A stretch of DNA of 64,000 nucleotides. Origin: an uncultured Verrucomicrobiae bacterium. Lineage in GTDB: Bacteria > Verrucomicrobiota > Verrucomicrobiia > Chthoniobacterales > UBA10450. Shown here in pieces: positions 1 through 64,000 of this stretch. The DNA is taken from positions 736,001 through 800,000 of the forward strand of contig CAWIBO010000005.1 in NCBI GenBank assembly GCA_963834385.1, in the 5' to 3' direction. Position numbers and translations under genes: made by a program. Every line of letters starts with the position of its first letter. The stretch's first letter is position 1. The notes under the pieces were generated by a model. It ran no database searches, had not been told where the DNA came from, and saw only the letters and a list, made by a program, of their open reading frames with translations.

Positions 1-212
1 GGCGGCGTAGATGACGGCCGCGCTAAGCATCGCCGGGAGCAATCGTAAGGTTGTGTTCACTACCTCCCAAGCTACCCGGTTCCCCCGAAATCCAGTCAAG
101 TTCAATCGCTGCCGGAGAGCCAGTTTCACGCCATATTTCACGCTTTTCCCTCCCTTTACCCCGCTCGCCCTGCCGGTTGACGCCGGTCTCCCACGGGTTA
201 GCATCGCGCCAC

Positions 213-743
213 ATGGATTCCGTTTCGCTCGACCAACTCCGCGCCGCCGTGCGCGACGTCCCCGATTTCCCCAAACCGGGCATCATTTTCAAGGATATCA
301 CCCCCATTCTCGCCGATGGCGCGCTCTTCCGCGCCGCCATCGATCTTTTCCGCGCCCGTTGCCAGGAACTCAAGATCGACAAGATCGTCTGCATCGACGC
401 CCGCGGCTTTCTCTTCGGCTCCGCCGTCGCCTACGAACTCGGGCTTGGCCTCATTCCCATCCGCAAACGGGGCAAGCTTCCCTACAAGACCAACCGCGCC
501 GCCTACACCCTCGAATACGGCGAAGCCGAGGTCGAAGTGCACATCGACGCCATCCAGCCCGGCGAAAAAATCGTCCTGGTCGACGATCTTCTCGCCACCG
601 GCGGAACCTCCGCCTCGGCCATGACCCTGGTGGAGAAGATGGGAGGCGAAATCGTGGAAGCGCAGTTCCTCATCGAGCTCGAGTTCCTCCAGGGCCGGGA
701 AAAACTCGGGCGCACCCCGGTCGTTTCGTTCCTCAAATACTAG
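213..743 (+). CDS. apt: Adenine phosphoribosyltransferase
   Basis: DFPKPGIIFKDITP, IDARGF and PRPP-binding VLVDDLLATGGT motifs; ATG at 213 chosen within ORF 51..743. Confidence 0.95.
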   Translation: MDSVSLDQLRAAVRDVPDFPKPGIIFKDITPILADGALFRAAIDLFRARCQELKIDKIVCIDARGFLFGSAVAYELGLGLIPIRKRGKLPYKTNRAAYTLEYGEAEVEVHIDAIQPGEKIVLVDDLLATGGTSASAMTLVEKMGGEIVEAQFLIELEFLQGREKLGRTPVVSFLKY

Positions 744-1595
744 CCGGGACCGCCCGCCGCGGCGGTCTCCCGCCTTTCGACCGCGCGCACCCGAATGGGA
801 CGGTCAAAACCTTTCAGGCTGACTTCACCCAGGTCCTGGAACGAAACTTCCTTACCCAGGCAAAGCTCGGCCACCACGTTCGAGACCAGGATCTGGCCGG
901 GTTCGGCCTTTGCGCACAGCCGCGCCGCCAGTTGCACGGTCGAACCGAAAATGTCGTCACCGCGTTCCACCGGCTCGCCCGCGGCACATCCAATCCGAAC
1001 GCTGATCGCCGGGCTCGTCCCCGCGTCGCTCCCCAGCTCGCTCTGTATCTGCGCGGCGCAGCGCACTGCCGAGGCGGAGGAATGGAACGAAGCCATGATC
1101 CCGTCGCCCGTATGTTTCACCTCCCGGCCCCGGTGCTCCTCCAGCGCCTTCCGGACAATCCGATCATGCCGATGCACGAACTCCATCGCCTTCTCGTCGC
1201 CCAGCGTCTGGGTCATGGCGGTGGAGTTGACGATATCGGTGAAAAGGACGGTCCGAATTCCGGGGTCCCGCGGCGCGGTTGAGCCTCCGGGAAGCAGAGC
1301 CGCGCCGTGCGGATTCGTGTCCCCTCCGCCCAGAAAGGCGTCCGCGAGCTCCGGCGGTTTTATCTCGATGATCTTTTCCGCGACGAAGCCGTGGGCTTCC
1401 CGGTGCACCGCCGCGGCCGCCTCCGCGCTGGGCGCTTCCACCAGACAGAAGACCTTTCCGCATCCCTCGTTCACCCAGTACCTTCTTGTATTCCACCCCG
1501 TGCCGGCCCTGCACGGCGAGGTCCGCCGCGTGCGCCTGGGCCAGCTGCTCCGGCGTCACTCCCGGCATTTCATGGATGTCCATGTAAAGCGGCAT
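740..1595 (-). CDS. Class III adenylate/guanylate cyclase with N-terminal DUF4242/SCO4226-like domain; frameshift near 1480
   Basis: MPLYMDIHEM..AHAADLAVQ in one frame continues as GKVFCLVEAPSAEAAAAVHREAHG; cyclase motifs VLFTDIVNST, VKHTGDGIMA, DIFGSTVQLAARL. Confidence 0.85.
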
Positions 1596-1641
1596 AACCA
1601 GCGAAAGCGTAGGCCTCGTAACGGCGACTGGCCAGCCTGCT

Positions 1642-2099
1642 TTACCCTTCGTGGCAGGTGCAGCCCCCGCCGCATCCATTTGCCTCGGCCACCACCACCT
1701 GCAGCTCGATCTCCTGCAGCTCCAGCTGGTCGTGGATGACGTGGAGCAGCCCCAGCGCCCGCTCGTCCGGCATAAAGTCGGAGCGCAGCTCAATCCGCGC
1801 TTTCTTCTGCGCCAGTTCCGGGTGCGCCTCCACCATCTCCCCGTCGAGCAGAAAGGAGACGTAGGCGTTGAACTTCTCCTGCAACTGGTGCAGCCGCTCG
1901 TCGCTCCCATCCCAGGCCCGCGTCTCGGTCATGACCATCACCACTTCGTCGCGCGCCGCGTCCAATCCGAAAAGATCAATCACTCCCGCTTCCGCCACCC
2001 CCGCCCGGCCCGGTTCGCTCTTCGGCTCATGCTCGTGCTCATGCTCCTGCTCCTGCTCATGCTCGTGCTCTGCTCGTGCTCGTGTCCGTCGCAACCCAT
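1642..2099 (-). CDS. Hypothetical protein (DUF6572-like) with N-terminal (E-H/Q)n tract and Cys/His C-terminal tail; probable 1-nt error in the repeat
   Basis: VIDLFGLD..LQEKFNAYVSFLLDGEM core; ATG GGT TGC GAC GGA CAC at 2099 leads into a GAGCAN hexamer repeat. Confidence 0.6.
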
Positions 2100-2178
2100 A
2101 GACGCCTAATTTGCCGCAGTTGCCGCCCGCGTCCACCCGCACCCTCGACAGCGCCCCGCCCCACCCGCATGGTGCTCC

Positions 2179-3039
2179 ATGAAACTTCTCCTCCTCGCCG
2201 CTCTTCTTTGCCTGACCGCCCTGGTGCCGGCTGAGGCCCAGTTTTCGCCCGCCTTTCTCCAGAACGGCAGCTACTGGGGCAACGGCAAGGCGGAGTTCAA
2301 TATCTACCAGGCCGAGATCACCCGTTACGGCCAGCCTCGCTCCGGCGAAGCGCTCCATATCCTGGTGCCCGAGCCTTACGACGAGAAACAGTTCGTCAAG
2401 CCGGACGACTGGAAGCGGCCCGGCATCATCCCGGTCATGAAACTCAACCAGGTCCTGCACATTCCCACCGGCCTCTACGTCTACCAGCAGATGCACTCGA
2501 ACTTCTGGCGCATCGACGATGGCCGGCTTTGGAAGTTTTCCCTCACCAGCAACGACAGTTGCGGCAACACCTACAAGGAGGCGCGTCGGCAGGAGGAGAA
2601 TTTCCAGTACGAATACCGGACCTACTGGGATGGCATGGCCCGCGGCGAGGAGGAGGTCGCGCTGCCGCCCGGCGGCCGCTTTTACGACGAGCTGCCGCTC
2701 CTGGTGCGGCTGCTCGATTTCTCGAAGGCCAAAGGCGAGGCGGAAGTTCCGCTGGCCGGCACCACGATCGGTTCAAAGAAGGACACCTTTAAGTTTTTCC
2801 CCGCTCGCTTCGCCTGGTCTGTGACCAAAGAGGGAATCATCGTGGAAGTCAGCCACGGCGGCGGCACCGACCGGATGGTTCTCGAAACGGAGTTTCCGCA
2901 CCTTCTGCGCGAATGGAAAACGGCTGATGGCAGCAGCTACCGGTTGAAGCGCAGCCTGCGGGTCGACTACTGGAACTATAATCAGCCGGGCGACCGGGAA
3001 CGCGCCCTCGACGACCCGAAACTGCAGCACCCCGATTGA
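2179..3039 (+). CDS. Secreted hypothetical protein
   Basis: Signal peptide MKLLLLAALLCLTALVPAEA; 286 aa with host-like codon usage. Confidence 0.8.
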   Translation: MKLLLLAALLCLTALVPAEAQFSPAFLQNGSYWGNGKAEFNIYQAEITRYGQPRSGEALHILVPEPYDEKQFVKPDDWKRPGIIPVMKLNQVLHIPTGLYVYQQMHSNFWRIDDGRLWKFSLTSNDSCGNTYKEARRQEENFQYEYRTYWDGMARGEEEVALPPGGRFYDELPLLVRLLDFSKAKGEAEVPLAGTTIGSKKDTFKFFPARFAWSVTKEGIIVEVSHGGGTDRMVLETEFPHLLREWKTADGSSYRLKRSLRVDYWNYNQPGDRERALDDPKLQHPD

Positions 3040-3088
3040 TTCCTGCTCGTCGTCGCTCTTTCCAGCCTCTACTTTCCTCTCCGCGCGC

Positions 3089-3502
3089 ATGACTAAAAAA
3101 CAAAAGAAGCAGGACGGCCTCTCGCTGCTTGGCCGCAGTGAAACGCGCCTGCCCGCGTCCCCCGACCACGCCACCCTGGAGACGTTTCCGAACCCGGCCC
3201 GGCGGCGTTACACCATTCGCTTCGAGACCGCCGACTTCACCTCTCTTTGCCCGATCACCGGGCAGATGGATTTTGCCCACCTCTCGCTCGAGTACGTCCC
3301 CGACGCGCTTTGCGTCGAGACGAAGTCGCTCAAGTTCTACCTCGCCTCCTTCCGGAACGAGAAAGGTTTCAACGAGAAAATCGCCAACCGCATCCTCGAC
3401 GATTTCGTGCGGGCCTGCTCGCCGCATGAGGCCACCCTCGTGGCCGAATTCTCCCCGCGCGGCGGGATCGGTCTGACCGTTCGGGTCAGCCACCCGGAAT
3501 GA
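3089..3502 (+). CDS. queF: NADPH-dependent preQ0 reductase
   Basis: [13 protein letters not shown] and [10 protein letters not shown] motifs; adjacent to queC. Confidence 0.93.
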
Positions 3503-4176
3503 AGCCGGCGGTGGTTCTCCTCAGCGGCGGCCTCGATTCCGCCACGGTCCTCGGGATTGCGGTGCGCGACGGTTTCGCCGCCCATGCCCTTTCCTTCGAA
3601 TACGGCCAGCGGCATCGGACCGAGGTGGAGGCGGCGCGCCGGGTGGCCACCACCCTTGGAGCGACGGCGCATCGCGTGGCCCGGATCGATCTCCGCGTTT
3701 TTGGCGGGTCCGCCCTCACCGCCGACATCGCCGTGCCCAAGGAAGGCCCCGGCGCCGACGAGGTGCCGATCACCTATGTTCCGGCGCGCAACACCATCTT
3801 CCTCTCCTACGCCCTCGCCTGGGCCGAGGTCCTGGAGGCCGCGGATATCTTTATCGGGGTGAACGCGGTGGATTACAGCGGTTACCCCGATTGCCGCCCG
3901 GAATTCATCGCTGCTTTCGAAACCGTGGCACGCCTCGGCACAAAGGCGGGAATCGCCGGCGCACCTTTTCGCATCCATGCCCCGCTCCTCCGGTTGACCA
4001 AGGGTGACATCATCCGTCAGGGGCTCTCGCTCGGCCTCGATTATTCGCTCACCCGCAGTTGCTATGATCCGGCGCCGGATGATGTCGCCTGCGGCCGGTG
4101 CGATTCCTGCCGGCTCCGTCTCCAGGGATTCGCGGACGCCGGGGTGGCCGATCCCATCGCCTACGCCGCGCCGTGA
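3499..4176 (+). CDS. queC: 7-cyano-7-deazaguanine synthase
   Basis: [28 protein letters not shown] and CGRCDSC motifs. Confidence 0.95.
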
Positions 4177-4346
4177 AACGCGTTTTCCGTTTCTTTGTCC
4201 TGACTCCGGCCGAACAGCGCCTTGTCCTGGTCGTGATGCTGGTGCTGGTCGCGGTGGTTCTTCTTTCTCGCGAGATCTCGCGGCGGCGCGAGACCACCAC
4301 ACCCCTGCCGGAAACGGCCCCCTCTCCCGCGGCCACCGCCCGCTGA
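4173..4346 (+). CDS. Small single-TM protein
   Basis: GTG overlapping the queC stop; [31 protein letters not shown]. Confidence 0.5.
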
Positions 4347-4347
4347 C

Positions 4348-5381
4348 TCAGCCTTTCCCGAGGCCGGGAATGCGACCGTAACCGATGAAGCGCGGCCTGC
4401 GGCCGTTGGCCGCCGCCCGCCCCGGCCGCGACACCTTGAAATCGAAGACGCTCACGCCATGGCGTGATTTGTCGTGATAAGTACGTCCGTCACTCGCCCC
4501 GACCATGACCCGTTTGCCCGTCTCCTTTTCGCGCCCAAGATAGATCATCGTGTGCGTGATCGGCGGATCGCGCTCGATGTCGTAAGTCCCCGTCCAAAAC
4601 AGGAGGTCCCCCGGTTGCAGGCCCTCCAGCTCGAAGCTGTCATCCTTCTCGCTCAGGACCGCCTCGAACGTTCCCGCCTTGCGCACCCAGACATACTGCT
4701 GGCTCGAGTCACGGGGAACGTCGCTGAAGCCCTGCTCCCTCAGCACGTGGTAGATGAACCCGGAACAATCCATGCCGCCTTGCGTCGGATCAGCCGACCC
4801 ATATTTGTAGGTGAGATTCTTTTCCGTCAGAAGCAACGCGGCCCGCACCATTTCCTGCACGCGCGCCGGATACTCCGCAAATCCCTTGAGCTGGTCGGGT
4901 TGCAGAACCGCCACGGTGGCCACCTTCTTCTTCGGGGAAGCGGTCGCGCTCGGTTCCGGTGACACGCTCGGATCGGGCGATGTTCCCTTCTCCGGCGACG
5001 CTTCTGGCGAGGGTGAAGGTTCCGGGGAGATCGTGGCCGTCGCCGTCGCGCTGGGGCGTCGGCGATGCCGTCGGCGTGGGCGTTGGGGTTGGGGTTGGAG
5101 AGGGCAAGGCCGCTTTCTTTTTTTTCTTTGTCGGCACCGGCGTGGGGCTGCTCTTTTTCTTCAGCCGGCGACGGGCTGGTCTTCGCTTTCGGACGCGGCG
5201 TCGCCGTGGGCGTCGAGCGCGCCTTTTTTGAACTGGTTCGCCGCGGTGTCGGCGTCGGGGTGGGCTCGAAAATCTGCCTGATCTTTTCCCCGAGCGATTC
5301 TGGACGCGGCGCGGCCTGGCCCCCGGGCGGAACGGCGAAGCTCAGGAGCAGGGCGAGAACGAGCAGCCGGTCCGGTCTCAC
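4348..5381 (-). CDS. NlpC/P60 (C40) peptidase with Pro/Thr-rich linker; frameshifted in the linker
   Basis: YKYGSADP..GMDCSGFI and ITHTMIYLG motifs; signal peptide and PTPTP tracts upstream in other frames. Confidence 0.8.
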
Positions 5382-6712
5382 TTGGCCAGGGCCCGCAGGA
5401 CCGCCTGGTTGACGCGGATCCCCGCCTCGAGATTTTCGAGCGGGAAATTTTCGTTGGGAGAATGCGCGCGGCAATCGGGCAGGGCCAGGCCAAGCAGGAG
5501 CGTTTCCGCGTTCAGAATGGTGCGAAACTGCGTCGTAATCGGGATGCTTCCCCCTTCGCGAATCAGGGCTGGTTCTTTGCCGAAGGCATCTTTCATCGCG
5601 CGCTGCGCCGCTTTGCCCACTTCGCCGTGGGGATCGGTCAGATACCACGGACCGCTGTGCCCATCCTTCATCTCCAGGGTCACCCCCGGCGGCAGATGTT
5701 TCTCAAAATGTTTCCGCGCCAGCTGCAGGATCTTCTTCCCGTCCTGGTTCGGCACCAGCCGGAAGGTGATCTTGGCCATGGCATGGCTCGGGATCACGGT
5801 CTTGGTCCCTTTGCCCTGGTAACCCCCGCCGATGCCGTTCAGCTCCGCGGTCGGCCGCGCCCAAAGGCGTTCGAGGGTGGTGAAACCCTTTTCGCCAAAC
5901 AATGCCGGGACACCGGTCTCGGCCTTCGTCTCCTTGTCGGCATCAAGCGGAAGCTTGGCCCACATTTCGCGCTCCCACTCCTGCAACGGCAGCACATCAT
6001 CGTAAAAACCCTCGATCGCGACATGCCCGTCGGCGTTATGAATCGTCGCCACCAGGCGGCTCAGCGCCGTGATCGGGTTGGCCACCGCGCCGCCATAAAT
6101 TCCCGAGTGCAGGTCCATCTGGGACCCGGTCACCTTCAATTCCATCCCCACCACCCCGCGCAGACCGTAGCTGATCGTCGGCAATCCCCGCGCCAGCATG
6201 CCGGTGTCGGACACGACCACGGCATCGACCTTGAGCGCCTCCCGGTTCTCCTCCAAAAACGGAGCCAGGTTGCCGCTCCCGATCTCTTCTTCCCCTTCAA
6301 TGATCAGGTGCAGGTTGACCGGAAGTTCCCCCTCTTTTTCCAGCGTCTCCTGGAGACCAAGGATATGCGCAAGGATCTGGCCCTTGTTGTCGGTCGCGCC
6401 CCGCGCAAAAACATAGCCATCCTTCAAGACCGGTTCGAACGGCGGCGAATCCCACAGCTCCAACGGATCGGGCGGCTGCACGTCGTAGTGCCCGTAAATC
6501 ATCACGGTTTTCCGCCCGGCCACGTGCTTGTTCTGCGCCCAGACCACGGGATGACCCGGTGTCGGCACAAGTTTTGTCTCCAGGCCAAGGCCGGTCAGTT
6601 TCGTTACCAGCCAGTCGGCGCACGCTTTCACATCGCCCGCTGCCTCGGGATCGGTCGAGACGCTGGGGAACCGCAAGAACGTGTAAAAATCTTCGAGATG
6701 ACTCGGGCGCAT
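5378..6712 (-). CDS. M20 family dipeptidase
   Basis: YGHYDVQP, RGATDNKGQ, EGEEEIGS, DLHSG and HSPNE motifs. Confidence 0.92.
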   Translation of the reverse strand: MRPSHLEDFYTFLRFPSVSTDPEAAGDVKACADWLVTKLTGLGLETKLVPTPGHPVVWAQNKHVAGRKTVMIYGHYDVQPPDPLELWDSPPFEPVLKDGYVFARGATDNKGQILAHILGLQETLEKEGELPVNLHLIIEGEEEIGSGNLAPFLEENREALKVDAVVVSDTGMLARGLPTISYGLRGVVGMELKVTGSQMDLHSGIYGGAVANPITALSRLVATIHNADGHVAIEGFYDDVLPLQEWEREMWAKLPLDADKETKAETGVPALFGEKGFTTLERLWARPTAELNGIGGGYQGKGTKTVIPSHAMAKITFRLVPNQDGKKILQLARKHFEKHLPPGVTLEMKDGHSGPWYLTDPHGEVGKAAQRAMKDAFGKEPALIREGGSIPITTQFRTILNAETLLLGLALPDCRAHSPNENFPLENLEAGIRVNQAVLRALAK

Positions 6713-6758
6713 GGTGGCAGACCCTAACCCAACTTCGGATTTTTAGCGCGAAAGATCC

Positions 6759-8027
6759 CTATCCCTGCGGCGAGGCCGCCGGCGCTGGCGCCGGGGCGGT
6801 TTTTCCTCCCGGGAGATCAAAGCTCCAGGAGGCCTGCATCTTTCGCGTGCCCGACCGCGCCTCGATGATCACCGCGACGTTCCGGTCCGCCTGTTTCCGC
6901 TGCATCTGGTAGGTGATGGTCTTCGTTTTGGCATCATAGACGGCCGGCACCTTGCCGACGCCGCCGATTCGCATGACCACGCTTTCCGCCTCGATTTCGC
7001 CGAAGGGCGCAAGGTTGGCCTTGATCAAAGGTGTCTCGTTCGGCGCCGTCGTCCCGGCGCCCGGCTGGGCCTGGATCGCCTTTGCATCCACCTGCGCCAC
7101 CGCCGGGCCGCTCCCGGTCGAGGCTCCGCCGAAATTCAACGCGTCTTCGAACACCTTCGGTTTGTTCGCCTCGATCAGGTAGCGCCCCAGCGAATCCATC
7201 GGTGACCCGAAGGTGAGCGGCTGACCGTAAACGGTGAACATCGCCTCGTAGCCGCCTTTCATGACCGCCTTCCGCACGTTCTCATCATGCTTGCCGTAGG
7301 GAACGGCGAAGGCGTTCACCCGGATGCCCAGCTTGTCCTCCAGGACCTTCTTCACCCCTGCGGTCTCGTTCGCCAGCCATTCCTCATACTCTTCCGGGGT
7401 CAGCTTTTTCTTCGCGATCGCGTCGTAGGCCTTGCGCAAATCCTGGTGGGTCGCGGAGTGCCCCTGGATATCCACGCCGGCATCCCGCATCTCCTCCAAA
7501 TTCTCCCAGCTCATCGAGCCGCCCCCGGCAAAATGGCCGGGCCGGACCCCCTCCGTGTAAATGAAGAGAGTGAAGGGAAAGCCGTACTTCTTCAGGATCG
7601 GCCAGGCCACCTCGTACTGCGTTTTCCAGCCGTCGTCGAAAGTCAGGACAACCGCGCGGGACGGGATGTTCTTTTCCCCGCGTTTCCAGGCCAGGAAATC
7701 CTGCATGGGAATCACCGGGATATTCTTCTCCTTGAGCATTTTCATCTGCTCCTCGAAAGCCTCCGGCGTGATCTCGGTGTCGGGCCGGCGAATCTTTTTC
7801 TCGAAACGATGATACCCGTAGACCACCACCTGCGCGTTCTGGTCAATGGCCGGCTTGGCCGGGGTCGCCGCCGGGACCGGGGTCGCCGGCGCCCCGCTCT
7901 CGGTCACTCCCGCCGCCGTGGCCGCGGGCGTGGCTCCGTCCTTCGGCTTCGCCACCTCCGACTTCTTTCCGCACCCCGTGAAAATTAAGGCGCCTGCGAG
8001 CGCCACCGCTGCCAATCGATTACACAT
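6759..8027 (-). CDS. Polysaccharide deacetylase (CE4) lipoprotein
   Basis: Lipobox FTGC; LTFDDGW, GHSATH and FAVPYG motifs. Confidence 0.88.
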   Translation of the reverse strand: MCNRLAAVALAGALIFTGCGKKSEVAKPKDGATPAATAAGVTESGAPATPVPAATPAKPAIDQNAQVVVYGYHRFEKKIRRPDTEITPEAFEEQMKMLKEKNIPVIPMQDFLAWKRGEKNIPSRAVVLTFDDGWKTQYEVAWPILKKYGFPFTLFIYTEGVRPGHFAGGGSMSWENLEEMRDAGVDIQGHSATHQDLRKAYDAIAKKKLTPEEYEEWLANETAGVKKVLEDKLGIRVNAFAVPYGKHDENVRKAVMKGGYEAMFTVYGQPLTFGSPMDSLGRYLIEANKPKVFEDALNFGGASTGSGPAVAQVDAKAIQAQPGAGTTAPNETPLIKANLAPFGEIEAESVVMRIGGVGKVPAVYDAKTKTITYQMQRKQADRNVAVIIEARSGTRKMQASWSFDLPGGKTAPAPAPAASPQG

Positions 8028-8145
8028 AGCTTGTTAACCGCATTAAGACCCGATGAACAAAATACAAGCGGTTTTTGGAATCCGAATACCCGCTTGCCCG
8101 CGTTTTTCTCGTGTTATCTTCCCGCGGCGGTTCCCTGCTCGATCC

Positions 8146-8844
8146 ATGATTTCCCGACTTTCACTTCTCCTTCTCGCCCTTCTGCTCGGCGCCTGCGCCG
8201 GCGGACCCGTCACCCAGAACACCAGCCGCACTTTCAACACCGTGGTCGTCGATGCCGGCCACGGCGGCCGTGATTTCGGCGCCGTCCGCCGTTATGGCCC
8301 GCCGGAGAAAACCGCCGCGCTCGATGTCGCCCGCCGCCTCAACCGCAAGCTGCGCGAATCCCAGTTGCGCACGGTCATGACCCGCTCCAGCGACGTTTTC
8401 GTCCCGCTCGACCGGCGGGTCGCCATTCAGAACGCGCAATCCGATTCCATCGCCGTCAGCATCCATTTCAATGATTCGCGCCGGCGCGGCATCAGCGGGA
8501 TTGAGACCTATTACTCCTCTCCGCACGCCGCCTCTCTCGCCCGCCGGATCCAGGGGAAGCTCGTTTCCCTTCCTGGCACGGCCAACCGCGGGGTTCGCCG
8601 CGGCAACTTTCGCGTGCTCCGGAACGCCCGGTATCCCGCCGTTTTGGTGGAATGCGGCTACCTGAGCAACCGGACCGAGGGGCGACGCGCCGGCAGCGCC
8701 GCGCATCGCGAGCGGATCGCCGACAAGATTGCCGAAGCGATCGTGGAGGAACGCTACGGGGCGGGGGTCTACCATGCGCGGGCCCGCGCGGCCGCCGCCA
8801 CCGGGTCGACTACCTCGACCCCCTTCCACAACCCGGTCAACTAG
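8146..8844 (+). CDS. N-acetylmuramoyl-L-alanine amidase (Amidase_3), lipoprotein
   Basis: VVVDAGHGGRD, SIHFN and PAVLVECGYLSN motifs; lipobox LGAC. Confidence 0.9.
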   Translation: MISRLSLLLLALLLGACAGGPVTQNTSRTFNTVVVDAGHGGRDFGAVRRYGPPEKTAALDVARRLNRKLRESQLRTVMTRSSDVFVPLDRRVAIQNAQSDSIAVSIHFNDSRRRGISGIETYYSSPHAASLARRIQGKLVSLPGTANRGVRRGNFRVLRNARYPAVLVECGYLSNRTEGRRAGSAAHRERIADKIAEAIVEERYGAGVYHARARAAAATGSTTSTPFHNPVN

Positions 8845-8915
8845 AACATATCGACGCATCATGATGCGTCGATTTGTCTCTTGCCTCCCGCCGCCGTTCG
8901 CCGTTTAGTTCCGGC

Positions 8916-12780
<3,865 letters not shown>

Positions 12781-12787
<7 letters not shown>

Positions 12788-13066
12788 GAAACCAGGAACT
12801 CAGGAAAAGAGCGAACGCGGAGCAAGGACCCGAAAAGGCCGCTGATCTCTCGCCCCACCACTCCTGCTCCTGCTCATGATCCTGATCTTGCTCTTCCTGC
12901 GACGCTGCCGCGCCTAAAGTTAGCGAATCAGGGAGAAAACGAATTAGGAAACCAGGAACTCAGGAAGGGGACTGCGTCACCGCTCACCGCTGACGGTTCA
13001 CGATTCACGATTCACGATTCACGGTTCACGATTCACGATTCACGGTTCACGGTTCACGATTCACTT
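12781..13066. repeat. Mosaic repeat junction after metH
   Basis: GAATTAGGAAACCAGGAACTCAGGAA twice (12781, 12941), a CTCCTG-type hexamer tract, and about 9 copies of TTCACGR. Confidence 0.9.
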
Positions 13067-13143
13067 CATTCACGCACTCCCCCCTTGTCTGGAATCTCAC
13101 AACCTCCGGATGTGCATTTGGCGAACGCAGCTACATTCGACGG

Positions 13144-13677
13144 GTGAATCGGCTTTGGTTTCTTCTGTTTTTCGTTTTCGCCTGTGTCCGGTCTGTCCCC
13201 GGGCAGGCCATGTTTTCCGACCAGGTGCTTTCCTCGCCCTCGCCCTCGCCCACCGCGTCCGTGGCGACGAAGCCCACCCCCACTCCCATTCCTTCCATCC
13301 TGCCGCCGGATATCGGCGCACCCGCTCTTCCCTCGGAGCTGCCGAACCTGCCTGACATTTCCGAGCTGGATCAGGCTTTCGAAAAATCGGATCTCGGCAA
13401 GGAAGCGGAGGAGAATCGTTATCGCGTGGAGCTGCGGAAGCTCAAGAATCAGGTCGCGCAGGACGAGGAAATCCGGAAAGCCCGCAAGACCGCCGACCGT
13501 GCCCGGACCGATCTCGAGCGCCGGCGGCTCCGCCGCGAATACTACGAACTTTATTATGGCCGAATGCGCGGGCTCGCCTCGAGCGAAGGCTTGAAGCGGT
13601 ATATCGACCGGATCAGGGACGGCCATATCGCCACGCTCGCCCAGCCCAGGGTGCGCCCCTCCTCTGCGGCAGAATAA
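13144..13677 (+). CDS. Secreted helical hypothetical protein
   Basis: Signal peptide, Pro/Ser linker and charged helical C-terminus. Confidence 0.7.
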   Translation: MNRLWFLLFFVFACVRSVPGQAMFSDQVLSSPSPSPTASVATKPTPTPIPSILPPDIGAPALPSELPNLPDISELDQAFEKSDLGKEAEENRYRVELRKLKNQVAQDEEIRKARKTADRARTDLERRRLRREYYELYYGRMRGLASSEGLKRYIDRIRDGHIATLAQPRVRPSSAAE

Positions 13678-13690
13678 ACCTCCGTTGCAG

Positions 13691-14410
13691 ATGACACCTG
13701 CTTCCAGCGACGCGCGTCTGCCGCTCGGGACAACCCGTTTGCTGGAATGGAGTCCGCTCATCCTCCTGGGCGGTTTTTGGTTCGCGATGGTCCTGCCGGC
13801 CACCCAGGATTTCTGTGCCCTCCTCCTGCGCGAGAATTATCCGGTCGAACTGCTCACGTTTCTCGCCGCGCTCGCTGGTGCCGTGATCGGTTTTCGGCTG
13901 GTGGCCCGCCTGCGCGCAGTCGGCGCGCCCGCCGGCGTTCGCCTCTTTTTCCTTCTTTTTTCGATCGGCCTGCTCTTGCTGGCCGGCGAAGAGGTCTCCT
14001 GGGGCCAGGACTTCTACTGGTACAAGACTCCCCGCTTCATCCGCCTCCATAACGCGCAAAACCAGGTGACCCTGCACAACCTCGAAATCTGGCACGGGCA
14101 CAATCATCTGCTCCGGCTCTTCTTCGGCGTCGGCGGCCTTCTCGGTCTCTGGCTCGGCCGCTTCCCGGCACTTCGCCCGGTCACGCCTCCACCCCTTCTC
14201 TGGCTCTGGTTCTCTCTCATCACCATGAAGAGTCTGGTCGATGTTTACGTCAAGAACGTGCCGGTCAGCGCCATGACCTTCTACGAGATCAACAAGGTCA
14301 GCGAAGTGGTCGAAATGATGGTCGCCTTCACCGGCCTGCTTTACCTCTGGCTGAAAACCCGCGCTGCCACAGGGCGAGCCGACCCCGCCTTGATCAGCGC
14401 CCGGGCCTGA
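13691..14410 (+). CDS. Multi-pass membrane protein
   Basis: About 6 hydrophobic segments; AGEEVSWGQ and TLHNL motifs. Confidence 0.75.
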   Translation: MTPASSDARLPLGTTRLLEWSPLILLGGFWFAMVLPATQDFCALLLRENYPVELLTFLAALAGAVIGFRLVARLRAVGAPAGVRLFFLLFSIGLLLLAGEEVSWGQDFYWYKTPRFIRLHNAQNQVTLHNLEIWHGHNHLLRLFFGVGGLLGLWLGRFPALRPVTPPPLLWLWFSLITMKSLVDVYVKNVPVSAMTFYEINKVSEVVEMMVAFTGLLYLWLKTRAATGRADPALISARA

Positions 14411-14430
14411 CTATCTTCCGTCTCTTCCAC

Positions 14431-14502
14431 GGCGCGTTCGTCTAGTGGTTAGGACACAGCCCTCTCAAGGCTGGTACACGGGTTCGACTCCCGTACGCGC
14501 TG
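14431..14502 (+). tRNA. tRNA-Glu(CTC)
   Basis: Acceptor stem GGCGCGT/ACGCGCT, anticodon arm CAGCC-CTCTCAA-GGCTG, T-loop GGTTCGACTCC; CCA not encoded. Confidence 0.95.
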
Positions 14503-14511
14503 CGTTTTCTT

Positions 14512-15210
14512 TCAGACGGAAAACCCGAAGTGGCTCAGGTAAATCCGGAGATCCCAGAAGAGGGTCGCGATCTGGAAGCTGACCACGAAAAGAAGAGCGT
14601 GCGCCAGGGCCGGGCGCGCCTCGAAAAAGCGCCCCGTCGCTCCAGCCCAGGCACGGCGCACCGGACCGGCCGTGAGGAAGACCACGGTGCCAATGCCCAG
14701 CAACGCGCCCGCCAGCAGATCAGTCGGATAATGCACGCCCACGTAAATCCGCGGCAGGGCAATCACGAACACTATATAGAGAAGGAGCCAGTTCCCCACT
14801 TTCCGGTGCGCCAGCCAAATCCCGCACCAGAGCGCAAAAAACAACGAGGCGTGATCGCTCGGGAACGAACTCCAGTGTGACCAGTTCGCCTGGTCGGGCA
14901 ACCCGGTCGGCGGACGAAACTCCAGCCCATCAGCCAAAACCGGTCGCACCCGCAGCGGCAGGGTTTGCGCCAGCACCCGGGCCAGCACCAGCGCCAGGAG
15001 CGATCCCAGCACCCCGGCCAGCAGGGTCATCCGGCGGGCGGCTTCCTCCCGCATCGGCCGCGAAAACCAGAGACCCCAAAACACCGCCATGATGGCCGCT
15101 CCCTTCACCACATCACTGTTTGAGAGCACCACCACGATCCGGTCAAACAGCTCCCACTGTTGCGCTCCCTGATTCAGAAAAGTGATGACCGAGCGGTCGA
15201 ACGGATTCAT
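14512..15210 (-). CDS. PAP2 family phosphatase
   Basis: RVRP, SFPSDHA and RIYVGVHYPTD motifs. Confidence 0.9.
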   Translation of the reverse strand: MNPFDRSVITFLNQGAQQWELFDRIVVVLSNSDVVKGAAIMAVFWGLWFSRPMREEAARRMTLLAGVLGSLLALVLARVLAQTLPLRVRPVLADGLEFRPPTGLPDQANWSHWSSFPSDHASLFFALWCGIWLAHRKVGNWLLLYIVFVIALPRIYVGVHYPTDLLAGALLGIGTVVFLTAGPVRRAWAGATGRFFEARPALAHALLFVVSFQIATLFWDLRIYLSHFGFSV

Positions 15211-15309
15211 CGGCCCTTCCGTTCTACAGGAGCCCGCCCGTTCTTCGCAACTGCTCGTCTCTCTTTCCTTTCATTGTGCCAAAGCGCAATTTCGGCTCTT
15301 CCTTCACCC

Positions 15310-16029
15310 GTGCCCGCTCGCGTTGCCCTCCTCCTTTGCATTTCCCTCCTCGCCGCCTGCGAACGGCCCGAAATCTTTGAGGGACGCGCCACCATCCTCG
15401 CGGTCGATGGCGACGCGGTCCTGCGCCGGGGCGACGCCCGCATTCCGCTGACCACCGCGGTGCAACCGCGCCCCGGCGATCGCATCCGCCTCGCTAAAGG
15501 CGCCACGGCGACCATCTCGCCCCTCCCGGGTCTGCGGCTGACTCTTTCCGATCGGGCCGAAATTCTCTTTGAGGAATTGCGGGTGCAAAAGCGCGGTGAC
15601 GCCACCTCCGGAGCGATGCGCTCGCGGCGGGCCGAGTTCTGGCTCTTTCGCGGAAAAGTCCGGGTCGGCGTGGCCGGATTTCGTGAGGGCGCGGAGACCA
15701 GTCTTCTTCTCCGCATGGACCCGGGCGCGATCGAGGCCGGCCGCGGCGCCATTTTTTCCGTTGAAACCGGCCCTGCCGGGGCGCAGGCCGTTTGTGCCGA
15801 TGGCCGGATCCGCTTCTACAAGCAGGGCCTCGATGAGATGACGGAAATTCCCCAGCGGCGCTGGAAAAGCTGGACGCCCGCCGGGGATACCGTGACCAAT
15901 CTCGCCAGCGTTCGCGGCCACCCGGAACTCGAGGAAGAGCTGGGAGCCAGCCTCGCCGCCGCCCGGGCTGCCTTTAATATGGAACAGGGCCGGCGAGGGC
16001 TGTTGCCGGGTAAACCCTCTTCACCCTGA
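15310..16029 (+). CDS. FecR-like domain lipoprotein
   Basis: Lipobox LAAC; beta-rich pattern GDRIRL..LFRGKV..FSVE..GRI. Confidence 0.55.
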
Positions 16030-16100
16030 AGTATTTTATTGCCGAAACGCGTGGAAAAGATACAATCACGCGCTCTAATCAGAAGTTCCAGAATAAGCCT

Positions 16101-16430
16101 ATGACCCTCCGTTCCCTCTCCCGCCTTGCTCTTGCCACCCTCCTCAGTGCGTCGCTTTCCCTCTCGGCGACCGCTCAGACCACCACCAGCGGCGACGACG
16201 CCCGCAAGGTGAAATCGCCCGAAAAGCCGACGCCGACGCCCAAGCCGTCGCCCACGCCCAAACCTTCTCCGACCCCAAAGCCGTCGCCTACCCCGAAACC
16301 GTCTCCGACTCCGACGCCTAATCCGACGCCAAAGCCGACCAAGCCGCCGAAGCCAACTCCGACGCCTAAGCCGTCGCCGACGCCGAAGCCAACGGCTACG
16401 CCTAAACCGACGGCTACGCCTCGGCCCTGA
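16101..16430 (+). CDS. Small secreted protein with (PKPSPT)n repeats
   Basis: Signal peptide followed by about 10 Pro/Thr hexapeptide repeats. Confidence 0.7.
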
Positions 16431-16529
16431 GCGGACTTCCAACCTCACCGACCGCAGTTCCGCACTTGGGTATCTTTATGAGGCAGCCAGGCCGCTCCGG
16501 GCTGGTTCGCCCCATGTTCTCACGCCTGT

Positions 16530-17909
16530 TTGTGCTTCTCGGGCTGCTCGCCAGCGCTTCCCTGCTTGCCGGCGGAGGAGATCACGGATTTTGCCGCCCC
16601 GGACCCGGCACCGGCCTACGCCGCGGCTGATCCGGTCACGGAGTATGCCGCCTTGGACGAAGCCCTCCTCCCGGTCGAACCGGCCTACCTCACGGCCCAA
16701 CCGGACGCGGTGGCCGAAGTCGACGCGGAGACCCCATTGCCGGAGAACGACGGGCCACAGGTGATCACCTCCCCGGACCAGGAGGTCTCAGCGCACGTCC
16801 GCCGCTTTCATTACCGGCTTCGTGTCACCGTGCGCGGCGCCTACGACGACAACATCAATCTCTCGAATGTGAATCCAGTCGAGGATTACTACGTCTCGGT
16901 CGAACCGTCGCTGATGCTCGGTTTCGGCGCGATCGAGGGGGGCGGCGATAATTTTCTCAAGGCGGAATACACCCCCATCTTCACCGCCTTCATGGAGAAC
17001 ACACAGTTCAACACTCTCCAGCATACTTTCCAGGCTTCCGGTCAATGGAAACTGAGCCGGCTTACCCTCGGGCTCAGCCAGCAGATTCAATTGCTTGAGG
17101 GACCGGACATCGATCTGCTCAGCAACCTCGAAGGCGTCACCTTTTCCAACGTCAACATCGACGCCGGCGGCCGCCAAAAAACGAACATTTACGGCACCAC
17201 CCTGACCGCCGCTTACGATTTCACCGGCAAAACGTTCGTCAGCAGCACGCTCAACTGGGGCTTGAGCGACCCGGAAGGCCTGATCGGCACCCAGACATTC
17301 AGCGGCGATCTTTTCCTGAACTATCGCTACAGCCAAAAGCTCACCGTCGGCCTCGGCGGTGGCGCCGGCCAGCAGTTCGTCGAGGCGCCCAGCCCCGATT
17401 CCCATTTCGAGGAGGCACGGGTTCGTCTCGGCTACGACGCCACGGGCAAAGTGCAGTTCAACGGGTCGGCCGGTGTCCAGTTCCGGCATTCGGATGGCGA
17501 TAACTCCACCTACACCACGCCCGTTTTTCAGCTCGGCATGAATTACAAGCCGTTTGACGGCACCACGGTCAACATTTCCGGCACCCGGCGCACCACCGCT
17601 TCGGCCGCCCTCGCCGGGCAGGACTTCGCCGCCACGGAGTTTGTCGGCAGCATTCGCCAGCGCTTTCTCGGCCGGTTCCTGCTTGGGCTGACCGGAGGTT
17701 ACAGCAATCTCGCTTATTTCGGCTCGGCCAGCGGGGTCAGCGGCGGTCGCGAGGATAACTACTATTTTATCCAGCCTTCGGTTGATGTTAGACTGACGAA
17801 CTTCTGGTTCGTCGGCCTTTACGCCGTTCACCGCGAGAATGACAGCACCGCCACCCTTTTCAGTTTCGAGGAGAATCAGGCGGGCCTCCGGACCGGTCTT
17901 CAGTTCTAG
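16530..17909 (+). CDS. Polysaccharide-locus outer-membrane beta-barrel protein (start uncertain)
   Basis: YDDNI motif, alternating beta strands and terminal Phe; lies upstream of the export protein. Confidence 0.75.
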   Translation: MCFSGCSPALPCLPAEEITDFAAPDPAPAYAAADPVTEYAALDEALLPVEPAYLTAQPDAVAEVDAETPLPENDGPQVITSPDQEVSAHVRRFHYRLRVTVRGAYDDNINLSNVNPVEDYYVSVEPSLMLGFGAIEGGGDNFLKAEYTPIFTAFMENTQFNTLQHTFQASGQWKLSRLTLGLSQQIQLLEGPDIDLLSNLEGVTFSNVNIDAGGRQKTNIYGTTLTAAYDFTGKTFVSSTLNWGLSDPEGLIGTQTFSGDLFLNYRYSQKLTVGLGGGAGQQFVEAPSPDSHFEEARVRLGYDATGKVQFNGSAGVQFRHSDGDNSTYTTPVFQLGMNYKPFDGTTVNISGTRRTTASAALAGQDFAATEFVGSIRQRFLGRFLLGLTGGYSNLAYFGSASGVSGGREDNYYFIQPSVDVRLTNFWFVGLYAVHRENDSTATLFSFEENQAGLRTGLQF

Positions 17910-17934
17910 GTCCTTCTTTCCCCGGCGTCACCCT

Positions 17935-18647
17935 ATGCTTTGTCGTCTTTTCATGCCCTTGCTCCTTGCGGCCACCTGCGTCACGGCCGGCGCGCAACAA
18001 CCCTCGCCCGGAACCGCCGCCGCTTCACCCGCGGCCACCCCCCTGGTCGATCTCGGCCCACCCCGTGCCGTGCCCGTCGCCCCGCCCCGCACCTCTTCCG
18101 CCACGGCCAACCCGAACGCCATCAGCGCCCCCAGCAGTTACCGTCTCGCGCCCAAGCGACCAGGTCGTCCATCGAGGTTTTCGGCGAGGACGATCTGCGC
18201 ACCAACGCCCGCCTTAATTCCGACGGCGCCCTCAGCCTGCCGCTCCTCGGCGCGGTCAAACTGGCCGGGCTGACCCTGAACGAGGCGGCATCACGCCTGA
18301 CCGAGCTTTACGGTCGCGATTATCTCGTCAGCCCGAAGGTCAACGTCACCCTCGTCGGATACGCCAAACGTCGCTTCACCATCCTTGGCCAGGTCAATCG
18401 CCCCGGCAGCTTCGAGATGCCCGACGGCAGCCCGAATGGCATTGATTTGCTCGAGGCCATCGCCATCGCCGGCGGTTACACCCGTATCGCCGCCCCTGAA
18501 CGGATCAGCGTCCGCCGCAAAAGCGAAGGCGGCGACAAAGTCCTGCGCGTCAACGCCAAGCGCCTCGCCAAAGGCCAGGGCGCCAACGCCGGCGGCTTCC
18601 GCGTCGAACCCGGCGACACCATCACCGTAGGCGAATCGATCTTTTAA
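17935..18647 (+). CDS. wza: Polysaccharide export protein (Wza/Poly_export + SLBB); frameshift near 18153
   Basis: IEVFGEDDL..DGALSLPLLG, ILGQVNRPG, LLEAIAIAGG and PGDTITVGESIF motifs. Confidence 0.85.
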
Positions 18648-18832
18648 AAAGCTGAAAACTGAAAAGCTGAAAAGCTGACATAAGAATGAATCAGGAAAGC
18701 AGGAGGGAAAGAGGATGGAGAGTAGAGGATAGAGAATCGCCGCTCCCCGATAACCAATAACCAATAACCGATCACCGCGCCGTCCCGGCGCTCCCCCTTC
18801 TTCCTTCATAATTCATAATTCTTAATTCAATC
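18648..18832. repeat. Mosaic heptamer/hairpin junction
   Basis: (GCTGAAA)n, AGAGGAT tract, (TAACCAA)n, CCGCGCCGTCCCGGCGC and (TTCATAA/TTCTTAA)n. Confidence 0.9.
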
Positions 18833-18836
18833 AGCA

Positions 18837-21325
18837 ATGCCCCTCCCAGAAACACCGCGCCCCGCCAAAGCCGCACCCCTTACCTACGCCGAACCGCCGC
18901 GCGGCTTTGATTTCCGCCAGCTCTGGCATGCCGTCCTCGAGCGCGCCTGGATCGTCATCCTCTGCACCGCTCGCCGGTCTTTTTCTCGCGCTCGGACATC
19001 TCGCCCGTACCCCGAAGATTTATCAGGGCCACATCACGCTCGAAGTCGATGTCGCGGAGCAAGGCATCAATGCCGCCGATTCCGGCGACACCGCCGGGCG
19101 GGTCCGCTCCATGTTCCTCGCCAGCCAGGAAGCGCTCCGCACCATTGAACAGAATCTCACCAACCGTTCCATGCTCGCCCGGGTCATCCGCTCGGAAGGG
19201 CTCGCCTCGGACGAGGGCCGCGCCCTCCTTGGTCACACCGACAAAAAAGCGCCCACACCGCCGCCCGCCCCCGCAAAACCTGCCGCAGCCTCGGAGCGCG
19301 AGTCGGCCTTTACCCCCATCGAGAACGCGCTCGCCGGCGCTCTTGCCGGCATGGTCAAGCCGGTGGTCCGTCGCGGCACCCGCCTGATCGACGTTTATGT
19401 CACGCACACGGACCCCGCCATGGCCCAGCGCCTGGTCGAGGCGGTCGGCCGCGAATACATCCGCGGCTCGGTGGCCCGCCGCGCTTCCTCCACCCAGGAC
19501 ACCCTCCGTTATCTCCTCGAGGAAGAGGAACGGCTGAAAGCGAATTTGCAGAAGAGCGAGGCGGCCGTGGCCGAATACAAAGCGAAGACGCCTGACGCCC
19601 TCCAGCTCGGCGGCGGCGCCGCCTCCACCGGCAGCCAGCAGGGCGCCGGTTCGGGCTCGGGCGGCAGCCGGGGCGGGTTGGTCGAGGATCGGTTGCAGGA
19701 AATGAGCGGGAAGTTCACCGGGGCCAAAACGGAACGGCTCCGACTCGAGGGCGAGCTCGGGCCAGGTCGAACGCGCCGGGGAAGATGTGGACGCGCTCCT
19801 CGCCATTCCCAGCATCGCCAGCGCGCCTGTGGTCATGGACCGCCGCCGCGAGCTGGCGCAGGTGCAGGCGGCCGTGGCCACGCTTTCCCAGCGCTACAAG
19901 GAACAGCATCCCCGCATGATCGCGGCCAAGGCGGCCCTCGAGGAAGTTCAGGCCGCCCTGAAACGCGCCGTGCTCGAGCAGCCCGCCACGCTCCGCAACG
20001 CCCTCCAGCAGGCTCGCGCCACCGAGGAACAAATGGCCGCCGCCGTCACGGAACAGGAGAAAGCCGCCATCGCCCTCAACCGCGCCGCCATTGGCTACCA
20101 GGAACTGGCCCGGCAGGCCGAGACCGACCGCGCGCTCTACGAAAGCGTCCTGCGCCAGATCAAATCCACCGACCTCAGCAAAGGCGTAAAGAGCAACGCC
20201 GTCAGCGTCGTGCAAAATTCACCCTTGCCCGGCCGCCCGATCAGTCCGCAGCCCATGAAAACGATCATGCTCGGCCTTTTCGGCGGTCTCGCCGCCGGCC
20301 TCGGCGTCATCTACGCCCTGAACATGATCGATCGTTCCCTGAAAACGGTGGACGAAGCGGAATCGAACCTCGGCATGCCGGTGCTCGCCGCCGTTCCGGA
20401 AGTGAAAAATCGCGAAGCGTCCAGCCGTCCGAAGGAGGAGATGGAGGGCGAGATCGGGAGCGCCAGTTACCGGCTCCTTGCGGAAGCGCCGGAAGGCCCT
20501 GCGGCCGAGGCCTTCCGCAACCTGCGCGCCGCGCTTTCCTTGCTCGGGCCCGAGGCCGAACGTCGCGTTTTCCTCTTCACCAGCGCGCTCCCGGCGGAAG
20601 GCAAAAGTTTCACCAGCGCGAATTACGCCCTTTCCCTCGCGCAGCAGGGGCACAAGGTGCTCCTGATCGACGGCGATCTGCGCCGGCCGAGTCTCGACAA
20701 GATTTTTCGCCGGGTGCTTCCCCCTAACGCCCGGCCCACGGATGAGTTCGGGATCGTCGATTACCTGATCGGCAACACCACCCTGCAGGAGGCGATGCAT
20801 CCTGTCTCCGCCTCGCAGGTGGACGTGCTCGGGTCGCGCGAGAACCGGCAGGCCACCGTCACCGCCACGGGCGGCGAACTTTTCCTGCTCGCCGGCGGCC
20901 AGCGCGCCCCCAACCCGGCCGAGCTGCTCAGCGGCCACGTCTTTGCCGAGCTGGTCGCGGCCGCTTCCAAGCTTTTCGACCGCGTGGTCATCGACAGCGC
21001 GCCCGTCCTGGCGGTGAGCGATACCCTGCTCATGACCGCCTACGTCCAGACCGTCTGCATGGTGGTGCGCTCCCGCAAAACCCCGCGCAACGCCGTGCAG
21101 CGCGCCCTCGCCATGATCGCCGGCACCGGCATTCGCCCGGCCGGCGTGATCCTGAACCGGATGCCGCGCCAGCGCGGCGCCGGCTACTATTATTACTACG
21201 CGTCGCCCGGCTACGGCGCCGGCGAAGGCGCCTACAGCGGCGCGGGGTATGAGAGGAAGCCGGCTGGGCGCAGCCCGGCTGCCGGTGGTCAGAAGTCTGA
21301 AGTCGGAAATCGGAATTCAGGCTGA
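18837..21325 (+). CDS. wzc: Polysaccharide co-polymerase/tyrosine autokinase; frameshifts near 18965 and 19760
   Basis: YKEQHP, AEAFRNLR, Walker A TSALPAEGKS, LLIDGDLRRP, VIDSAP and C-terminal YYYYY cluster. Confidence 0.9.
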
Positions 21326-21646
21326 TCGCACAAGCGCAGCCGGCTGCCCGCGAGCTGCGGAAGCTTTAGGTCTTAAGCTTTAAGTTTTAAGTGTGCGCGC
21401 GCGCGCTGCGCGGCATCTTCCCCCGCGGAGGGACGAGCTTCTGCTCGTCCAAGCCTGCAGCAAACTAACCAATAACCAATAACCAATAACCAATAACCAA
21501 TAACCAATAACCGCGCCGCCCCCGCCGCCCATCACCGATCACCGATCACCGATCACCGATCACCGATCACCGATCACTGATCACCGATCACTCGCGCCGT
21601 CCCGGCGCCCCCCGGCCTCCGACCTCCGGCACCCTCCGACCTCCGG
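21288..21646. repeat. Mosaic heptamer/hairpin junction with REP-like half
   Basis: TTTTAAG-like tract, GGACGAGC-TTCT-GCTCGTCC hairpin, (TAACCAA)n, (TCACCGA)n, 17-mer hairpin core and (CCGACCT)n. Confidence 0.9.
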
Positions 21647-21895
21647 CTAGCCTTCATTTTCCTGCACGCGAGATCCATTCCCGATCTGCTGATGCAGGCC
21701 GGTCATGGTGAGGAGCGGTAAAATATCGAAGCTCTCACCCTCGTCCTTTGCGTTGAACACAATGACGTAGCCGGCCTTATTCGGCGGAAGGGCAATATAA
21801 TCCCGGTGGGGAACGGAATACTGAAGCCCGTCTGCCATTTTCAGAACAAAAGGCAGATTACTCTCCACCGCTCTCTCAATCTGACTCCGCGTCAC
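21647..21895 (-). CDS. Small hypothetical cargo protein (82 aa)
   Basis: Lower-GC ORF, PFVLKMADG..YSVPHRDYI, sandwiched between repeat junctions. Confidence 0.7.
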   Translation of the reverse strand: MTRSQIERAVESNLPFVLKMADGLQYSVPHRDYIALPPNKAGYVIVFNAKDEGESFDILPLLTMTGLHQQIGNGSRVQENEG

Positions 21896-21959
21896 AACGC
21901 AAACAATATCAACGGCCGCCCGGTCCTTTCAACTCCATTCACCGCCTGGCGGGAACAGT

Positions 21960-22198
21960 TATCGAAGGTGAGATGTCAGTGATCAGCGGTCAGCGCTCGC
22001 CCTTCCGATCTCCGACTCCATCTTCCGGCTGCTTCGCAGCGCCTTTCAGCTTGTCAGCTTTTCAGCATTTTCCCCTCTCCGCTCCCGGCCTCCGACTTCC
22101 GACTTCCTCCCCCTGATAACCGATAACTGACAACTGATCACCGCGCCGTCCCGGCGCCCTGCCTCTTAACTCTTAATTCTTAATTCTTAATTCTTAAT
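21960..22198. repeat. Mosaic heptamer/hairpin junction
   Basis: (TTTCAGC)n, (CCGACTT)n, (GATAACC)n, 17-mer at 22141 and (TTCTTAA)n. Confidence 0.85.
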
Positions 22199-24128
22199 TT
22201 CCCCCGTTCCCCAACAGATCCCCAAATACACCGCCACATAAAGCTGGATCGAAAAGATCTGTAACGGAAAATCCACCAGCGCGTGCAGCGCCACCCCGCC
22301 CAGCGCCAGGACCACCAGCGGAACCAGCAACCGATGCCGCGGCAACCAGGACGGCGGGGAAGAATTTTCGATTCTCGATTTTCGATTCTCGATTGCTCCC
22401 TTCAGCTTCTCGCGTTCTCCTTCCTCCCATTAACCGATAACCGATAACCGATAACCGGCTGCCCGCAGCCTACCGACAACTGATCACCGATTACCGGCCG
22501 CTCCGCGGCCCTTGTCAGCTTTTCAGCGTTTTCTCCTTCCTCCCCATTAACCGATAACCGATCACCGATAACCGGCTGCCCCGCAGCCTCCACCGATAAC
22601 CGATCACCGATTACCGGCCGCTCCGCGGCCCCTGTCAGCTTTTCAGCGTTTTCTTCTTCTTCTTCCCCACTAACCGATAACCGATCACCGATAACCGGCT
22701 GCCCCGCAGCCTCCACCGATAACCGATCACCGATAACCGGCTGCCTCCGCAGCCATCTCCCATCTCCTATCTTCCCGGCCGCTTCGGCCGCTCGCAGCAG
22801 CCGCCCCCCCAAAGAACAGCGCCGCCCAGAGCGCGCCCCCCAGCCACCCCCATTCCAGCAGCGTTTGCAGATAATCCTGGTGCAGATACCGCCACCCTTC
22901 CCGCAGCTCCGTCCCTTCCCCGCGCGCCACGTGCGGAAAGATGGTGCGGAACGTGCCCGGACCGTACCCCAGCAGCCCGGCCTCCGGCACCCCGCGCAGC
23001 GCCGTCCGCGCCGCCGGCCAGCGCAGGTCCTGAGCACACTTTCCCCGGTGTTTTGCCAGCGCTCGATCGGACGATCCAAACGGCTCGCCTGCCCAATGGC
23101 GTAGATGGCCACGACCAGCAGCAGCACCGTGGCCGCGCCGGTGATCTTCTCCGCGCCCCGCATCAAGCCCGCGCACCCGCGGCAAAGCTGCGACGATCAG
23201 CACCAGCATCAGGAGCAACCCGATCGCCTGCGCGGCCCGCGACGTGTTCGAAACCACCGCGCCGGCCGTGACCAGCGCCGCCGCGATCCAGCCCCCGCGC
23301 ACCAGCGGACTCGCGCGATGATGCAACGCCCGGTAAGCCAGACCAAAGACCACCGGCAGGACGAGGTTCAGGTAGGCGCCCGCGTTGGCGTGATAAAAGT
23401 AGGTCGCAAAGAACTGCGGCGGACCGTAACGCGATTCACCCCAGAAAATCATCTCGGCGCCCGTGCCTTTCTGGAGCAACCCCAGCAGCGCGATGGACGT
23501 GCCGGTCAGGGCCACGCCCGTGAGCAGACGCAGAAACCACTGCGGACGCCGGCAAAGATCAGCCACAAAGAGGAGCACGCCCAGGAGAAGCGTGGCTCGC
23601 GTCATCCAGGCGAGACTTACCGCCTTGTCCGCCGACCCCGGCCAGCCCGGCCAGGCCTGGTCAATCGGCACCCAGAGATCAAACTCCGTGTCATAGATCC
23701 CCTTCCCATTCCAGGCCATCGCCCATCCGAGGAGCAGCAAAGCCCCCACGATCCCCCAAAGGACCCACCGCCCCGTTCCCCTTTTTCCTTTTTCCTTTTT
23801 CCTTTTGCCTTCCGCCCCCCTCCTCTTCTCCGACCTCCGACCTCCGACCACCGATAACCGGCCGCTTCGCGGCCTTCTTCCCAATAACCATTAACCAATA
23901 ACCAATAACCGGCGGCTGCCCCGCAGCCGCCCCCACCCACAGCAACAGCACCGCTGCAAGCATCCATTCGAGGATCCGGCCGCTCTCCAGCGTCGTGGTG
24001 CCGTAAGCCCACGGCGCCCAGACCAGCGCCACCACCAAACCCCACCCGGCCACACCGCCCAGCAGCGTAGAAAACTTCCAGCCCCGCGGCAGCGGCGGCA
24101 GCCATTGAATACGCGGTCGACGCGACAT
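22187..24128 (-). CDS. O-antigen ligase/Wzy_C family membrane protein with two internal repeat insertions and frameshifts
   Basis: [30 protein letters not shown] and [13 protein letters not shown]-terminal [17 protein letters not shown] resumes at ~22369 after the repeat block, stop at 22187. Confidence 0.8.
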
Positions 24129-24183
24129 GCGGCCAACACTAAGCCAGGAAGAACCCCGGAAGGAATCGGAAGTTGGTTACTTG

Positions 24184-24612
24184 TTATTTGTTATCAGTTA
24201 TTGGTTCTCGCGCGAAATTCGTTCCCGTTGCCCCGGCGCGTTTAAGATAAGCCATGTAGCCATTCAAGAGACGGACCGCCGTGCTGACGAGATCGCGACC
24301 CTCTTCGAGCATCTCACTCGAAATCATTTTCTCGTCCTGCGCGGCGATCAGATGATCGAGGACTTCCCAGCATGAGCCGCGCGCGTTGCTGCAGAATTTC
24401 GCGTTATCGAGATGATGAAATCGTCCGTAACCCTCCGCGATATTTGCCGTCGTCGAGCGTGCCGCGCGTAAGATTTGATCCCCCAGACGGTATCGCTCCT
24501 CTTTCGGGAGCGCCGGGATTACGGAGCCGGAAACGAATTTCCGTAACTCACGACACGCCTGCCAGCACTCAAGATCTTCAAAGCTCCGAATGGGGGCACG
24601 TTCACCACTCAC
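24184..24612 (-). CDS. Four-helix-bundle protein (23S rRNA IVP/Avd-like family)
   Basis: SFEDLECWQ, LPKEERYRLGDQILRAARS, ANIAEGYGR and ARGS motifs. Confidence 0.92.
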   Translation of the reverse strand: MSGERAPIRSFEDLECWQACRELRKFVSGSVIPALPKEERYRLGDQILRAARSTTANIAEGYGRFHHLDNAKFCSNARGSCWEVLDHLIAAQDEKMISSEMLEEGRDLVSTAVRLLNGYMAYLKRAGATGTNFAREPITDNK

Positions 24613-24825
24613 CGGCTAACGTTATCAGACCGGTCAATCCTCCCGACCAATAACCCATAACGAGTAACCAATAACGATCTTCCCTCACCGCCTCCCAATA
24701 ACCAATAACCAATAACCAGTTACCATTTCCCCTTCTCATCGAGCAGCCTTTATTGTAATTTCAAGAACCGCTTTTCGCCGCGCCTTGCCGCCTCCAGGCA
24801 GCGGGCGGCGGTCGCCCCGCACTCC

Positions 24826-26347
24826 ATGCTCGCCACCGATCATCTCGACACCCAGCCATCCGCGCCGATGGCCGTCGAGCCGATCCCGCCTCCTGCGCCG
24901 GTCCGGCCGGCCCCGGCCCCGACCCAAAGCCGCTGGCGCCGGTTCGCCCGCACCGCTGTCCGGCAGGACTGGTCCGCGCCGGCCCTTTGCCTCCTGATCG
25001 ACGTCGGCCTTTGGAGCGTGATCTACGGCACGACCGCCTACGTCCGCGGCGATTCCTTTTATTCCACGCCGCTCCAGTTTGCGGTCATCAACCTGATCCC
25101 GCTCGCGGTTCTCTTTGCCGCCCTTTTCATCATTGGCGGATACGATCGCCGGACCCCGATGCGCAGCCTGGTCTATACCAGCGAACACATCCTGGCCATG
25201 ATCACGGCGGCCGTCGTCTCCTCCCTCCTGATTTACGCCGCCGCCGCTTACGACCAGCAGATGCGTCCCAGCCGCGGCGCCCTGCTTGATCAGCTTCATC
25301 CTCTTTTCTCCGCTCTCCCTCATCTACCGCCGGATCATCTGGCGGTATCTCGCGGTCTCGACCGCCAACCGCGCGTTTCTGGTCATCGGCGCGGGCGAAC
25401 TGGCTGCTTCGTTTTATCGGGCCTACAAAACCTCGCCCAACCGCCAGCGACTCGAGTTCGTCGCGCTCGAACGCGACCGGGTGGGCGAACCGATCTTTGG
25501 GCCCGGGTCACCGATCATCGAGGGCGACCTCGCGACCAAGCTGGAACGGCTCGACTCCCAGTATAGCGGCGTGATTCTGGCGGAAGCGGTCGATCGCCTC
25601 AGCCCGAAGCTGCTGGATCGTTTGGTCCGGACCCAGTTTCATTCCACCCGGGTTTACACCATGGAATCGTTTTACGAGGCGCACTGGCGACACGTCCCGG
25701 TGCAGGCGCTTGACCCGTTCTGGCCGTTGCAGACCGGGTTCCAGCTCGCCAGCATCTCGCCTTATCATTACGTGAAACGCCTCTTCGACATCCTCCTCAC
25801 CGGCCTATTGCTGGTCGTGTGTGCCCCGGTCATGGCCTTGATCGCCGTTGCCATCTGGCTTGAGACCGGCCGGCCGATCATCTTTCGTCAGACCCGGCTG
25901 GGGCGCGAGGAGCTGCCCTTCAGCGCCCTGAAGTTCCGGACCATGTTTTTGCGGACGGGGGAAGAAGCCGGGGAAGACATTTACACCCGGCAAAACGATC
26001 CGCGGATCACCCGGGTGGGCCGGCTCCTGCGCAAGCTGCGTCTGGACGAACTGCCGCAGCTTTGGAACGTGTTCCGGGGCGAGATGAGCCTGATCGGTCC
26101 CCGGGCCGAGTGGGACCGTTGCGCCGAGCGTTACGCCGCCGTGATCCCGTTCTATCATTTCCGGCACCTGGTAAAGCCGGGGATCACCGGCTGGGCCCAG
26201 GTCAATTATCCGTATGGCGAAAGCGACGCCGACGCGATCGAGAAACTAAAGTTCGACCTCTACTACATCCGCCACTACTCCCTGAAGCTCGATCTCATGA
26301 TCGTCCTGAAAACGATTCACACCGTCCTTTTCGGAAAAGGAAGGTGA
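24826..26347 (+). CDS. Priming polyprenyl glycosylphosphotransferase (sugar transferase); frameshift near 25285
   Basis: [38 protein letters not shown] and DLYYI motifs. Confidence 0.92.
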
Positions 26348-26585
26348 GGTTTAAGAGTTAAGTTTTAGGTTTTAAGGGTTCAGGGTTCAGGACCACGGCA
26401 GTTCACCAAAGCTTAAGCCATGCGGCTGCCAATTTCAGCATTTCAGTTGTCAGCGTTTCAGCATTTTCTTCTTACTTCCGACTGCTCCGCAGTCCGTCTT
26501 CCCAATAACCAATAACCAATAACCAGTTCACCGCGCCGTCCCGGCGCCCCCCGACCTCCGATCTCCGATCTCCGACTTCCGAATG
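26348..26585. repeat. Mosaic heptamer/hairpin junction
   Basis: GTTTAAG/GGTTCAG tract, (TTTCAGC)n, ACTGC-TCC-GCAGT hairpin, (TAACCAA)n and 17-mer at 26531. Confidence 0.88.
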
Positions 26586-26769
26586 CCCCCGCAGTTTCTC
26601 TTCACAGAGCCGAAGCGAAAGCAGCAGCTCCGCGATGACGCGTTGCGCGACATAAAACCAGCCGCGCCAGCCATCGAGAATGAGGCCGCGCCCGAACAAG
26701 AGGTAAAGAAACATCACCGGCGGCGCCAAAACGATTTTCAACCGCAACCGATCCTGCAGGCTCAGCGGT
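26586..26769 (-). pseudogene. Orphan 3' fragment (~60 codons) paralogous to the GT2 gene at 30198-30986
   Basis: DRLRLKIVLAPPVMFLYLLFGRGLILDGWRGWFYVAQRVIAELLLSLRLCEEKLR versus DRLRKKVFLAPPVMFLYLLFVKGLALDGWSGWFYVVQRVIAELFLSLRLCEAKLR. Confidence 0.9.
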
Positions 26770-26799
26770 TCCGCATTCTCCTTTCCGCCTTCTTCTCGC

Positions 26800-26886
26800 T
26801 CCCGGCTCCGCGCCCCGTGCTCCGCGCCCCGCGCCCCGTGCTCCGTGCTCCGTGCTCCGTGCTCCGTGCTCCGTGCTCCCTGCTCC
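26800..26886. repeat. (GCTCCGT)n heptamer tract
   Basis: About 11 degenerate copies; the same unit recurs at 57901-58030. Confidence 0.9.
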
Positions 26887-26894
26887 AAACGACA

Positions 26895-27104
26895 TCACTT
26901 CGTGAGCAGATCATTGAAGATATCATCGCCCGGATTATCCCAGACGTTCGCAAGCGATTCTTCTGATACCCTCAGCCATGCCGCACGCGAAGTATCTGCG
27001 TCCGCGGGTTCAACCGTCGACAACACTAGAGTGTCATCCGGGAGCGGAAGCGGTTCTTTCAAAATGAGTTTCCCTTCCAGATATTGCGCTTCCACCGTCG
27101 TCAC
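26895..27104 (-). CDS. Solo antitoxin-like protein (AF2212/DUF104-like N-terminus)
   Basis: TVEAQYLEGKLILKEPLPLPD..V and SEESLANVWDNPGDDIFN; no partner toxin adjacent. Confidence 0.6.
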   Translation of the reverse strand: MTTVEAQYLEGKLILKEPLPLPDDTLVLSTVEPADADTSRAAWLRVSEESLANVWDNPGDDIFNDLLTK

Positions 27105-28962
27105 GAGACAAACAATAATGCTGGCGGACCATAGCCAGCAAGTTTTTCCCTGACGGACCCAGCCGTGCCCCCAGCGAATGCCGGGCAATAAAGTTGTCGA
27201 GGGCAAAAAGGCACCACGATCGATACCAGCTTTTTAGCGGCACCGGGCTTCGCTCACCAATCTTCTTGAAAATATCGTCCCACTCTCCTGTCACCCACTC
27301 CTGGAACGGAAAAGTGAACCCCTGCTTGGGACGATTCCGAACCCATTCGGGAATCTCTGGCACAGCATCAAGCACAAGCTTTTTTCCGCGGGCCAGCCTG
27401 ACTGCCGCCGGGATGGATTCGATCGCCTCGACCAGACGGCTGTCCACGAACGGCACCCGCAGCTCCAGGCTCCAGGCCATGCTCATAACGTCGCTGTCGC
27501 GCAGGAGCTGGTTTCGAATATACCGCCCAATCTCCACATAACTGACCTCATCCTCGATCGTTGGCTGGCTGGGGACATGAAACCCTGCCTGGATGGGACG
27601 GCCCAGTTCTTCACAGCCGTAATACGGGAGCAGCGCGCTAACCTCGGCCGGAGTGAAAATGCCGCGCATGGCCCAGTAGGCCGACGCCGTCAGGGGGGCG
27701 TCGCGCAGGAAATGCCCGAGGCGCGCCGTTCGGGGGGAGACGTGGAGGGCTTGCAACAATCGGCCGGCTCCCATCTTCAGAGGCCAGATCGGGGTCAGGG
27801 CGCGGCTGGCGCGGACCAGCTTTGGCACGGTCTGGAATGATTGATAGCCGCCAAACAGCTCGTCTCCGCCGAGGCCGGAAAGCACTACTTTCAGCCCCTG
27901 CTCGTGAGCAAGTTTAGCAACGCAGAAAGTATTAAATCCGTCGATGCTCGGCTGATCCGAGACCGCCAGGAATTTAGCCAGGAGCGATTTTGCCGTAGCC
28001 GAATCCAGCTCCCAGTCGACATGGTCAGTCCCGAAATGGCGCGCGGTGCGGGCCGCCACCTTTCCCTCATTGATCGATTGGTCGGCAAAAGATATGCAAA
28101 ATGTCTTTAACTGCGTGCTCTGCCGGGCGGAACTGAGCGCAACCATCGCAGTGGAGTCGATTCCTCCGCTCAAGAAAATCCCGACCGGCACATCGCTCAC
28201 CAAATGGCGCGCGACCGATTCTTCCAGCGCCTGCCGAACCCGTGGCGGACTCTCTTCGGCCGGAATGCCCCCATCGGAAAACCGGATGTCCCAGTATTTG
28301 CGCAGCGTCGTCTGACCACGACGCCAGACCAGGTAATGGCCCGGCGAAAGCGCTCGGACGCCTTCAACCAGCGTCAGAGGCTCCTGCACCGCTCCGAAAA
28401 GCAGGTAGCCGGAAACGGCTTCGGGCGATAAACTGAGCGGCACCAGGCCCGAACGAATAAGCGCGTTAACTTCCGAAGCGAAAATCAGGGCGCCATTCCG
28501 GTCAGTGTAATAGAGGGGCTTCACCCCGAGAGGGTCGCGCGCCAGGAAACAGGATTGCTCCGCTGCGTCCCAGATCGCGACCGCGAACATCCCCGCAAGT
28601 TCCCGGACAAACTCCGGGCCGTCGCGCTGGAACATCCGCAGAACTACCTCCGTGTCGGAATGCGACTCGAACTGCTCGCCTTTCGCTTCCAGTTCGCCGC
28701 GCAGCGCCTTGAAATTGTATATCTCCCCATTGAAAACGATCCGGTAACGCCCGTCGCGCGAGCTCATCGGTTGATGACCGGCGTGCGATAAATCGAGAAT
28801 CGCCAGACGGGTATTCACCAGCCCGGCCAGTCCATCCTCCGACTGGAACACGCCGGAATCATCCGGCCCCCGATGACGGAGGTCCCCTTCCATTTGCGCG
28901 AGGGCCCGCGCCACTCGCCGCGGCTCCGAGGTTGTCCCAATCGCTCCGGCGATCCCGCACAT
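27034..28962 (-). CDS. asnB: Asparagine synthase (glutamine-hydrolysing)-family amidotransferase; true end probably near 27150
   Basis: MCGIAG, HRGPD, FNGEIYN, LSGGIDS, SGLGGDELFGGY and ELRVPF motifs. Confidence 0.92.
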   Translation of the reverse strand: MCGIAGAIGTTSEPRRVARALAQMEGDLRHRGPDDSGVFQSEDGLAGLVNTRLAILDLSHAGHQPMSSRDGRYRIVFNGEIYNFKALRGELEAKGEQFESHSDTEVVLRMFQRDGPEFVRELAGMFAVAIWDAAEQSCFLARDPLGVKPLYYTDRNGALIFASEVNALIRSGLVPLSLSPEAVSGYLLFGAVQEPLTLVEGVRALSPGHYLVWRRGQTTLRKYWDIRFSDGGIPAEESPPRVRQALEESVARHLVSDVPVGIFLSGGIDSTAMVALSSARQSTQLKTFCISFADQSINEGKVAARTARHFGTDHVDWELDSATAKSLLAKFLAVSDQPSIDGFNTFCVAKLAHEQGLKVVLSGLGGDELFGGYQSFQTVPKLVRASRALTPIWPLKMGAGRLLQALHVSPRTARLGHFLRDAPLTASAYWAMRGIFTPAEVSALLPYYGCEELGRPIQAGFHVPSQPTIEDEVSYVEIGRYIRNQLLRDSDVMSMAWSLELRVPFVDSRLVEAIESIPAAVRLARGKKLVLDAVPEIPEWVRNRPKQGFTFPFQEWVTGEWDDIFKKIGERSPVPLKSWYRSWCLFALDNFIARHSLGARLGPSGKNLLAMVRQHYCLSRDDGGSAISGRETHFERTASAPG

Positions 28963-28965
28963 GAC

Positions 28966-30114
28966 CTAGGTGCCGCCTCCTTTCCGGAGCTGAGCCACCC
29001 TTTGGATCAACTGCCGCAGATTCTCCCTGAATCGATCGTAATCATACGCCTCGCATACTCGGCGGCGCAGTTCGGTGGGATCCTGGAGGACCGCCAGCGG
29101 ATGGGCCCCTCGCAGAATGGCGATAACCTGCTGTCCCAGTTCGTCGACGCTGTCGGGATCGATCAGCGCGCCGATCGCGCCCCCCAGGAGAGCGTCGACC
29201 GATCCATCCTTGTTCCCGGCCAGGACCGGTTTCCCGCAGGCCAGCGCTTCCAGAAAAACGATTCCGAACCCTTCCCCTTTGCTCGGCATGGCGAAGAGAT
29301 CGCAAAGATTATAATGATCGCAAAGTTCGTGCTCCGGAATGTAGCCGGCGAGCGTGACCTGTTTGCTCACGCCTGCCTCGTCGATCAGCCTCTCCACCCG
29401 CCCCCGATCGGGTCCCTGCCCGCCAAGAATGTAGCGGATATCGGGGAAAGCATCGCGAATCGACGGCAGGGCCTGCAGCACCTGATCGTAACCCTTGTAA
29501 CGCTCGGCGCTGGCCAGACGGGCGATGGTCAGGATCACAGGCTGTTCCGGGGAAAGCCCGTAGCGTTTAAGAAGAAAGCGCGGCTTGGGACCCGGCACGA
29601 AATGACGGGAATCAAAGGTGTTTGGCAGAAGATTGATGGAATCTTCTATACGTCCGATCACCTCGGTCATCCGCCCCCGTGTGAACTCGCTCACGGCCGC
29701 CAGGCCGGGTGCTTCCTGCAAGGCACGGCGGACAGACTGGCGCGGGATGTCCCAGACTTCGATGCCGTGTCCGATGGCAAGGTAAGGAATTCCAAACCAC
29801 GTCCATAACGTTCGCGCCACCGGCGCGAAATTCACATGCGTCGTCAGAATCACGGTGGGCCGCAGCCGGACACCAGCCATTATAAGGCGGCCGGCGAAAG
29901 CCGCGGTTCGCAGAGACGCCGGCCACCAGCCTAGGGGTGTAAAACTGGTGGCCACATCATCATTCGGCGCTGGAAAACAGGTGTCGTTCTTCGAAAACAC
30001 ATGGACTTCAGCGTCCGGAAAAGCTTCGGCCAGCGCACGGATGGCAAAGCGGGAGAACGTCTGAATCCCACCCGTAGCCGAGGCATATTCCGGAACCCAG
30101 ACATGAATTCTCAC
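28966..30114 (-). CDS. Glycosyltransferase family 4
   Basis: GGIQ, RYKGYD and EGFGIVFLEALACGKPV motifs. Confidence 0.9.
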   Translation of the reverse strand: MRIHVWVPEYASATGGIQTFSRFAIRALAEAFPDAEVHVFSKNDTCFPAPNDDVATSFTPLGWWPASLRTAAFAGRLIMAGVRLRPTVILTTHVNFAPVARTLWTWFGIPYLAIGHGIEVWDIPRQSVRRALQEAPGLAAVSEFTRGRMTEVIGRIEDSINLLPNTFDSRHFVPGPKPRFLLKRYGLSPEQPVILTIARLASAERYKGYDQVLQALPSIRDAFPDIRYILGGQGPDRGRVERLIDEAGVSKQVTLAGYIPEHELCDHYNLCDLFAMPSKGEGFGIVFLEALACGKPVLAGNKDGSVDALLGGAIGALIDPDSVDELGQQVIAILRGAHPLAVLQDPTELRRRVCEAYDYDRFRENLRQLIQRVAQLRKGGGT

Positions 30115-30197
30115 CCGCTTGTCTTAAGGGCACCTCGCGATCGCTGAAAGCTCCTTTTTCCTGCCGCCCCTTTTCAGCTTCTCAGGTTGTCAGCTTT

Positions 30198-30986
30198 TCA
30201 GCGTTTTGTGTCGCCGTCCTCCGAACTGCTTCGCAGTTTCGCTTCACAAAGCCGAAGAGAGAGGAAAAGTTCTGCGATCACGCGTTGCACCACATAAAAC
30301 CACCCGGACCAGCCGTCTAAAGCCAACCCTTTGACGAAAAGCAGGTAAAGGAACATCACCGGCGGCGCCAGGAAGACTTTCTTTCTTAACCGATCGGCAA
30401 AGTTAAGGGCGGCATCTGAGGTCTGCAGTAAATGGGCCACCTCGATCTGGGCATACCGATCCTGAGCTGCGAGCCAGCGCGTTAAAGGTTTTCGATCGTC
30501 GTGGACAATTTCTCCGGTCAAGCGCGCAACTTCGCCGGTAATAACGAGCCTTTGGGTGTGCCCATCATCAACGTAATGGGCGCCCTCACGTCGAAAAAGG
30601 ACAATGTGAGCGGGATAGACTGACGTTCGGAGATTTCTGCTAAAGATCCTAAACTGAAAGCAAGCAGAGTAACCATTCGCCGTTGCAGGTATCAGATCCT
30701 GAATTTCCCTCGCCAACGCCGCTGTAACCTCGTAATCCGCATCGAGCGCGAGGACCCAACTAGTTGAAATCTGTCCTAGCCCAAAATTCCACTGCGCCGC
30801 GTGCGTGTCAAAATCACGTGAAATCGCGATGACGCCGGGATGACACTCTCTTGCTCTCTGTATCGTGTCGTCGGTACTGAAACTATCGATGATGACAATT
30901 TTTTCCAGCCAATGCAGAGCCCTTACCGTGCGTTCAATATTCTCGTTCTCATTATAAGTCAGAATGAGCGCGGTTATTGATAGCAT
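30198..30986 (-). CDS. Glycosyltransferase family 2
   Basis: ILTYNE, DSFSTD and LDAD motifs. Confidence 0.9.
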   Translation of the reverse strand: MLSITALILTYNENENIERTVRALHWLEKIVIIDSFSTDDTIQRARECHPGVIAISRDFDTHAAQWNFGLGQISTSWVLALDADYEVTAALAREIQDLIPATANGYSACFQFRIFSRNLRTSVYPAHIVLFRREGAHYVDDGHTQRLVITGEVARLTGEIVHDDRKPLTRWLAAQDRYAQIEVAHLLQTSDAALNFADRLRKKVFLAPPVMFLYLLFVKGLALDGWSGWFYVVQRVIAELFLSLRLCEAKLRSSSEDGDTKR

Positions 30987-30991
30987 ATCAA

Positions 30992-32176
30992 TTAATTTTG
31001 TTGCAGCGATCGATACAGATCGACGAGCGCGTCGGCCACTGCGCGTCTCGAGTAACACCTTTCTCCCATCTGTCGGCCTCGTTCAGACATCTCAGCGGCC
31101 GCCTTGGGATTTGTCAGTATCCAGTCAATCGCATCAGCAATGGACTCCGGGTTTCGTTCGACGACCATTCCGCCATCCACCGCACGGACCTCACTGCTGA
31201 TTGCTACTTCGGGAGAAATGATCACGGGAATGCCGGCTGAGTAGTGCCTCCGCCGGCGCAATGCCGAAATTCTCGGAGGCAGAAGGCAAGACAAACACTT
31301 TTGCAGCTGCGAAGGCGGCGGCCTTTTCCTCCGGCCGTAAATGACCTGTCCACACGATGTGCCCCTCCAGAAACTGTTTCGTAACGAGTCTTTTCAGCTC
31401 GGTGACAAACGATTCCTCACCATCGCCGGCAATGACAAGCAATAAGGCAGGATGCTGATTGAGCAGTTTACCCAACGCTTCCAGCAAAAGCTCAATCCCT
31501 TTCTTCCGATCGATTCGGGAGAGGAACAGGATTACATCCCGATGCGTGACACCAGGAAAGCAATTACTGAAGGCCGCTGGCCCGGCTCTTTTAGGCACAG
31601 CCACCGGCAGAGGAATGATAGCTGTGCGCTTCACTGCGACCTCACGCCCAACATCAAGTGCTTCAGCCGCCTCCGCCTCCGACGTAAAATGCAGGGCGGC
31701 AGCTCCGCGAATCATTGGAAGCTCGACAACCTTTAGAGAAAGCTTTTTTGACCAAGCCCGCCGATTTGCCAAGCCCCATCGATTCAGGACACCAAGCGGC
31801 CGAATAATATAGGGAACGCCCGCTCGCCATGCAGCAGCAGCAGCAGCCGTGCTCAGAAATGAAAACACGGCATGAATGTGAATTACATCATACTCTCGCG
31901 CATGCGTCCGGAGCCAAAACGCCGCGCCGATCGAAATCTTGTATCGCAAGACGTTGCGCGGGAAGTACACGAAGTTGACGCCATCTTCCCGGATATGCTG
32001 GCCAAGTGGAACGGTCTCAGCCTGCCGTCAGGGCCGTTATCATCAGTCGTCAGAATTGTGACAGTGACACCGTCGCTTGCCAAGGCGCTGCAGATAGCCT
32101 TCACAGCGAACGTCGGGCCACCCTGGTGACACGAAACGGATGGGATGACGTGAAGAATCTTGAGGGTCGGCTCCAT
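30992..32176 (-). CDS. Glycosyltransferase family 4; frameshifted
   Basis: KILHVIPS..GGP, FLSRIDRKKG and ENFGIAPAEAL across three ORFs. Confidence 0.85.
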
Positions 32177-32196
32177 TCACAAGAGGAAAGAAAGAG

Positions 32197-33563
32197 TCAC
32201 GCTTGCATAGTCGCCTCGGCCCCCGTCGTTGGTTCATCAAAACTCCGCTGTGCAGAAGCACCCAGTTCCTCGTTCCAGCGTGGAAACAAACGTTGGATGA
32301 ACATACCGACCGAAGCAGCTGTCAACGCTCCTGCAACGAGAGACGGAATTACGACATCCATGCGCTGTCCCCCGCTACTAATCGTAAGCAGGACAGACGC
32401 GACGAAGAGCCTTATACTCAGAGTTGTGCGAACCGTGATGAAATACCATTCAAGCCGTGCAATCAAATAACCCACAACAAAAAGACCAATCACCACACCA
32501 CTCACTCCCCAGTTCGCGTAGAACTCGAAGGGAACGGCAACCCAATCGACGTTTCGTCTTCAATGGGGCGCTGTAACCCCGTATACTTGCTCACAAACGC
32601 GCTCCCGCCCGCGACCGTTGGTTTGCCTGGCCAAAACACTCGGGGAACCAGGGCGATCGAAGCATCGAGGAAGGTTTGGCCATAAGCGAACGGCTCAAAC
32701 TGCGGCTGATATAATCGCTGGAAGGCAAGAATGTCACTCATATCAATCCGATCTCGGAGCCTTTCGTTAACCGATTCGGGTGCAAAGCTCGCGGCGGAAG
32801 CATGCTCCACCATATCCCCCGCCAATTCTGCTGCCGCACCCGCGAACGACCGTTCGACAAATTCTCCTTCACGGATCTTGGCACGACTACCCATCCATCC
32901 GGCAAACATAAGGTAAAAGACAATAGCTGAAGCGGCAAGAATGATGGCACTCCGAAACGTTACACGTCTCCAACCAGCTACAATGCAGGCAATCGGTAGG
33001 AGTAAATCAACTTTTGCCGGCGTATGTCCGGTGGCCAGCGCGCCCGCGAACGCGATTGGGATATAGATCAATGCGCATCCTGCCACGAAGTTCCAAGATC
33101 GACGAATAACCGCGTCGAGCACGAAAATCACTAATCCTAGTTCACGAAACCGAGTCAGAAGGTCTAAAGCAGGACCGATTGTGGGTATGGACCATAAAAC
33201 AGCGTTGAACCCTGTCGCGACAATGCCGACGCCAAATAACAGGATCCCCAATTCGCGTGTCGCCCACTGAGGAGTTTCGATTACCACGGGTTTCCTCCAA
33301 GCACGCCAAGCCAAGGCCATCCCAAGCAACATCGCTAGCGACCCGAGAACCGAATAGCGCACCACTTCAGCGTGCCAGAAGCTGAACCAATCAAGCGGAG
33401 CATTAAATAGTCGTGCATGTGAGAATGCCGACATCGTCGCGGCGACTACTTGATAGAAGCACAACCACGATAATCCCAAAAAAAGCGATCCGCGCCTGTG
33501 CGCTAAAATAATCGCGCAAACAAAAACACTAATTACTTGGGCAGTTAACCACTTAGGATCCAT
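32197..33563 (-). CDS. Putative Wzy polymerase (multi-TM); frameshift near 32530
   Basis: More than 9 TM segments; VPRVFWPGKP motif; locus context. Confidence 0.65.
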
Positions 33564-33653
33564 CGAATGCCTCCTGAGCACTGAAAGCGGTGCCGGAGAT
33601 TGGGCATATTACTCCAATTAACCCTCAGGGCGCCATATATTGAGAAGCCACAT

Positions 33654-34334
33654 CTACATTATCCTTTTGACTACCGCCATGGTCTCTTTTTCATCGATGG
33701 TCACAAATCTTGCGTCCAAGACAATCACTTCCCGGTAAAAGCGGGAAGAGTCAGTACGACGCCACGGCTGTGCTGGCGGGACAAGGACGTCGTGAAAACA
33801 TGCTATGCCTCCCACGCCGAGCCTGTCACATACCAACTCCCAATCCGCTTTGATCCCACTCCAAGAGTGATCACCATCGACAAACACGAATTCAAAAACC
33901 GCAGGAATCGTGGTGCCACAAATATGGCTTGTCGTGCGCACTGGAACGACCTTCCCCCCGACGCCTGCGCGGGCAATATGGCGCCTAAAGATGGAAAAAC
34001 ATGGATTCTCGTTACCCCGAGCTTCCGCCCATGGATCCACGCAATAAAGCACCCCGTATGTCGGCATCGCCGACGCGATTCGGACGGCAGACACCCCTTG
34101 GTGGCTCCCAATCTCGAGCGCCACCCCCGCGCGTGCCGCGTGTTTCTCAAGCAATCGAAGCTCCTCTTCACTCGTCTCTGAACTCGCGGAGACCAGATGG
34201 AAACGGTGTAGGACGTTCGCGAGGCGCGGACGGTTTGCAATTCTCCTAGTCAGGTCAAACACTTTCTTGGTCGAAGAAATCCGCGGGCCAGATACCGCCG
34301 GTGATGCTTGAAGGCAACTCCACCCGCGGAACAA
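33654..34334 (-). CDS. Class I SAM methyltransferase (Methyltransf_24-like)
   Basis: LEIGSHQGVS, FVDGDHSW and GGIACFHD motifs. Confidence 0.85.
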   Translation of the reverse strand: MFRGWSCLQASPAVSGPRISSTKKVFDLTRRIANRPRLANVLHRFHLVSASSETSEEELRLLEKHAARAGVALEIGSHQGVSAVRIASAMPTYGVLYCVDPWAEARGNENPCFSIFRRHIARAGVGGKVVPVRTTSHICGTTIPAVFEFVFVDGDHSWSGIKADWELVCDRLGVGGIACFHDVLVPPAQPWRRTDSSRFYREVIVLDARFVTIDEKETMAVVKRIM

Positions 34335-35120
34335 ACTTGTACGGGATTTCCTTAATCCCCGGCACGTATTCTGGAATAGCCACCTCTTGATGCGAGTGCC
34401 TCATCGACTTCCAAAACAGGCGCTGGTCGCTGCCCAACCAGCACCCGTGATGGAAGAAACCCACTGACCAAGGGCACTCCGCGAAACCCCACAGCTGTGA
34501 CGAGAAGTCAGGTAGTCGAAGAAACGCCAGCAATTTGGCCAGCCTTGATTCGTTCCAAGAAACAGTTCTGCGCATCTTGAAAAGAACGCTAGGTTTAACG
34601 AACCCAAAATGACAGAATCTGTACAACGTCCGAGGGCACCCGTCGGTTCCAAGTCTTGACATAGTTGTAGGCGTGCATTCGCAGTCCCCTCGGTCGTTTT
34701 CGAGCCAAAAAATCAATGATGTTGGGTAATGAGTTGGTGTTGTACATCTCGTCAGCGTCTACAATTAGAAAATAATCCGGTGTATCGTGAAACATCTTAA
34801 TCTCACCGGAATCTACCCCATGCGACATAACCTGGCGGTGAGGCTGGCAGGACAATGCCAGCATTTCCTGATTTCTCGCTGCAGCCTCGTCTCGTGATCG
34901 ACGTACCACGAAATGGATCTTTCCAAGGGGATCCGGAAAGCCCAAGACATGCGCGGCGGTAAGGTCAGGCTCTACCGGCTTCCCGGTACCAAGTTCTCGA
35001 TCGTATTGAGTGATGACACTGATGCCCGAGCAAAATGGATATAGAGTCTGAAGCTGATTTTTGATAAAGACTTCCTCGTTAAGTGCGGAGGATGTAGTCA
35101 ATGACAGAACCAAACGCGTC
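34310..35120 (-). CDS. GT-A/GT2-like protein; frameshifted, boundaries approximate
   Basis: ALNEEVFI, IVDADEMY (DxD) and FHHGCW in successive frames. Confidence 0.5.
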
Positions 35121-35129
35121 GTCCCGCAG

Positions 35130-35843
35130 CCGGCGCAAAACCTGACCATGAAACAGCCGGGAAAATGCCGCGCCATAACCGGTAGTGCATAGGTGCGAGG
35201 ATCAGTTCGACGGCGGAATAACTCCGGGTGAATGGCAGTGGATATAAAATGAGTGGGGAAAGGAAGCGGGCGCCGGGAGAACAAGATTATATTCTGAGCA
35301 TAGTAATATGGCACTTCGGGATTCGACCAGACAGACGGGCGAATCGGGTCGTAGGCCGTAAATCCACGCTTCTTGAATTTTTCGATCCAATAGTCCTGGG
35401 GTTGCTCATTGATGTGATCAAACCCCCCCTGGCAAGGGATTGCCGCCGAAAAAAGCACGGTTTCCCCGTGTGTAGTTAAAGACTCGATAAACGAGTCGGC
35501 GCACGCAGCCGGAAGGTGCTCGGCCACCTCCAGACTGACAACCAGATCGAAGCCGGCCAGCCGAAGGTCGTCTCAAATCATGAGCGCTAAAGTCCGTCCT
35601 CGGGATAACCAGCTTATCCAGGGGCACCCAATCCCCGTCTACCCCAAAAATTTCCCTTGCACCTTGATTCTTAAATTCGGCTAACCAAAGGCCGACTCCG
35701 CATCCTACATCCAATACGCTGGCAAACTCAATCTTCTCCCGCACCAAAGGTACAACGATCTGCGCCGCCCGCCGGGCCGGATGATCGGAAGCGTCCATGT
35801 AACCATAACCGGCGGCTAAATGTTCGGCTTTAAGGTTAGTCAT
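35130..35843 (-). CDS. Class I SAM methyltransferase; frameshift near 35570
   Basis: VLDVGCGVG, EVAEHL and FSAAIPCQGG.DHINEQ motifs. Confidence 0.8.
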
Positions 35844-35931
35844 TCTGTCCTAGTTACTCAATCAAGCCAAGCAAATGTGTCACTAGTAGGCCAACGCCCC
35901 CACGAGGAGCTGTTGTAATGTATTCCATCTT

Positions 35932-37115
35932 CTACGCCCTAGGAATTGATGGACGGCTAGACGCAAGCTTTTCATCGACAGCCATACTAAATAAATGCTC
36001 ATACGCTGCCGCCATTCGTTCCTGCGTGAATTCACGAAAAACTCGGCTTTGGCCGTTCCGTCCCATCGCCGCAGCCCGTTCCGGTTCCTCAATTAGGTAC
36101 CCAATTTTTGCCGCGATGTCTAGAGGTTCCCCAGGATCGAACAGCAAACCGGTCTCCCCATCAATCACCACTTCCGGCAACCCACCGCGCGCGCTGGCGA
36201 CAACTGGCAAGGCAAAGGCAGCCGCCTCCGCTGCGACCATTCCAAATGGCTCTTCAACAAGCTGGGCACGACGGCAATATCGAAATTCGGATAGATTTCC
36301 GATAATTCTGCTTTGTAACCCGGCCACGCACAGAGTTCAGCAATGTGAAGCTTCGGCACGACGCTTTAGTGATTCAATAAACTGCGGATGCCCATCCCCA
36401 AAGATTTGCAGCGTCACTCGCGCTTTCCGAGCGAGCAGAAGAGCAACCGCTTCCAAGAGCTGAGAGTGACCTTTATGCGGCGCGATCTGACCAACAATTC
36501 CTAGCCGAACAGACTGTTTTTCAGTCTGCGGTTTTGCATCTCTACTCGCGGAGATAAGTGCAGCGCTTTCTTCACTTACCACGCCATTCCAAACAACATG
36601 CAACTGCTTTTTTGGAATCCCCAGTCGCAAGAGGTGCGTCCTCATGAAGTGCGATACCGTTACGAACCCAGTCAGCTTGGCTGAAAACAATCGATACAAC
36701 ACTCGTCGAGTATTGGTCGTCCCAGGGGATGAGTGTTCGATAAGAAACATGCATTCCTGTCGGATGACGGGGAAAAAGCGCCAAAACATGTCGCCACGTT
36801 GTAAAAATCACCACCTCGGGTTTGAAGGCTCTGACCAGTTTGATCCATCGCCACCAAAGATAGGGTACTGCGCACGACCACCTGAAAGGTCCACCACAAT
36901 GGCTGGAGGGCTAAACGCTTTCCTAGAAAGCCGAGAGGCAACCTGGAACTCCGGTAATCCCAATCTTTGATAATCGGCGATTGAATTCACCATCCGTCCA
37001 AATACTGGTGACCGCGATTTGTTCGTGGCCGCTGCTTGAGCCCCTCAAGCATTTTCAACGTCACGGTTTCGGCGCCGAAGACGTTGCTCGAGACACAAAC
37101 GGTCAAAATTCGCAC
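35932..37115 (-). CDS. Glycosyltransferase family 4; several frameshifts
   Basis: MRILTVC..FGAE, GQIAPHKG and EPFGMVAAEA..PVV motifs. Confidence 0.8.
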
Positions 37116-37125
37116 TGGGTTAATC

Positions 37126-38302
37126 TTAACTTAACACTTTCGAGACCGCTTGGCAGAGTGTTTCCTCCGTCATAGCAATATCAAAGCGCTGCGCCTCTTT
37201 AAATAGCACATTGCGATCCCCAGCTTCGTCAAGCAGTGCGCGAAGCTTCGCCCCGAAGTCACTGCCGTTCAGCTCCGTAAAAACGTCCCCGATCTGCCTG
37301 TTCCTTACTACATCAGGAGCGCATCCGACCCTATCGCTAATCAAGACCCGTCGGCCGCATGCGATCGCCTCGTTGACGGCAAGTCCCCATGTTTCATTGC
37401 GGGCCGAAGGGAGAACGAGAACATCACCGACCCGATAAACAATCGGCATCTTCGTCTGATTCTGGAAGGGAAGAATGCGAAACATATTGGGCGACGTGGC
37501 AGCAATCTTGGTGATTTCGCCTCCCAAAGCGCCGTCCCCAACAAGCACCAACGTGAAATTGGGGATTTCGAGACGACGTATTGCCTCCATGAGCTCTATC
37601 GGTCGCTCAGGCTCAAATTTGCCTGCAAAACAGCAGCACTCGGGTGGTTGCTGCAATGCCGTGCCCCTTACGCCAGACACCCGCTTCACGCTCAAGTTCG
37701 TTGTTGGCTCGGCGAACCGATTCACTTCTATCGAATGAGGACAATAGAACAGTTTCGATTCAGGCACGCCGAGAGCACGATAATAGTCGTAATTGTGTCT
37801 TCCCACATAAAGGCAGCCAGCCATCCATGAGAAAGATCCTAGACAGCCCATACCGTTTCAAATTCCAGCGCCAGCCCGGGCTACGATCGAGTAAATGCGA
37901 ATCACCCCGGAATAAGACCGGGATTTTTCTTTTGTAAAAGTAACGTGCCGCCTTCAAGTGCGAACAGAACGGATACCCGGTTAGGTGCACAGCATCCGGC
38001 GCCCAATGGTCTATTCCGTGGACCAAACTCGGATTGCGCAGCCCCCAGAAATGATGAGTTCCAGGCCGGCGCGCCCTGTTAGCGACAAGCTCGAAGTCGT
38101 ATGCTTCAGTTAATGGAATATCCCACTTAATTTCACATCCAAATCCATGATCAAGACTCGCTTGGTTAGCGGCGTGCCATGTAAAAAAGACCTTTATCTC
38201 AATATCTGATCGCGCAGCTAAGCGTTGATAAAGAGGCACATAGTATTGAATGGGATGTGAGACAATGATCGCTAGTCGAGGCGTCTTTTGTCGATTCGCC
38301 AT
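37126..38302 (-). CDS. Glycosyltransferase family 4; frameshifted
   Basis: SHPIQYYVPL and ETWGLAVNEAIACG motifs. Confidence 0.85.
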
Positions 38303-38305
38303 TGC

Positions 38306-39514
38306 TTAAATGTAAGGTGCCACCGCGGCGGAGACCGCCTTTCGGTATTTCTCCCAGCGGCAGCTTTCCGCGATTTTGCGAGCAGCTGTTTTCATCTTTC
38401 CCAGCCGATCTCGCTCGTCGGAGATCGTGCGAAACGCATGAACTAAGGCGTCGATATCCCCTGTGGGAAGGATTTGACCTGCTCCGTCCTTCGTCAACTC
38501 GGGACCGGCACCACTGGATTCGGAGGCGATGAACGGCAAACCACATGCCATCGCTTCGAGCAACACTAAGCCAAGACCTTCGAAGAAGGACGGAAATACA
38601 AATACATCAGCGCGGCGATAGAGTTCGCGCAATTCCAACTGCGAGCAGGGCCCAACGTAATGTATATTTCCGGAGATCATTCTCACATGATCTGCCAGAT
38701 TCCACCGTCCTACGATAGTTAGTTCAGCTTCCGCCAAATTCGCTTTGCGCCAAGCCTCGAGCAAAACATGCGCTCCCTTGCGCAACGAGACCTGCCCAAC
38801 AAAGATGAATTCTAATGGCGCTTGCCCCTGGGTGCCGTGCCCAGGCCTCCAAAATTCTGCGTCTACCCCATAAGGGGCGAGGGCACACTTTTTGTCGATA
38901 TATTGGCGGATTGTTTTCTCGACGAAATAGCTCGGCGCCAAAACAAGGTCCGCCAGCTCCATCTCCGCGCTTTTTTGCTCCGGCCTGACAAACCGGCGTG
39001 ACGACAAACCCCCGGTAGGAAGCCAATCACCGTTGGTACGCACAAGATACTTCTCCACTTCTTGCCAGGCCCGGTGATATCCAATCGGCATATCATAGAT
39101 GCAGGCCTTATTCATTCTTTTGGCCGCTTGAAACGCCCACAGTGATGCATCCTCATAAGAGTGAACCGCCGTCACGGAGCGGCGACGCGCGCCTCTTGCC
39201 ATCGTGCGCATGAGCCAGTCGTTTACTTGATAAGAGAGCGCTTCACTGTCTCGACCTAATGCCCGTTGCGCCAAGCGCACAATTTCCCCGGGGCGTCCCT
39301 GAATCTTCGGGACCGACGCCAATAATTCAAACCGCCGTCGCTCCAGCCGTCCGACCAGCGCCTGAAGCGGAAACGTGGCCTGAAGAATCCGCAGACTCAG
39401 CCGACTAGGAAACCAAGGAACCACAAACGCATCGAGCCGGCCCGCTTCTTCATGAGCAAGCGCGGCATGATGAGCATTTGGATTTCCCGTCTGATGGCCA
39501 AATAAGATAGCCAT
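38306..39514 (-). CDS. Glycosyltransferase family 4
   Basis: FVGQVSLRKG and EGLGLVLLEAMACG motifs. Confidence 0.9.
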   Translation of the reverse strand: MAILFGHQTGNPNAHHAALAHEEAGRLDAFVVPWFPSRLSLRILQATFPLQALVGRLERRRFELLASVPKIQGRPGEIVRLAQRALGRDSEALSYQVNDWLMRTMARGARRRSVTAVHSYEDASLWAFQAAKRMNKACIYDMPIGYHRAWQEVEKYLVRTNGDWLPTGGLSSRRFVRPEQKSAEMELADLVLAPSYFVEKTIRQYIDKKCALAPYGVDAEFWRPGHGTQGQAPLEFIFVGQVSLRKGAHVLLEAWRKANLAEAELTIVGRWNLADHVRMISGNIHYVGPCSQLELRELYRRADVFVFPSFFEGLGLVLLEAMACGLPFIASESSGAGPELTKDGAGQILPTGDIDALVHAFRTISDERDRLGKMKTAARKIAESCRWEKYRKAVSAAVAPYI

Positions 39515-39517
39515 GAT

Positions 39518-40429
39518 TCACTTTTGGAAAACAATCAGCAATTCGTCGCCGGTTAAGGATAATTGGATTGAGTTCGCCCGATCCCACGCGGCAATCTCCG
39601 TGAGGTTGTAGGGATGCGAAGCAACCAGATAAGGAACATCCCCGAGATTACGCTGACAAAACCGCTCCATCCAACAACTGTGGATGTACGAACCCCCATC
39701 GGCTATGCCAATCCTCCGGTCCGACCCTGCGATTAATCTCACTGCCGTTCGGAGTAAACGCCACAAAGAGTCCGCCCGGGCCGCAAGAGCTTCTGGCCTG
39801 CTCGAAAACGTCCAGCACATTCGGAACACTGCTCAAGAACGTGCGCGGAGAAGAAACAATCAAAGGACGACATGATCTCTTCCGGGCAGTCAACTGCGTC
39901 CAGGCCGAGCCGCGCTTTCGCAAAGGCGCAACGCGGCTTCGAAATTTCGAATCCCTGCACCACAAATCCCGCTTCCTGGATTTGCCATGTGCCATACCCC
40001 CACGAACATCCGAAATCAAGAATGTGCGCACCGGGCGGGAGCCCGAGCGCCCGCAGAATCTCCAGGTATCCTGAATAGTCTTTCGTGCTGCCCTTGAAAT
40101 GGGTCGCAAGCAAATCGTCGAGTACCTGAGATGAGGGAAGTTCCGTTGTGAATCCTTGAGAATATTCCATCTGATAGAAATCACGGCTTTCGACTTCGGA
40201 CAGGGTTGGTGTACGAAAAAGCAATTCGCACTGGGGACATCGTCTCAGAAAGGTCACGAGCTTCTTGCGGTCCACCGCTATCGACTGACGCCCTCCGCAG
40301 CTTGGGCATGCCGTTCGGCTGCGCGTGAGAAGACCCTGCAATCCGTGCGCGAAAGGACTGCGCTCGTCCTAGGAGATTCTGCGTCACTTTAAGACCGCTC
40401 ATGCGTGGACGAATCATTCGGATCATCAT
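39518..40429 (-). CDS. Class I SAM methyltransferase with N-terminal CxxC Zn motif; frameshifted
   Basis: CPSCG..CPQC, ILDFGCSWG and HVLE motifs. Confidence 0.8.
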
Positions 40430-40434
40430 TTAAT

Positions 40435-42021
40435 TTATCCGGTTTTGCGCAACTTCATTGAGAGAAGGTCTGCGATTCGAATCGATAAGGCTATGGCCGT
40501 GAGCGTTGGACTCGAGCAACCACCAGTTGGGAAAACCGCGCTGCTTCCGACATACAGGTTCTCCAACCCATGTACTCGGCAGGTTCGATCCACTACACCT
40601 TGACGCGGGTCTTCGCTCATCCGCGTTGTGCCCATATGGTGAAACATGTCCGAAACCACACCGTTCCACGCTTCGCTATCCGTTTGATCAGGCAACGTTA
40701 GTTCGATTCTCCCTATCCCCAAACGCGCGAGCTCTTTCGCCGCGGCCTCCGCAAACGTGGTGATTGATCTCCATGTCATTTCCGATGGCTGCCAATGAAT
40801 GTTCGTCCGCGGCATCCCGAGAGCATCCTTCTCTTCTGAGAGAGTGACCCGGCATTCCGCATCCGGTTCCTGTTCGCAGTGTGCTTCGAGATAAATCCGC
40901 CCCGACGCAGGTGTGTAGGATCGTCGCCTGACGAACCGCCGCCATGCGATCGGACCGAGATGGATCAATCCACCGATGGCTTGAAGAGCCGATGTGCCAA
41001 AGTTGGCGGAGCGTTGACCCCGCAGGAGCGCACCGGCCACGCGCTTGGCCTCCGCTACCTTTGATTCCGAGGGCCATGCAAAACAGATGTTCCCGATGAC
41101 ATTCAGAATTTTGCGTTCCTTTTGCAGTTCGTCTGTCGCCCGAAGCTTGGGGAGAAACTTCACCCCACCCCGGTAATACTGTTCAAATAAGTCCTGCAAT
41201 CGCTCGCGCGAGTTGGCGTGGATTGGACCGCACGTTATCGCCACATGATCCTGGAAGGACCTTCCGACCAGATCGTGCCGGTTGCCCAGACCATTGGATT
41301 CCGCACTCCGCGCACTGAGGAGTAGGCGGGCCGTTTCAATTCCGCCGGCACACAAAACGAAGTAGCGGGCCCTAACGGACGAAGATCGCCCGGACAGCGA
41401 CTTGATTTTTATTTCCGCTACTGCGTTAACGCCGCTATTCGCGAGAATATCGACAACGTTCGCCCGTAAGAGCACGTCCACATTCGTTGAACGGGAGAAT
41501 TTTGAACGGTAGGCCTCCGCGAAATTGGGCTGTGGACTCCACTGCGAATACACGCGTTCGATCGTATCGTCGGAAAAGTCCAGGGGCGGCGCTCGCAAGA
41601 TTGCCGAGCGACTTTCATCATAGGGGGCCCCGTCCACCCGCAGGACAGCAGCCGCACGTCGGTAATAGTTTTGGAGCTCGCTCGACGACAACGGCCAGCC
41701 ACTTTGCGCAACCCATGAGCGCTTCTCGAAATCGATTGGAAACAGCTCAAGGGCCTGCCCTCCCCAAAGGGTGGTAGTTCCACCATGCACACGAGCGCGC
41801 CCTTTATGTGCTCCCGGCAGCGGAAGTCCGCTCCAGAAACTGCGGTGAAGGTCGGCTGTCGAGGAATCCTCCTTCACGCCTCCGCTCTCCAAGATGATGA
41901 CCTTGTGAGGGCTCTGCAGAAACTCCAACCCGATCGAAGTCCCGCATGCGCCGCTGCCCACAATGCATATGTCACATTCAAAGGGCCTGTTGGGTTCAAG
42001 GCTATCGAAATCAACAATCAT
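40435..42021 (-). CDS. GMC-family FAD oxidoreductase
   Basis: IVGSGACG, GGTTTLWGG, HHMGTTRM and GSSAVFPT motifs. Confidence 0.9.
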   Translation of the reverse strand: MIVDFDSLEPNRPFECDICIVGSGACGTSIGLEFLQSPHKVIILESGGVKEDSSTADLHRSFWSGLPLPGAHKGRARVHGGTTTLWGGQALELFPIDFEKRSWVAQSGWPLSSSELQNYYRRAAAVLRVDGAPYDESRSAILRAPPLDFSDDTIERVYSQWSPQPNFAEAYRSKFSRSTNVDVLLRANVVDILANSGVNAVAEIKIKSLSGRSSSVRARYFVLCAGGIETARLLLSARSAESNGLGNRHDLVGRSFQDHVAITCGPIHANSRERLQDLFEQYYRGGVKFLPKLRATDELQKERKILNVIGNICFAWPSESKVAEAKRVAGALLRGQRSANFGTSALQAIGGLIHLGPIAWRRFVRRRSYTPASGRIYLEAHCEQEPDAECRVTLSEEKDALGMPRTNIHWQPSEMTWRSITTFAEAAAKELARLGIGRIELTLPDQTDSEAWNGVVSDMFHHMGTTRMSEDPRQGVVDRTCRVHGLENLYVGSSAVFPTGGCSSPTLTAIALSIRIADLLSMKLRKTG

Positions 42022-43000
42022 TTCGGAATCTGATACTTCGCTGAATCCGCCTGCACCAATGCAGCAAACATTGCCAACTGCTCTTCGGCAAACTGCGCGC
42101 TCGCAACTGCATCAACATTCCGTTCCAAGTGCTCCTCCAAATGGGTTGAGAAAAGCACCACACCTTTCGGGTTGGTACTCGTAGCATGACAAAGCATTAA
42201 TTGGGCGATTACGTCGCTAGCCGAGCAATCCACCTGCAACGTGTCGGACCAACGGCGGGTCATTGCCGGATCGGTCTGCAGACAGGCGCGCAATTGCGTG
42301 AAGACGACCCGAATGGACGGTGAGAAATAATTCCCCACTCCGCGCCACTCGGCATGCGCTCCACCTTGGGCTCCAGCACATCACTCTCGAATTGGAGGAT
42401 CTGGGCCACCTTCGGATTGTGCGAAACAATCTTGCGGACCCGCTCGAATTCAGCGCCGATCCCAAAGCAACGGATGTTCCCTTTGTCGACCTGACCGTGG
42501 AGAAATTCGACCAGTTCATCCGACACGGCTTCAGGCGTGTCGGGTTCGTGGATCAGATAAATGTCGATGTATCCGGTGTGCAGAGAGCGCAGGCTCGCCT
42601 CGAGACTTTTGGCCGCATCTGCCACCGTGAACGCGTCCCGCCGGACGAGTTTGGCAGTTTGCCGCGCCAGGACCTTTCGGACAGGTGCGATTTGGCGAAC
42701 AACTTTCCTGGCCAACCCAACGAGACCCGTGAACCCGGCGACCCGTGGCGGCTGGATCCCGAATTTGGTGGTCACCGTCACCTGGTCGCGCTTTGGGGCT
42801 ACGAATTCAGCCAAGATTTGCTCCGCTTCGCCATAGCCGTAGGAAGGCGCGGTGTCGTAATGCCGAATCCCCAGATCAAGCGCGCTCCAATAACGCAACA
42901 GGCGCTCCCTTTCGTCGAAAGCCGGAGCAGACTTGTCGTGCCGAAACCCAAACAAGTCGTTGGAGGCAAGTTTGGGGCGAGTTGAGAAAACGGAAGTGTC
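42018..43000 (-). CDS. Aldo/keto reductase; frameshifted
   Basis: LGFG, YDTAPSYGYGEAE, TTKFG and SLRSL..YID.Y.IH motifs. Confidence 0.85.
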
Positions 43001-43009
43001 ATTAGCTCA

Positions 43010-44303
43010 CTATCCTTGTGACCGCATCGATAAGACTTGCTCGAATAATTCCGCATGACGTTGCGCCATGGCGGGCGCGAGGTGTTCCTCAATGAATTCG
43101 CGGCGAGCGTATTTCCGGTGATCCTTGACCGCGCAGAGGAAATCACGGACGTCGTTCAATCCTGCCTTATCGGCACCGCCGTCGCTGAAGTGAATCAGGT
43201 TGCCCAACGGTGAGACGGCATTGAAATATCGATTCGCGTGTGACTCTTTGTGTAGACAGACCAGGAGCGGTTTCCCGGTCAGCGCATAGGTAAAAAGCTT
43301 CGACGGCATATACGCAGGATCGTCCACCCCCAAGATTATCAAACCATCGGCCGCGGCTATGGATTTCATGGCCGCCGGATATGTAATCCTGGCTGGCTCT
43401 TCAAAAATCACGTCTTGCAAGCCGTAGCTTGACGCCAACTCACCAAGAAATCTGGGCTGATTGGGCTGCCATTCACTGTCTGTCCCCAAAAATTCAATTC
43501 GAATATCAGTGATCAACTCCGGTTCCTTCACACGAATCTTCCGGAAAGTTTCGGCAATTTTATGAAACGATTTCGCCATGATTGCGCCGCCGGCGCCGAC
43601 ATACACAACTTTCAGGGGTTTTCGTCCAGTGCCGGGCCCGGTGAGCGCCAGATCTCGCTCAAAAGCCGCGAAGGGCAGAACTCGGCAGCGTTTTTCCTGC
43701 AGGGCGGTGGCCTTTGGATAGCGCCGGCGCAACTGCTTCACATATTCTGGCGAAACCGCCACCAGTCCGGAAGCGCGCTGCACAGCATATCGCTCGAGGA
43801 TTTCGCCAGAAACATGGTGACTCGGAACTTCACTTTGTGCTCCGTCGTTACGTAACGGACGGCGTCCCGGGCCCATGGATCTTGAAAATCCAGAATGTAA
43901 GGAACACCGGTTTTCCTGCGCCATAGGCCTCCCAGACAAAAAAAATTGAATTGCGCCGTGGAGAAATAGACCAAATCGAATTGCCTCTCACGCAAAAAAA
44001 GAAGAGCGAGTCCTGTTTTTCTGATATAATGGCCAAAAAGGCGCGCCAGCCGATTCCGCGAATGTTGAAGGCTTTGAAGATCAACGCCTTTCCGGGATCC
44101 ACCACATGGACAGGAGTGGCTGGATTGAACAACCCTGCGGCCTGATCATCAATCGCGTCTGGCCGATGAAATCGGCTACTGGGCGCGAGTATCTCGACAT
44201 CCCATCCAAGACGGGGCAGTTCCCACGCCAGCATCCTGGCCCGATGCGCATCGGCTGTCATAGCCGGGAAGGAAGAGCTCGTGACAATCAGAACGCGTTT
44301 CAT
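43010..44303 (-). CDS. GT-B fold glycosyltransferase; frameshifted
   Basis: MKRVLIV..FP..HRAR, DFQDPW and YMPSKLFTY motifs. Confidence 0.75.
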
Positions 44304-45346
44304 GAAAGACGGCCCATCTCACTATTGCTACCTTGGGCCCAAAAACGGGGCAGCGCGCTCCAGGAAAAGATTGAAACTCCGCGCGCCCACCCAAGCCGCA
44401 GCGGAATCAGATCACGCCGGCGAAACCGTTTCCCTTCGACGGAATTGCCCAACATCAGCGTTTCTTCAAACGCCGCTGTGCTGGCTCGCAGCCAAAGGCT
44501 TTGCGCATTCCCATCGCTTCTGTTTGGAAAGTAAGAATCAAAGTCAGGCAGTGTCCGTTGCAGGTAATGGCCCGGCCACAACACTTCCCACCGACTGCTC
44601 TCCATCAGCATTGCTTGCACAATGTATTGCTCACCCCAATTTAGCCCGTCGTCCTTGACCCATGATAGCGGGTATTCAAAGGGTAAAAAGATATCGTGAA
44701 TGTGCACGATAACACCGCCCGGCACTTCGGGAAGCACGCGCCCATAGATGTAGGCTACGTCGTTAGCCGGAGTTACTTCATGTGTTGTATCAATAAACAG
44801 TATATCCCCTGCCGAGAGATTTTGCGTAATTTCTTTGTGATCGAGCGTTTCGACGGCCTTTCGCACAACGAAATTGGCCATGTTGGATATCTCCACGCGC
44901 GGCTCAGGATCGATACATTGATGATGACAAGACAAAGTCTCGTCGAGAATAGCCTGTCTAATGACTCGCGTGCTGTTACCACAGCCTATTTCGATTATTT
45001 GTCTGGGGCGGGCCTGTCGAACGAGCGTATAAAGGACTTCCGCATCAGGTGACTTAAAGAAACCGTTACTGAATTGATAGCCGAAATCGTTTCTCGTGCT
45101 GTCGCGAAAGCTTTCAAACCGTTTTGCGTGCATCGGCAATAACGCGAGGATGTCCCGAAATTTTTGTGATTGGAACACAGGCGGAATCGGGTAGACCGTC
45201 CCTTCAAAATCACCTCGCATAGCCGCCGCCTCCAGTCGGCTTTGGCGAGTTTCCGCACGCATCGCTGTTCGAGTGTGTATAGTGAGATTCAAGGGCGTCA
45301 GCATCCTATCCAGGCAGTTAAGGCCGCTGCGCAACATTGCTTTCAT
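44300..45346 (-). CDS. Class I SAM methyltransferase
   Basis: IEIGCGNST, LFIDTTH and HIHDIFLPFEYP motifs. Confidence 0.85.
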   Translation of the reverse strand: MKAMLRSGLNCLDRMLTPLNLTIHTRTAMRAETRQSRLEAAAMRGDFEGTVYPIPPVFQSQKFRDILALLPMHAKRFESFRDSTRNDFGYQFSNGFFKSPDAEVLYTLVRQARPRQIIEIGCGNSTRVIRQAILDETLSCHHQCIDPEPRVEISNMANFVVRKAVETLDHKEITQNLSAGDILFIDTTHEVTPANDVAYIYGRVLPEVPGGVIVHIHDIFLPFEYPLSWVKDDGLNWGEQYIVQAMLMESSRWEVLWPGHYLQRTLPDFDSYFPNRSDGNAQSLWLRASTAAFEETLMLGNSVEGKRFRRRDLIPLRLGWARGVSIFSWSALPRFWAQGSNSEMGRLS

Positions 45347-45349
45347 GCT

Positions 45350-46172
45350 TGCTTAAAGTTTTTGGCGCGTCGCCCAAAGATTCGATTCCATTACAGGTGC
45401 TCCCGACTCATAAGGGAATCCGTTGATGTCATAAAGATTGAAACCACAGTTGCGCAGGATGGCAATTGCCCTCTGACTTTTCCCGTTCGGCGACGTCCCC
45501 CATTAGAACCTCCAGGATAATGTTATCAACCCTTTCCAACGCTGATCCCAAGCCTGTTAACACTTCCGCCTCGTACCCTTCAGCATCAATCTTTAATAGT
45601 TTGATAGAAATCACTTCGCTTGGCGGGGGAATGATTTTCATCCAACCTCACCATCGGCACACAAAATATTTGACGCAGATCGTTGGGCTCGGCAATGCTA
45701 CCGACAATCGCGCTTTGTCACTAGCGGACTGGTTGTGTAAGCGAACGTGGGCAACAGATTTAGCGCCAGCCAACGCTACGTGAAGCACAAGATTCTCAAA
45801 GCTGTTAGCCTGCCAGTTAGTCAAGATTTTTTCACAATTGTAAGGCTGAGGTTCAACCGCGATGACTTGCCCTTCAGCGCCTATACATTTCCTCGCTACT
45901 AGCGTAAGGAAGCCAACATGCGCCCCGATATCCACGTATACATCTCCCGGGTGCAGCAGGCGTTCAAATAATTGGGCGGTTTTCGGCTCCGTGGCTTGGC
46001 CCGATAAAAGCGTGATTTGCGTCCATTCCAAAGGATCCAGAAACATCTTGAAGTCGATTGGCACGCGGCTCGGTCGGGGGCGCAGGTGCTCTCGCAAATA
46101 TTTCTCTAGCCGTGACTTCCCTCTGAACTTAGGTAGTCGCAAAACGAAGCAGTAAACTTTGTAGATCATCAT
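45350..46172 (-). CDS. FkbM-family methyltransferase; frameshifted
   Basis: VDIGAHVG, AVEP and LLKIDAEGYE motifs. Confidence 0.85.
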
Positions 46173-46381
46173 CAGTAGTTTTTTGCCAACGCGCGCCGCT
46201 CTTCTTTGTAACACCGGAACTTTAGAGCGTCGAACGTGCGAGCACGAACCAATTAAGGTAATTTACTTTGCCACCGAAGCGACAGTCAGCTGGCGACAGC
46301 TTCTTCGCATGGGCACGTCGCTGAAATCTGCAGCGACGATGACGCGCCTAAGCTCGCGCAATAAGATGGCACAGCTCGGGC

Positions 46382-47177
46382 TCAGAGACGTAATTTGGCG
46401 GTTTCCTCCTGTTCCAGTACCCAAGTGGTGTAGCCCAGCTTGACGATCCGCTCATTACATTCCCGCGCGAGTGCGCGAGTATGAATCTCTATAAACAGAG
46501 CAGGCTTTTGCTTCTCCAGCAGGTCCTCCCTGGAGGACAAGTGCCTCTGCACCTTCGACATCAATTTTCACAACCGTCACGCGACCAAGAGCGCGAGTTT
46601 CTGCGAAGTGGTCAATCGTTTCTAACCCAACTTCAATGGCTTCGCCGGCGGACTGGTCCGGCTGAAAACTACTGGCCGATAATTTTGCCATACTCGTTTC
46701 GGGCATGATGCGGAGGGTAGTCCGACCCACCACATCCCCCACGGCGGTTTCAACCAGTTCGATCGGGAGATTGGGGTTTAGTTCAATCATTCTTTTAATC
46801 CGCTCCGCATTCGCGGGCAGTGGTTCGAGTATAAACACCTTCGCCGCCCCTGCCTGAGCCATGACACCGCTCAAAAATCCGTGCCAACCACCAACGTCCA
46901 AGCAAATGTCGCCGGGCTTGACCGCTTCTGCGATGCCGGTCGCCAACTCTACCTCGTAAGTTCCGGTCCAAATCCCTTTGTCGTGAGGCAATTTGATTGG
47001 ATAATTAAGACCGCGCGCCGGTCCGGCATCGACAGTGTGAGTAAACTCCTGGCCCTCTACGAATCTCTTAAGCAGATTCCTCTGCAGAAGCGCGACTAAA
47101 GGGAGTCTTTTAATTGTGCTAAGCTTCCAGGGAATGAGCCGAATACTTTTACGCAAGAAAGTTCTCATTTCCTTCAT
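46382..47177 (-). CDS. FkbM-family methyltransferase; frameshift near C-terminus
   Basis: LDVGGWHG, LEP.P.N, KIDVEGAE and FIEIH motifs. Confidence 0.85.
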
Positions 47178-47330
47178 TCGCTAAAGCGTGGCCTGCCGTA
47201 CAGATCTTCCATACAGTTTTCCGGCACTCCAATGTGAATGAGACCCCTTCCAAAGGAAAAACGTCATTTCCACTCACGCAGATAAAAAGTGAAAGTTGCC
47301 AAACGAGGCAATTAGGTTTTGCATCCGAAA

Positions 47331-48390
47331 TCAAAGTGAGGAAATAAAGGCAATCGCCTTTCGCGAGGCGTCCGTCGGCGATCCTTGTAGTTGCGCTATT
47401 CTGATCATCGCGGAAACGTTATTCTCAACTCGATTTGCTTTCGCATTTTCAATAATCATATCCGCAAGCGATCTTACAGTGAGCGCCAGCGGTTGCAGGG
47501 TCTCATCCCAGACATATCCTCTAGCGCCGTCGCACGTCGTCACAATCGGAAGGCCCCAGCCAAGAGCGGTGGCAATCTTAGTGCTACAACCCCGAGCATA
47601 GGCGAAAATCGGATTAACAAAACAGCACCAAGTCGCCGCCTCCGCCCTCGGCCTCCATCTGACAAACCGCCAGGTATTCATAAATGGAAACGCCCAGCAG
47701 ACTCACCGACCGAAGACGGTTTACCGACAATTCTAAACTGCAGATGAGAATCTACGCGAAGCCGGAGGGCTTTTAAAAGTCTCTGAGAGACCGTGAAAAT
47801 TGGGGGATGGTCAAGCGTCGTGACACATCCCACCCGCCCGTCTGTTGGATTCAAACTCAACCTAGCTTCACGAATCAACTTAGGGGCAATAAAAGTGCGG
47901 CGAGACCCCAGCCACCGCTCAACTTCGGCATCAAGAGGGCTCAGGCAAATAGATGCGTCCAAATTCCGTCGATAATCTGCTTCATATCGAATTTTAGAAC
48001 CTAGTACGCGCGCACCTTGCTCATTCATCGCTAGTTCCAGTGCCGCTCGGCGCGATTGTTGGTCGATCAGAATATCGGTGCTATCCAAACGATGTGATAG
48101 ATGAATGAGCCGACATCTGCACCGTAAACGGCACCGAAGGTAAGCCGCCTCTCGGGGGAAGTTACCGAAATATCGAAGAAGACGATTCTCGCGTGGGTCT
48201 TTTCAATTGCTGAAATGATTCGTTTGGACAGGTCGACTGGCGTGTGGCGCCGAAACGTATCCCCGGAACTCGGTCGATTATTCTGCGAACTTAACGGTGG
48301 TCAGATCGAAAAAGAAAGACGTGTCAATTCAAAGCGTGCCTCAAGCAATTGAATATAGCTCAGGTACAATATTGCTGCACTCCACCCCCA
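47331..48390 (-). CDS. Hypothetical/GT-like protein; fragmented
   Basis: Consecutive fragments with GCSTKIATALGWGLPIVTT, resembling a GT-B C-terminal motif. Confidence 0.45.
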
Positions 48391-48419
48391 GAGCCTGCCA
48401 AAAAATTTCGGTCGCAACT

Positions 48420-50026
48420 AATATCGCTGCGTTTTCTAGTATCGTTAGCCATATTCAGCCTGCGCCAACGCGTTTCTCGACATTATAGGGGCGCAACCAG
48501 CTTCAACCAGCAGGTCCTTCCCCGGAATCGCACAACGATCTCGCGAAGCAGCGTGGGAAAAAGTAGCGATGCCACCAGAATCAGCACGCCACCGAACACC
48601 AGGCCGTCCAGGCGAGAAATTGAAAAGCGGGGTGCGCCGGGCTAACGATTCCAGAAGATGAGTGCCCCTGCTGCTAATGTCGTGGCGATGGACAGAGGGC
48701 ACGATCCTGTTTCCAAACCAGTTTCGCTCCAGGAGACGCGACGAAATCCCCCCGCGATACAAACAGCCACAAATTGCCCGGCCGCCAGGGCCCAGGCGTA
48801 GGAGAGCGAATTACCACCTCCGAGCGCAACCAATATGGCGGGTAAACCGCTGTAAACCGGCGCGGCGACGCTAACACCTGGAAAGGAAAGCCAGCCGTAA
48901 TTGGTTCTTAGCCTGGAAAATTGCGGTAAAAAGCAACGCGGTTCAGACAGCCCAGCGAAGATGGTGCTGGGGGCAATCAAGGATTCGGCCTCGTTTGATT
49001 TCTCCCCATAAAGCAAACGTAAAAGTTGAAATCCGTCCGAAATTATGAACACCGCACTTGGAATGGAAATAAATAGCATCGTCTTGACGAATAACGTGGC
49101 GTGACGCGTAAATGCTCTGGGTCACCGGCGCTTCGCGGCAAGAGAGGATAAACTGTATCCACCACTAACGCCGCGACCCGGCCCCCCGTGGTTGAATACA
49201 AAACCTGGGCTCTGTTCAGAAGACCGACCGGGGCGTATCCGAGTGTAACAGGCAAGACGGCAGCTTCCAGTATTCCTCGCGCTGCCGTAAAAAGCGCCGA
49301 ACCCGAAAGCTGCGCGCCAAACTTCAAGGGCGCGCGATAGCTTTTCCACTGGGGCCATTTCCACCAGGCGGCCGGCGGCTTCCATTTTTCAATCAGCAAC
49401 AAATAGAGCCCCTGAGGAAGTCCATGAAGAAGGTTGTATCCAATAATCACCGCGAACGCGCCAGCGCCCGATAACGCGAGAGCAACGCTACTGATCACTG
49501 TAACGATGGTGGACGCACCCTGCACGAGGCGCAGGGTTCGATAGTTCAGATCGCGCCGCAGACGCGTCAACGCAATCTGATTGGCGAAATCGAAGATGAA
49601 ACCGAAGGAGGCCACGAAAAGAAGGGCGGCCATCGGCCGATAGGGCGACAACGACCAGCAGATTAGCGCGATCGCATTGCACGCAATAAATAAAGCAAGC
49701 TGAATGTAAAATCCGGCACTCCAATGCGCTCCCCAGTCGGGTTCTTCTCCTTCGTGGAGTTGTATCGCCTGCGCTATGAAGTAGCTGGAGCTGAAACAAT
49801 TAATAAGCGCCGTCACGCCGTTCACGGCCGCGACAAGGCCGTACTCCATCGGCGAGAGGAGCCTAACGAGCACGATCATTGTCACGAAGTTCGCAGCCAC
49901 GAGAAACACCTGGAAAAAGCCGCTCCAAGCAAGGCCGTGAAGGATTACTTTTCGTCGATCGACCACGGGCGGTTCGGGTGGCAGCGATGACCCGCCCGGG
50001 GACAGGAACGCCTCATTAGGATCCAT
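48420..50026 (-). CDS. wzx: Wzx oligosaccharide flippase; frameshifted, end approximate
   Basis: LVRLLSPMEYGL, many TM segments and VGLLNRA. Confidence 0.8.
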
Positions 50027-50360
50027 AGTAGTGCTGAGGAAGCAGAGGGGACGTCGATCGATGGTCGCGACCGGAATAACACGCATGAGACGTTGCTTCA
50101 CAATAACAATCCTCCTCAACGAATTCTTCCTCCTGCTTTCTAGGTCCTCCTTCTATTTCTCCGTCTAAGCTCTGCTCTCGTGTCCCGGATCCCCCTTGTG
50201 GCGGCCCAACTGCCCGATTTCTCGGTGTTCCGGGTCTTCAACGTCGCCGGAGTCGCCAGTTGCGCGGCCTTCCAACCCGCGGAGATTCCCAATCAATAGT
50301 TGACGGTGCTGGCGCTGCGACTGGCAGACCGTCAAGACAGATGGACGGATATTTTCAAAA

Positions 50361-51227
50361 GTGAAAGCGCTCAAACATGGCGTGAAGCACGTTTTATGGC
50401 GAGGGCTGCAACTGATGAGTCTCGGCCGTGAGGTAGCCGAATTGAGAGTATTGCGTGGCCCCGCGAAAGGTGTTTGGATGGAAATTGATCTTCGCAAAGA
50501 AGGCTCCTATTGGCTCGGAACTTATGACCAGTGGCTATTGAGCCGGATTCATTTGGAACGACTGGTTAAACCGGGCCACGTCGTTTGGGATTGTGGCGCG
50601 TACATTGGATATTACACGGCTATTCTTCGCCGGTTGGTCGGCGATAACGGCCAGGTGATTACGTTTGAAGCGTCCTCAAAGAACTATCAACGGGTAGCAC
50701 GACTGCCCGAACTCAACGGCTGGAAAAATGTGATCGTGCTTCAAAGGGCCATTGGCCCAGATCATTCAGTCATTGAATTTGTGTCCAACCTCGCCGGAGG
50801 CAGCGGACCATACGGGCTGACTAAGACATATTCAGATAAAGACGTGCTCGAAGTCGAAAAAGTGCGGTGCGTGGGATTGGATGAATTGGTTTACGAGCAG
50901 CAATGCCCGATTCCGGACTTTATGAAATTCGATCTCGAGACTGCGGAAGAGTTCGCATTGCATAACGGACCGAGGCTTTTTTCGGAGAAGCGCCCCCTGC
51001 TGCAACTCGAATTGCACGGTGAAAAGGCCCCTGCCGCGACGGGACAATTTCTTGAGAGGTATGACTATGCCGCGTGGGACGTACTCCAGTTGCCGCTTGG
51101 CACACCGCCTTTCTCCCTTTCAGCGTGTCAGTTTTTCAGTTTTTCAGTTGGATCGTTCGACCATGAACGAGCCGAGCACCAGCACGTCCATCAGTTGGAA
51201 AAGGAGAAAGTAGAAAGTCCAAAGTAG
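50361..51227 (+). CDS. FkbM-family methyltransferase, opposite strand; C-terminus runs into a repeat tract
   Basis: WDCGAYIG, FEAS, MKFDLE.AE and LELH motifs. Confidence 0.85.
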   Translation: MKALKHGVKHVLWRGLQLMSLGREVAELRVLRGPAKGVWMEIDLRKEGSYWLGTYDQWLLSRIHLERLVKPGHVVWDCGAYIGYYTAILRRLVGDNGQVITFEASSKNYQRVARLPELNGWKNVIVLQRAIGPDHSVIEFVSNLAGGSGPYGLTKTYSDKDVLEVEKVRCVGLDELVYEQQCPIPDFMKFDLETAEEFALHNGPRLFSEKRPLLQLELHGEKAPAATGQFLERYDYAAWDVLQLPLGTPPFSLSACQFFSFSVGSFDHERAEHQHVHQLEKEKVESPK

Positions 51228-51553
51228 AAGACTGAGACAAGGCGGCTTTTCACCCTTTTCGCTCTCCCGACCCTTTCTACCTTCCACCTTCAACTTTCTC
51301 CCTTTCGCTCGAGCAAGAAATTACCGAGAGCGAGGACGTCCATCGGTTGGAGAAGTAAAAGGTGCAAAGTCCAAAGTAGAAAACTGAGCAAGCGGCTTTC
51401 AGCCTTTTTGCTCTCCAGATCCTTTTTACTTTCCACCTTCAACTTTCTCCTTTTCGCTCGAGCAAAAAACTACCGAGAGCGAGCACGTCCATCTGGAAGA
51501 AGAAGTAGAAAGTGAAAAGTCCAAATTAGAAGCTGAGCAGGGAGCCGATCGCC
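51144..51553 (-). repeat. Array of three displaced carbamoyltransferase C-terminal tails separated by heptamer-rich spacers
   Basis: ATGGACGT starts at 51492, 51343 and 51191 encode MDVLALGSFLLERKGES*, MDVLALGNFLLERKGES* and MDVLVLGSFMVERSN*. Confidence 0.9.
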
Positions 51554-53387
51554 CTAAACGCTTGGCGCCCTTTCAATATGGAAACTGCCTAACACTAAGA
51601 CATCCATTTTGGTGCGGAGAAAGCAGTCGAGGGCTTCTTCCGGGCGGCAGACGACCGGTTCGTTCTCGTTGAAGCTGGTGTTGAGAACCAAAGGCACGCG
51701 AGGTCAGGGATCGGAAGTCGGAGATCAGCTGGTGATAAAGGGGGTTTGTCTCCTGGTGCACGGTCTGGAGCCGCCCCGAACCGTCGGCGTGGCAGACCGC
51801 CGGGATCTGGCTGCGCTTCTCTTCCCGGATCTGGAACACTTGCATCATGAACGGGACGTCGTCCTCCTGCTCAAACCATTCCCCCACGGCTTCCCGCAGG
51901 ATGGAGGGCGCAAACGGCCGGAATGATTCGCGCCGCTTGATCTTGGCATTCAGGATATCTTTCATGTCGGCCCGGCGCGGGTCGCCCAGGATCGACCGGT
52001 TTCCCAAGGCGCGCGGACCCCACTCGAGGCGGCCCTGAAACCAGCCGACGACGCGCCCCTCGGCGATGGCCGCCGCTGTCCGCGTCGTCAGCTCGGTCGA
52101 AACGCTGAAAACTGAAACGCTGAGATGCTGAAACTCCGGATTCCGGCCCTCTCGCAACCCTCGCTCGCGCAACAGCTGCTCGATCTCAGCGTCCGAAAAC
52201 TCAGGGCCGAGGAAAGCGCTATCGAGACCTCGTCTCGATAGAAGCTGGTAGTTGGAAGTCGGAAGATTGGCCGATTCTTTCAGCTTTTCAGTTGTCAGCT
52301 TTTCAGCTTTTCCGTCGGCGAGCTTCGCCGCGACGACCGCCGCCGCACCGATCGCGCCGCCGGCGTCGCCGGCCGCGGCCGGCAGATACATCCGCCGAAA
52401 CGGCGTGTGCAGATACACTTTGCCGTTGGCCACGGAGTTCATGGCGCACCCGCCGGAGAGGGCCAGATTCTCCGACGGTCGTGCCCGATGAGTTGCGTTC
52501 AGCAAGGCAAAGAACGCTTCCTCGTACATGGCCTGGACCGAGCGCGCGATGTCCTTGTGCTTTTGCTCGAGCGGTTCCTCCTTCGCCCGCGGCGGCCCCA
52601 AAAGCTCGGCCAGTTTGTCGGTGTACAGGATCCCACCTCAGGGGCGCAATCTTTCCAGCTGTAAGAGACGTTGTCGGTGTGATGCCGGAAATAACGCAGG
52701 TTAAGCCGGAACGTGCCGTCGGACTGCACCCGGACAATCTGGCGCATCTGCGGCAGGAACCGCGGCTCGCCGTAGGGCGCCAGGCCCATCACCTTGTATT
52801 CGTCTCCATAATGCGGAAAGCCGATGAACTGGGTGAGCGCCGAATAAAAGATGCCAAGCGAATGCGGAAAATAGACGCGCTGATCAATCGTGATCTCGGG
52901 CCCGCTACCCCACCCGATCGCGGTGCTGGCGAAATCGCCGAATCCATCGATGGAAACGCAGGCCGCCTCCGTGAACCCCGACACCAGGAAAGCCGAGGCC
53001 AGATGGGCATGATGATGCTCCACGTGATGCAGCTCGGCTGACAACGACATCCCATAGGCCTCTTCCAAGGCTTCCTTGGCGCCGCCGGCGCTCCGGATAT
53101 TGCGAATCTTCTCCAGCATCAGCCGCGGATCAGGCCGATGCCGCAGGACAAAGGCCAGCCGACGCCAGTTGTTCACCCCGGGCTTCCGATTGACCGCGAT
53201 ATGGTCAACGTCGCGCAGGGTGGCTCCCGCCTCCGCGCAGACAGTAATCAATCGCTTGCGTGGGAAGCCCGGCCCAATGTTTGATTCGCCGAAAGCGTTC
53301 CTCCTCCACCGCCGCGACCAGCTCGCCATCCTTGAAGAGGCAGGCAGCGGAATCGCCGTGATAAGCGTTTAGCCCTAAAATGAGCAT
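51554..53387 (-). CDS. NodU/CmcH-family carbamoyltransferase; frameshifted, with two in-frame repeat insertions
   Basis: HGDSAA..EEERF.R.KH, EHHHAH, YKVMGLAPYG, GGCAMN, GPRALGNRS and RESFRPFAP; ends TKMDVLVLGSFHIERAPSV*. Confidence 0.92.
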
Positions 53388-53435
53388 TTTAGGGCGAAAA
53401 GCTGAAATGCTGACACGCTGAAAAGCTGAAATTAC

Positions 53436-53810
53436 TCATGTCGCCCGTTCACTCCGTCGCAACTTGCTGATCATCGTTGTAAAGACTGCCAATAGTTCGT
53501 GTGATTCTGTTTTCAGATGGATAAGCTTTTCGTCCTTAATGTCACACTCCTCGTGGAGTAATTCGAGCCAGAGCTGGGATTCATCGGCTTCTTGAAGCAA
53601 TCCATCAAGCTTGGAGCAAAACTCCGCCTCGGAGCGCGCTCGAGAAGCTTCACGGGCGTGCGCGGCCACCGATGTCCCCGCCCGCAAAAGTTGGCGCCCA
53701 AGTATTTGTACTTCTCCGCGCTGCGTTGGGAGCCTGACATACAGTCGAATAATCTCGGAGGCATATCGTTTCGTACGGTCACGCAGTTCTTCAGAAAGTC
53801 GCATCGCCAA
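53436..53810 (-). CDS. Four-helix-bundle protein (23S rRNA IVP/Avd-like family)
   Basis: LRDRTK, QLLRAGTSVAAH.REA.RARS and EADES..WLELL motifs. Confidence 0.92.
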   Translation of the reverse strand: MAMRLSEELRDRTKRYASEIIRLYVRLPTQRGEVQILGRQLLRAGTSVAAHAREASRARSEAEFCSKLDGLLQEADESQLWLELLHEECDIKDEKLIHLKTESHELLAVFTTMISKLRRSERAT

Positions 53811-53853
53811 ATTTCAGCTTTTCAGCGTTTCAGTCTTTCAGCTTTTGCTTTTT

Positions 53854-54651
53854 TCATACGTCTGCCCATCGCGTTTGCAGGGGCGGCAGTTCGGAGCGGT
53901 GGCGATAGAGCATGCGGGCAAGGCTGCCGGCAATGATCAGACGCGGCACAATCATGTGCGGTTGGGTGAATAGCCGCGGCAGCCAACCGACCGCGCGCCG
54001 TTCCGCCCACCCTGGGATCGCTTTTTCAATTCCGGCCAGGAGGGAGACCGCAGCGCCCACACAATGGATCTTCGGTCGGTAAAGCAGGTATTCGCTTAGG
54101 TAACGCCCAAGCTTCTCCTGGACGCCGCCGGTGGTGGCGATGACGATCTGGCTGGGCCGGATCGATTCGATCTCGAGCAATAGTTTGTGGTCTTCCCCGC
54201 TGCCGGGGATTTGTTCCAGCACCCGGAAACTCGACTTGGGCGCGGTGATGCCGCGGGCTTGAAGCCAGGCAGCGATCTTCTCCTGCGCTTCGGTGGAGCC
54301 GACCAGCCATAGCCAGTTCCCCTGCTCGCGCGCCGCTGGATTTGTCAGCAAAGCCTCCATGTACTGAATCCCGGAAACCCGGTGCAGAGCCCGACCGCTG
54401 ATCCGTTTCCAGAGCGTTGTAAGAAGACCGCTGTCGGCCAGGATGATGTCTGCCTCCTGCAACGCCCGCCGGTAACCTTCGTCATCGCGGAGCTTGAGCA
54501 AAGCCGGTGACGCCGGAATGACGAGATAGCCGCCAACCTCCTGGAAACGCGTCACGGCTTCGGGCGCCGAAGCCGTTAAAGAAGGAGACGCCGAGGATGG
54601 TCTCGTCGGGAACGACGCCGGGGCGGTGGGTGGCGGGGAAGCGTCGTTCAT
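53854..54651 (-). CDS. WecB/TagA/CpsF family glycosyltransferase (copy 1)
   Basis: ADIILADSG, RVSG, GGVQEKLG and CVGAA motifs. Confidence 0.8.
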   Translation of the reverse strand: MNDASPPPTAPASFPTRPSSASPSLTASAPEAVTRFQEVGGYLVIPASPALLKLRDDEGYRRALQEADIILADSGLLTTLWKRISGRALHRVSGIQYMEALLTNPAAREQGNWLWLVGSTEAQEKIAAWLQARGITAPKSSFRVLEQIPGSGEDHKLLLEIESIRPSQIVIATTGGVQEKLGRYLSEYLLYRPKIHCVGAAVSLLAGIEKAIPGWAERRAVGWLPRLFTQPHMIVPRLIIAGSLARMLYRHRSELPPLQTRWADV

Positions 54652-54689
54652 CCGGGTTCAGCAGGAACCCGTGATCCTAGAACAAACGC

Positions 54690-54930
54690 CGGGAACTGGG
54701 AAGGGATATGGAAGCTGAGGAAGCTTGGAGCATTCGGGCCTGGCAGGGCCAAACTGCTGAAAACTAGAAGCTGGAAAACTGACATGCGCGGAGGAGCAGC
54801 AGAATGAAGGATAGCTTGGAGCTCGGCTGCTTGGCAGCTAGGAAGCTTGGAAGCTTGGAGCTGCGGGCCTGAAGCGAAATGCTGAAAACTGACAAGCTGA
54901 AATGCTGACATGGGCTGCGGAGCAGCCGGA
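54690..54930. repeat. Mosaic heptamer/hairpin junction
   Basis: GGAAGCT-type and (GCTGAAA)n tracts; GGCTGC-GGA-GCAGCC hairpin. Confidence 0.85.
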
Positions 54931-54939
54931 CTCTGTCGC

Positions 54940-55503
54940 TCAACCTTTTGCTGCCTTCTCTGCGGCGGACCATTGTTCTTCCAACCCCAACTCAGCCGCA
55001 GCTTGACCCGTCAAAGCGCGATCAGGGTTGGACAGACGCAGCATCGCGGCAATATCCCGAAGATGCTTTGGGTCGGCGCTTTCACGGTAGAATTCCAGCT
55101 TCCAAAGGATCACATACTCGGGCGGCGCCAGCATCACCTTCTCATCGCGCAATGAAACTGGCCGGCGGTGTTCCATCGCCCATGAAAAATAGGGATGACC
55201 CGTCGACGGATAGAAATCCGCCTTTAAACCGGAACCGCTGTGAATGATGTTGAAATGGCCTCTGCTCTCCCGCCCAATCTCCACCGCGAGCACGTCGGCC
55301 GAGGGCAGATAATACTCTTCCTCGGAGTAGGCGGAGCGGAGCTGTGCAAGATCGTTTTGGCGGAGCGACACCGCGATATCGATATCCAGGGTCGCACGTG
55401 GCTCCCCATAGACCACCGCGGCCACCGCACCGGAGACCATGTATGGAACCGCGGTGCGATTGAGCGGCCGGATGAAAAGCTCGATCAGGTCGGGTTCGCG
55501 CAT
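54940..55503 (-). CDS. Nucleotidyltransferase-fold protein (putative TA component)
   Basis: PYMVSGAVAA..YGEPRATLDIDI, PEYVILWKL and KHLRDI motifs. Confidence 0.7.
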   Translation of the reverse strand: MREPDLIELFIRPLNRTAVPYMVSGAVAAVVYGEPRATLDIDIAVSLRQNDLAQLRSAYSEEEYYLPSADVLAVEIGRESRGHFNIIHSGSGLKADFYPSTGHPYFSWAMEHRRPVSLRDEKVMLAPPEYVILWKLEFYRESADPKHLRDIAAMLRLSNPDRALTGQAAAELGLEEQWSAAEKAAKG

Positions 55504-55676
55504 GAAGCGAAAATGCGGGAAACCTCCTGAGAAACCTGGTCCCCGGTCCAATCCGGGTGCCTCTGGCGAACACCCGCGGTTTTCAACTCGCGCAGCATCC
55601 GCATTAACTGACTGAAAAGGGCGTACTTCTCCTGCGCGGACAAGGAACGCCATATCTCCTCCTGCTGGGCAGTCAC
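55485..55676 (-). CDS. Small helical partner of the nucleotidyltransferase
   Basis: QEEIWRSLSAQEK..GVRQRHPDW; overlaps the start of the downstream gene. Confidence 0.65.
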   Translation of the reverse strand: MTAQQEEIWRSLSAQEKYALFSQLMRMLRELKTAGVRQRHPDWTGDQVSQEVSRIFASCANPT

Positions 55677-55699
55677 AGGGAACGGTCGTCTACCGACCC

Positions 55700-56022
55700 G
55701 GGATGGCAAGGCTGCGAAGCAGCCGAAGCTTGGAAGATGGCCGCGGAGCGGCCGGTTATCGGTGATGGGTTGTTGGTTATCGGGAAGCAGGAAGAGGGGG
55801 GAATGAGGGTGGAGGATTGAAGATAGCTGGGAGCTAGGGCCTGAAGGGCCAAATGCTGAAACACTGACACGCTGAAAAGCTGACATTGGCTGCGAAGCAG
55901 CCGGAAGCTGGAAGCTGGAAGATGGAAGTTGGAAGCTGGAAGCTGGGAGCTGGAATGCTGACAGCTGCGGAGCAGGGACGCTGGGAGCTGGGAGCTGGGA
56001 GCTGGGAGCTAGGGAAGAAAAG
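55700..56022. repeat. Mosaic heptamer/hairpin junction
   Basis: GGCTGC-GAA-GCAGCC twice, (GCTGAAA)n and (GGAAGCT/GGGAGCT)n. Confidence 0.88.
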
Positions 56023-56265
56023 CTACTTGTCGAGATCGAGTCGCTCGGCGACCCGCAATGCTCCATCGAGAACCTTACCTGTGGGAAGATTGTCTTCCGT
56101 CGGGGGACTGGGAACCCATTCGCCACGCTCAACGAGGGCGGCCGCATGGGCCATCAACTGTTCGATACTCAAAAGCGGATAATGTCTCACCATCCAGGCG
56201 GTGAGGCGGAGACGCTCATCTGCTGGAAGCGTATCTACCGCCCGCTGTATCTCGCTCAAGCTCAT
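56023..56265 (-). CDS. Small addiction-module-like protein (80 aa)
   Basis: MSLSEIQRAVDTLPADERLRL N-terminus; isolated between repeat junctions. Confidence 0.6.
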   Translation of the reverse strand: MSLSEIQRAVDTLPADERLRLTAWMVRHYPLLSIEQLMAHAAALVERGEWVPSPPTEDNLPTGKVLDGALRVAERLDLDK

Positions 56266-56339
56266 TAGCTCAAGCTTACTGCGCGAAAACTCCAACGGCA
56301 AGACGGCGGAGGCTGGAGGCCGCTCGGAGCTAGGGGAAA

Positions 56340-56485
56340 AAAATAAGAATCAGGAAAGCAGGAACACAGGAAGAGATAGAGGATGGAGAGGAGAGGATAG
56401 AGAATTGCGGTTCCCGATAACCAATAACCAATAACCAATAACCGCGCCGTCCCGGCGCTCCCCTTCTTAATTCTTAATTCTTCCT
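56340..56485. repeat. Mosaic junction closely matching 18685-18832
   Basis: Same module order: GAATCAGGAAAGCAGGA, AGAGGATAGAGAAT, (TAACCAA)n, 17-mer, (TTCTTAA)n. Confidence 0.9.
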
Positions 56486-57395
56486 TTAATCCACCGGCGC
56501 TTCCCGCCCGTAGCGCAGGATCAGCCAGGGGAGGATGCGCGCGCTCCAGAAGCGGGGAACGAAAGTGCGCGGCTGCGCGAAGTATTCGGAAAAGCCAGCC
56601 GAGATACAAACGGTCAGCCCACATGGGGATCGCCACCTGGTCGCCCGTGACAAAACCCGGGGCCGCCCCGATGCAATGAATGGCGGGGCGATAGTCGAGC
56701 GCCTCCTTGAGATAAAGCCCCAGCTTGTCCTGCATGCCGCCGCCGATCGCCACGATGATGTGTTGCGGCTTGCGCTGCTGAACCATTCTGAGCAGCGCTA
56801 AGTCCGGCAAGCGTGGGGCCTGGAGCATGGGGTTCGGAGTTGGGACCAGAAGCTCAGAACGCTGGGGGCTTGTGACCTTCGTGTCCAGCTCCATGTTCGC
56901 TGCCCTGCGCCCCTTGCCCTCAGAATCTCGCGATCTCCGTGCTTCACTACCGCCTGCTCCGGCGGTAGATTCGCGGCGCCACGTAGCAATCGTCTCCGGC
57001 GCGAGCGGATAACCGTTCTCTTCGGCCCAGCGCAACGTCGTCTTTTGCGCCTGCTCACCCGGCAGGATCCAGAAGAAGGCCGCGGGCTCTTTTGCTTCCG
57101 GCAATTCGAGCAACGCTTTGAACAGGCGCAGACCGGAAATGCGGGTGAGTTGTTCGCCTTTCAAGAGGCGCCAGAAAACGACCAGCCAGCCGGAATCGGC
57201 AATGGCGAGATCAGCGTGCGCAATGGCGTGGCGATAGTCAGGGTCGCGCCGGAGCGCGATCATGGACGGCCCGGCCGGCGCCACGATGAGTCCGCCGTGC
57301 GCCGAAGCCCACCGCGCCGCTTCCTCCGCCGTCCCCTGGAAGAAATCGACGCCGAGGACGCGAGTCGTCGGGAAAATGCTGAAAAGCTGGACATG
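56486..57395 (-). CDS. WecB/TagA/CpsF family glycosyltransferase (copy 2); internal insertion and frameshifts, start uncertain
   Basis: RVLGVDFF, ADLAIADSG, GGGMQDKLG, CIGAA and YLGWLFR motifs. Confidence 0.8.
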
Positions 57396-57900
57396 TGCTG
57401 GGAGTGGAAGATAGGGTCACGGAGCAGGTGGCAAAAGCTGAAAACTAGAGTCAGAAAGCCCGGAGGAATGGGCATGGAGTGACAGCCGGAAAGCGGATGA
57501 GTCGGCTGGTGGCATTTAGCAGGCCGGAGACCAGTTTGCGATCAAGACCTGACAGTTGTGGCGAAGGCTGCTGGCTCTTTCTCCGCACGCTTTTCGGAAA
57601 ATTGTCGGACAATCTGAGGCTCGTAGAGAATATCGGTTCGCACGCAGATTGCGGGCGGCAACGTTAGCAACACTAACAGTATCGCCGAAGGTGCAGGAGT
57701 CGTTCGAAGGCCAGTCTCGACGGTGTTCGTCATAATCGATGACCGACGCCGCTCGATCTTCGAGGTGGCGAAAATGCTGCATCAGTTCTCGCTGAGAACG
57801 CGAAGCTTCCTCAGACCGTGATCGATCGCGTTGATCGAGACTTCAGCGGGAAAGCCGCATGCTCCACGCGTTCATGAAAACCCTGGAAAGCACATAGCCG

Positions 57901-58030
57901 TGCTCCCTGCTCCCTGCTCCCTGCTCCCTGCTCCCTGCTCCCTGCTCCCTGCTCCCGTGCTCCGTGCTCCGTGCTCCGTGCTCCGTGCTCCGTGCTCCGT
58001 GCTCCGTGCTCCGTGCTCCGTGCTCCGTGC
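57901..58030. repeat. (GCTCCCT)n(GCTCCGT)n heptamer tract
   Basis: About 18 near-perfect 7-mers directly after the helicase stop. Confidence 0.95.
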
Positions 58031-58044
58031 GTACCGGCGGCGCG

Positions 58045-59356
58045 CTAGCGCCGGCCGAACGATCGCGGGCCGCGGGTGGAGGCGAAACCGCGCGGACGCT
58101 GGCCGCTCCGGCGCGCCGCGGCTTCGCCGCTGCCGCGGGAGCTGTTGCCGGGCGATTTTGGCTCGATCCGCGGACGCGCTTCGCGCCGGGGTCCGCGATC
58201 TTCCCGCGGCGGCGCCGCCGCGTTGTAATCGAATCCTTCCGCCCGTTTCCGGACAATCCCGCGCCCGATAAACCGCTCGAGCGAGCGCAACGGTCCCTGG
58301 TCTTCCGGGGTGATGAAGCGAAATCGCATCGCCAATCGCCTGGGCCCGGCCGGTCCGGCCAATCCGGTGCACGTAATCCTCGGAGTGCATCGGGAAATCG
58401 TAGTTCACCACGTGCGAAATGCCGTCCACATCGATCCCGCGCGCGGCGATGTCGGTCGCGACCAGCACCCGGACCACGCCTGACTTGAAATCTTTCAGCG
58501 CACGCAGCCGCTGGTTTTGCGATCGGTTGGAATGGATGGTGCCGGTCTTGATCCCGCTGGTCTCGAGCCGGCGCGCAATCCGGTCAGCCCCATGCTTGGT
58601 CCGGGTGAAGACCAGCACGGTGTCGAAGCTCGGGTCTTCCAGCAGATGCAGCAGCAACGCCGGCTTCAGGTGCTGGCGCACTTCGTAAACGAACTGGGTC
58701 ACGGTCTCGGCCGGGTTGGCCCGCCGCCCGATCTCCACCGTCTTCGGTGAATTTTGGAACTCGTGGGTCAGACCCTCGATCTCGCGCGAAAGCGTGGCGG
58801 AAAACATCAGGGTCTGGCGTTTGGCCGGGAGCGCTTTCACGATCCGCCGGATCGGCGGCAGGAAACCCATGTCGAGCATCCGGTCAGCCTCATCCAGGAC
58901 GAAGAACTCGACCCCGGAGAGGTTGGCGGCTCCCTGCTGCATCAGATCGATCAGACGGCCGGGCGTGGCCACGACCAGGTCGACCCCGGCGCGCAAAGCG
59001 GCCATTTGCGGGCGTTCGCTGACCCCGCCGAAGATGGTGGCCATGCGGAGCGGCAGATGTTTGGCGTAAGCCCGGACGTTCTCCTCGATCTGCGCGACCA
59101 GCTCGCGCGTGGGCGCGACGACCAGGGCGCGCGGACCGCGCCGCTGACCGTTGGCGGGGGCGGCGGCGAGTTTGGACAAAATGGGCCAGACAAAGGCGGC
59201 GGTCTTGCCGGTGCCGGTCTGGGCGATGCCGATGACGTCGTGCCCGGCGAGGATGGGCGGCACAGCGGCCAATTGGATCGGGGTCGGCTCTGTGTAACCG
59301 GCCTCGGCGACGGCTTGCAGGATCTCTGGGGAAAGGTGGAGGGAACGGAACGGCAT
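58045..59356 (-). CDS. DEAD-box RNA helicase (RhlE-like); frameshift near 58325
   Basis: Q motif, AQTGTGKT, PTREL, DEAD, SAT and HRIGRTGRA motifs. Confidence 0.93.
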
Positions 59357-59449
59357 AAGTGATTACTGTCGCTCAATTTAGGGGGTTTTGCCAGCGGCGG
59401 AATCGCTGCTGGCGAAATGACGAAGGACGGATGACGAAGGACGAACTTG

Positions 59450-59735
59450 GGCTGCGGAGCAGCCGGGAGCCAGGGAAGAAAAGTGAGAATTAGGAAGTAA
59501 GAAGGATGAAAGGGAGCGGGCGCGGCGGAAGCAGGTCCCTCCGTTCCGCCCTCCGCCCCCTGATAACCGATAACCGATAACCGATAACCGATAACCGATC
59601 GAACCGACCGTAACCGATAACCGATAACCGATCCCCGATAACCGATACCCGCCGTCGCCGACCTCCGACCTCCGACCCTCCGACTTCCGACCTCCGACTT
59701 CCGACCTCCGACCTCCGACTTCCGGCTTCCGGCTT
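59450..59735. repeat. Mosaic junction with REP-like half
   Basis: GGCTGC-GGA-GCAGCC, GCGGAAGCAGGTCCCTCC, (GATAACC)n and (CCGACCT/CCGACTT)n. Confidence 0.9.
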
Positions 59736-59736
59736 C

Positions 59737-59949
59737 TCAGAGCCTTTCCCACTCTTCTGGACTGATTCGCGCTTGATTCAAAATGCGTTTTACGAGTGTC
59801 CAATCCAGATCGCTGCCATGTGGGTTAGGCACAATGAGGCGCCGACCCTCTTTACGCATAAAAGGATGCGATCCTCCCCCCTCGGGTCCCTTCCAGCCAC
59901 AACTGCGCAAGCGCCGGATGAACTCGCGCCGCTTGATCGGCTTAGGCAT
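59737..59949 (-). CDS. hicA: HicA family toxin
   Basis: 70 aa with GGSHPFM..VPNPH..ILNQA. Confidence 0.88.
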   Translation of the reverse strand: MPKPIKRREFIRRLRSCGWKGPEGGGSHPFMRKEGRRLIVPNPHGSDLDWTLVKRILNQARISPEEWERL

Positions 59950-60187
59950 CCACCAGCTCGCGCGGGTTTAGATCGATCCCATCGATTGCAGGAAGTGGAT
60001 CACCATGGCGGAGTCCGCCCATGATCCAGCTTTCAACTGCGCCTCGGAGTTCTTCGCGACACCTCTCAAGAGTCTCAGCTTCAGCCCAGGCGCCCTCGCA
60101 CTCCGCGATCGAGCCGAAAAAACGGCTGTTCTCAGTTATCTCGTAATGGGCGTGACGCAAAGCAGCCGCAATATACTCAGTGAGCAT
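59942..60187 (-). CDS. hicB: HicB family antitoxin (short form)
   Basis: MLTEYI.AAL..A.YE..G.WA.AETLE.C; overlaps hicA. Confidence 0.88.
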   Translation of the reverse strand: MLTEYIAAALRHAHYEITENSRFFGSIAECEGAWAEAETLERCREELRGAVESWIMGGLRHGDPLPAIDGIDLNPRELVDA

Positions 60188-60240
60188 GAATTGAATCCTA
60201 GCCTTTTGTCTTCCCGGTGCGAGCCGAAAAAAAGAGGGGA

Positions 60241-60376
60241 CGGAAGGACGAGCTTCTGCTCGTCCGCGGACCTGCGGAAGCAGGTCCCTCCGTTCCGCCC
60301 CCTGATAACCGATAACCGATAACCGATAACCGATAACCGCGCCGTCCCGGCGCCTCCGACTTCCGACCCCCGCCTC
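60241..60376. repeat. REP-like doublet plus heptamer/17-mer junction
   Basis: GGACGAGC-TTCT-GCTCGTCC gc GGACCTGC-GGAA-GCAGGTCC, (GATAACC)n and 17-mer at 60337. Confidence 0.9.
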
Positions 60377-60377
60377 G

Positions 60378-60668
60378 CTATGCCGGAACGGGCTCGAACG
60401 GCCGGATCCTCGCGGTTAGGCGGCGCTCCTGCCGTTTCGCTTCACGAAAATCGCACTCGGTCTGTATGTTGAGCCAGAAGCGCGGGCTTTGTGAGAAATA
60501 TGCGCCGAGGCGGATCGACATTTCTGGCGATATCCCTCGTCGGCCCAGAACGATCTCATTAACGGCGCGAGGAGAAACGCCCAGGGCACGCCCCAAGGCG
60601 TTCTGCGAGATTCCCAGAGGCTCCAGGTACTCCTTGAGCAAAATTTCTCCAGGTGTAACCGCTTTCAT
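60378..60668 (-). CDS. higA: HigA family antitoxin
   Basis: PGEILLKEYLEPLGISQ..NEIV.G.R.I..FWLNIQ motif. Confidence 0.92.
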   Translation of the reverse strand: MKAVTPGEILLKEYLEPLGISQNALGRALGVSPRAVNEIVLGRRGISPEMSIRLGAYFSQSPRFWLNIQTECDFREAKRQERRLTARIRPFEPVPA

Positions 60669-60698
60669 GCCATATCCTATAGCGTTATAGGTGCCATC

Positions 60699-60977
60699 TC
60701 AATGATAATCTGTGATCTCCAGGTTTGCCGGGCCCGCTTCCGTCCAGCGGAAGCAGATTCGCCATTGATCGTTGATTCGAATCGCATACTGGCCGGCGCG
60801 GTTTCCTTTCAACATTTCCAATCTGTTCCCGGGTGGAACGCGCAGATCCGAAAGCGCTTCCGCGGAATGCATTTGTACCAGCTTGCGAAGGGCGATGCGC
60901 GCGAAAGCGCCGAAACGTCGCGATACCCCTGTTTCCCAAAGGCGCTCCGTTTCGCGGTCCTTAAACGATTGGATCAT
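60699..60977 (-). CDS. higB: HigB (RelE/ParE-like) toxin
   Basis: MIQSFKD, PPGNRLE.LKG, IRINDQWRICF and DYH motifs. Confidence 0.93.
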   Translation of the reverse strand: MIQSFKDRETERLWETGVSRRFGAFARIALRKLVQMHSAEALSDLRVPPGNRLEMLKGNRAGQYAIRINDQWRICFRWTEAGPANLEITDYH

Positions 60978-61018
60978 GGATCCCGATCACCGCCTTCTTA
61001 ATTCTTCCTTCTTAATTC

Positions 61019-63600
<2,582 letters not shown>

Positions 63601-63649
63601 AACCGTATTCTACGAGACAAACGCGGGCGCGCACGCGTTCAGCTGTGCG

Positions 63650-63990
63650 GTGATCGGTAGTCGGTGAGTCAGTAGTCGGCGGTCGGCGGTCGGTTTGTGA
63701 TCGGTGATCGGTGATCGGTTCGGTTTGGAGTTCGGTTCGGTTCGGTTCGGTATCGGTTCGGTCCGGTCCGGTCCGGTCCGGTCATAAACTTAACACTTAA
63801 GGCTTAAAGCTCCCGACGGAGGGACGAGCTTCTGCTCGTCCGCGGACCTGCGGAAGCAGGTCCCTCCGTTCCGACCTCCGGCTTCCGACCTCCGACACCG
63901 ATAACCGATAACCGATAACCGATAACTGATCACCGCGCCGTCCCGGCGCCCCCGACTTCCAACTTCTTCCTTCATAATTCTTACTTCCCG
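63650..63990. repeat. Mosaic junction upstream of clpB
   Basis: (CGGTGAT)n, (GGTTC)n(GGTCC)n pentamers, REP-like doublet at 63817-63868, (GATAACC)n and 17-mer at 63933. Confidence 0.9.
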
Positions 63991-64000
63991 CGTATCTGTC

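Follow-up and report, generated by a model that had tools for sequence, protein, structure and literature searches.

A repeat block in codon phase within an O-antigen-ligase-like gene of a Chthoniobacterales genome may encode an expanded loop

The window analyzed here is the whole stretch of 64,000 nucleotides at G000:C5:736001-800000, taken from a 2.9 Mb MAG of five contigs with a GC content of 0.64. It contains an EPS locus in which a gene for a putative Wzy_C/WaaL-fold membrane protein (O-antigen-ligase or polymerase-like, here called the ligase) is flanked by a Wzc-type tyrosine autokinase and a Bac_transf sugar transferase, with glycosyltransferases close by. This polysaccharide-locus arrangement is common to relatives (synteny). 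The nearest named relatives of the ligase gene are in Chthoniobacterales/Verrucomicrobiota MAGs, and a single intact ligase ORF is present at 89 of 91 orthologue loci. As assembled, the gene in the window consists of five frame segments and two repeat blocks (Table 1); its stop codon sits within an (ATTAAGA)n array at 22164-22199.

A profile of nine orthologues was matched at positions 12-461 of 468 by five window segments across three frames, with nothing lost in between. The Pfam model Wzy_C (PF04932) scored 27.3 bits on the window piece, compared with a cut-off of 31.7; two of four orthologues scored above this value (39.3 and 32.9), one below it (25.6) and one had no match. The AlphaFold model of an orthologue, which is not the window protein, had a pLDDT of 82.4 and a pTM of 0.87 with an alignment of 70 sequences. 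Its top match in the PDB was WaaL (7tpg_B; E 4.6e-5, TM 0.50/0.57), followed by FtsW/RodA; a sequence search of the PDB with a profile of six orthologues gave 0 matches. The structural comparison suggests that the ligase orthologue has a polytopic fold like that of solved WaaL. An alignment of 70 orthologues shows no variation at the H, D, T, E, W and G of the motif LH.DY.QT..EWG, and the motif is present in segment D of the window gene. We take the His of this periplasmic-loop motif to have a role in Wzy_C/WaaL enzymes.

Table 1. Positions in the window of the ligase gene, its segments and repeat blocks, and other frame-split genes.
Feature	Position	Strand	Remarks
Putative Wzy_C/WaaL-fold membrane protein gene (O-antigen-ligase or polymerase-like), EPS locus	22187..24128	-	orthologue profile
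Segment A: N-terminus, TM1-TM2	23936..24128	-	frame starting 24140; its residues 24-86 match profile 12-76
Block 1: hairpin GGCTGCGGGGCAGCC + (GGTTATT)n, hairpin GGCCGCGAAGCGGCC + GGTTATC/GGAGGTC heptamers + (AAAAAGG)n	23770..23935	-	first loop predicted to be cytoplasmic
Segment B: conserved core	23183..23769	-	frame starting 24139
Segment C: conserved stretch	23031..23165	-	matches orthologues only in frame starting 24138; frame changes at both ends (G4 run, GG run)
Segment D: periplasmic loop with invariant H..D..QT..EWG motif and TM helix ending FFGG	22801..23030	-	profile, orthologue alignment
C7 (sense G7) run, candidate 5' frame break	22804..22810	-	within 22727-22814
Block 2: insertion in last loop predicted to be cytoplasmic	22346..22800	-	455 nt, ~151 codons vs ~20 in orthologues
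Tandem array, 2.8 units of 117/123 nt	22415..22754	-	unit = 42-nt module (hairpin + 3.5 heptamers) + 81-nt module
Hairpin A', 16-nt form, loop CTCC	22739..22754	-	15 nt in three sister copies; extra T at 22746
3' interval, sole stretch from which a +1 change leads back into the downstream ligase frame	22403..22431	-	29 nt
(ATTTTCGATTCTCG)x2.2 heptamer pair array, 3' edge of block 2	22364..22394	-	common to related strain's contig
Segment E: last TM helix and conserved C-terminus	22187..22345	-	orthologue profile
Frame-split metH, Wzc, sugar transferase, two glycosyltransferases	10407-12760, 18970-21280, 24922-26344, 31242-32170, 37279-38278		conserved-gene comparison

Most of block 2 is a tandem array, for which TRF gave a period of 123 with 92% matches and 3% indels. 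It contains a nested array of period 42 (22550-22754; 4.9 copies, 67% matches), as well as runs of 3.9 copies of TAACCGA at 22431, 22548 and 22671. A blastn search of the genome with the unit 22548-22670 found copies at 22431-22539 (92.9%, 112 nt) and 22671-22741 (98.6%, 71 nt); because the copies lie there, the unit periods are 117 and 123 nt. TRF and blastn thus reproduce the repeat units and periods reported by the first-pass annotation. No other full copy of the 123-nt unit was detected by blastn in the 2.9 Mb genome; heptamer runs alone recur. Read on the gene strand, the block is a series of modules, in each of which about 3.5 GGTNATC heptamers come after a hairpin of 15 nt (GGCTGC-GGG-GCAGCC or GGCCGC-GGA-GCGGCC), with linkers rich in purines. 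The basic module of 42 nt corresponds to 6 heptamers or 14 codons. All arrays of the block are in direct orientation, and they contain no ORF of their own.

The ligase segments on either side of block 2 share one frame, which has 10 stops over 22403-22800 and 11 over 22346-22800. The frame one base further along the gene strand is free of stops for 132 codons (22403-22800) and then reaches a TGA at ~22403; the stop counts of the three sense frames of the block are 0 for this open frame versus 6 and 10. The stop counts and the profile agree with the earlier statement that the flanking segments are co-framed and that the open repeat frame is offset by one at both ends. In five intergenic repeat blocks of 85-130 codons, all 30 frames contain at least one stop and mostly 3-6. 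The indels between the units of block 2 leave the frame unchanged: changes of -2 and -1 lie nine bases from each other, and a further step measures 3 nt. Furthermore, the open frame reads EAAGQPVIG and AAERPVIG in a module phase that matches block 1, which lies in the frame running on from the conserved N-terminus (segment A) and reads AAGQPPVIG.. and AAKRPVIGG... Because the modules keep codon phase, the block is probably read as a loop, or was so until very recently. The GC3 of the open frame is 0.60 versus 0.73-0.87 in the flanking gene, and this test favours the open frame weakly.

Two single-base changes connect the ligase to the open frame. A 1-nt deletion anywhere in 22727-22814 together with a 1-nt insertion anywhere in 22403-22431 lets the frame run on for 280 codons up to the natural stop, which neither change achieves by itself. 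The first-pass annotation had proposed, as one of its alternatives, that two compensating errors hide a translated insertion, with the C7 run (~22804) and ~22411 as the error sites. This alternative is the best supported one: the two-change read-through exists, gyrA and dnaB of the same assembly carry indel errors, and both named sites fall within the frame-restoring ranges. Within the 3' range, the CCC run at 22426-22428 is CCCC in both sister units, which makes it a candidate break site. At the 5' end the extra T at 22746 is a further candidate; since the resulting loop resembles that of the neighbouring hairpin type, it may be a genuine variant. A word-indexed protein search with the open-frame translation of the block, covering near-length and longer proteins, found nothing at E<=1e-3. 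With phmmer, 12 of 1.84 billion representatives matched at E<=1e-3; the six that were inspected are low-complexity repeat translations and not ligases. No intact homologue of block 2 was found in the protein collections searched.

The first-pass annotation had also suggested an alignment with orthologues lacking the block. Compared with 91 of these, block 2 is a pure insertion between profile positions ~405 and 407, the flanks being covered without loss. Block 1 is likewise a pure insertion (profile ~62-70) of ~50 residues, built from modules of the block-2 type. Both blocks lie in short K/R-rich loops, at profile positions 61-70 and 397-416, for which the alignment of the 91 orthologues gives K+R counts of 2.4 and 5.3 versus D+E counts of 0.1 and 1.3. 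Short loops rich in K/R account for 70 of the 468 profile positions, and the charge pattern alternates regularly. By the positive-inside rule the two block-bearing loops are predicted to be cytoplasmic. These are also the length-variable loops of intact orthologues: the block-1 and block-2 loops are longer in 11/91 and 20/91 of them, with extensions of up to 29 and 25 residues, respectively. The inserts in the window (~130-135 residues in block 2 and ~50 in block 1) far exceed any of these extensions. Some of the orthologue loop inserts are hairpin-forming, and in another genus GAAGTCA heptamer-like DNA is present in the matching loop of an intact 488-aa ORF.

The repeat vocabulary of the two blocks is concentrated in this part of the genome. 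For three types of hairpin, 8/11, 4/5 and 7/14 of the genome-wide matches fall in the window, as do 19 of the genome's 55 perfect heptamer arrays. Hairpins and heptamers fill the local gene junctions, and most of the other arrays in the window sit at gene ends. Among 41 genomes, three consecutive GGTNATC units occur only in the genome itself (28 matches) and in one genome of the same order (6 matches). Among the papers listed by a literature search on heptanucleotide and tandem repeats in Verrucomicrobia, none describes heptamer arrays of this sort for that group.

Several other arrays were recorded in the course of this analysis. Degenerate GTCAGAA-type heptamers (21288-21320) form the very end of the coding sequence of the Wzc-type kinase and continue into an intergenic repeat block. 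A DEAD-box helicase ORF (57872-59362) runs into an (AGCACGG)n array of ~19 units (57898-58030), which reads as a C-terminal tail of ARSTEHG and AGSREQG heptads. In the 2-contig genome of the same order (G030:C2), GGTGATC arrays start inside the final codons of genes and provide the stop codon, giving ..IGDR*. In the window's own genome, an intact gene does carry heptamers in frame: an AATCGAA x3 array lies inside a full-scoring PrmC equivalog (247.9 bits in one stretch; G000:C2:1204003-1204023), in the linker before the SAM-binding motif, and the same heptamers are also found just upstream of the prmC gene. This example is in line with translation of block 2. On contig G000:C5 the orientation of the GGTNATC arrays is forward between 2.6 and 84 kb and backward between 379 and 810 kb. 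The GC skew of this contig flips sign near 470 kb, and the orientation of the arrays mostly follows the skew, with an exception at 379 kb. The window also contains a 149-nt tandem repeat (51181-51539; 2.4 copies, 84% matches). Short arrays nearly identical to the (TCTTAAT)n array that holds the ligase stop are very abundant in one soil metagenome (summed depth ~430), with unrelated flanks.

Directly upstream of the ligase is an IVS-like cassette with a PF05635 (23S rRNA IVS protein / four-helix-bundle) gene at 24184-24612. Its arms are inverted GGTTATT-type arrays at 24168-24205 and 24646-24725, which are 31-38 nt long and 79-84% complementary. Between Wzc and the ligase, which are neighbours in relatives, lies an 82-aa ORF (21647-21895, minus strand) without a family match. 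Inverted heptamer arrays enclose this ORF as two nested pairs (21300-22105). The PF05635 cassettes have their heptamer vocabulary in common with block 2. However, they consist of inverted arms and a gene, whereas block 2 has direct arrays only and lacks an ORF of its own.

The adjoining cassettes, the shared frame of the flanking ligase segments and the very stable RNA predicted for the sense strand of the block (-209.5 kcal/mol, z -8.95; equalled by 0 of 100 shuffles) would all be consistent with removal of the block, whether by intron- or IVS-like RNA excision, by DNA excision or by ribosomal bypass, so that the ligase segments are joined. The first-pass annotation had raised such a removal, but the searches went against it. 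An Rfam search of the block, introns included, gave four sub-threshold matches at chance level and none at the gathering score, no recombinase or intein is encoded, and the block has no usable flanking direct repeats. To our knowledge, IVS excision does not religate RNA, and we know of no ribosomal bypass gap that comes near 455 nt. Removal of the block is thus extremely unlikely. The sole terminal inverted repeat of block 2 (12 nt, 92%) was considered as an excision signal and rejected, as it is at chance level.

The frame breaks have to be viewed in the light of the quality of the assembly. The sole copy of gyrA is split between frames (model positions 1-700 and 701-798), as is the sole copy of dnaB (2-385 and 387-434), and gyrB carries in-frame stops. 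Among a relative's proteins with an orthologue-like match, 9 of 71 were multi-frame; two of these look like repeats or paralogues, which leaves 7 of 71 frame-split, gyrA and dnaB among them. In the window the fraction is 6 of 12 conserved genes, including the ligase, versus 5 of ~67 elsewhere in the genome, and metH has two frameshifts. The breaks in gyrA, gyrB, dnaB and metH are certainly assembly errors and not biology. Since the sole gyrA and dnaB copies and half of the conserved window genes are frame-split, single-base frame information is unreliable here. Low coverage, a mixture of strains or a nearby contig end are possible sources of the local excess.

The local rate is about one frame change per 1.8 kb of conserved coding DNA. 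The ligase has five in ~2 kb: one within block 1 (in 23770-23884), one at a G4 run (~23160-23182), one at a GG run (~23026-23035) and one at each end of block 2. Because three of these five lie in 0.6 kb of repeat, reading them as errors requires a several-fold enrichment of errors in repeats and homopolymers, which is plausible. In a noisy long-read MAG of this kind, frame breaks are not safely read as biology, and calls of a pseudogene or of a phase switch are unsafe.

A real and recent inactivation of the gene is nonetheless possible, though on the unlikely side. Loop expansions that were tolerated would then have been followed by genuine homopolymer slips, and the gene would be a young pseudogene or a fixed OFF allele. 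The assembled ligase frame does stop 25 codons past FFGG and meets the 10 stops mentioned above, five frame changes in one gene are many, the breaks are denser in the EPS region than elsewhere, and EPS loci are often dispensable. On the other hand, the conserved ligase segments are all intact and have no nonsense codon, and metH, gyrA, gyrB and dnaB are broken in the same way, which cannot be biological. The first-pass annotation had regarded a decayed pseudogene with additional real lesions as an argument against a hidden translated insertion. Three more frame changes are indeed present, but they have lost their force with essential genes broken likewise in this assembly.

A comparison with a related strain also speaks against inactivation. 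An independent short-read contig of this strain, from a soil metagenome, spans 22262-22400. It takes in segment E and the adjoining 36 nt of the block, and over these 139 nt it shows 4 differences and is ungapped. Of the 12 gene differences listed against the related strain, 11 are synonymous and fall at third codon positions, and the other changes L to I. As the junction is shared and 11 of these 12 differences are synonymous, the ligase is under purifying selection while bearing at least the edge of the block. The same contig bears on the possibility that the block, or its copy number, is an artefact of assembling noisy long reads over repeats. The assembly is error-prone, and no independent contig crosses 22548-22952: a search of public reads listed three soil-metagenome runs with small word shares and no RNA run, and the short contigs from these runs do not cover this interval or the mid-gene frame changes. 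However, the contig crosses the boundary between segment E and the block, the units differ by substitutions and indels like real diverged copies, and block 1 carries matching modules. An artefact is thus very unlikely.

Among known systems, the nearest analogues of block 2 are the coding repeat of NeuO and the GGGNATC/STRR arrays. In E. coli K1, the (AAGACTC)n tract of NeuO allows full-length translation only at a repeat number divisible by 3; tracts have 3-53 copies, and three units encode seven residues (PMC13001214). The ligase resembles NeuO in having a 7-nt unit within the ORF of a surface-polysaccharide enzyme that is translated only if the frame is kept. In NeuO, in contrast, slippage is proven and the tract is single, long and perfect and lies at the 5' end, whereas the ligase has short, mixed and imperfect arrays with hairpins, amplified as 117/123-nt units in internal loops. 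The GGGNATC/STRR arrays of Xanthomonas and Nostoc are described as typically having ~4 units each and as mostly non-coding and near stop codons on the sense strand (Rehm et al. 2015, PMC4692102). They are similar in their 7-nt unit with a NATC core and their few-copy arrays, and most arrays in the window and in the same-order genome G030 follow their near-stop pattern. The units in our genome have GG and not GGG tracts, so a G-quadruplex is unlikely, and, unlike the arrays in that description, block 2 is intragenic, in codon phase and located between two conserved coding segments. A further likeness is to REP/BIME elements, in that short GC-rich hairpins are mixed with other motifs at junctions and are locally clustered; unlike in REP/BIME, the stems here are 6 bp, the loops 3 nt and the 123-nt unit is confined to a single locus. 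Three Y1_Tnp matches, as candidate RAYTs, are present in the genome.

The likeness to NeuO raises the question of a contingency switch, in which the ligase is turned ON and OFF by slippage of heptamer units or of G/C runs, and the assembled sequence would represent an OFF or mixed state. The phase switch contemplated by the first-pass annotation keeps weak support from the heptamers in a coding setting: each unit shifts the frame by one (7 = 1 mod 3), NeuO of E. coli K1 operates in this way (PMC13001214), and the target is a surface-polysaccharide gene. Furthermore, a metagenome contig from another run differs by 8 nt in the length of the neighbouring (TCTTAAT)n array at 22191. The part that did not hold is the tract itself. 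No long perfect tract was found; the tracts are short and interrupted, with no more than 3.9 perfect copies (block 2) or 4.6 (block 1). Since heptamer tracts are missing from the 29-nt 3' interval, the frame cannot be restored by slippage of units alone. Together, these results make a switch distinctly unlikely.

On balance we think it somewhat more likely than not that block 2 is a translated low-complexity loop expansion and that the breaks are consensus errors. The junction-repeat vocabulary of the lineage, GGTNATC runs and 15-nt GC hairpins, would have been amplified locally within the ligase gene through slippage between similar arrays. Block 2 would have grown where a short cytoplasmic loop joins the final two membrane helices, and the smaller block 1 in the first cytoplasmic loop, with the modules holding codon phase (42 nt; periods of 117 and 123 nt). 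The translated product would be an acidic low-complexity loop, ~130-135 residues beyond the orthologue length, which may be located on the cytoplasmic face and away from the periplasmic active site. For the offsets of +/-1 at the block ends, and likewise for the remaining three frame changes of the gene, the most likely origin is single-base errors in the consensus of a noisy long-read assembly. Several points count against a translated loop: five frame changes exceed even the local rate, the 3' correction is confined to 29 nt, no intact copy of the block turned up in the protein collections searched, the GC3 of the open frame is lower than that of the flanking gene, and a net acidic insert of 150 residues in a positive-inside loop might disturb the topology.

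A bolder and unlikely version is that the junction repeats are a coding-compatible family whose 42-nt modules and 117/123-nt composites colonise and expand in cytoplasmic loops and tails of real proteins yet remain translatable, so that long new peptide segments arise from non-coding vocabulary, and that this family gives the exopolysaccharide ligase/polymerase a built-in ON/OFF toggle, since every slip of a heptamer or homopolymer changes the frame. For the translated loop expansion the consequence is simpler. Translation of the block would mean that a polytopic enzyme can accommodate ~130-135 extra loop residues made wholly of junction-repeat vocabulary. If true, this would be a concrete case of non-coding repeats turned into protein sequence, with heptamer arrays in codon phase.

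Follow-up and report, generated by a model that had tools for sequence, protein, structure and literature searches.

Described systems and the gene 1 locus

The closest described system is the intervening sequence (IVS) in the 23S rRNA of Coxiella burnetii, which has a terminal stem of 28 bp and three tandem heptamers before the S23p ORF; cleavage by RNase III falls at the first repeat, the copy number of the heptamers differs between strains, and S23p itself is viewed by the authors as decaying and untranslated (PMC4990558). Intergenic 7-mers are also known as the TAACTGA repeats of Beggiatoaceae, Cyanobacteria and Bacteroidetes, for which S1, Csp or CsrA have been proposed as binders (PMC4679880), as the cyanobacterial STRR, and as the GGGAATC repeats of Xanthomonas, where 70–75 convergent heptamer pairs occur and no link to a gene is drawn (PMC4692102). 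Such arrays often end a few bases from a start codon, like the arms described below; in those papers they are regarded either as G-quadruplex motifs or as arrays standing alone, whereas here they form inverted pairs around one protein family. The terms “four helix”, “intervening sequence” and “S23” do not occur in PMC4679880, nor “four-helix”, “S23” and “intervening” in PMC4692102.

The DNA analysed here, a stretch of 64,000 nucleotides that we call the window, carries on its minus strand a four-helix-bundle ORF (gene 1, 24184..24612, 142 aa, GTG start) whose reading frame is intact and whose coordinates and orientation are those given in the preliminary description. On the same strand, an outer 5′ arm (24695..24725) is formed by about four tandem heptamers, of GTTATTG type when read on the sense strand, and an inner 5′ tract of the same type (24646..24683) constitutes an alternative partner for the 3′ arm (24168..24206), which is composed of degenerate NNATAAC heptamers and extends into gene 1 over its final 7 codons and stop codon. 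The 5′ tracts had been taken for reverse complements of the 3′ tract, and the repeat search recovers them as such, in an outer pair (24174-24204 with 24695-24725; 31 nt, 84% complementary) and an inner pair (24168-24205 with 24646-24683; 38 nt, 79% complementary), so that, both being complementary to a single 3′ tract, gene 1 has two alternative 5′ partners. TRF reports rows of period 7 at 24176-24206, 24649-24677 and 24695-24718, that is, heptamers in head-to-tail tandem.

When the minus strand of 24160-24730 is folded as RNA, as had been proposed as a check, the minimum-free-energy structure has the outer stem closing the ORF (z = −3.34, with 1 of 100 shuffles as good), and the partition function assigns to the 3′ tract 27.3 expected pairs with the outer tract and 0.0 with the inner one, the duplex energy being about −31 kcal/mol with either 5′ tract (−31.6 kcal/mol with the inner). 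Both calculations agree with the earlier view that a long stem loops out the ORF, and in vivo the arms may pair at the level of RNA. These terminal inverted repeats, with the predicted long stem around the ORF, are what is expected of an IVS, and terminal inverted repeats are likewise a feature of TIR-bounded elements and MITEs. A sigma-70 scan gave no promoter-like site, and the arms match no Rfam family, the sole Rfam match in the window being a tRNA.

A second, divergent four-helix-bundle ORF (gene 2, 53436..53810, minus strand, with a likely ATG at 53804) is enclosed in the same manner, by a 5′ arm at 53810..53846 and a 3′ arm at 53397..53433, both minus-strand octamer arrays, of which the first, 37 nt long, is 92% complementary to the second. 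When 91 candidate ORFs of the window were compared with Pfam, gene 2 was assigned to PF05635 (6.8e-13, 49.2 bits), and it also matches TIGR02436 (1.9e-18, 66.6 bits); with gene 1 as the tblastn query no second copy appears in the window, and gene 2 has no BLAST similarity to gene 1. The predicted stem again closes the ORF (z = −4.16, with none of 100 shuffles as good), and 33.4 of the 37 nucleotides of the 5′ arm are expected to pair in the ensemble. Since the heptamers of gene 1 and the octamers of gene 2 are unrelated and the two genes are divergent, it is one architecture that is common to both.

The background against which these arms stand is a crowded one. The window (59% G+C) yields 112 TRF rows, mostly intergenic, of which about 46 have period 7 and about 15 period 8, and arrays of the heptamer family of gene 1 also occur 264 nt away, at 23881-23910. 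Allowing two mismatches at most, the motif CCAATAACCAATAA, of CCAATAA type, is found 38 times where 0.11 would be expected, 36 times on the plus strand and twice on the minus strand (24191 and 55770); both exceptions are the left arms of inverted pairs, and this was the first hint of a special inverted arrangement. In a window so filled with 7- and 8-mer arrays local statistics are weak, and the significance of the arms rests on the comparative controls given below. Other arrangements also exist: an 81-aa ORF at 55753-56444 is likewise enclosed by inverted arms, arm pairs without an ORF occur, and units of the AGTAGAA and TCCGAC types, which surround paralogues elsewhere, are present in the window as solo arrays.

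Gene 1 lies in polysaccharide-synthesis surroundings, flanked by a Wzy-type (O-antigen-ligase-like) gene and a sugar-transferase gene. The start of the former, downstream and co-directional, was located by tblastn at 23928..24128 on the minus strand, the Wzy proteins of loci L001 and L004 matching at 24068-23928, and the order of four-helix-bundle gene followed by Wzy-type gene is repeated in L001, L004, L008, L026 and L049. The 5′ neighbour of gene 1 is divergent, and on that side, therefore, gene 1 is not intercistronic. Several genes of the window (metH, clpB, a carbamoyltransferase and the sugar transferase) are split over two or three frames; the assembly may hence contain indel errors, and statements about the neighbours that depend on frame are soft.

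The Coxiella IVS is close to it in architecture: in both, an ORF of the PF05635 family occupies the loop of a stem of terminal inverted repeats, heptamers stand directly before the ORF, and the element measures about 430–570 nt. The differences are that the gene 1 cassette lies between protein-coding genes and not in helix 25/45 of 23S rRNA, no rRNA match being found by Rfam in the window; that the protein is here under purifying selection, whereas S23p is considered to be decaying; and that cleavage by RNase III is demonstrated there, whereas here it is predicted from the stem.

The protein family and its inverted arms

Gene 1 exceeds the cut-offs of both PF05635 (23S_rRNA_IVP; 8.6e-26, 90.7 bits against 33.8) and TIGR02436, “four helix bundle protein” (5.3e-24, 84.5 bits against 24), and its earlier assignment to the protein family of the 23S rRNA IVS is thereby confirmed. 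The structure model (pLDDT 91.5) consists of four long helices and superposes on XCC0516 (2gsc; TM 0.93–0.95), on BT_0352 (2rld; TM 0.81–0.87) and, at about 10% sequence identity, on the phage protein Avd (4dwl; TM 0.82 normalised to the target), as well as on the Avd chains of the DGR ribonucleoprotein structures 8ub7 and 8ube, so the Avd-like fold that had been suggested is upheld by the model. The likeness to Avd is one of fold and not of sequence or setting, as no reverse-transcriptase domain was found by Pfam among the 91 ORFs of the window. Five chains are listed for each of the solved relatives 2gsc and 2rld, and these lists, with a description quoted in PMC4990558, suggest a homopentameric ring for the family.

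Relatives of the gene 1 protein number 4278 in the database at E ≤ 1e-3, the best being 65–84% identical and, where named, from Chthoniobacterales or Verrucomicrobia; many of the closest are found on contigs of about 0.5–3 kb. Between gene 1 and those relatives that precede a Wzy-type gene, pN is 0.25 against a pS of 0.80, and across four sets of junctions, with gene 1 a member of one of them, the medians are 0.12–0.29 for pN against 0.72–0.80 for pS. Judged by these substitution ratios, the four-helix-bundle protein is under strong purifying selection.

To obtain the flanks of relatives, 78 loci were fetched in a search of genome contigs with gene 1, from Verrucomicrobiota, Kiritimatiellales, Lentisphaeria, Desulfobacterota-type lineages, Bacteroidota, Ignavibacteriales and Cloacimonadota. 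An HMM built for the survey and applied to the stop-to-stop ORFs of these loci and of the window recognised 89 family genes, 85 of which were scored once four with truncated matches had been dropped; the arm score was that of a local alignment between 160 nt of upstream flank and 190 nt of downstream flank in reverse complement. (RNA.duplexfold, applied to these flanks at full length, yielded energies from −50 to −165 kcal/mol for every gene and did not discriminate.) The complementarity of the flanks exceeded that of all 100 of their own shuffles in 61 of the 85 family genes, against 21 of 356 other ORFs of the same DNA (odds ratio 40, p = 8e-37), and an arm score of at least 30 was reached by 45 of the 85 in the inverted orientation and by 14 in the direct one. 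Inverted arms are a conserved trait specific to the family, and the arm-ORF-arm layout that the preliminary description asked to be sought in homologues matches, family-wide, that published for the Coxiella 23S IVS (PMC4990558).

The exceptions are of several kinds. Two arm-bearing ORFs in the first control set are in fact divergent members of PF05635, and two of the 21 control matches are GxxExxY/PDDEXK_3 genes, that is, armed small genes of another family. The shuffle test was failed by 24 of the 85 family genes; many low-scoring loci, inspected by eye, carry short or degenerate arms below the threshold, and a few family genes have their arrays in direct orientation (six of class “GG” and one of class “TT”). 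In an independent sample, relatives borne on plasmids, from hosts in six phyla (Cyanobacteriota, Chloroflexota, Bacteroidota, Spirochaetota, Gemmatimonadota and an Azospirillum), passed the test in all 14 cases examined, two of them marginally, and one Nostoc plasmid cassette has perfect arms of 39 nt made of four AATTCGT units.

The dimensions of the cassettes are regular. In the 61 that are armed the median arm is 28 nt and the median loop 423 nt, and the 3′ arm overlaps the end of the ORF in 28; the median distance is 3.5 nt from the upstream stop to the 5′ arm (n = 40) and 7.5 nt from the 3′ arm to the downstream start (n = 42), gaps so short that the cassette fills the intercistronic space exactly. 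The nearest neighbouring ORFs lie on the strand of the four-helix-bundle gene in 116 of 150 cases. There are 145 distinct neighbours, of which 129 were compared with Pfam, those within the window, those from near-duplicate loci and a few short ones being set aside; the comparison identified recurrent junctions, V-ATPase B|D and sdhA|sdhB at 7 loci each and nuoG|nuoH at 6, besides others in trp and ilv operons and at UDP-sugar dehydrogenases. Another recurrent setting is that of gene 1 itself, with a sugar transferase upstream, a Wzy-type gene downstream, or both, and on plasmids the cassettes are found inside defence operons (DrmD|PglX, DUF1156|HEPN, cas10|cmr3).

The arms are also regular in their polarity. 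In the gene-1 subfamily, phased GTTA upstream together with phased TAAC downstream is found, in 46 of the 85 genes, and the reverse arrangement in none; the consensus unit is G-T-T-A followed by T/A, T/C and G/A, a fixed core of 4 nt with 3 variable positions, and the most frequent number of units per arm is 4. Other subfamilies have other units (AGTAGAA, GTCGGAY, GGCGGAG, TTTTAGA, AATCCCC, GGAGTCA and octamers), and in these examples the inverted layout is kept, each with its own unit. Some of the units recall published ones: GATAACT, among the 3′-arm units surveyed, is a rotation of TAACTGA, and the AATCCCC units of a Planktothrix plasmid cassette may be compared with the GGGAATC repeats of Xanthomonas. 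A strict rule of one unit to one clade was considered and discarded, since gene-2 subfamily proteins of about 70% identity differ in their units (L079 and L080; L081 and L082), although a unit is common to L082 and L083, and another to L002b and L012b.

Within a cassette each unit of one arm mirrors its counterpart in the other. The arms are complementary to 0.90 when in register and to 0.61 after a shift of 7 nt, and a 3′ arm scores higher with its own 5′ arm (median 35) than with those of other loci (27; p = 2e-8), its own partner being within the top five ranks in 25 of 46 cases. Among seven orthologous cassettes at the V-ATPase B|D junction, the outer stem is found again by RNAalifold, with 21 pairs, and identity amounts to 0.86 and 0.87 in the two arms, 0.82 and 0.91 at codon positions 1 and 2, 0.50 at third positions and 0.42 in the DNA outside the arms; conserved on a par with the first two codon positions, the arms are functional elements. 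Only 1 of the 21 stem pairs has undergone a compensatory change, the sequence conservation of the arms leaving little covariation to be found; such conservation would suit protein-binding sites equally well. Nor do the mismatches of the arms favour one strand, those that a G·U pair could accommodate numbering 42 for the sense strand and 31 for the antisense (p = 0.24), with 85 transversions, and this leaves room for pairing at the level of DNA or for a separate constraint on each arm.

Possible origins and activities of the cassette

As its architecture equals that of the ORF-bearing IVS of 23S rRNA, we interpret gene 1 as a stem-loop cassette of IVS type that forms part of the transcript of an operon, and assign to this reading a probability of about one half. 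The cassette would have three parts, the 5′ arm, the four-helix-bundle ORF and the 3′ arm, each arm of about four units of 7 nt, and would be co-transcribed with its host operon, which in the case of gene 1 means ahead of the Wzy-type gene of a polysaccharide locus. Once transcribed, the arms would form an imperfect RNA helix some 30 bp long, from which the ORF, of about 430 nt, is looped out. As the arms end a few bases from the neighbouring stop and start, we propose that the helix would join the flanking cistrons, setting the stop and the start side by side, in such a way that the insert is structurally neutral and the operon remains undisturbed. The helix would probably gate the translation of the four-helix-bundle ORF and of the downstream gene, and could well be a substrate of RNase III, with cleavage as a plausible outcome.

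Another possibility, which we hold tentatively and which is compatible with the stem model, is that the arms are binding arrays for a ring-shaped four-helix-bundle protein, with one subunit to each heptamer, and that the protein regulates its own cassette and acts on solo arrays as well; a trans-acting factor of the heptamer system had been suggested as one possibility in the preliminary description. The form of the units, with their fixed core, their three variable positions and usually four to an arm, would be appropriate to such sites, as would the five chains of 2gsc and 2rld, the participation of Avd in the DGR ribonucleoprotein, and a conservation of arm sequence beyond what pairing alone would require. 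The GTTAYNN unit, moreover, accompanies the gene-1 subfamily all the way from Verrucomicrobiota to Bacteroidota, whereas different units surround the divergent paralogues of those loci; unit classes of these paralogues (AGTAGAA and the TCCGAC type) recur as solo arrays in the window; and the partner of the Nostoc heptamer repeats is called “yet to be identified” (bioRxiv 10.1101/2022.06.06.494920). Against this, the units differ among the gene-2 subfamily proteins that are about 70% identical, even if some pairs share theirs, the gene 1 protein has no identified nucleic-acid-binding motif, and binding alone leaves the inversion and the unit-by-unit mirroring of the arms unexplained.

An extension of the binding arrays, which we regard as speculative and rather improbable, would make PF05635 proteins the trans-acting partners of tandem heptamer arrays in general, among them STRR, TAACTGA, GGGAATC and the classes found in the window, with the cassettes as “master” copies. 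The ring protein would then read one 7-nt unit with each subunit, and solo or ORF-less arrays would be its targets or its offspring.

That the arms are instead the terminal inverted repeats of a cassette mobile at the level of DNA, with the ORF as a mobility factor or a passenger, seems to us unlikely; the structure could in that case be a stem-loop in single-stranded DNA, or its ends could be recognised by a recombinase encoded elsewhere. A comparable arrangement is that of RAYT and REPIN, where a single-copy gene is flanked by an inverted short repeat that is also dispersed genome-wide. Here too a gene stands between inverted copies of a dispersed short repeat, but it encodes a small helical bundle without HUH/Y1 transposase features, and the repeats are tandem arrays and not single palindromes. 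The cassettes L002b and L012b can be aligned from the 5′ arm through the 3′ arm, where their homology ends, and the DNA of the window is similar to that of relatives within 24183-24675 only; at least a dozen kinds of junction are occupied, besides the interior of 23S rRNA; and the arming of other small genes (the GxxExxY genes and the 81-aa ORF), the arm pairs that lack an ORF, and the G·U counts without strand bias would all be in keeping with DNA-level mobility. However, Pfam found no transposase in the cassettes, among the window ORFs or among the surveyed neighbours, reading the flanks of example loci by eye revealed no target-site duplication, the arms differ in sequence between close relatives, unlike ends that a recombinase recognises, and the protein is under strong purifying selection. 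The junctions V-ATPase B|D, sdhA|sdhB and nuoG|nuoH, furthermore, are kept across whole orders or phyla, and the same operon junctions in different families and phyla point to long residence. Of the mobility suggested in the preliminary description there remain, accordingly, the homology bounded by the arms and the variety of contexts, against which stand these retained junctions.

Finally, that a short gene merely happens to lie between two opposite heptamer arrays in an array-littered genome is very improbable and is contradicted by the controls: the many intergenic TRF rows of the window and the related array 264 nt from gene 1 would permit it, but 36 of the 38 tracts share one orientation and both exceptions close inverted pairs, the family genes far exceed the controls in the shuffle test (61/85 against 21/356), all 14 plasmid loci of other phyla pass it, and the arms are more conserved than synonymous sites.

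Meaning for the family and its hosts

In the openly accessible full texts that were searched, free-standing PF05635 genes with inverted heptamer arms are unreported, and since we found no earlier description of this layout around PF05635 genes outside 23S rRNA, it may be new. The survey yields a concrete architecture by which an orphan family is linked to the heptamer repeats of bacteria. The cassettes are found within operons of V-ATPase, complex I, succinate dehydrogenase, trp and ilv, and in polysaccharide and defence loci, which raises the question of how co-translated operons tolerate insertions of about 450–570 nt. At a practical level, heptamer arrays generate spurious ORFs and may break assemblies. 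If the reading of gene 1 as an IVS-type stem-loop cassette is true, it would tie together the ORFs of the 23S IVS, a very large “hypothetical” family with the fold of Avd, and the tandem heptamers known since STRR; and if PF05635 proteins are in truth the partners of such arrays, we would understand where the arrays come from and also what this family, thousands of whose members are uncharacterised, does.

Interrupted genes near gene 1 and elsewhere in the window

The Wzy-type (O-antigen-ligase-like) gene (window 22061-24128, minus strand), situated 3′ of gene 1, the four-helix-bundle ORF between inverted heptamer arms, is broken into three minus-strand pieces, at 24068-23928, 23752-22826 and about 22384-22061, and the spaces between these are occupied by heptamer-array blocks and hairpins rich in G+C, among them a 123-nt unit in 2.8 copies (22415-22754). 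Conservation is highest in the third piece, at 65-68% identity to homologues. This layout may represent a split gene or a pseudogene, or it may be an artefact of the assembly.

Four other genes, metH (8874-12787), clpB (61019-63600), a carbamoyltransferase gene (51573-53329) and a sugar transferase gene (24826-26347), are each divided between two or three reading frames that overlap, and this splitting would be due either to assembly indel errors or to the existence of multiple pseudogenes.

Inverted arrays without a four-helix-bundle gene

An inverted pair of octamer arrays (52085-52312), with a spacer of about 143 nt, lies within the carbamoyltransferase reading frame and separates the N-terminal from the C-terminal domain; as read from the sequence, the insert measures 228 nt, a multiple of three, and the ORF is open throughout. 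At 51181-51539 there are ORF-less hairpins formed by a 149-nt unit in 2.4 copies, in each of which about 45 nt separate an AGTAGAA-type array from its complement. This class of unit recurs in L002 and L012, two of the loci fetched in the genome scan for gene 1 homologues, where it borders four-helix-bundle genes that are divergent.

A second GTTA/TAAC inverted pair (55753-55786 and 56411-56444; 34 nt, 88% complementary) adjoins an AbiEii-like gene (54940-55653), and encloses an 81-aa ORF (56023-56268, minus strand) with no Pfam match, as well as nested arrays of AGCTGGA (15.6 copies) and of octamers. The AbiEii-like gene belongs to a stretch (54940-61000) in which toxin-antitoxin-type genes are interspersed with heptamer arrays, the others being HicA (59737-59949) and HigB (60699-60977) with its HTH partner (60378-60668).

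Repeats flanking genes in the fetched loci

In L058, L060, L061, L063 and L072, fetched loci from Saprospiraceae and Lewinellaceae, the four-helix-bundle gene is antisense within the ilvB/ilvN/ilvC operon. Heptamer arrays of both orientations surround it there too, at a greater distance from the ORF, with loops of about 540-580 nt. GxxExxY / PDDEXK_3 (TIGR04256, PF13366) is another small multi-copy family with inverted repeats in its flanks, which exceed their own shuffles in both of the genes encountered (L049:5695-6069 and L024:4009-4398).

Base composition and strand bias

From about 30000 to 51000 the G+C content is 52-56%, in contrast to 59-66% in the rest of the window; this block, rich in glycosyltransferases and FkbM-type methyltransferases and with one flippase-like gene, is probably a horizontally gained section of the polysaccharide locus, and TRF reported no period-7 arrays within it. 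GC skew is negative across 1-50 kb. In the whole window, the plus strand carries 36 of the 38 TAAC-type (CCAATAA-family) heptamer tracts, independently of the direction of the neighbouring genes, a bias that suggests either a strand-specific origin of the solo arrays or strand-specific selection upon them.

Follow-up and report, generated by a model that had tools for sequence, protein, structure and literature searches.

Stacked ends of a carbamoyltransferase gene in a verrucomicrobial genome: probable scars of repeated recombination

The window analysed here, a stretch of 64 000 nt from an uncultured Verrucomicrobiae bacterium, contains the 3'-terminal 15-17 codons of a NodU/CmcH-type carbamoyltransferase gene four times over, head to tail on the minus strand. 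This stack most likely represents the scars of repeated recombination and not a new cassette system. Homologous, partly out-of-register recombination with foreign alleles at the conserved 3' end of the gene is given a rough probability of 0.55 as its origin. A new class of adaptive array is at present not supported by the stack.

Anatomy of the tail stack

A preliminary description of this DNA had drawn attention to the four tails and to the distances between them, and both are borne out: the tails begin at 51607, 51492, 51343 and 51191 of the minus strand, with start-to-start spacings of 115, 149 and 152 nt, and are mutually out of frame. The whole stack comprises 464 nt. When all 2.9 Mb of the genome are searched in six frames, the tail motif is found at these four places only. 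The gene, the components of the stack and the convergent neighbour are as follows.

51608..53387, minus strand: body of the carbamoyltransferase gene (Carbam_trans_N and Carbam_trans_C, Pfam), in four frames
51554..51607, minus strand: tail 1, attached to the gene, MDVLVLGSFHIERAPSV and stop; GC3 0.46; opens the 115-nt 'class A' module
51493..51553, minus strand: spacer 1; ends in a CT-rich heptamer tract and does not fold alone (z-score +0.7)
51439..51492, minus strand: tail 2, MDVLALGSFLLERKGES and stop; its last five codons and stop lie inside the purine-rich arm of the next hairpin
51344..51438, minus strand: spacer 2; hairpin whose purine heptamer-tract arm and CT-rich arm enclose a loop of ~45 nt
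51290..51343, minus strand: tail 3, MDVLALGNFLLERKGES and stop; matches tail 2 at 38/42 nt
51192..51289, minus strand: spacer 3; hairpin identical in kind to that of spacer 2
51144..51191, minus strand: tail 4, MDVLVLGSFMVERSN and stop; host-like codons (GC3 0.85), conserved residues all intact
51095..51143, minus strand: stretch after tail 4; octamer tract, then a purine stretch complementary to the CT arm before tail 4
50361..51227, plus strand: convergent FkbM-type methyltransferase open reading frame; the Pfam domain stops at residue 236 of 288

The inserted DNA lies between direct repeats derived from the 3' end of the gene, both in the stack and in relatives that carry cargo, and the proximal copy completes the gene. 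Tandem Repeats Finder gives a 149-nt period at 51181-51539 (2.4 copies, 84% matches). Units 2 and 3 (149 and 152 nt) are 89% identical over 130 nt, tail and spacer alike, and are a plain local tandem duplication. Unit 1 (115 nt) has only its tail and the CT arm in common with them. Besides the 38/42 nt of tails 2/3, matches amount to 28/42 nt for tails 3/4 and 21/42 nt for tails 1/2; later allele replacement could account for such differences. Because units 2 and 3 are locally duplicated, the array need not record strict chronology, and the earlier notion of a chronological array is not sustained.

The gene body has three frame breaks, near 53240, 52640 and 51700. A tblastn comparison with the protein of the relative G024 shows 68-86% identity per frame and zero stops within the frames, and the carbamoyltransferase frames of relatives are open (587-680 aa). 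The assembly also interrupts rpoC and gyrA through indel errors, and the breaks in the carbamoyltransferase may thus be assembly errors as well. The enzyme class modifies sugars, and the host is a soil Verrucomicrobium.

Spacers, hairpins and heptamer tracts

With lengths of 61, 95 and 98 nt, the spacers are too short for protein coding. The inverted heptamer-tract arms that had been noticed in the two distal spacers are real, and form two pairs of 32-nt arms that are 81-84% complementary. Spacer 2 is predicted to fold at -42.8 kcal/mol (z-score -5.4; stretch 51344-51450, the end of tail 2 included) and spacer 3 at -41.8 kcal/mol (z-score -2.9). Spacer 1 is homologous to the right arm of spacers 2/3 (87-88% over 26-31 nt) and also to spacers in four other genera. 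Hairpin-type units all begin at ATGGA, and the spacers all end in the homologous CT arm. The displaced tails may each also occupy the loop of a hairpin between a CT arm and a purine arm; the inverted pair around tail 4 has 13-nt arms, 92% complementary.

The heptamer AAAGTAG is repeated 4.3 times at 51200-51229, and the octamer TCAGTTTT 2.8 times at 51128-51149 (plus strand). Over the whole genome there are 1363 merged short tandem tracts with a 6-10-nt period, made up of many different words. Heptamer-arm hairpins are a pervasive, so far unexplained element class of the lineage. The spacers and units of the stack have no copy elsewhere in the genome (blastn-short, E < 0.01); other matches span 14-26 nt only.

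Stacks in related genomes

Relatives had been named as the place to look for the same gene with other tails or other numbers of units, and stacks indeed occur among Chthoniobacterales: in 355 family genomes searched, where this genome is the only member of its genus, six of 46 distinct loci have a stack behind the same gene and 40 have none. The material between tails is either of the module/spacer type, with modules of 113-127 nt, or cargo of 779-1202 nt. This recurrence with variation supports an origin by recombination. So does the 113-127-nt module itself, a tail plus a CT-rich heptamer tract that is homologous in five genera, non-coding part included, and of the same length in each; it invariably adjoins an older native-type tail and ends at the ATGGA of that resident tail.

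The displaced tails are of the native ...SFFVERK type found in single-tail relatives. They are intact in the present genome (tails 2-4), frameshifted in G259 and heavily decayed in G253 (MNVLFLAGF), and this wide spread of decay suggests displacements of different ages. In G249 a single tail is followed by cargo, and the same cargo in G253 comes after the module and the decayed tail. Both the native character of the displaced tails, from intact to heavily decayed, and the G249/G253 comparison argue for recombination. Cargo in some relatives consists of nucleotidyltransferase or toxin-antitoxin (AbrB/PIN-like) genes together with small unknown open reading frames; no integrase is seen when the cargo reading frames are read by eye. 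The cargo-type duplications begin 12 to ~290 nt upstream of ATGGA, so that the insertion site is not fixed. In G259, G005 and G253, the stop of the attached tail overlaps the ATG of the next tail (..TGATGG..).

Between genera the module is 57-70% identical, compared with 66-81% for the gene. In the gene tree, the five module bearers and 12 single-tail loci fall on one side of a branch with SH-aLRT support of 98. A scan for double tails with start-to-start spacings of 105-135 nt yielded five stretches and no new cases among genome contigs of all species: four are in three Chthoniobacterales/Verrucomicrobiae records with a carbamoyltransferase and one is an unrelated repeat in Desulfamplus. The three stretches obtained from metagenome contigs at these spacings are all unrelated.

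G104 has two copies of the gene. Their upstream flanks are 69% identical (172/249), the block just before the tail 93% (42/45), tail 1 100% (54/54) and the spacer 97% (71/73); the resident tails behind the modules are 81% alike (34/42). A near-identical module with 45 nt of flank, set inside diverged flanks, means that the module was copied by homologous recombination. The identity values mark the block as a conversion tract, with the conserved flank as its limit on one side and the resident tail on the other, and such a tract is what recombination at the gene end would leave.

Codon composition and substitution pattern

The tail in use had been described as AT-rich and the most distal one as host-like in codon choice. 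The gradient is confirmed, with GC3 over the first 13 codons rising from 0.46 in tail 1 through 0.62 in tail 2 and 0.69 in tail 3 to 0.85 in tail 4. In all five module-bearing genomes the GC3 of the attached tail is below that of the preceding 90 nt of the gene, as against 21 of 37 single-tail loci (mean difference -0.01), and this drop again favours recombination with foreign alleles.

The related statement that many differences between the tails are synonymous holds in part: by Nei-Gojobori count over 13 codons, tail 1 differs from tails 2-4 by 8.7-11.5 synonymous changes, but also by 6.5-7.5 non-synonymous ones. Working tails compared between genomes have a mean pS of 0.81 and pN of 0.15 (946 pairs), and in the working gene itself synonymous changes have reached saturation (pS 0.8 to above 1). 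Owing to this saturation, a dN/dS over 13 codons fits distinct homologues and a live-plus-dead copy alike in this genome. In G010 the two tails differ by six synonymous and zero non-synonymous changes, a pattern that would be expected for the tails of two working alleles and that also supports the recombination of alleles.

Proposed origin of the stack

How might the stack have formed? The last ~45 nt of the gene and the ~45 nt before them are the best-conserved stretch within a variable polysaccharide locus and could act as a landing pad. Foreign alleles with the same conserved end would recombine there, by homologous recombination or gene conversion. An exchange in register would swap the tail; an exchange out of register, or a single crossover of a circularised piece, would displace the resident tail downstream, and the incoming tail with its trailing spacer would then sit on the gene. 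The 113-127-nt module of tail and CT-rich tract would persist in one branch of the gene family and be copied before native tails. The present genome may first have received, ahead of native tail 4, a tail with a heptamer-arm hairpin; tandem duplication of that unit would have produced units 2 and 3, and the 115-nt module would then have been placed ahead of tail 2. The anatomy of the stack, its presence in relatives as well and the copying of the module in G104 are demonstrated. The sequence of these events, their donors and the source of the founding duplication are what we infer.

Several points weigh against this reading. The module has diverged about as much as the gene, so that long co-inheritance after a single old event fits too, and the position of the module bearers on one side of the 98-supported branch makes one origin followed by losses possible. 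Homologous exchange via an arm of ~45 nt is inefficient, which also counts against it. The founding event at the CT tract/ATGGA junction lies outside its account. A mosaic test, with sliding-window identity to nine relatives, gave flat values of 60-85% and no breakpoint; with no close relative among the 355 family genomes, none is demonstrable in the window.

The preliminary description had proposed repeated insertion at a fixed site. The six stacks among 46 loci, the five-genus module, the G104 block and the low attached-tail GC3 in five of five module bearers support one part of it, namely that within the family tail-bearing pieces were put, on more than one occasion, before a tail already resident. 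A fixed-site machinery is unsupported.

Searches for insertion machinery and other element classes

Among the open reading frames scanned at 43-59 kb of the window there is no recombinase. The genome has a true integron, with intI at C5:81295-82257 (TIGR02249, 468.5 bits), ~700 kb from the stack; further TIGR02249 matches are weak and lie on contig C2. An nhmmer profile built from 14 of the genome's own attC sites finds 25 sites at E <= 1e-4, of which 24 are in C5:64630-79399 and one is at C5:389188-389352. In the stack region, C5:786000-788000, this sequence profile has no match even at E <= 10. Inspection by eye shows that the terminal RYYYAAC/GTTRRRY boxes are missing from the stack arms, where AAC/GTT occurs only beside the loop. 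A link to the integron is rejected, as there is no adjoining intI and no attC match in the stack. The GTTAGGC in tail 1 does fit the attC core consensus; it is missing from the module in the other four genera and is therefore taken as chance.

Other element classes were also considered. In a CRISPR-type array the repeats would be expected to agree, but the tails match at only 21-38/42 nt and the 'spacers' are mutually homologous. A miniature inverted repeat transposable element would have multiple genome copies, but the units and spacers match the stack alone. Near-identity of the flanking copies, as expected of target-site duplications, is seen for tails 2/3 and not for tails 3/4 or 1/2, whose differences might stem from later allele replacement. 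A link to diversity-generating retroelements (DGRs) is rejected: the differences between tails involve all four bases and not template adenines, and no reverse transcriptase is found among the reading frames scanned at 43-59 kb, where a 23S_rRNA_IVP protein stands alone. Rfam gives nothing at threshold over the stack, and two sub-threshold matches to miRNA precursors are generic hairpins. Terminator-like sites were sought in the stack and none was found. The integron- or CRISPR-like machinery suggested earlier is thus unsupported: the spacers are non-coding, and neither a recombinase at 43-59 kb, an attC match nor another copy of the spacers was found. The same absence of recombinase, attC site and further spacer copies is in line with recombination through homology.

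Are there similar stacks at other genes? The preliminary description had suggested looking for them, and a scan of the 3' ends in the genome revealed no further multi-tail stack. The local direct repeats recovered by self-blastn amount to 268 pairs, the majority from dispersed repeat families. In a peptide scan of 5429 ORF ends, nine scored at least 45 and 0 controls did so; the nine are accounted for by simple duplications or dispersed repeats. A simple 147-nt tail duplication is present at C2:856362-856649. Within full-text literature on heptanucleotide STRRs/hairpins and on heptamer repeats of Chthoniobacterales, the arrangement was not found.

Alternative explanations

Could the stack have arisen with no foreign DNA at all? 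A single old tandem duplication of a tail with its tract hairpin, followed by unequal crossing-over within the lineage and neutral decay, is rather unlikely, although units 2/3 are plain tandem copies with a 149-nt period, all five module bearers are on one side of the well-supported branch, module divergence follows that of the gene, and the 147-nt duplication on contig C2 is of a comparable, simple kind. The difficulty lies in the tails themselves: tails 1/2 match at only 21-26/42 nt within any one genome, yet the displaced tails here keep all conserved residues, and across genera displaced tails are still 55-81% alike despite the saturated synonymous sites of the working gene. Decay, moreover, varies widely in extent among genomes, the near-identical block of G104 points to recent copying into a different resident tail, and the attached tail is lower in GC3 than its own gene body in every module bearer. 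An assembly artefact, i.e. a strain chimera or a repeat wrongly joined when error-prone long reads were assembled, is hardly credible. The frame breaks in the essential rpoC and gyrA and the three in the carbamoyltransferase gene would be in keeping with it, but the units differ by 11-50% and so are not stutter copies, and five other genomes have the same architecture. Typical long reads, if such reads were used, exceed the 464-nt stack, and this weakens the artefact explanation further.

The shared ATGGA start of the hairpin units and the homologous CT-arm end of the spacers could also be read as marks of a dedicated mini-cassette of tail and spacer, with the heptamer arms as recombination sites, that a site-specific or structure-specific enzyme inserts at a fixed point before ATGGA to build a polarised, chronological array. 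The long hairpins formed by the arms, with displaced tails possibly in the loop, the monotonic climb of GC3 from tail 1 to tail 4 and the pervasiveness of heptamer-arm hairpins in the lineage (the 1363 short tracts of this genome) would suit such a cassette. Its existence is nevertheless distinctly improbable: the spacers occur nowhere else in the genome, no other gene has a multi-tail stack (the nine high-scoring ends among 5429 being simple duplications or dispersed repeats), no recombinase lies within the 43-59 kb scanned, the attC profile is silent in the stack, the scan for double tails 105-135 nt apart recovered this gene end only in Chthoniobacterales/Verrucomicrobiae records with a carbamoyltransferase gene, and the starts of cargo-type duplications vary from 12 to ~290 nt before ATGGA. 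A more daring variant is decidedly speculative and also improbable. Here the 113-127-nt module would be a selfish miniature cassette that brings its target gene a functional substitute for the final 15 codons, and the heptamer-arm hairpin, with the resident tail in its loop, would be the substrate of structure-specific recombination or template switching. As the replacement tail works, insertion would be free of cost to the host. If true, a coding sequence would, through repeated hits, come to hold a polarised record of earlier events, and the heptamer-repeat hairpins of Verrucomicrobia, cyanobacteria and candidate phyla would be tied to a mobility mechanism. Finally, the stack might be kept for a function, the hairpins as a bidirectional terminator or processing site and the extra tails as short coupled reading frames or spare C-termini. 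Its location between convergent genes, the stability of the spacer hairpins and the stop/ATG overlap of successive tails in G259, G005 and G253 speak for this. It is very unlikely all the same, given that no terminator-like site or Rfam family at threshold is present, 40 of the 46 loci lack a stack, the displaced-tail peptides are of unequal length and frame and, in G259 and G253, broken, and the tails in this genome are out of frame with each other.

Comparison with known systems

How does the stack compare with what has been described? Passages of PMC13626634, citing Hill et al. 1989, relate that prophage e14 (15 kb, with its own site-specific recombination) integrates in the 3' end of icd in Escherichia coli K-12 and gives rise to the C-terminal pseudogene icdC. 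The stack resembles this case: a protein gene receives a new end from incoming DNA, its resident end is pushed downstream and stays there as a silent copy, and the two copies differ mostly in conservative ways. However, e14 leaves one displaced copy, whereas the stack has three, with non-coding inserts of 61-98 nt, and the evidence from the stack points to homologous recombination. Tandem duplication and unequal crossing-over, as treated in PMC3784515 for merodiploids formed during natural transformation, resemble the behaviour of units 2/3 in that out-of-register repeats gain or lose whole units. Measured against that account, the units of the stack are of mixed ancestry (only 21/42 nt between tails 1/2), and the repeat is the coding end of a gene, so that every event rewrites the C-terminus.

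In homology-facilitated illegitimate recombination, as outlined in PMC3240628, incoming DNA is held by homology to a conserved gene at one end and joins elsewhere at the other. By analogy, it could have been the source of the first duplication and of the cargo-type inserts. The stack differs from that outline in having the same CT arm/ATGGA junction in all hairpin units, a constancy better explained by a single founding event with later spread through homology than by illegitimate joining on repeated occasions. For the tandem lipoprotein cluster of Staphylococcus aureus, PMC2568036 describes the evolutionary unit as the 3' part of one open reading frame, the spacer and the 5' part of the next. 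There, as in the stack, conserved gene ends are used in recombination and the moving unit is a gene end plus spacer; the cluster is made up of full tandem paralogues, however, and in the stack only the last 15-17 codons are repeated.

Integron cassette arrays and the stack are both polarised series of short units, and in both an imperfect inverted repeat of ~100 nt closes the unit; toxin-antitoxin-like cargo in the stacks of some relatives is a further parallel. They differ in the terminal boxes, present in this genome's own attC sites and lacking in the stack arms. Cyanobacteria are said to have heptanucleotide tandem repeats of the STRR type, reportedly described by Mazel and co-workers in 1990. 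The spacer arms resemble these in being short tandem 7-mers, and like STRR tracts, those in the stack are short runs of 7-8 nt, mostly intergenic, with many words per genome. We know of no association of STRR-type repeats with stacked copies of a gene's end.

Significance

If the stack does consist of recombination scars, it would be a clear natural case of a short conserved gene end acting as a portable homology arm, through which variable polysaccharide loci could acquire foreign DNA and still keep the enzyme. A very small non-coding passenger, the tail together with its heptamer-tract spacer, would also have been carried across genera for a long time. The heptamer-repeat hairpins gain a concrete, testable setting, as their gain and loss can be traced against a coding landmark. 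For annotation, the warning is that short open reading frames and odd C-termini behind such genes may be scars.

Neighbouring genes

The last ~28 codons of the convergent FkbM-type open reading frame (from 51144) read through tail 4 in antisense and continue into the CT tract belonging to spacer 3. No target duplication was seen around the neighbouring cassette with the 23S-rRNA-IVS-protein gene, which belongs to a family (23S_rRNA_IVP) that we take to include the DGR protein Avd. The gene is itself bracketed by an inverted tract pair.

The gene-end stack

The carbamoyltransferase gene (NodU/CmcH type; Pfam Carbam_trans_N and Carbam_trans_C) is followed by three further copies of its last 15-17 codons, here termed the tail. 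Tail 1 is the one on the gene, tails 2-4 are displaced, and a tail plus its spacer makes a unit. Judged from sequence comparisons, the best reading of the stack is an array of recombination scars left where the gene end is conserved.

Tails of the stack (window positions; asterisk, stop)
51607-51554, minus strand: tail 1, MDVLVLGSFHIERAPSV*, end of the carbamoyltransferase gene
51492-51439, minus strand: tail 2, MDVLALGSFLLERKGES*, copy of the gene end only
51343-51290, minus strand: tail 3, MDVLALGNFLLERKGES*, copy of the gene end only
51191-51144, minus strand: tail 4, MDVLVLGSFMVERSN*, copy of the gene end only

Scanned whole in all six frames, the 2.9-Mb genome (G000) has the tail motif in these four places only. 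Tail starts are 115, 149 and 152 nt apart; Tandem Repeats Finder gives a period of 149 nt (2.4 copies, 84% matches), and units 2 and 3 are 89% identical across 130 nt. Spacers 2 and 3 are hairpins with a heptamer-built purine arm opposite a CT-rich arm (arms of 32 nt, complementarity 81-84%, loop ~45 nt) and predicted folding energies of -42.8 and -41.8 kcal/mol (z-scores -5.4 and -2.9). Tails 2 and 3 take their last five codons and stop from the purine arm. Only the CT arm is present in spacer 1, with 87-88% identity to the CT arms of the other two spacers over 26-31 nt. Because CT and purine arms alternate, every displaced tail can also occupy a hairpin loop. The heptamer and octamer tracts, of which 1363 were counted in the genome, belong to an STRR-like class.

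Over the first 13 codons, each successive tail has a higher GC3 than the one before (0.46, 0.62, 0.69 and 0.85 for tails 1 to 4); the final 30 codons of the gene body ahead of tail 1 (51608-51697) stand at 0.77. The four-tail layout, spacings, inverted-tract arms and codon gradient of the preliminary description are all borne out by the scans, folding and GC3. On the opposite strand, a convergent FkbM-type methyltransferase open reading frame (50361-51227, plus) reaches its first stop only after reading through the reverse complement of the octamer tract, tail 4 and part of a CT arm; thus the stack rewrites the C-terminus of this gene too.

Tails in related genomes

Of 355 genomes searched in the same family, 49 match a degenerate tail-start pattern, a tally that counts one match in an unpublished genome (G053) used in no other result; the reversed-pattern control gave 0. 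Matching public contigs are titled 'Chthoniobacterales bacterium' or 'uncultured Verrucomicrobiae bacterium'. Sixty places were listed in total, and 46 of the 57 outside G000 were examined; those left out are G044:C198, G046:C30, G053, G073, G158, G191 and five second or third matches within examined loci. An nhmmer tail profile (E <= 1e-5) finds extra tails in 6 of 46 distinct loci, G000 included.

Loci with extra tails, by genome
G000: 4 tails, in the window
G104: 4 tails
G259: 2 tails, 116 nt apart
G005: 2 tails, 113 nt apart
G253: 3 tails, one decayed (MNVLFLAGF) and spotted by eye
G010: 2 tails, 779 nt apart

The remaining 40 loci have one tail, ending mostly in ...ERKS* or ...ERKN*. By eye, the sequences 3' of single tails hold small toxin-antitoxin or 'selfish' genes (nucleotidyltransferases, 23S-rRNA-IVS proteins, HigB-like, CopG-like). 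Among all species genomes and metagenome contigs searched for double tails 105-135 nt apart, carbamoyltransferase stacks appear only in Chthoniobacterales/Verrucomicrobiae records.

In G253, the module-bearing carbamoyltransferase copy is internally deleted, its first ~35 codons being fused to its last ~100 (L017/L018), and the second copy is a 3' fragment only. The same 1.4 kb occurs on two contigs, and the two examined loci are identical across the 1400 nt compared. What G253 retains appears to be the scars, with no working carbamoyltransferase gene left.

A module shared by five genera

Together, the tail in use and the spacer behind it measure 115 nt in G000, 127 in G104, 116 in G259, 113 in G005 and 116 in G253, representing five genera. 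This tail-plus-spacer module is homologous along its full length, non-coding part included, and its CT-rich heptamer tract directly adjoins the ATGGA of the next tail. Behind the module, displaced tails have native-type ...SFFVERK ends, like those of relatives on the same gene branch that carry one tail. G249 has one tail and then the same small-ORF cargo as lies behind the module and decayed tail of G253, and the sole tail of G176 has a module-type C-terminus (ERATSAL...) without the CT tract. The recurrence of so small a tail-plus-spacer module in five genera is of moderate interest, and the stack links heptamer-tract hairpins to a datable coding landmark.

How do modules arrive? G104 carries the module both on its carbamoyltransferase gene and on a diverged second 3'-region fragment 1.2 kb downstream, beyond an AbrB/PIN-like pair.

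Identity between the two G104 copies
Upstream flank: 69% (172/249)
45 nt ahead of the tail: 93% (42/45)
Tail 1: 100% (54/54)
Spacer: 97% (71/73)
Resident tails behind the module: 81% (34/42)

This pattern marks a recent tract of gene conversion or homologous recombination, with the resident tail as one arm and the conserved ...PEEALDCFLRT.. block as the other. Enzymatic insertion would not produce it. The duplicated 3' fragments exceed the tail by about 290 nt in G104 and 140 nt in G253. In G010 the duplicated end begins 12 nt ahead of ATGGA and the 6 changes between the copies are all synonymous (0 non-synonymous), as would be expected if the ends of two working alleles had been joined. Cargo-type stacks, with small genes between tails, fit the same logic as the G104 exchange; by general recombination genetics, their layouts could come from one crossover of the chromosome with a circularised piece that bears the gene end.

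Old event or ongoing exchange

Do all modules go back to one old event, after which the sequences decayed neutrally? Between genera the non-tail part of the module is 57-70% and tail 1 67-79% identical, against 66-81% for the 279 nt upstream, and the five bearers group with 12 single-tail loci, split off by a supported branch (98 SH-aLRT), which favours a common old origin. Decay alone accords poorly with the tails themselves: within a genome, tails 1 and 2 have only 21-26 of 42 nt in common, fewer than the tail 1 sequences of different genera; displaced tails are 55-81% alike across genera despite saturated synonymous sites in the live gene; and their state is uneven, with all conserved residues kept in tails 2-4 of G000, a frameshift in G259 and ruin in G253. 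GC3 of the tail in use is also below that of the preceding 90 nt (G000: 51608-51697) in 5/5 module-bearing genomes, which are kin and hence not independent observations; among single-tail loci this holds for 21/37, with a mean difference of -0.01. By the Nei-Gojobori method, tail 1 of G000 against tails 2-4 gives pS >= 1 and pN 0.21-0.24; even between working tails of different genomes the means are pS 0.81 and pN 0.15 (946 pairs). The stack label changes at least three times on supported branches of the gene tree and five times on the best tree, the cargo-type G010 counted too.

These comparisons are consistent with an old module that would have been set repeatedly ahead of native tails through allele exchange or, equivalently, with native tails and downstream DNA set repeatedly behind the module. 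Stacks of up to four might then arise from out-of-register exchange among alleles that bear a stack, combined with local tandem duplication as in units 2 and 3. What holds of the tail swapping first proposed is that a tail-bearing module was repeatedly set before native tails (G104, five genera); its integron- or CRISPR-like logic is not supported. That a tail-replacing mini-cassette propagates itself by a mechanism of its own is improbable, at roughly one chance in eight.

The known parallel is e14 in icd, where incoming DNA supplies a new gene end and the former one persists as the silent icdC pseudogene (PMC13626634). In both systems a replacement end arrives and the displaced end stays silent downstream. 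Unlike e14/icd, the G000 stack has 61-98 nt between tails, heptamer-tract arms, three old ends piled up and no integrase, and for tail stacks the evidence favours homologous over site-specific exchange.

Machinery and other gene ends

G000 does hold a true integron: intI lies at C5:81295-82257 (468.5 bits; cut-off 265), with 24 attC sites to its left (C5:64630-79399; ~130 nt, E <= 1e-4, clear ..CTAAC...GTTAGR.. boxes). The likeness to an integron array fails, as this integron is ~700 kb off and its attC profile has no match in the stack. C5:64630-82257 is a sedentary chromosomal integron on the contig of the window but outside it, and one stray attC lies at C5:389188-389352. No other spacer copies were found in the genome, which rules out a multi-copy element. 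Neither a recombinase nor a reverse transcriptase is among the open reading frames scanned at 43-59 kb of the window; this neighbourhood encodes a flippase, FkbM-type methyltransferases, WecG-type glycosyltransferases, a 23S-rRNA-IVS protein, an AbiEii-like protein and a DEAD-box helicase. The stack contains no Rfam family or terminator-like site.

Are there stacks at other gene ends? A strong downstream copy of the last 14 residues is present at 9 of 5429 ORF ends in G000 (control 0), and those inspected proved to be simple duplications or dispersed repeats. One, at G000:C2:856362-856649, is a simple 147-nt tandem duplication (90.5%) of the last 17 codons (..AALVGVGNALVNALVF*) of a 523-aa ORF and a downstream hairpin.

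Assembly and gene body

The assembly has 5 contigs and 89.6% completeness. Genes for rpoC (G000:C3:~160440) and gyrA (G000:C5:~551975) are split by frame breaks, as apparently are one or two aminoacyl-tRNA synthetase genes, so indel errors exist in the assembly; rpoB, ileS, dnaE and secA are intact. Coding sequence in the assembly seems to carry an indel every several kb or so. The carbamoyltransferase body is spread over four frames (changes near 53240, 52640 and 51700), within each of which the G024 protein aligns at 68-86% identity (tblastn) without internal stops; relatives have open frames of 587-680 aa. Could the stack itself be an assembly artefact? This is unlikely, given that its units differ from one another by 11-50% and that five other genomes have the same architecture. 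The flippase gene beside the stack also has a frame break, seen by eye, at ~49080 (49043-50119 / 48642-49079).

Other tracts in and near the gene

An inverted octamer-tract pair lies within the carbamoyltransferase coding sequence (52099-52134 and 52278-52312), in the linker between the two domains, and is translated in frame as ..KAEKLTTEKLKE.. and ..EFQHLSVSVFSVS..; relatives have other, poorly alignable inserts there. G104 has an in-frame CTACTTT tract 123 nt ahead of its tail. The start codon of the carbamoyltransferase gene in the window sits in a 10-nt-arm palindrome (GCCCTAAAAT..ATTTTAGGGC; 53372-53395). Between this start and a WecG-type glycosyltransferase gene, an inverted pair of AAAAGCTG octamer tracts (53396-53431 and 53812-53846) brackets a small 23S-rRNA-intervening-sequence protein gene (53436-53810, minus, PF05635), with no target duplication seen around it. 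Dense short heptamer tracts of many words (AACCGAT, AACCAAT, ACCTCCG and others) fill 21288-24718, with 113-nt tandem units at 22402-22754.
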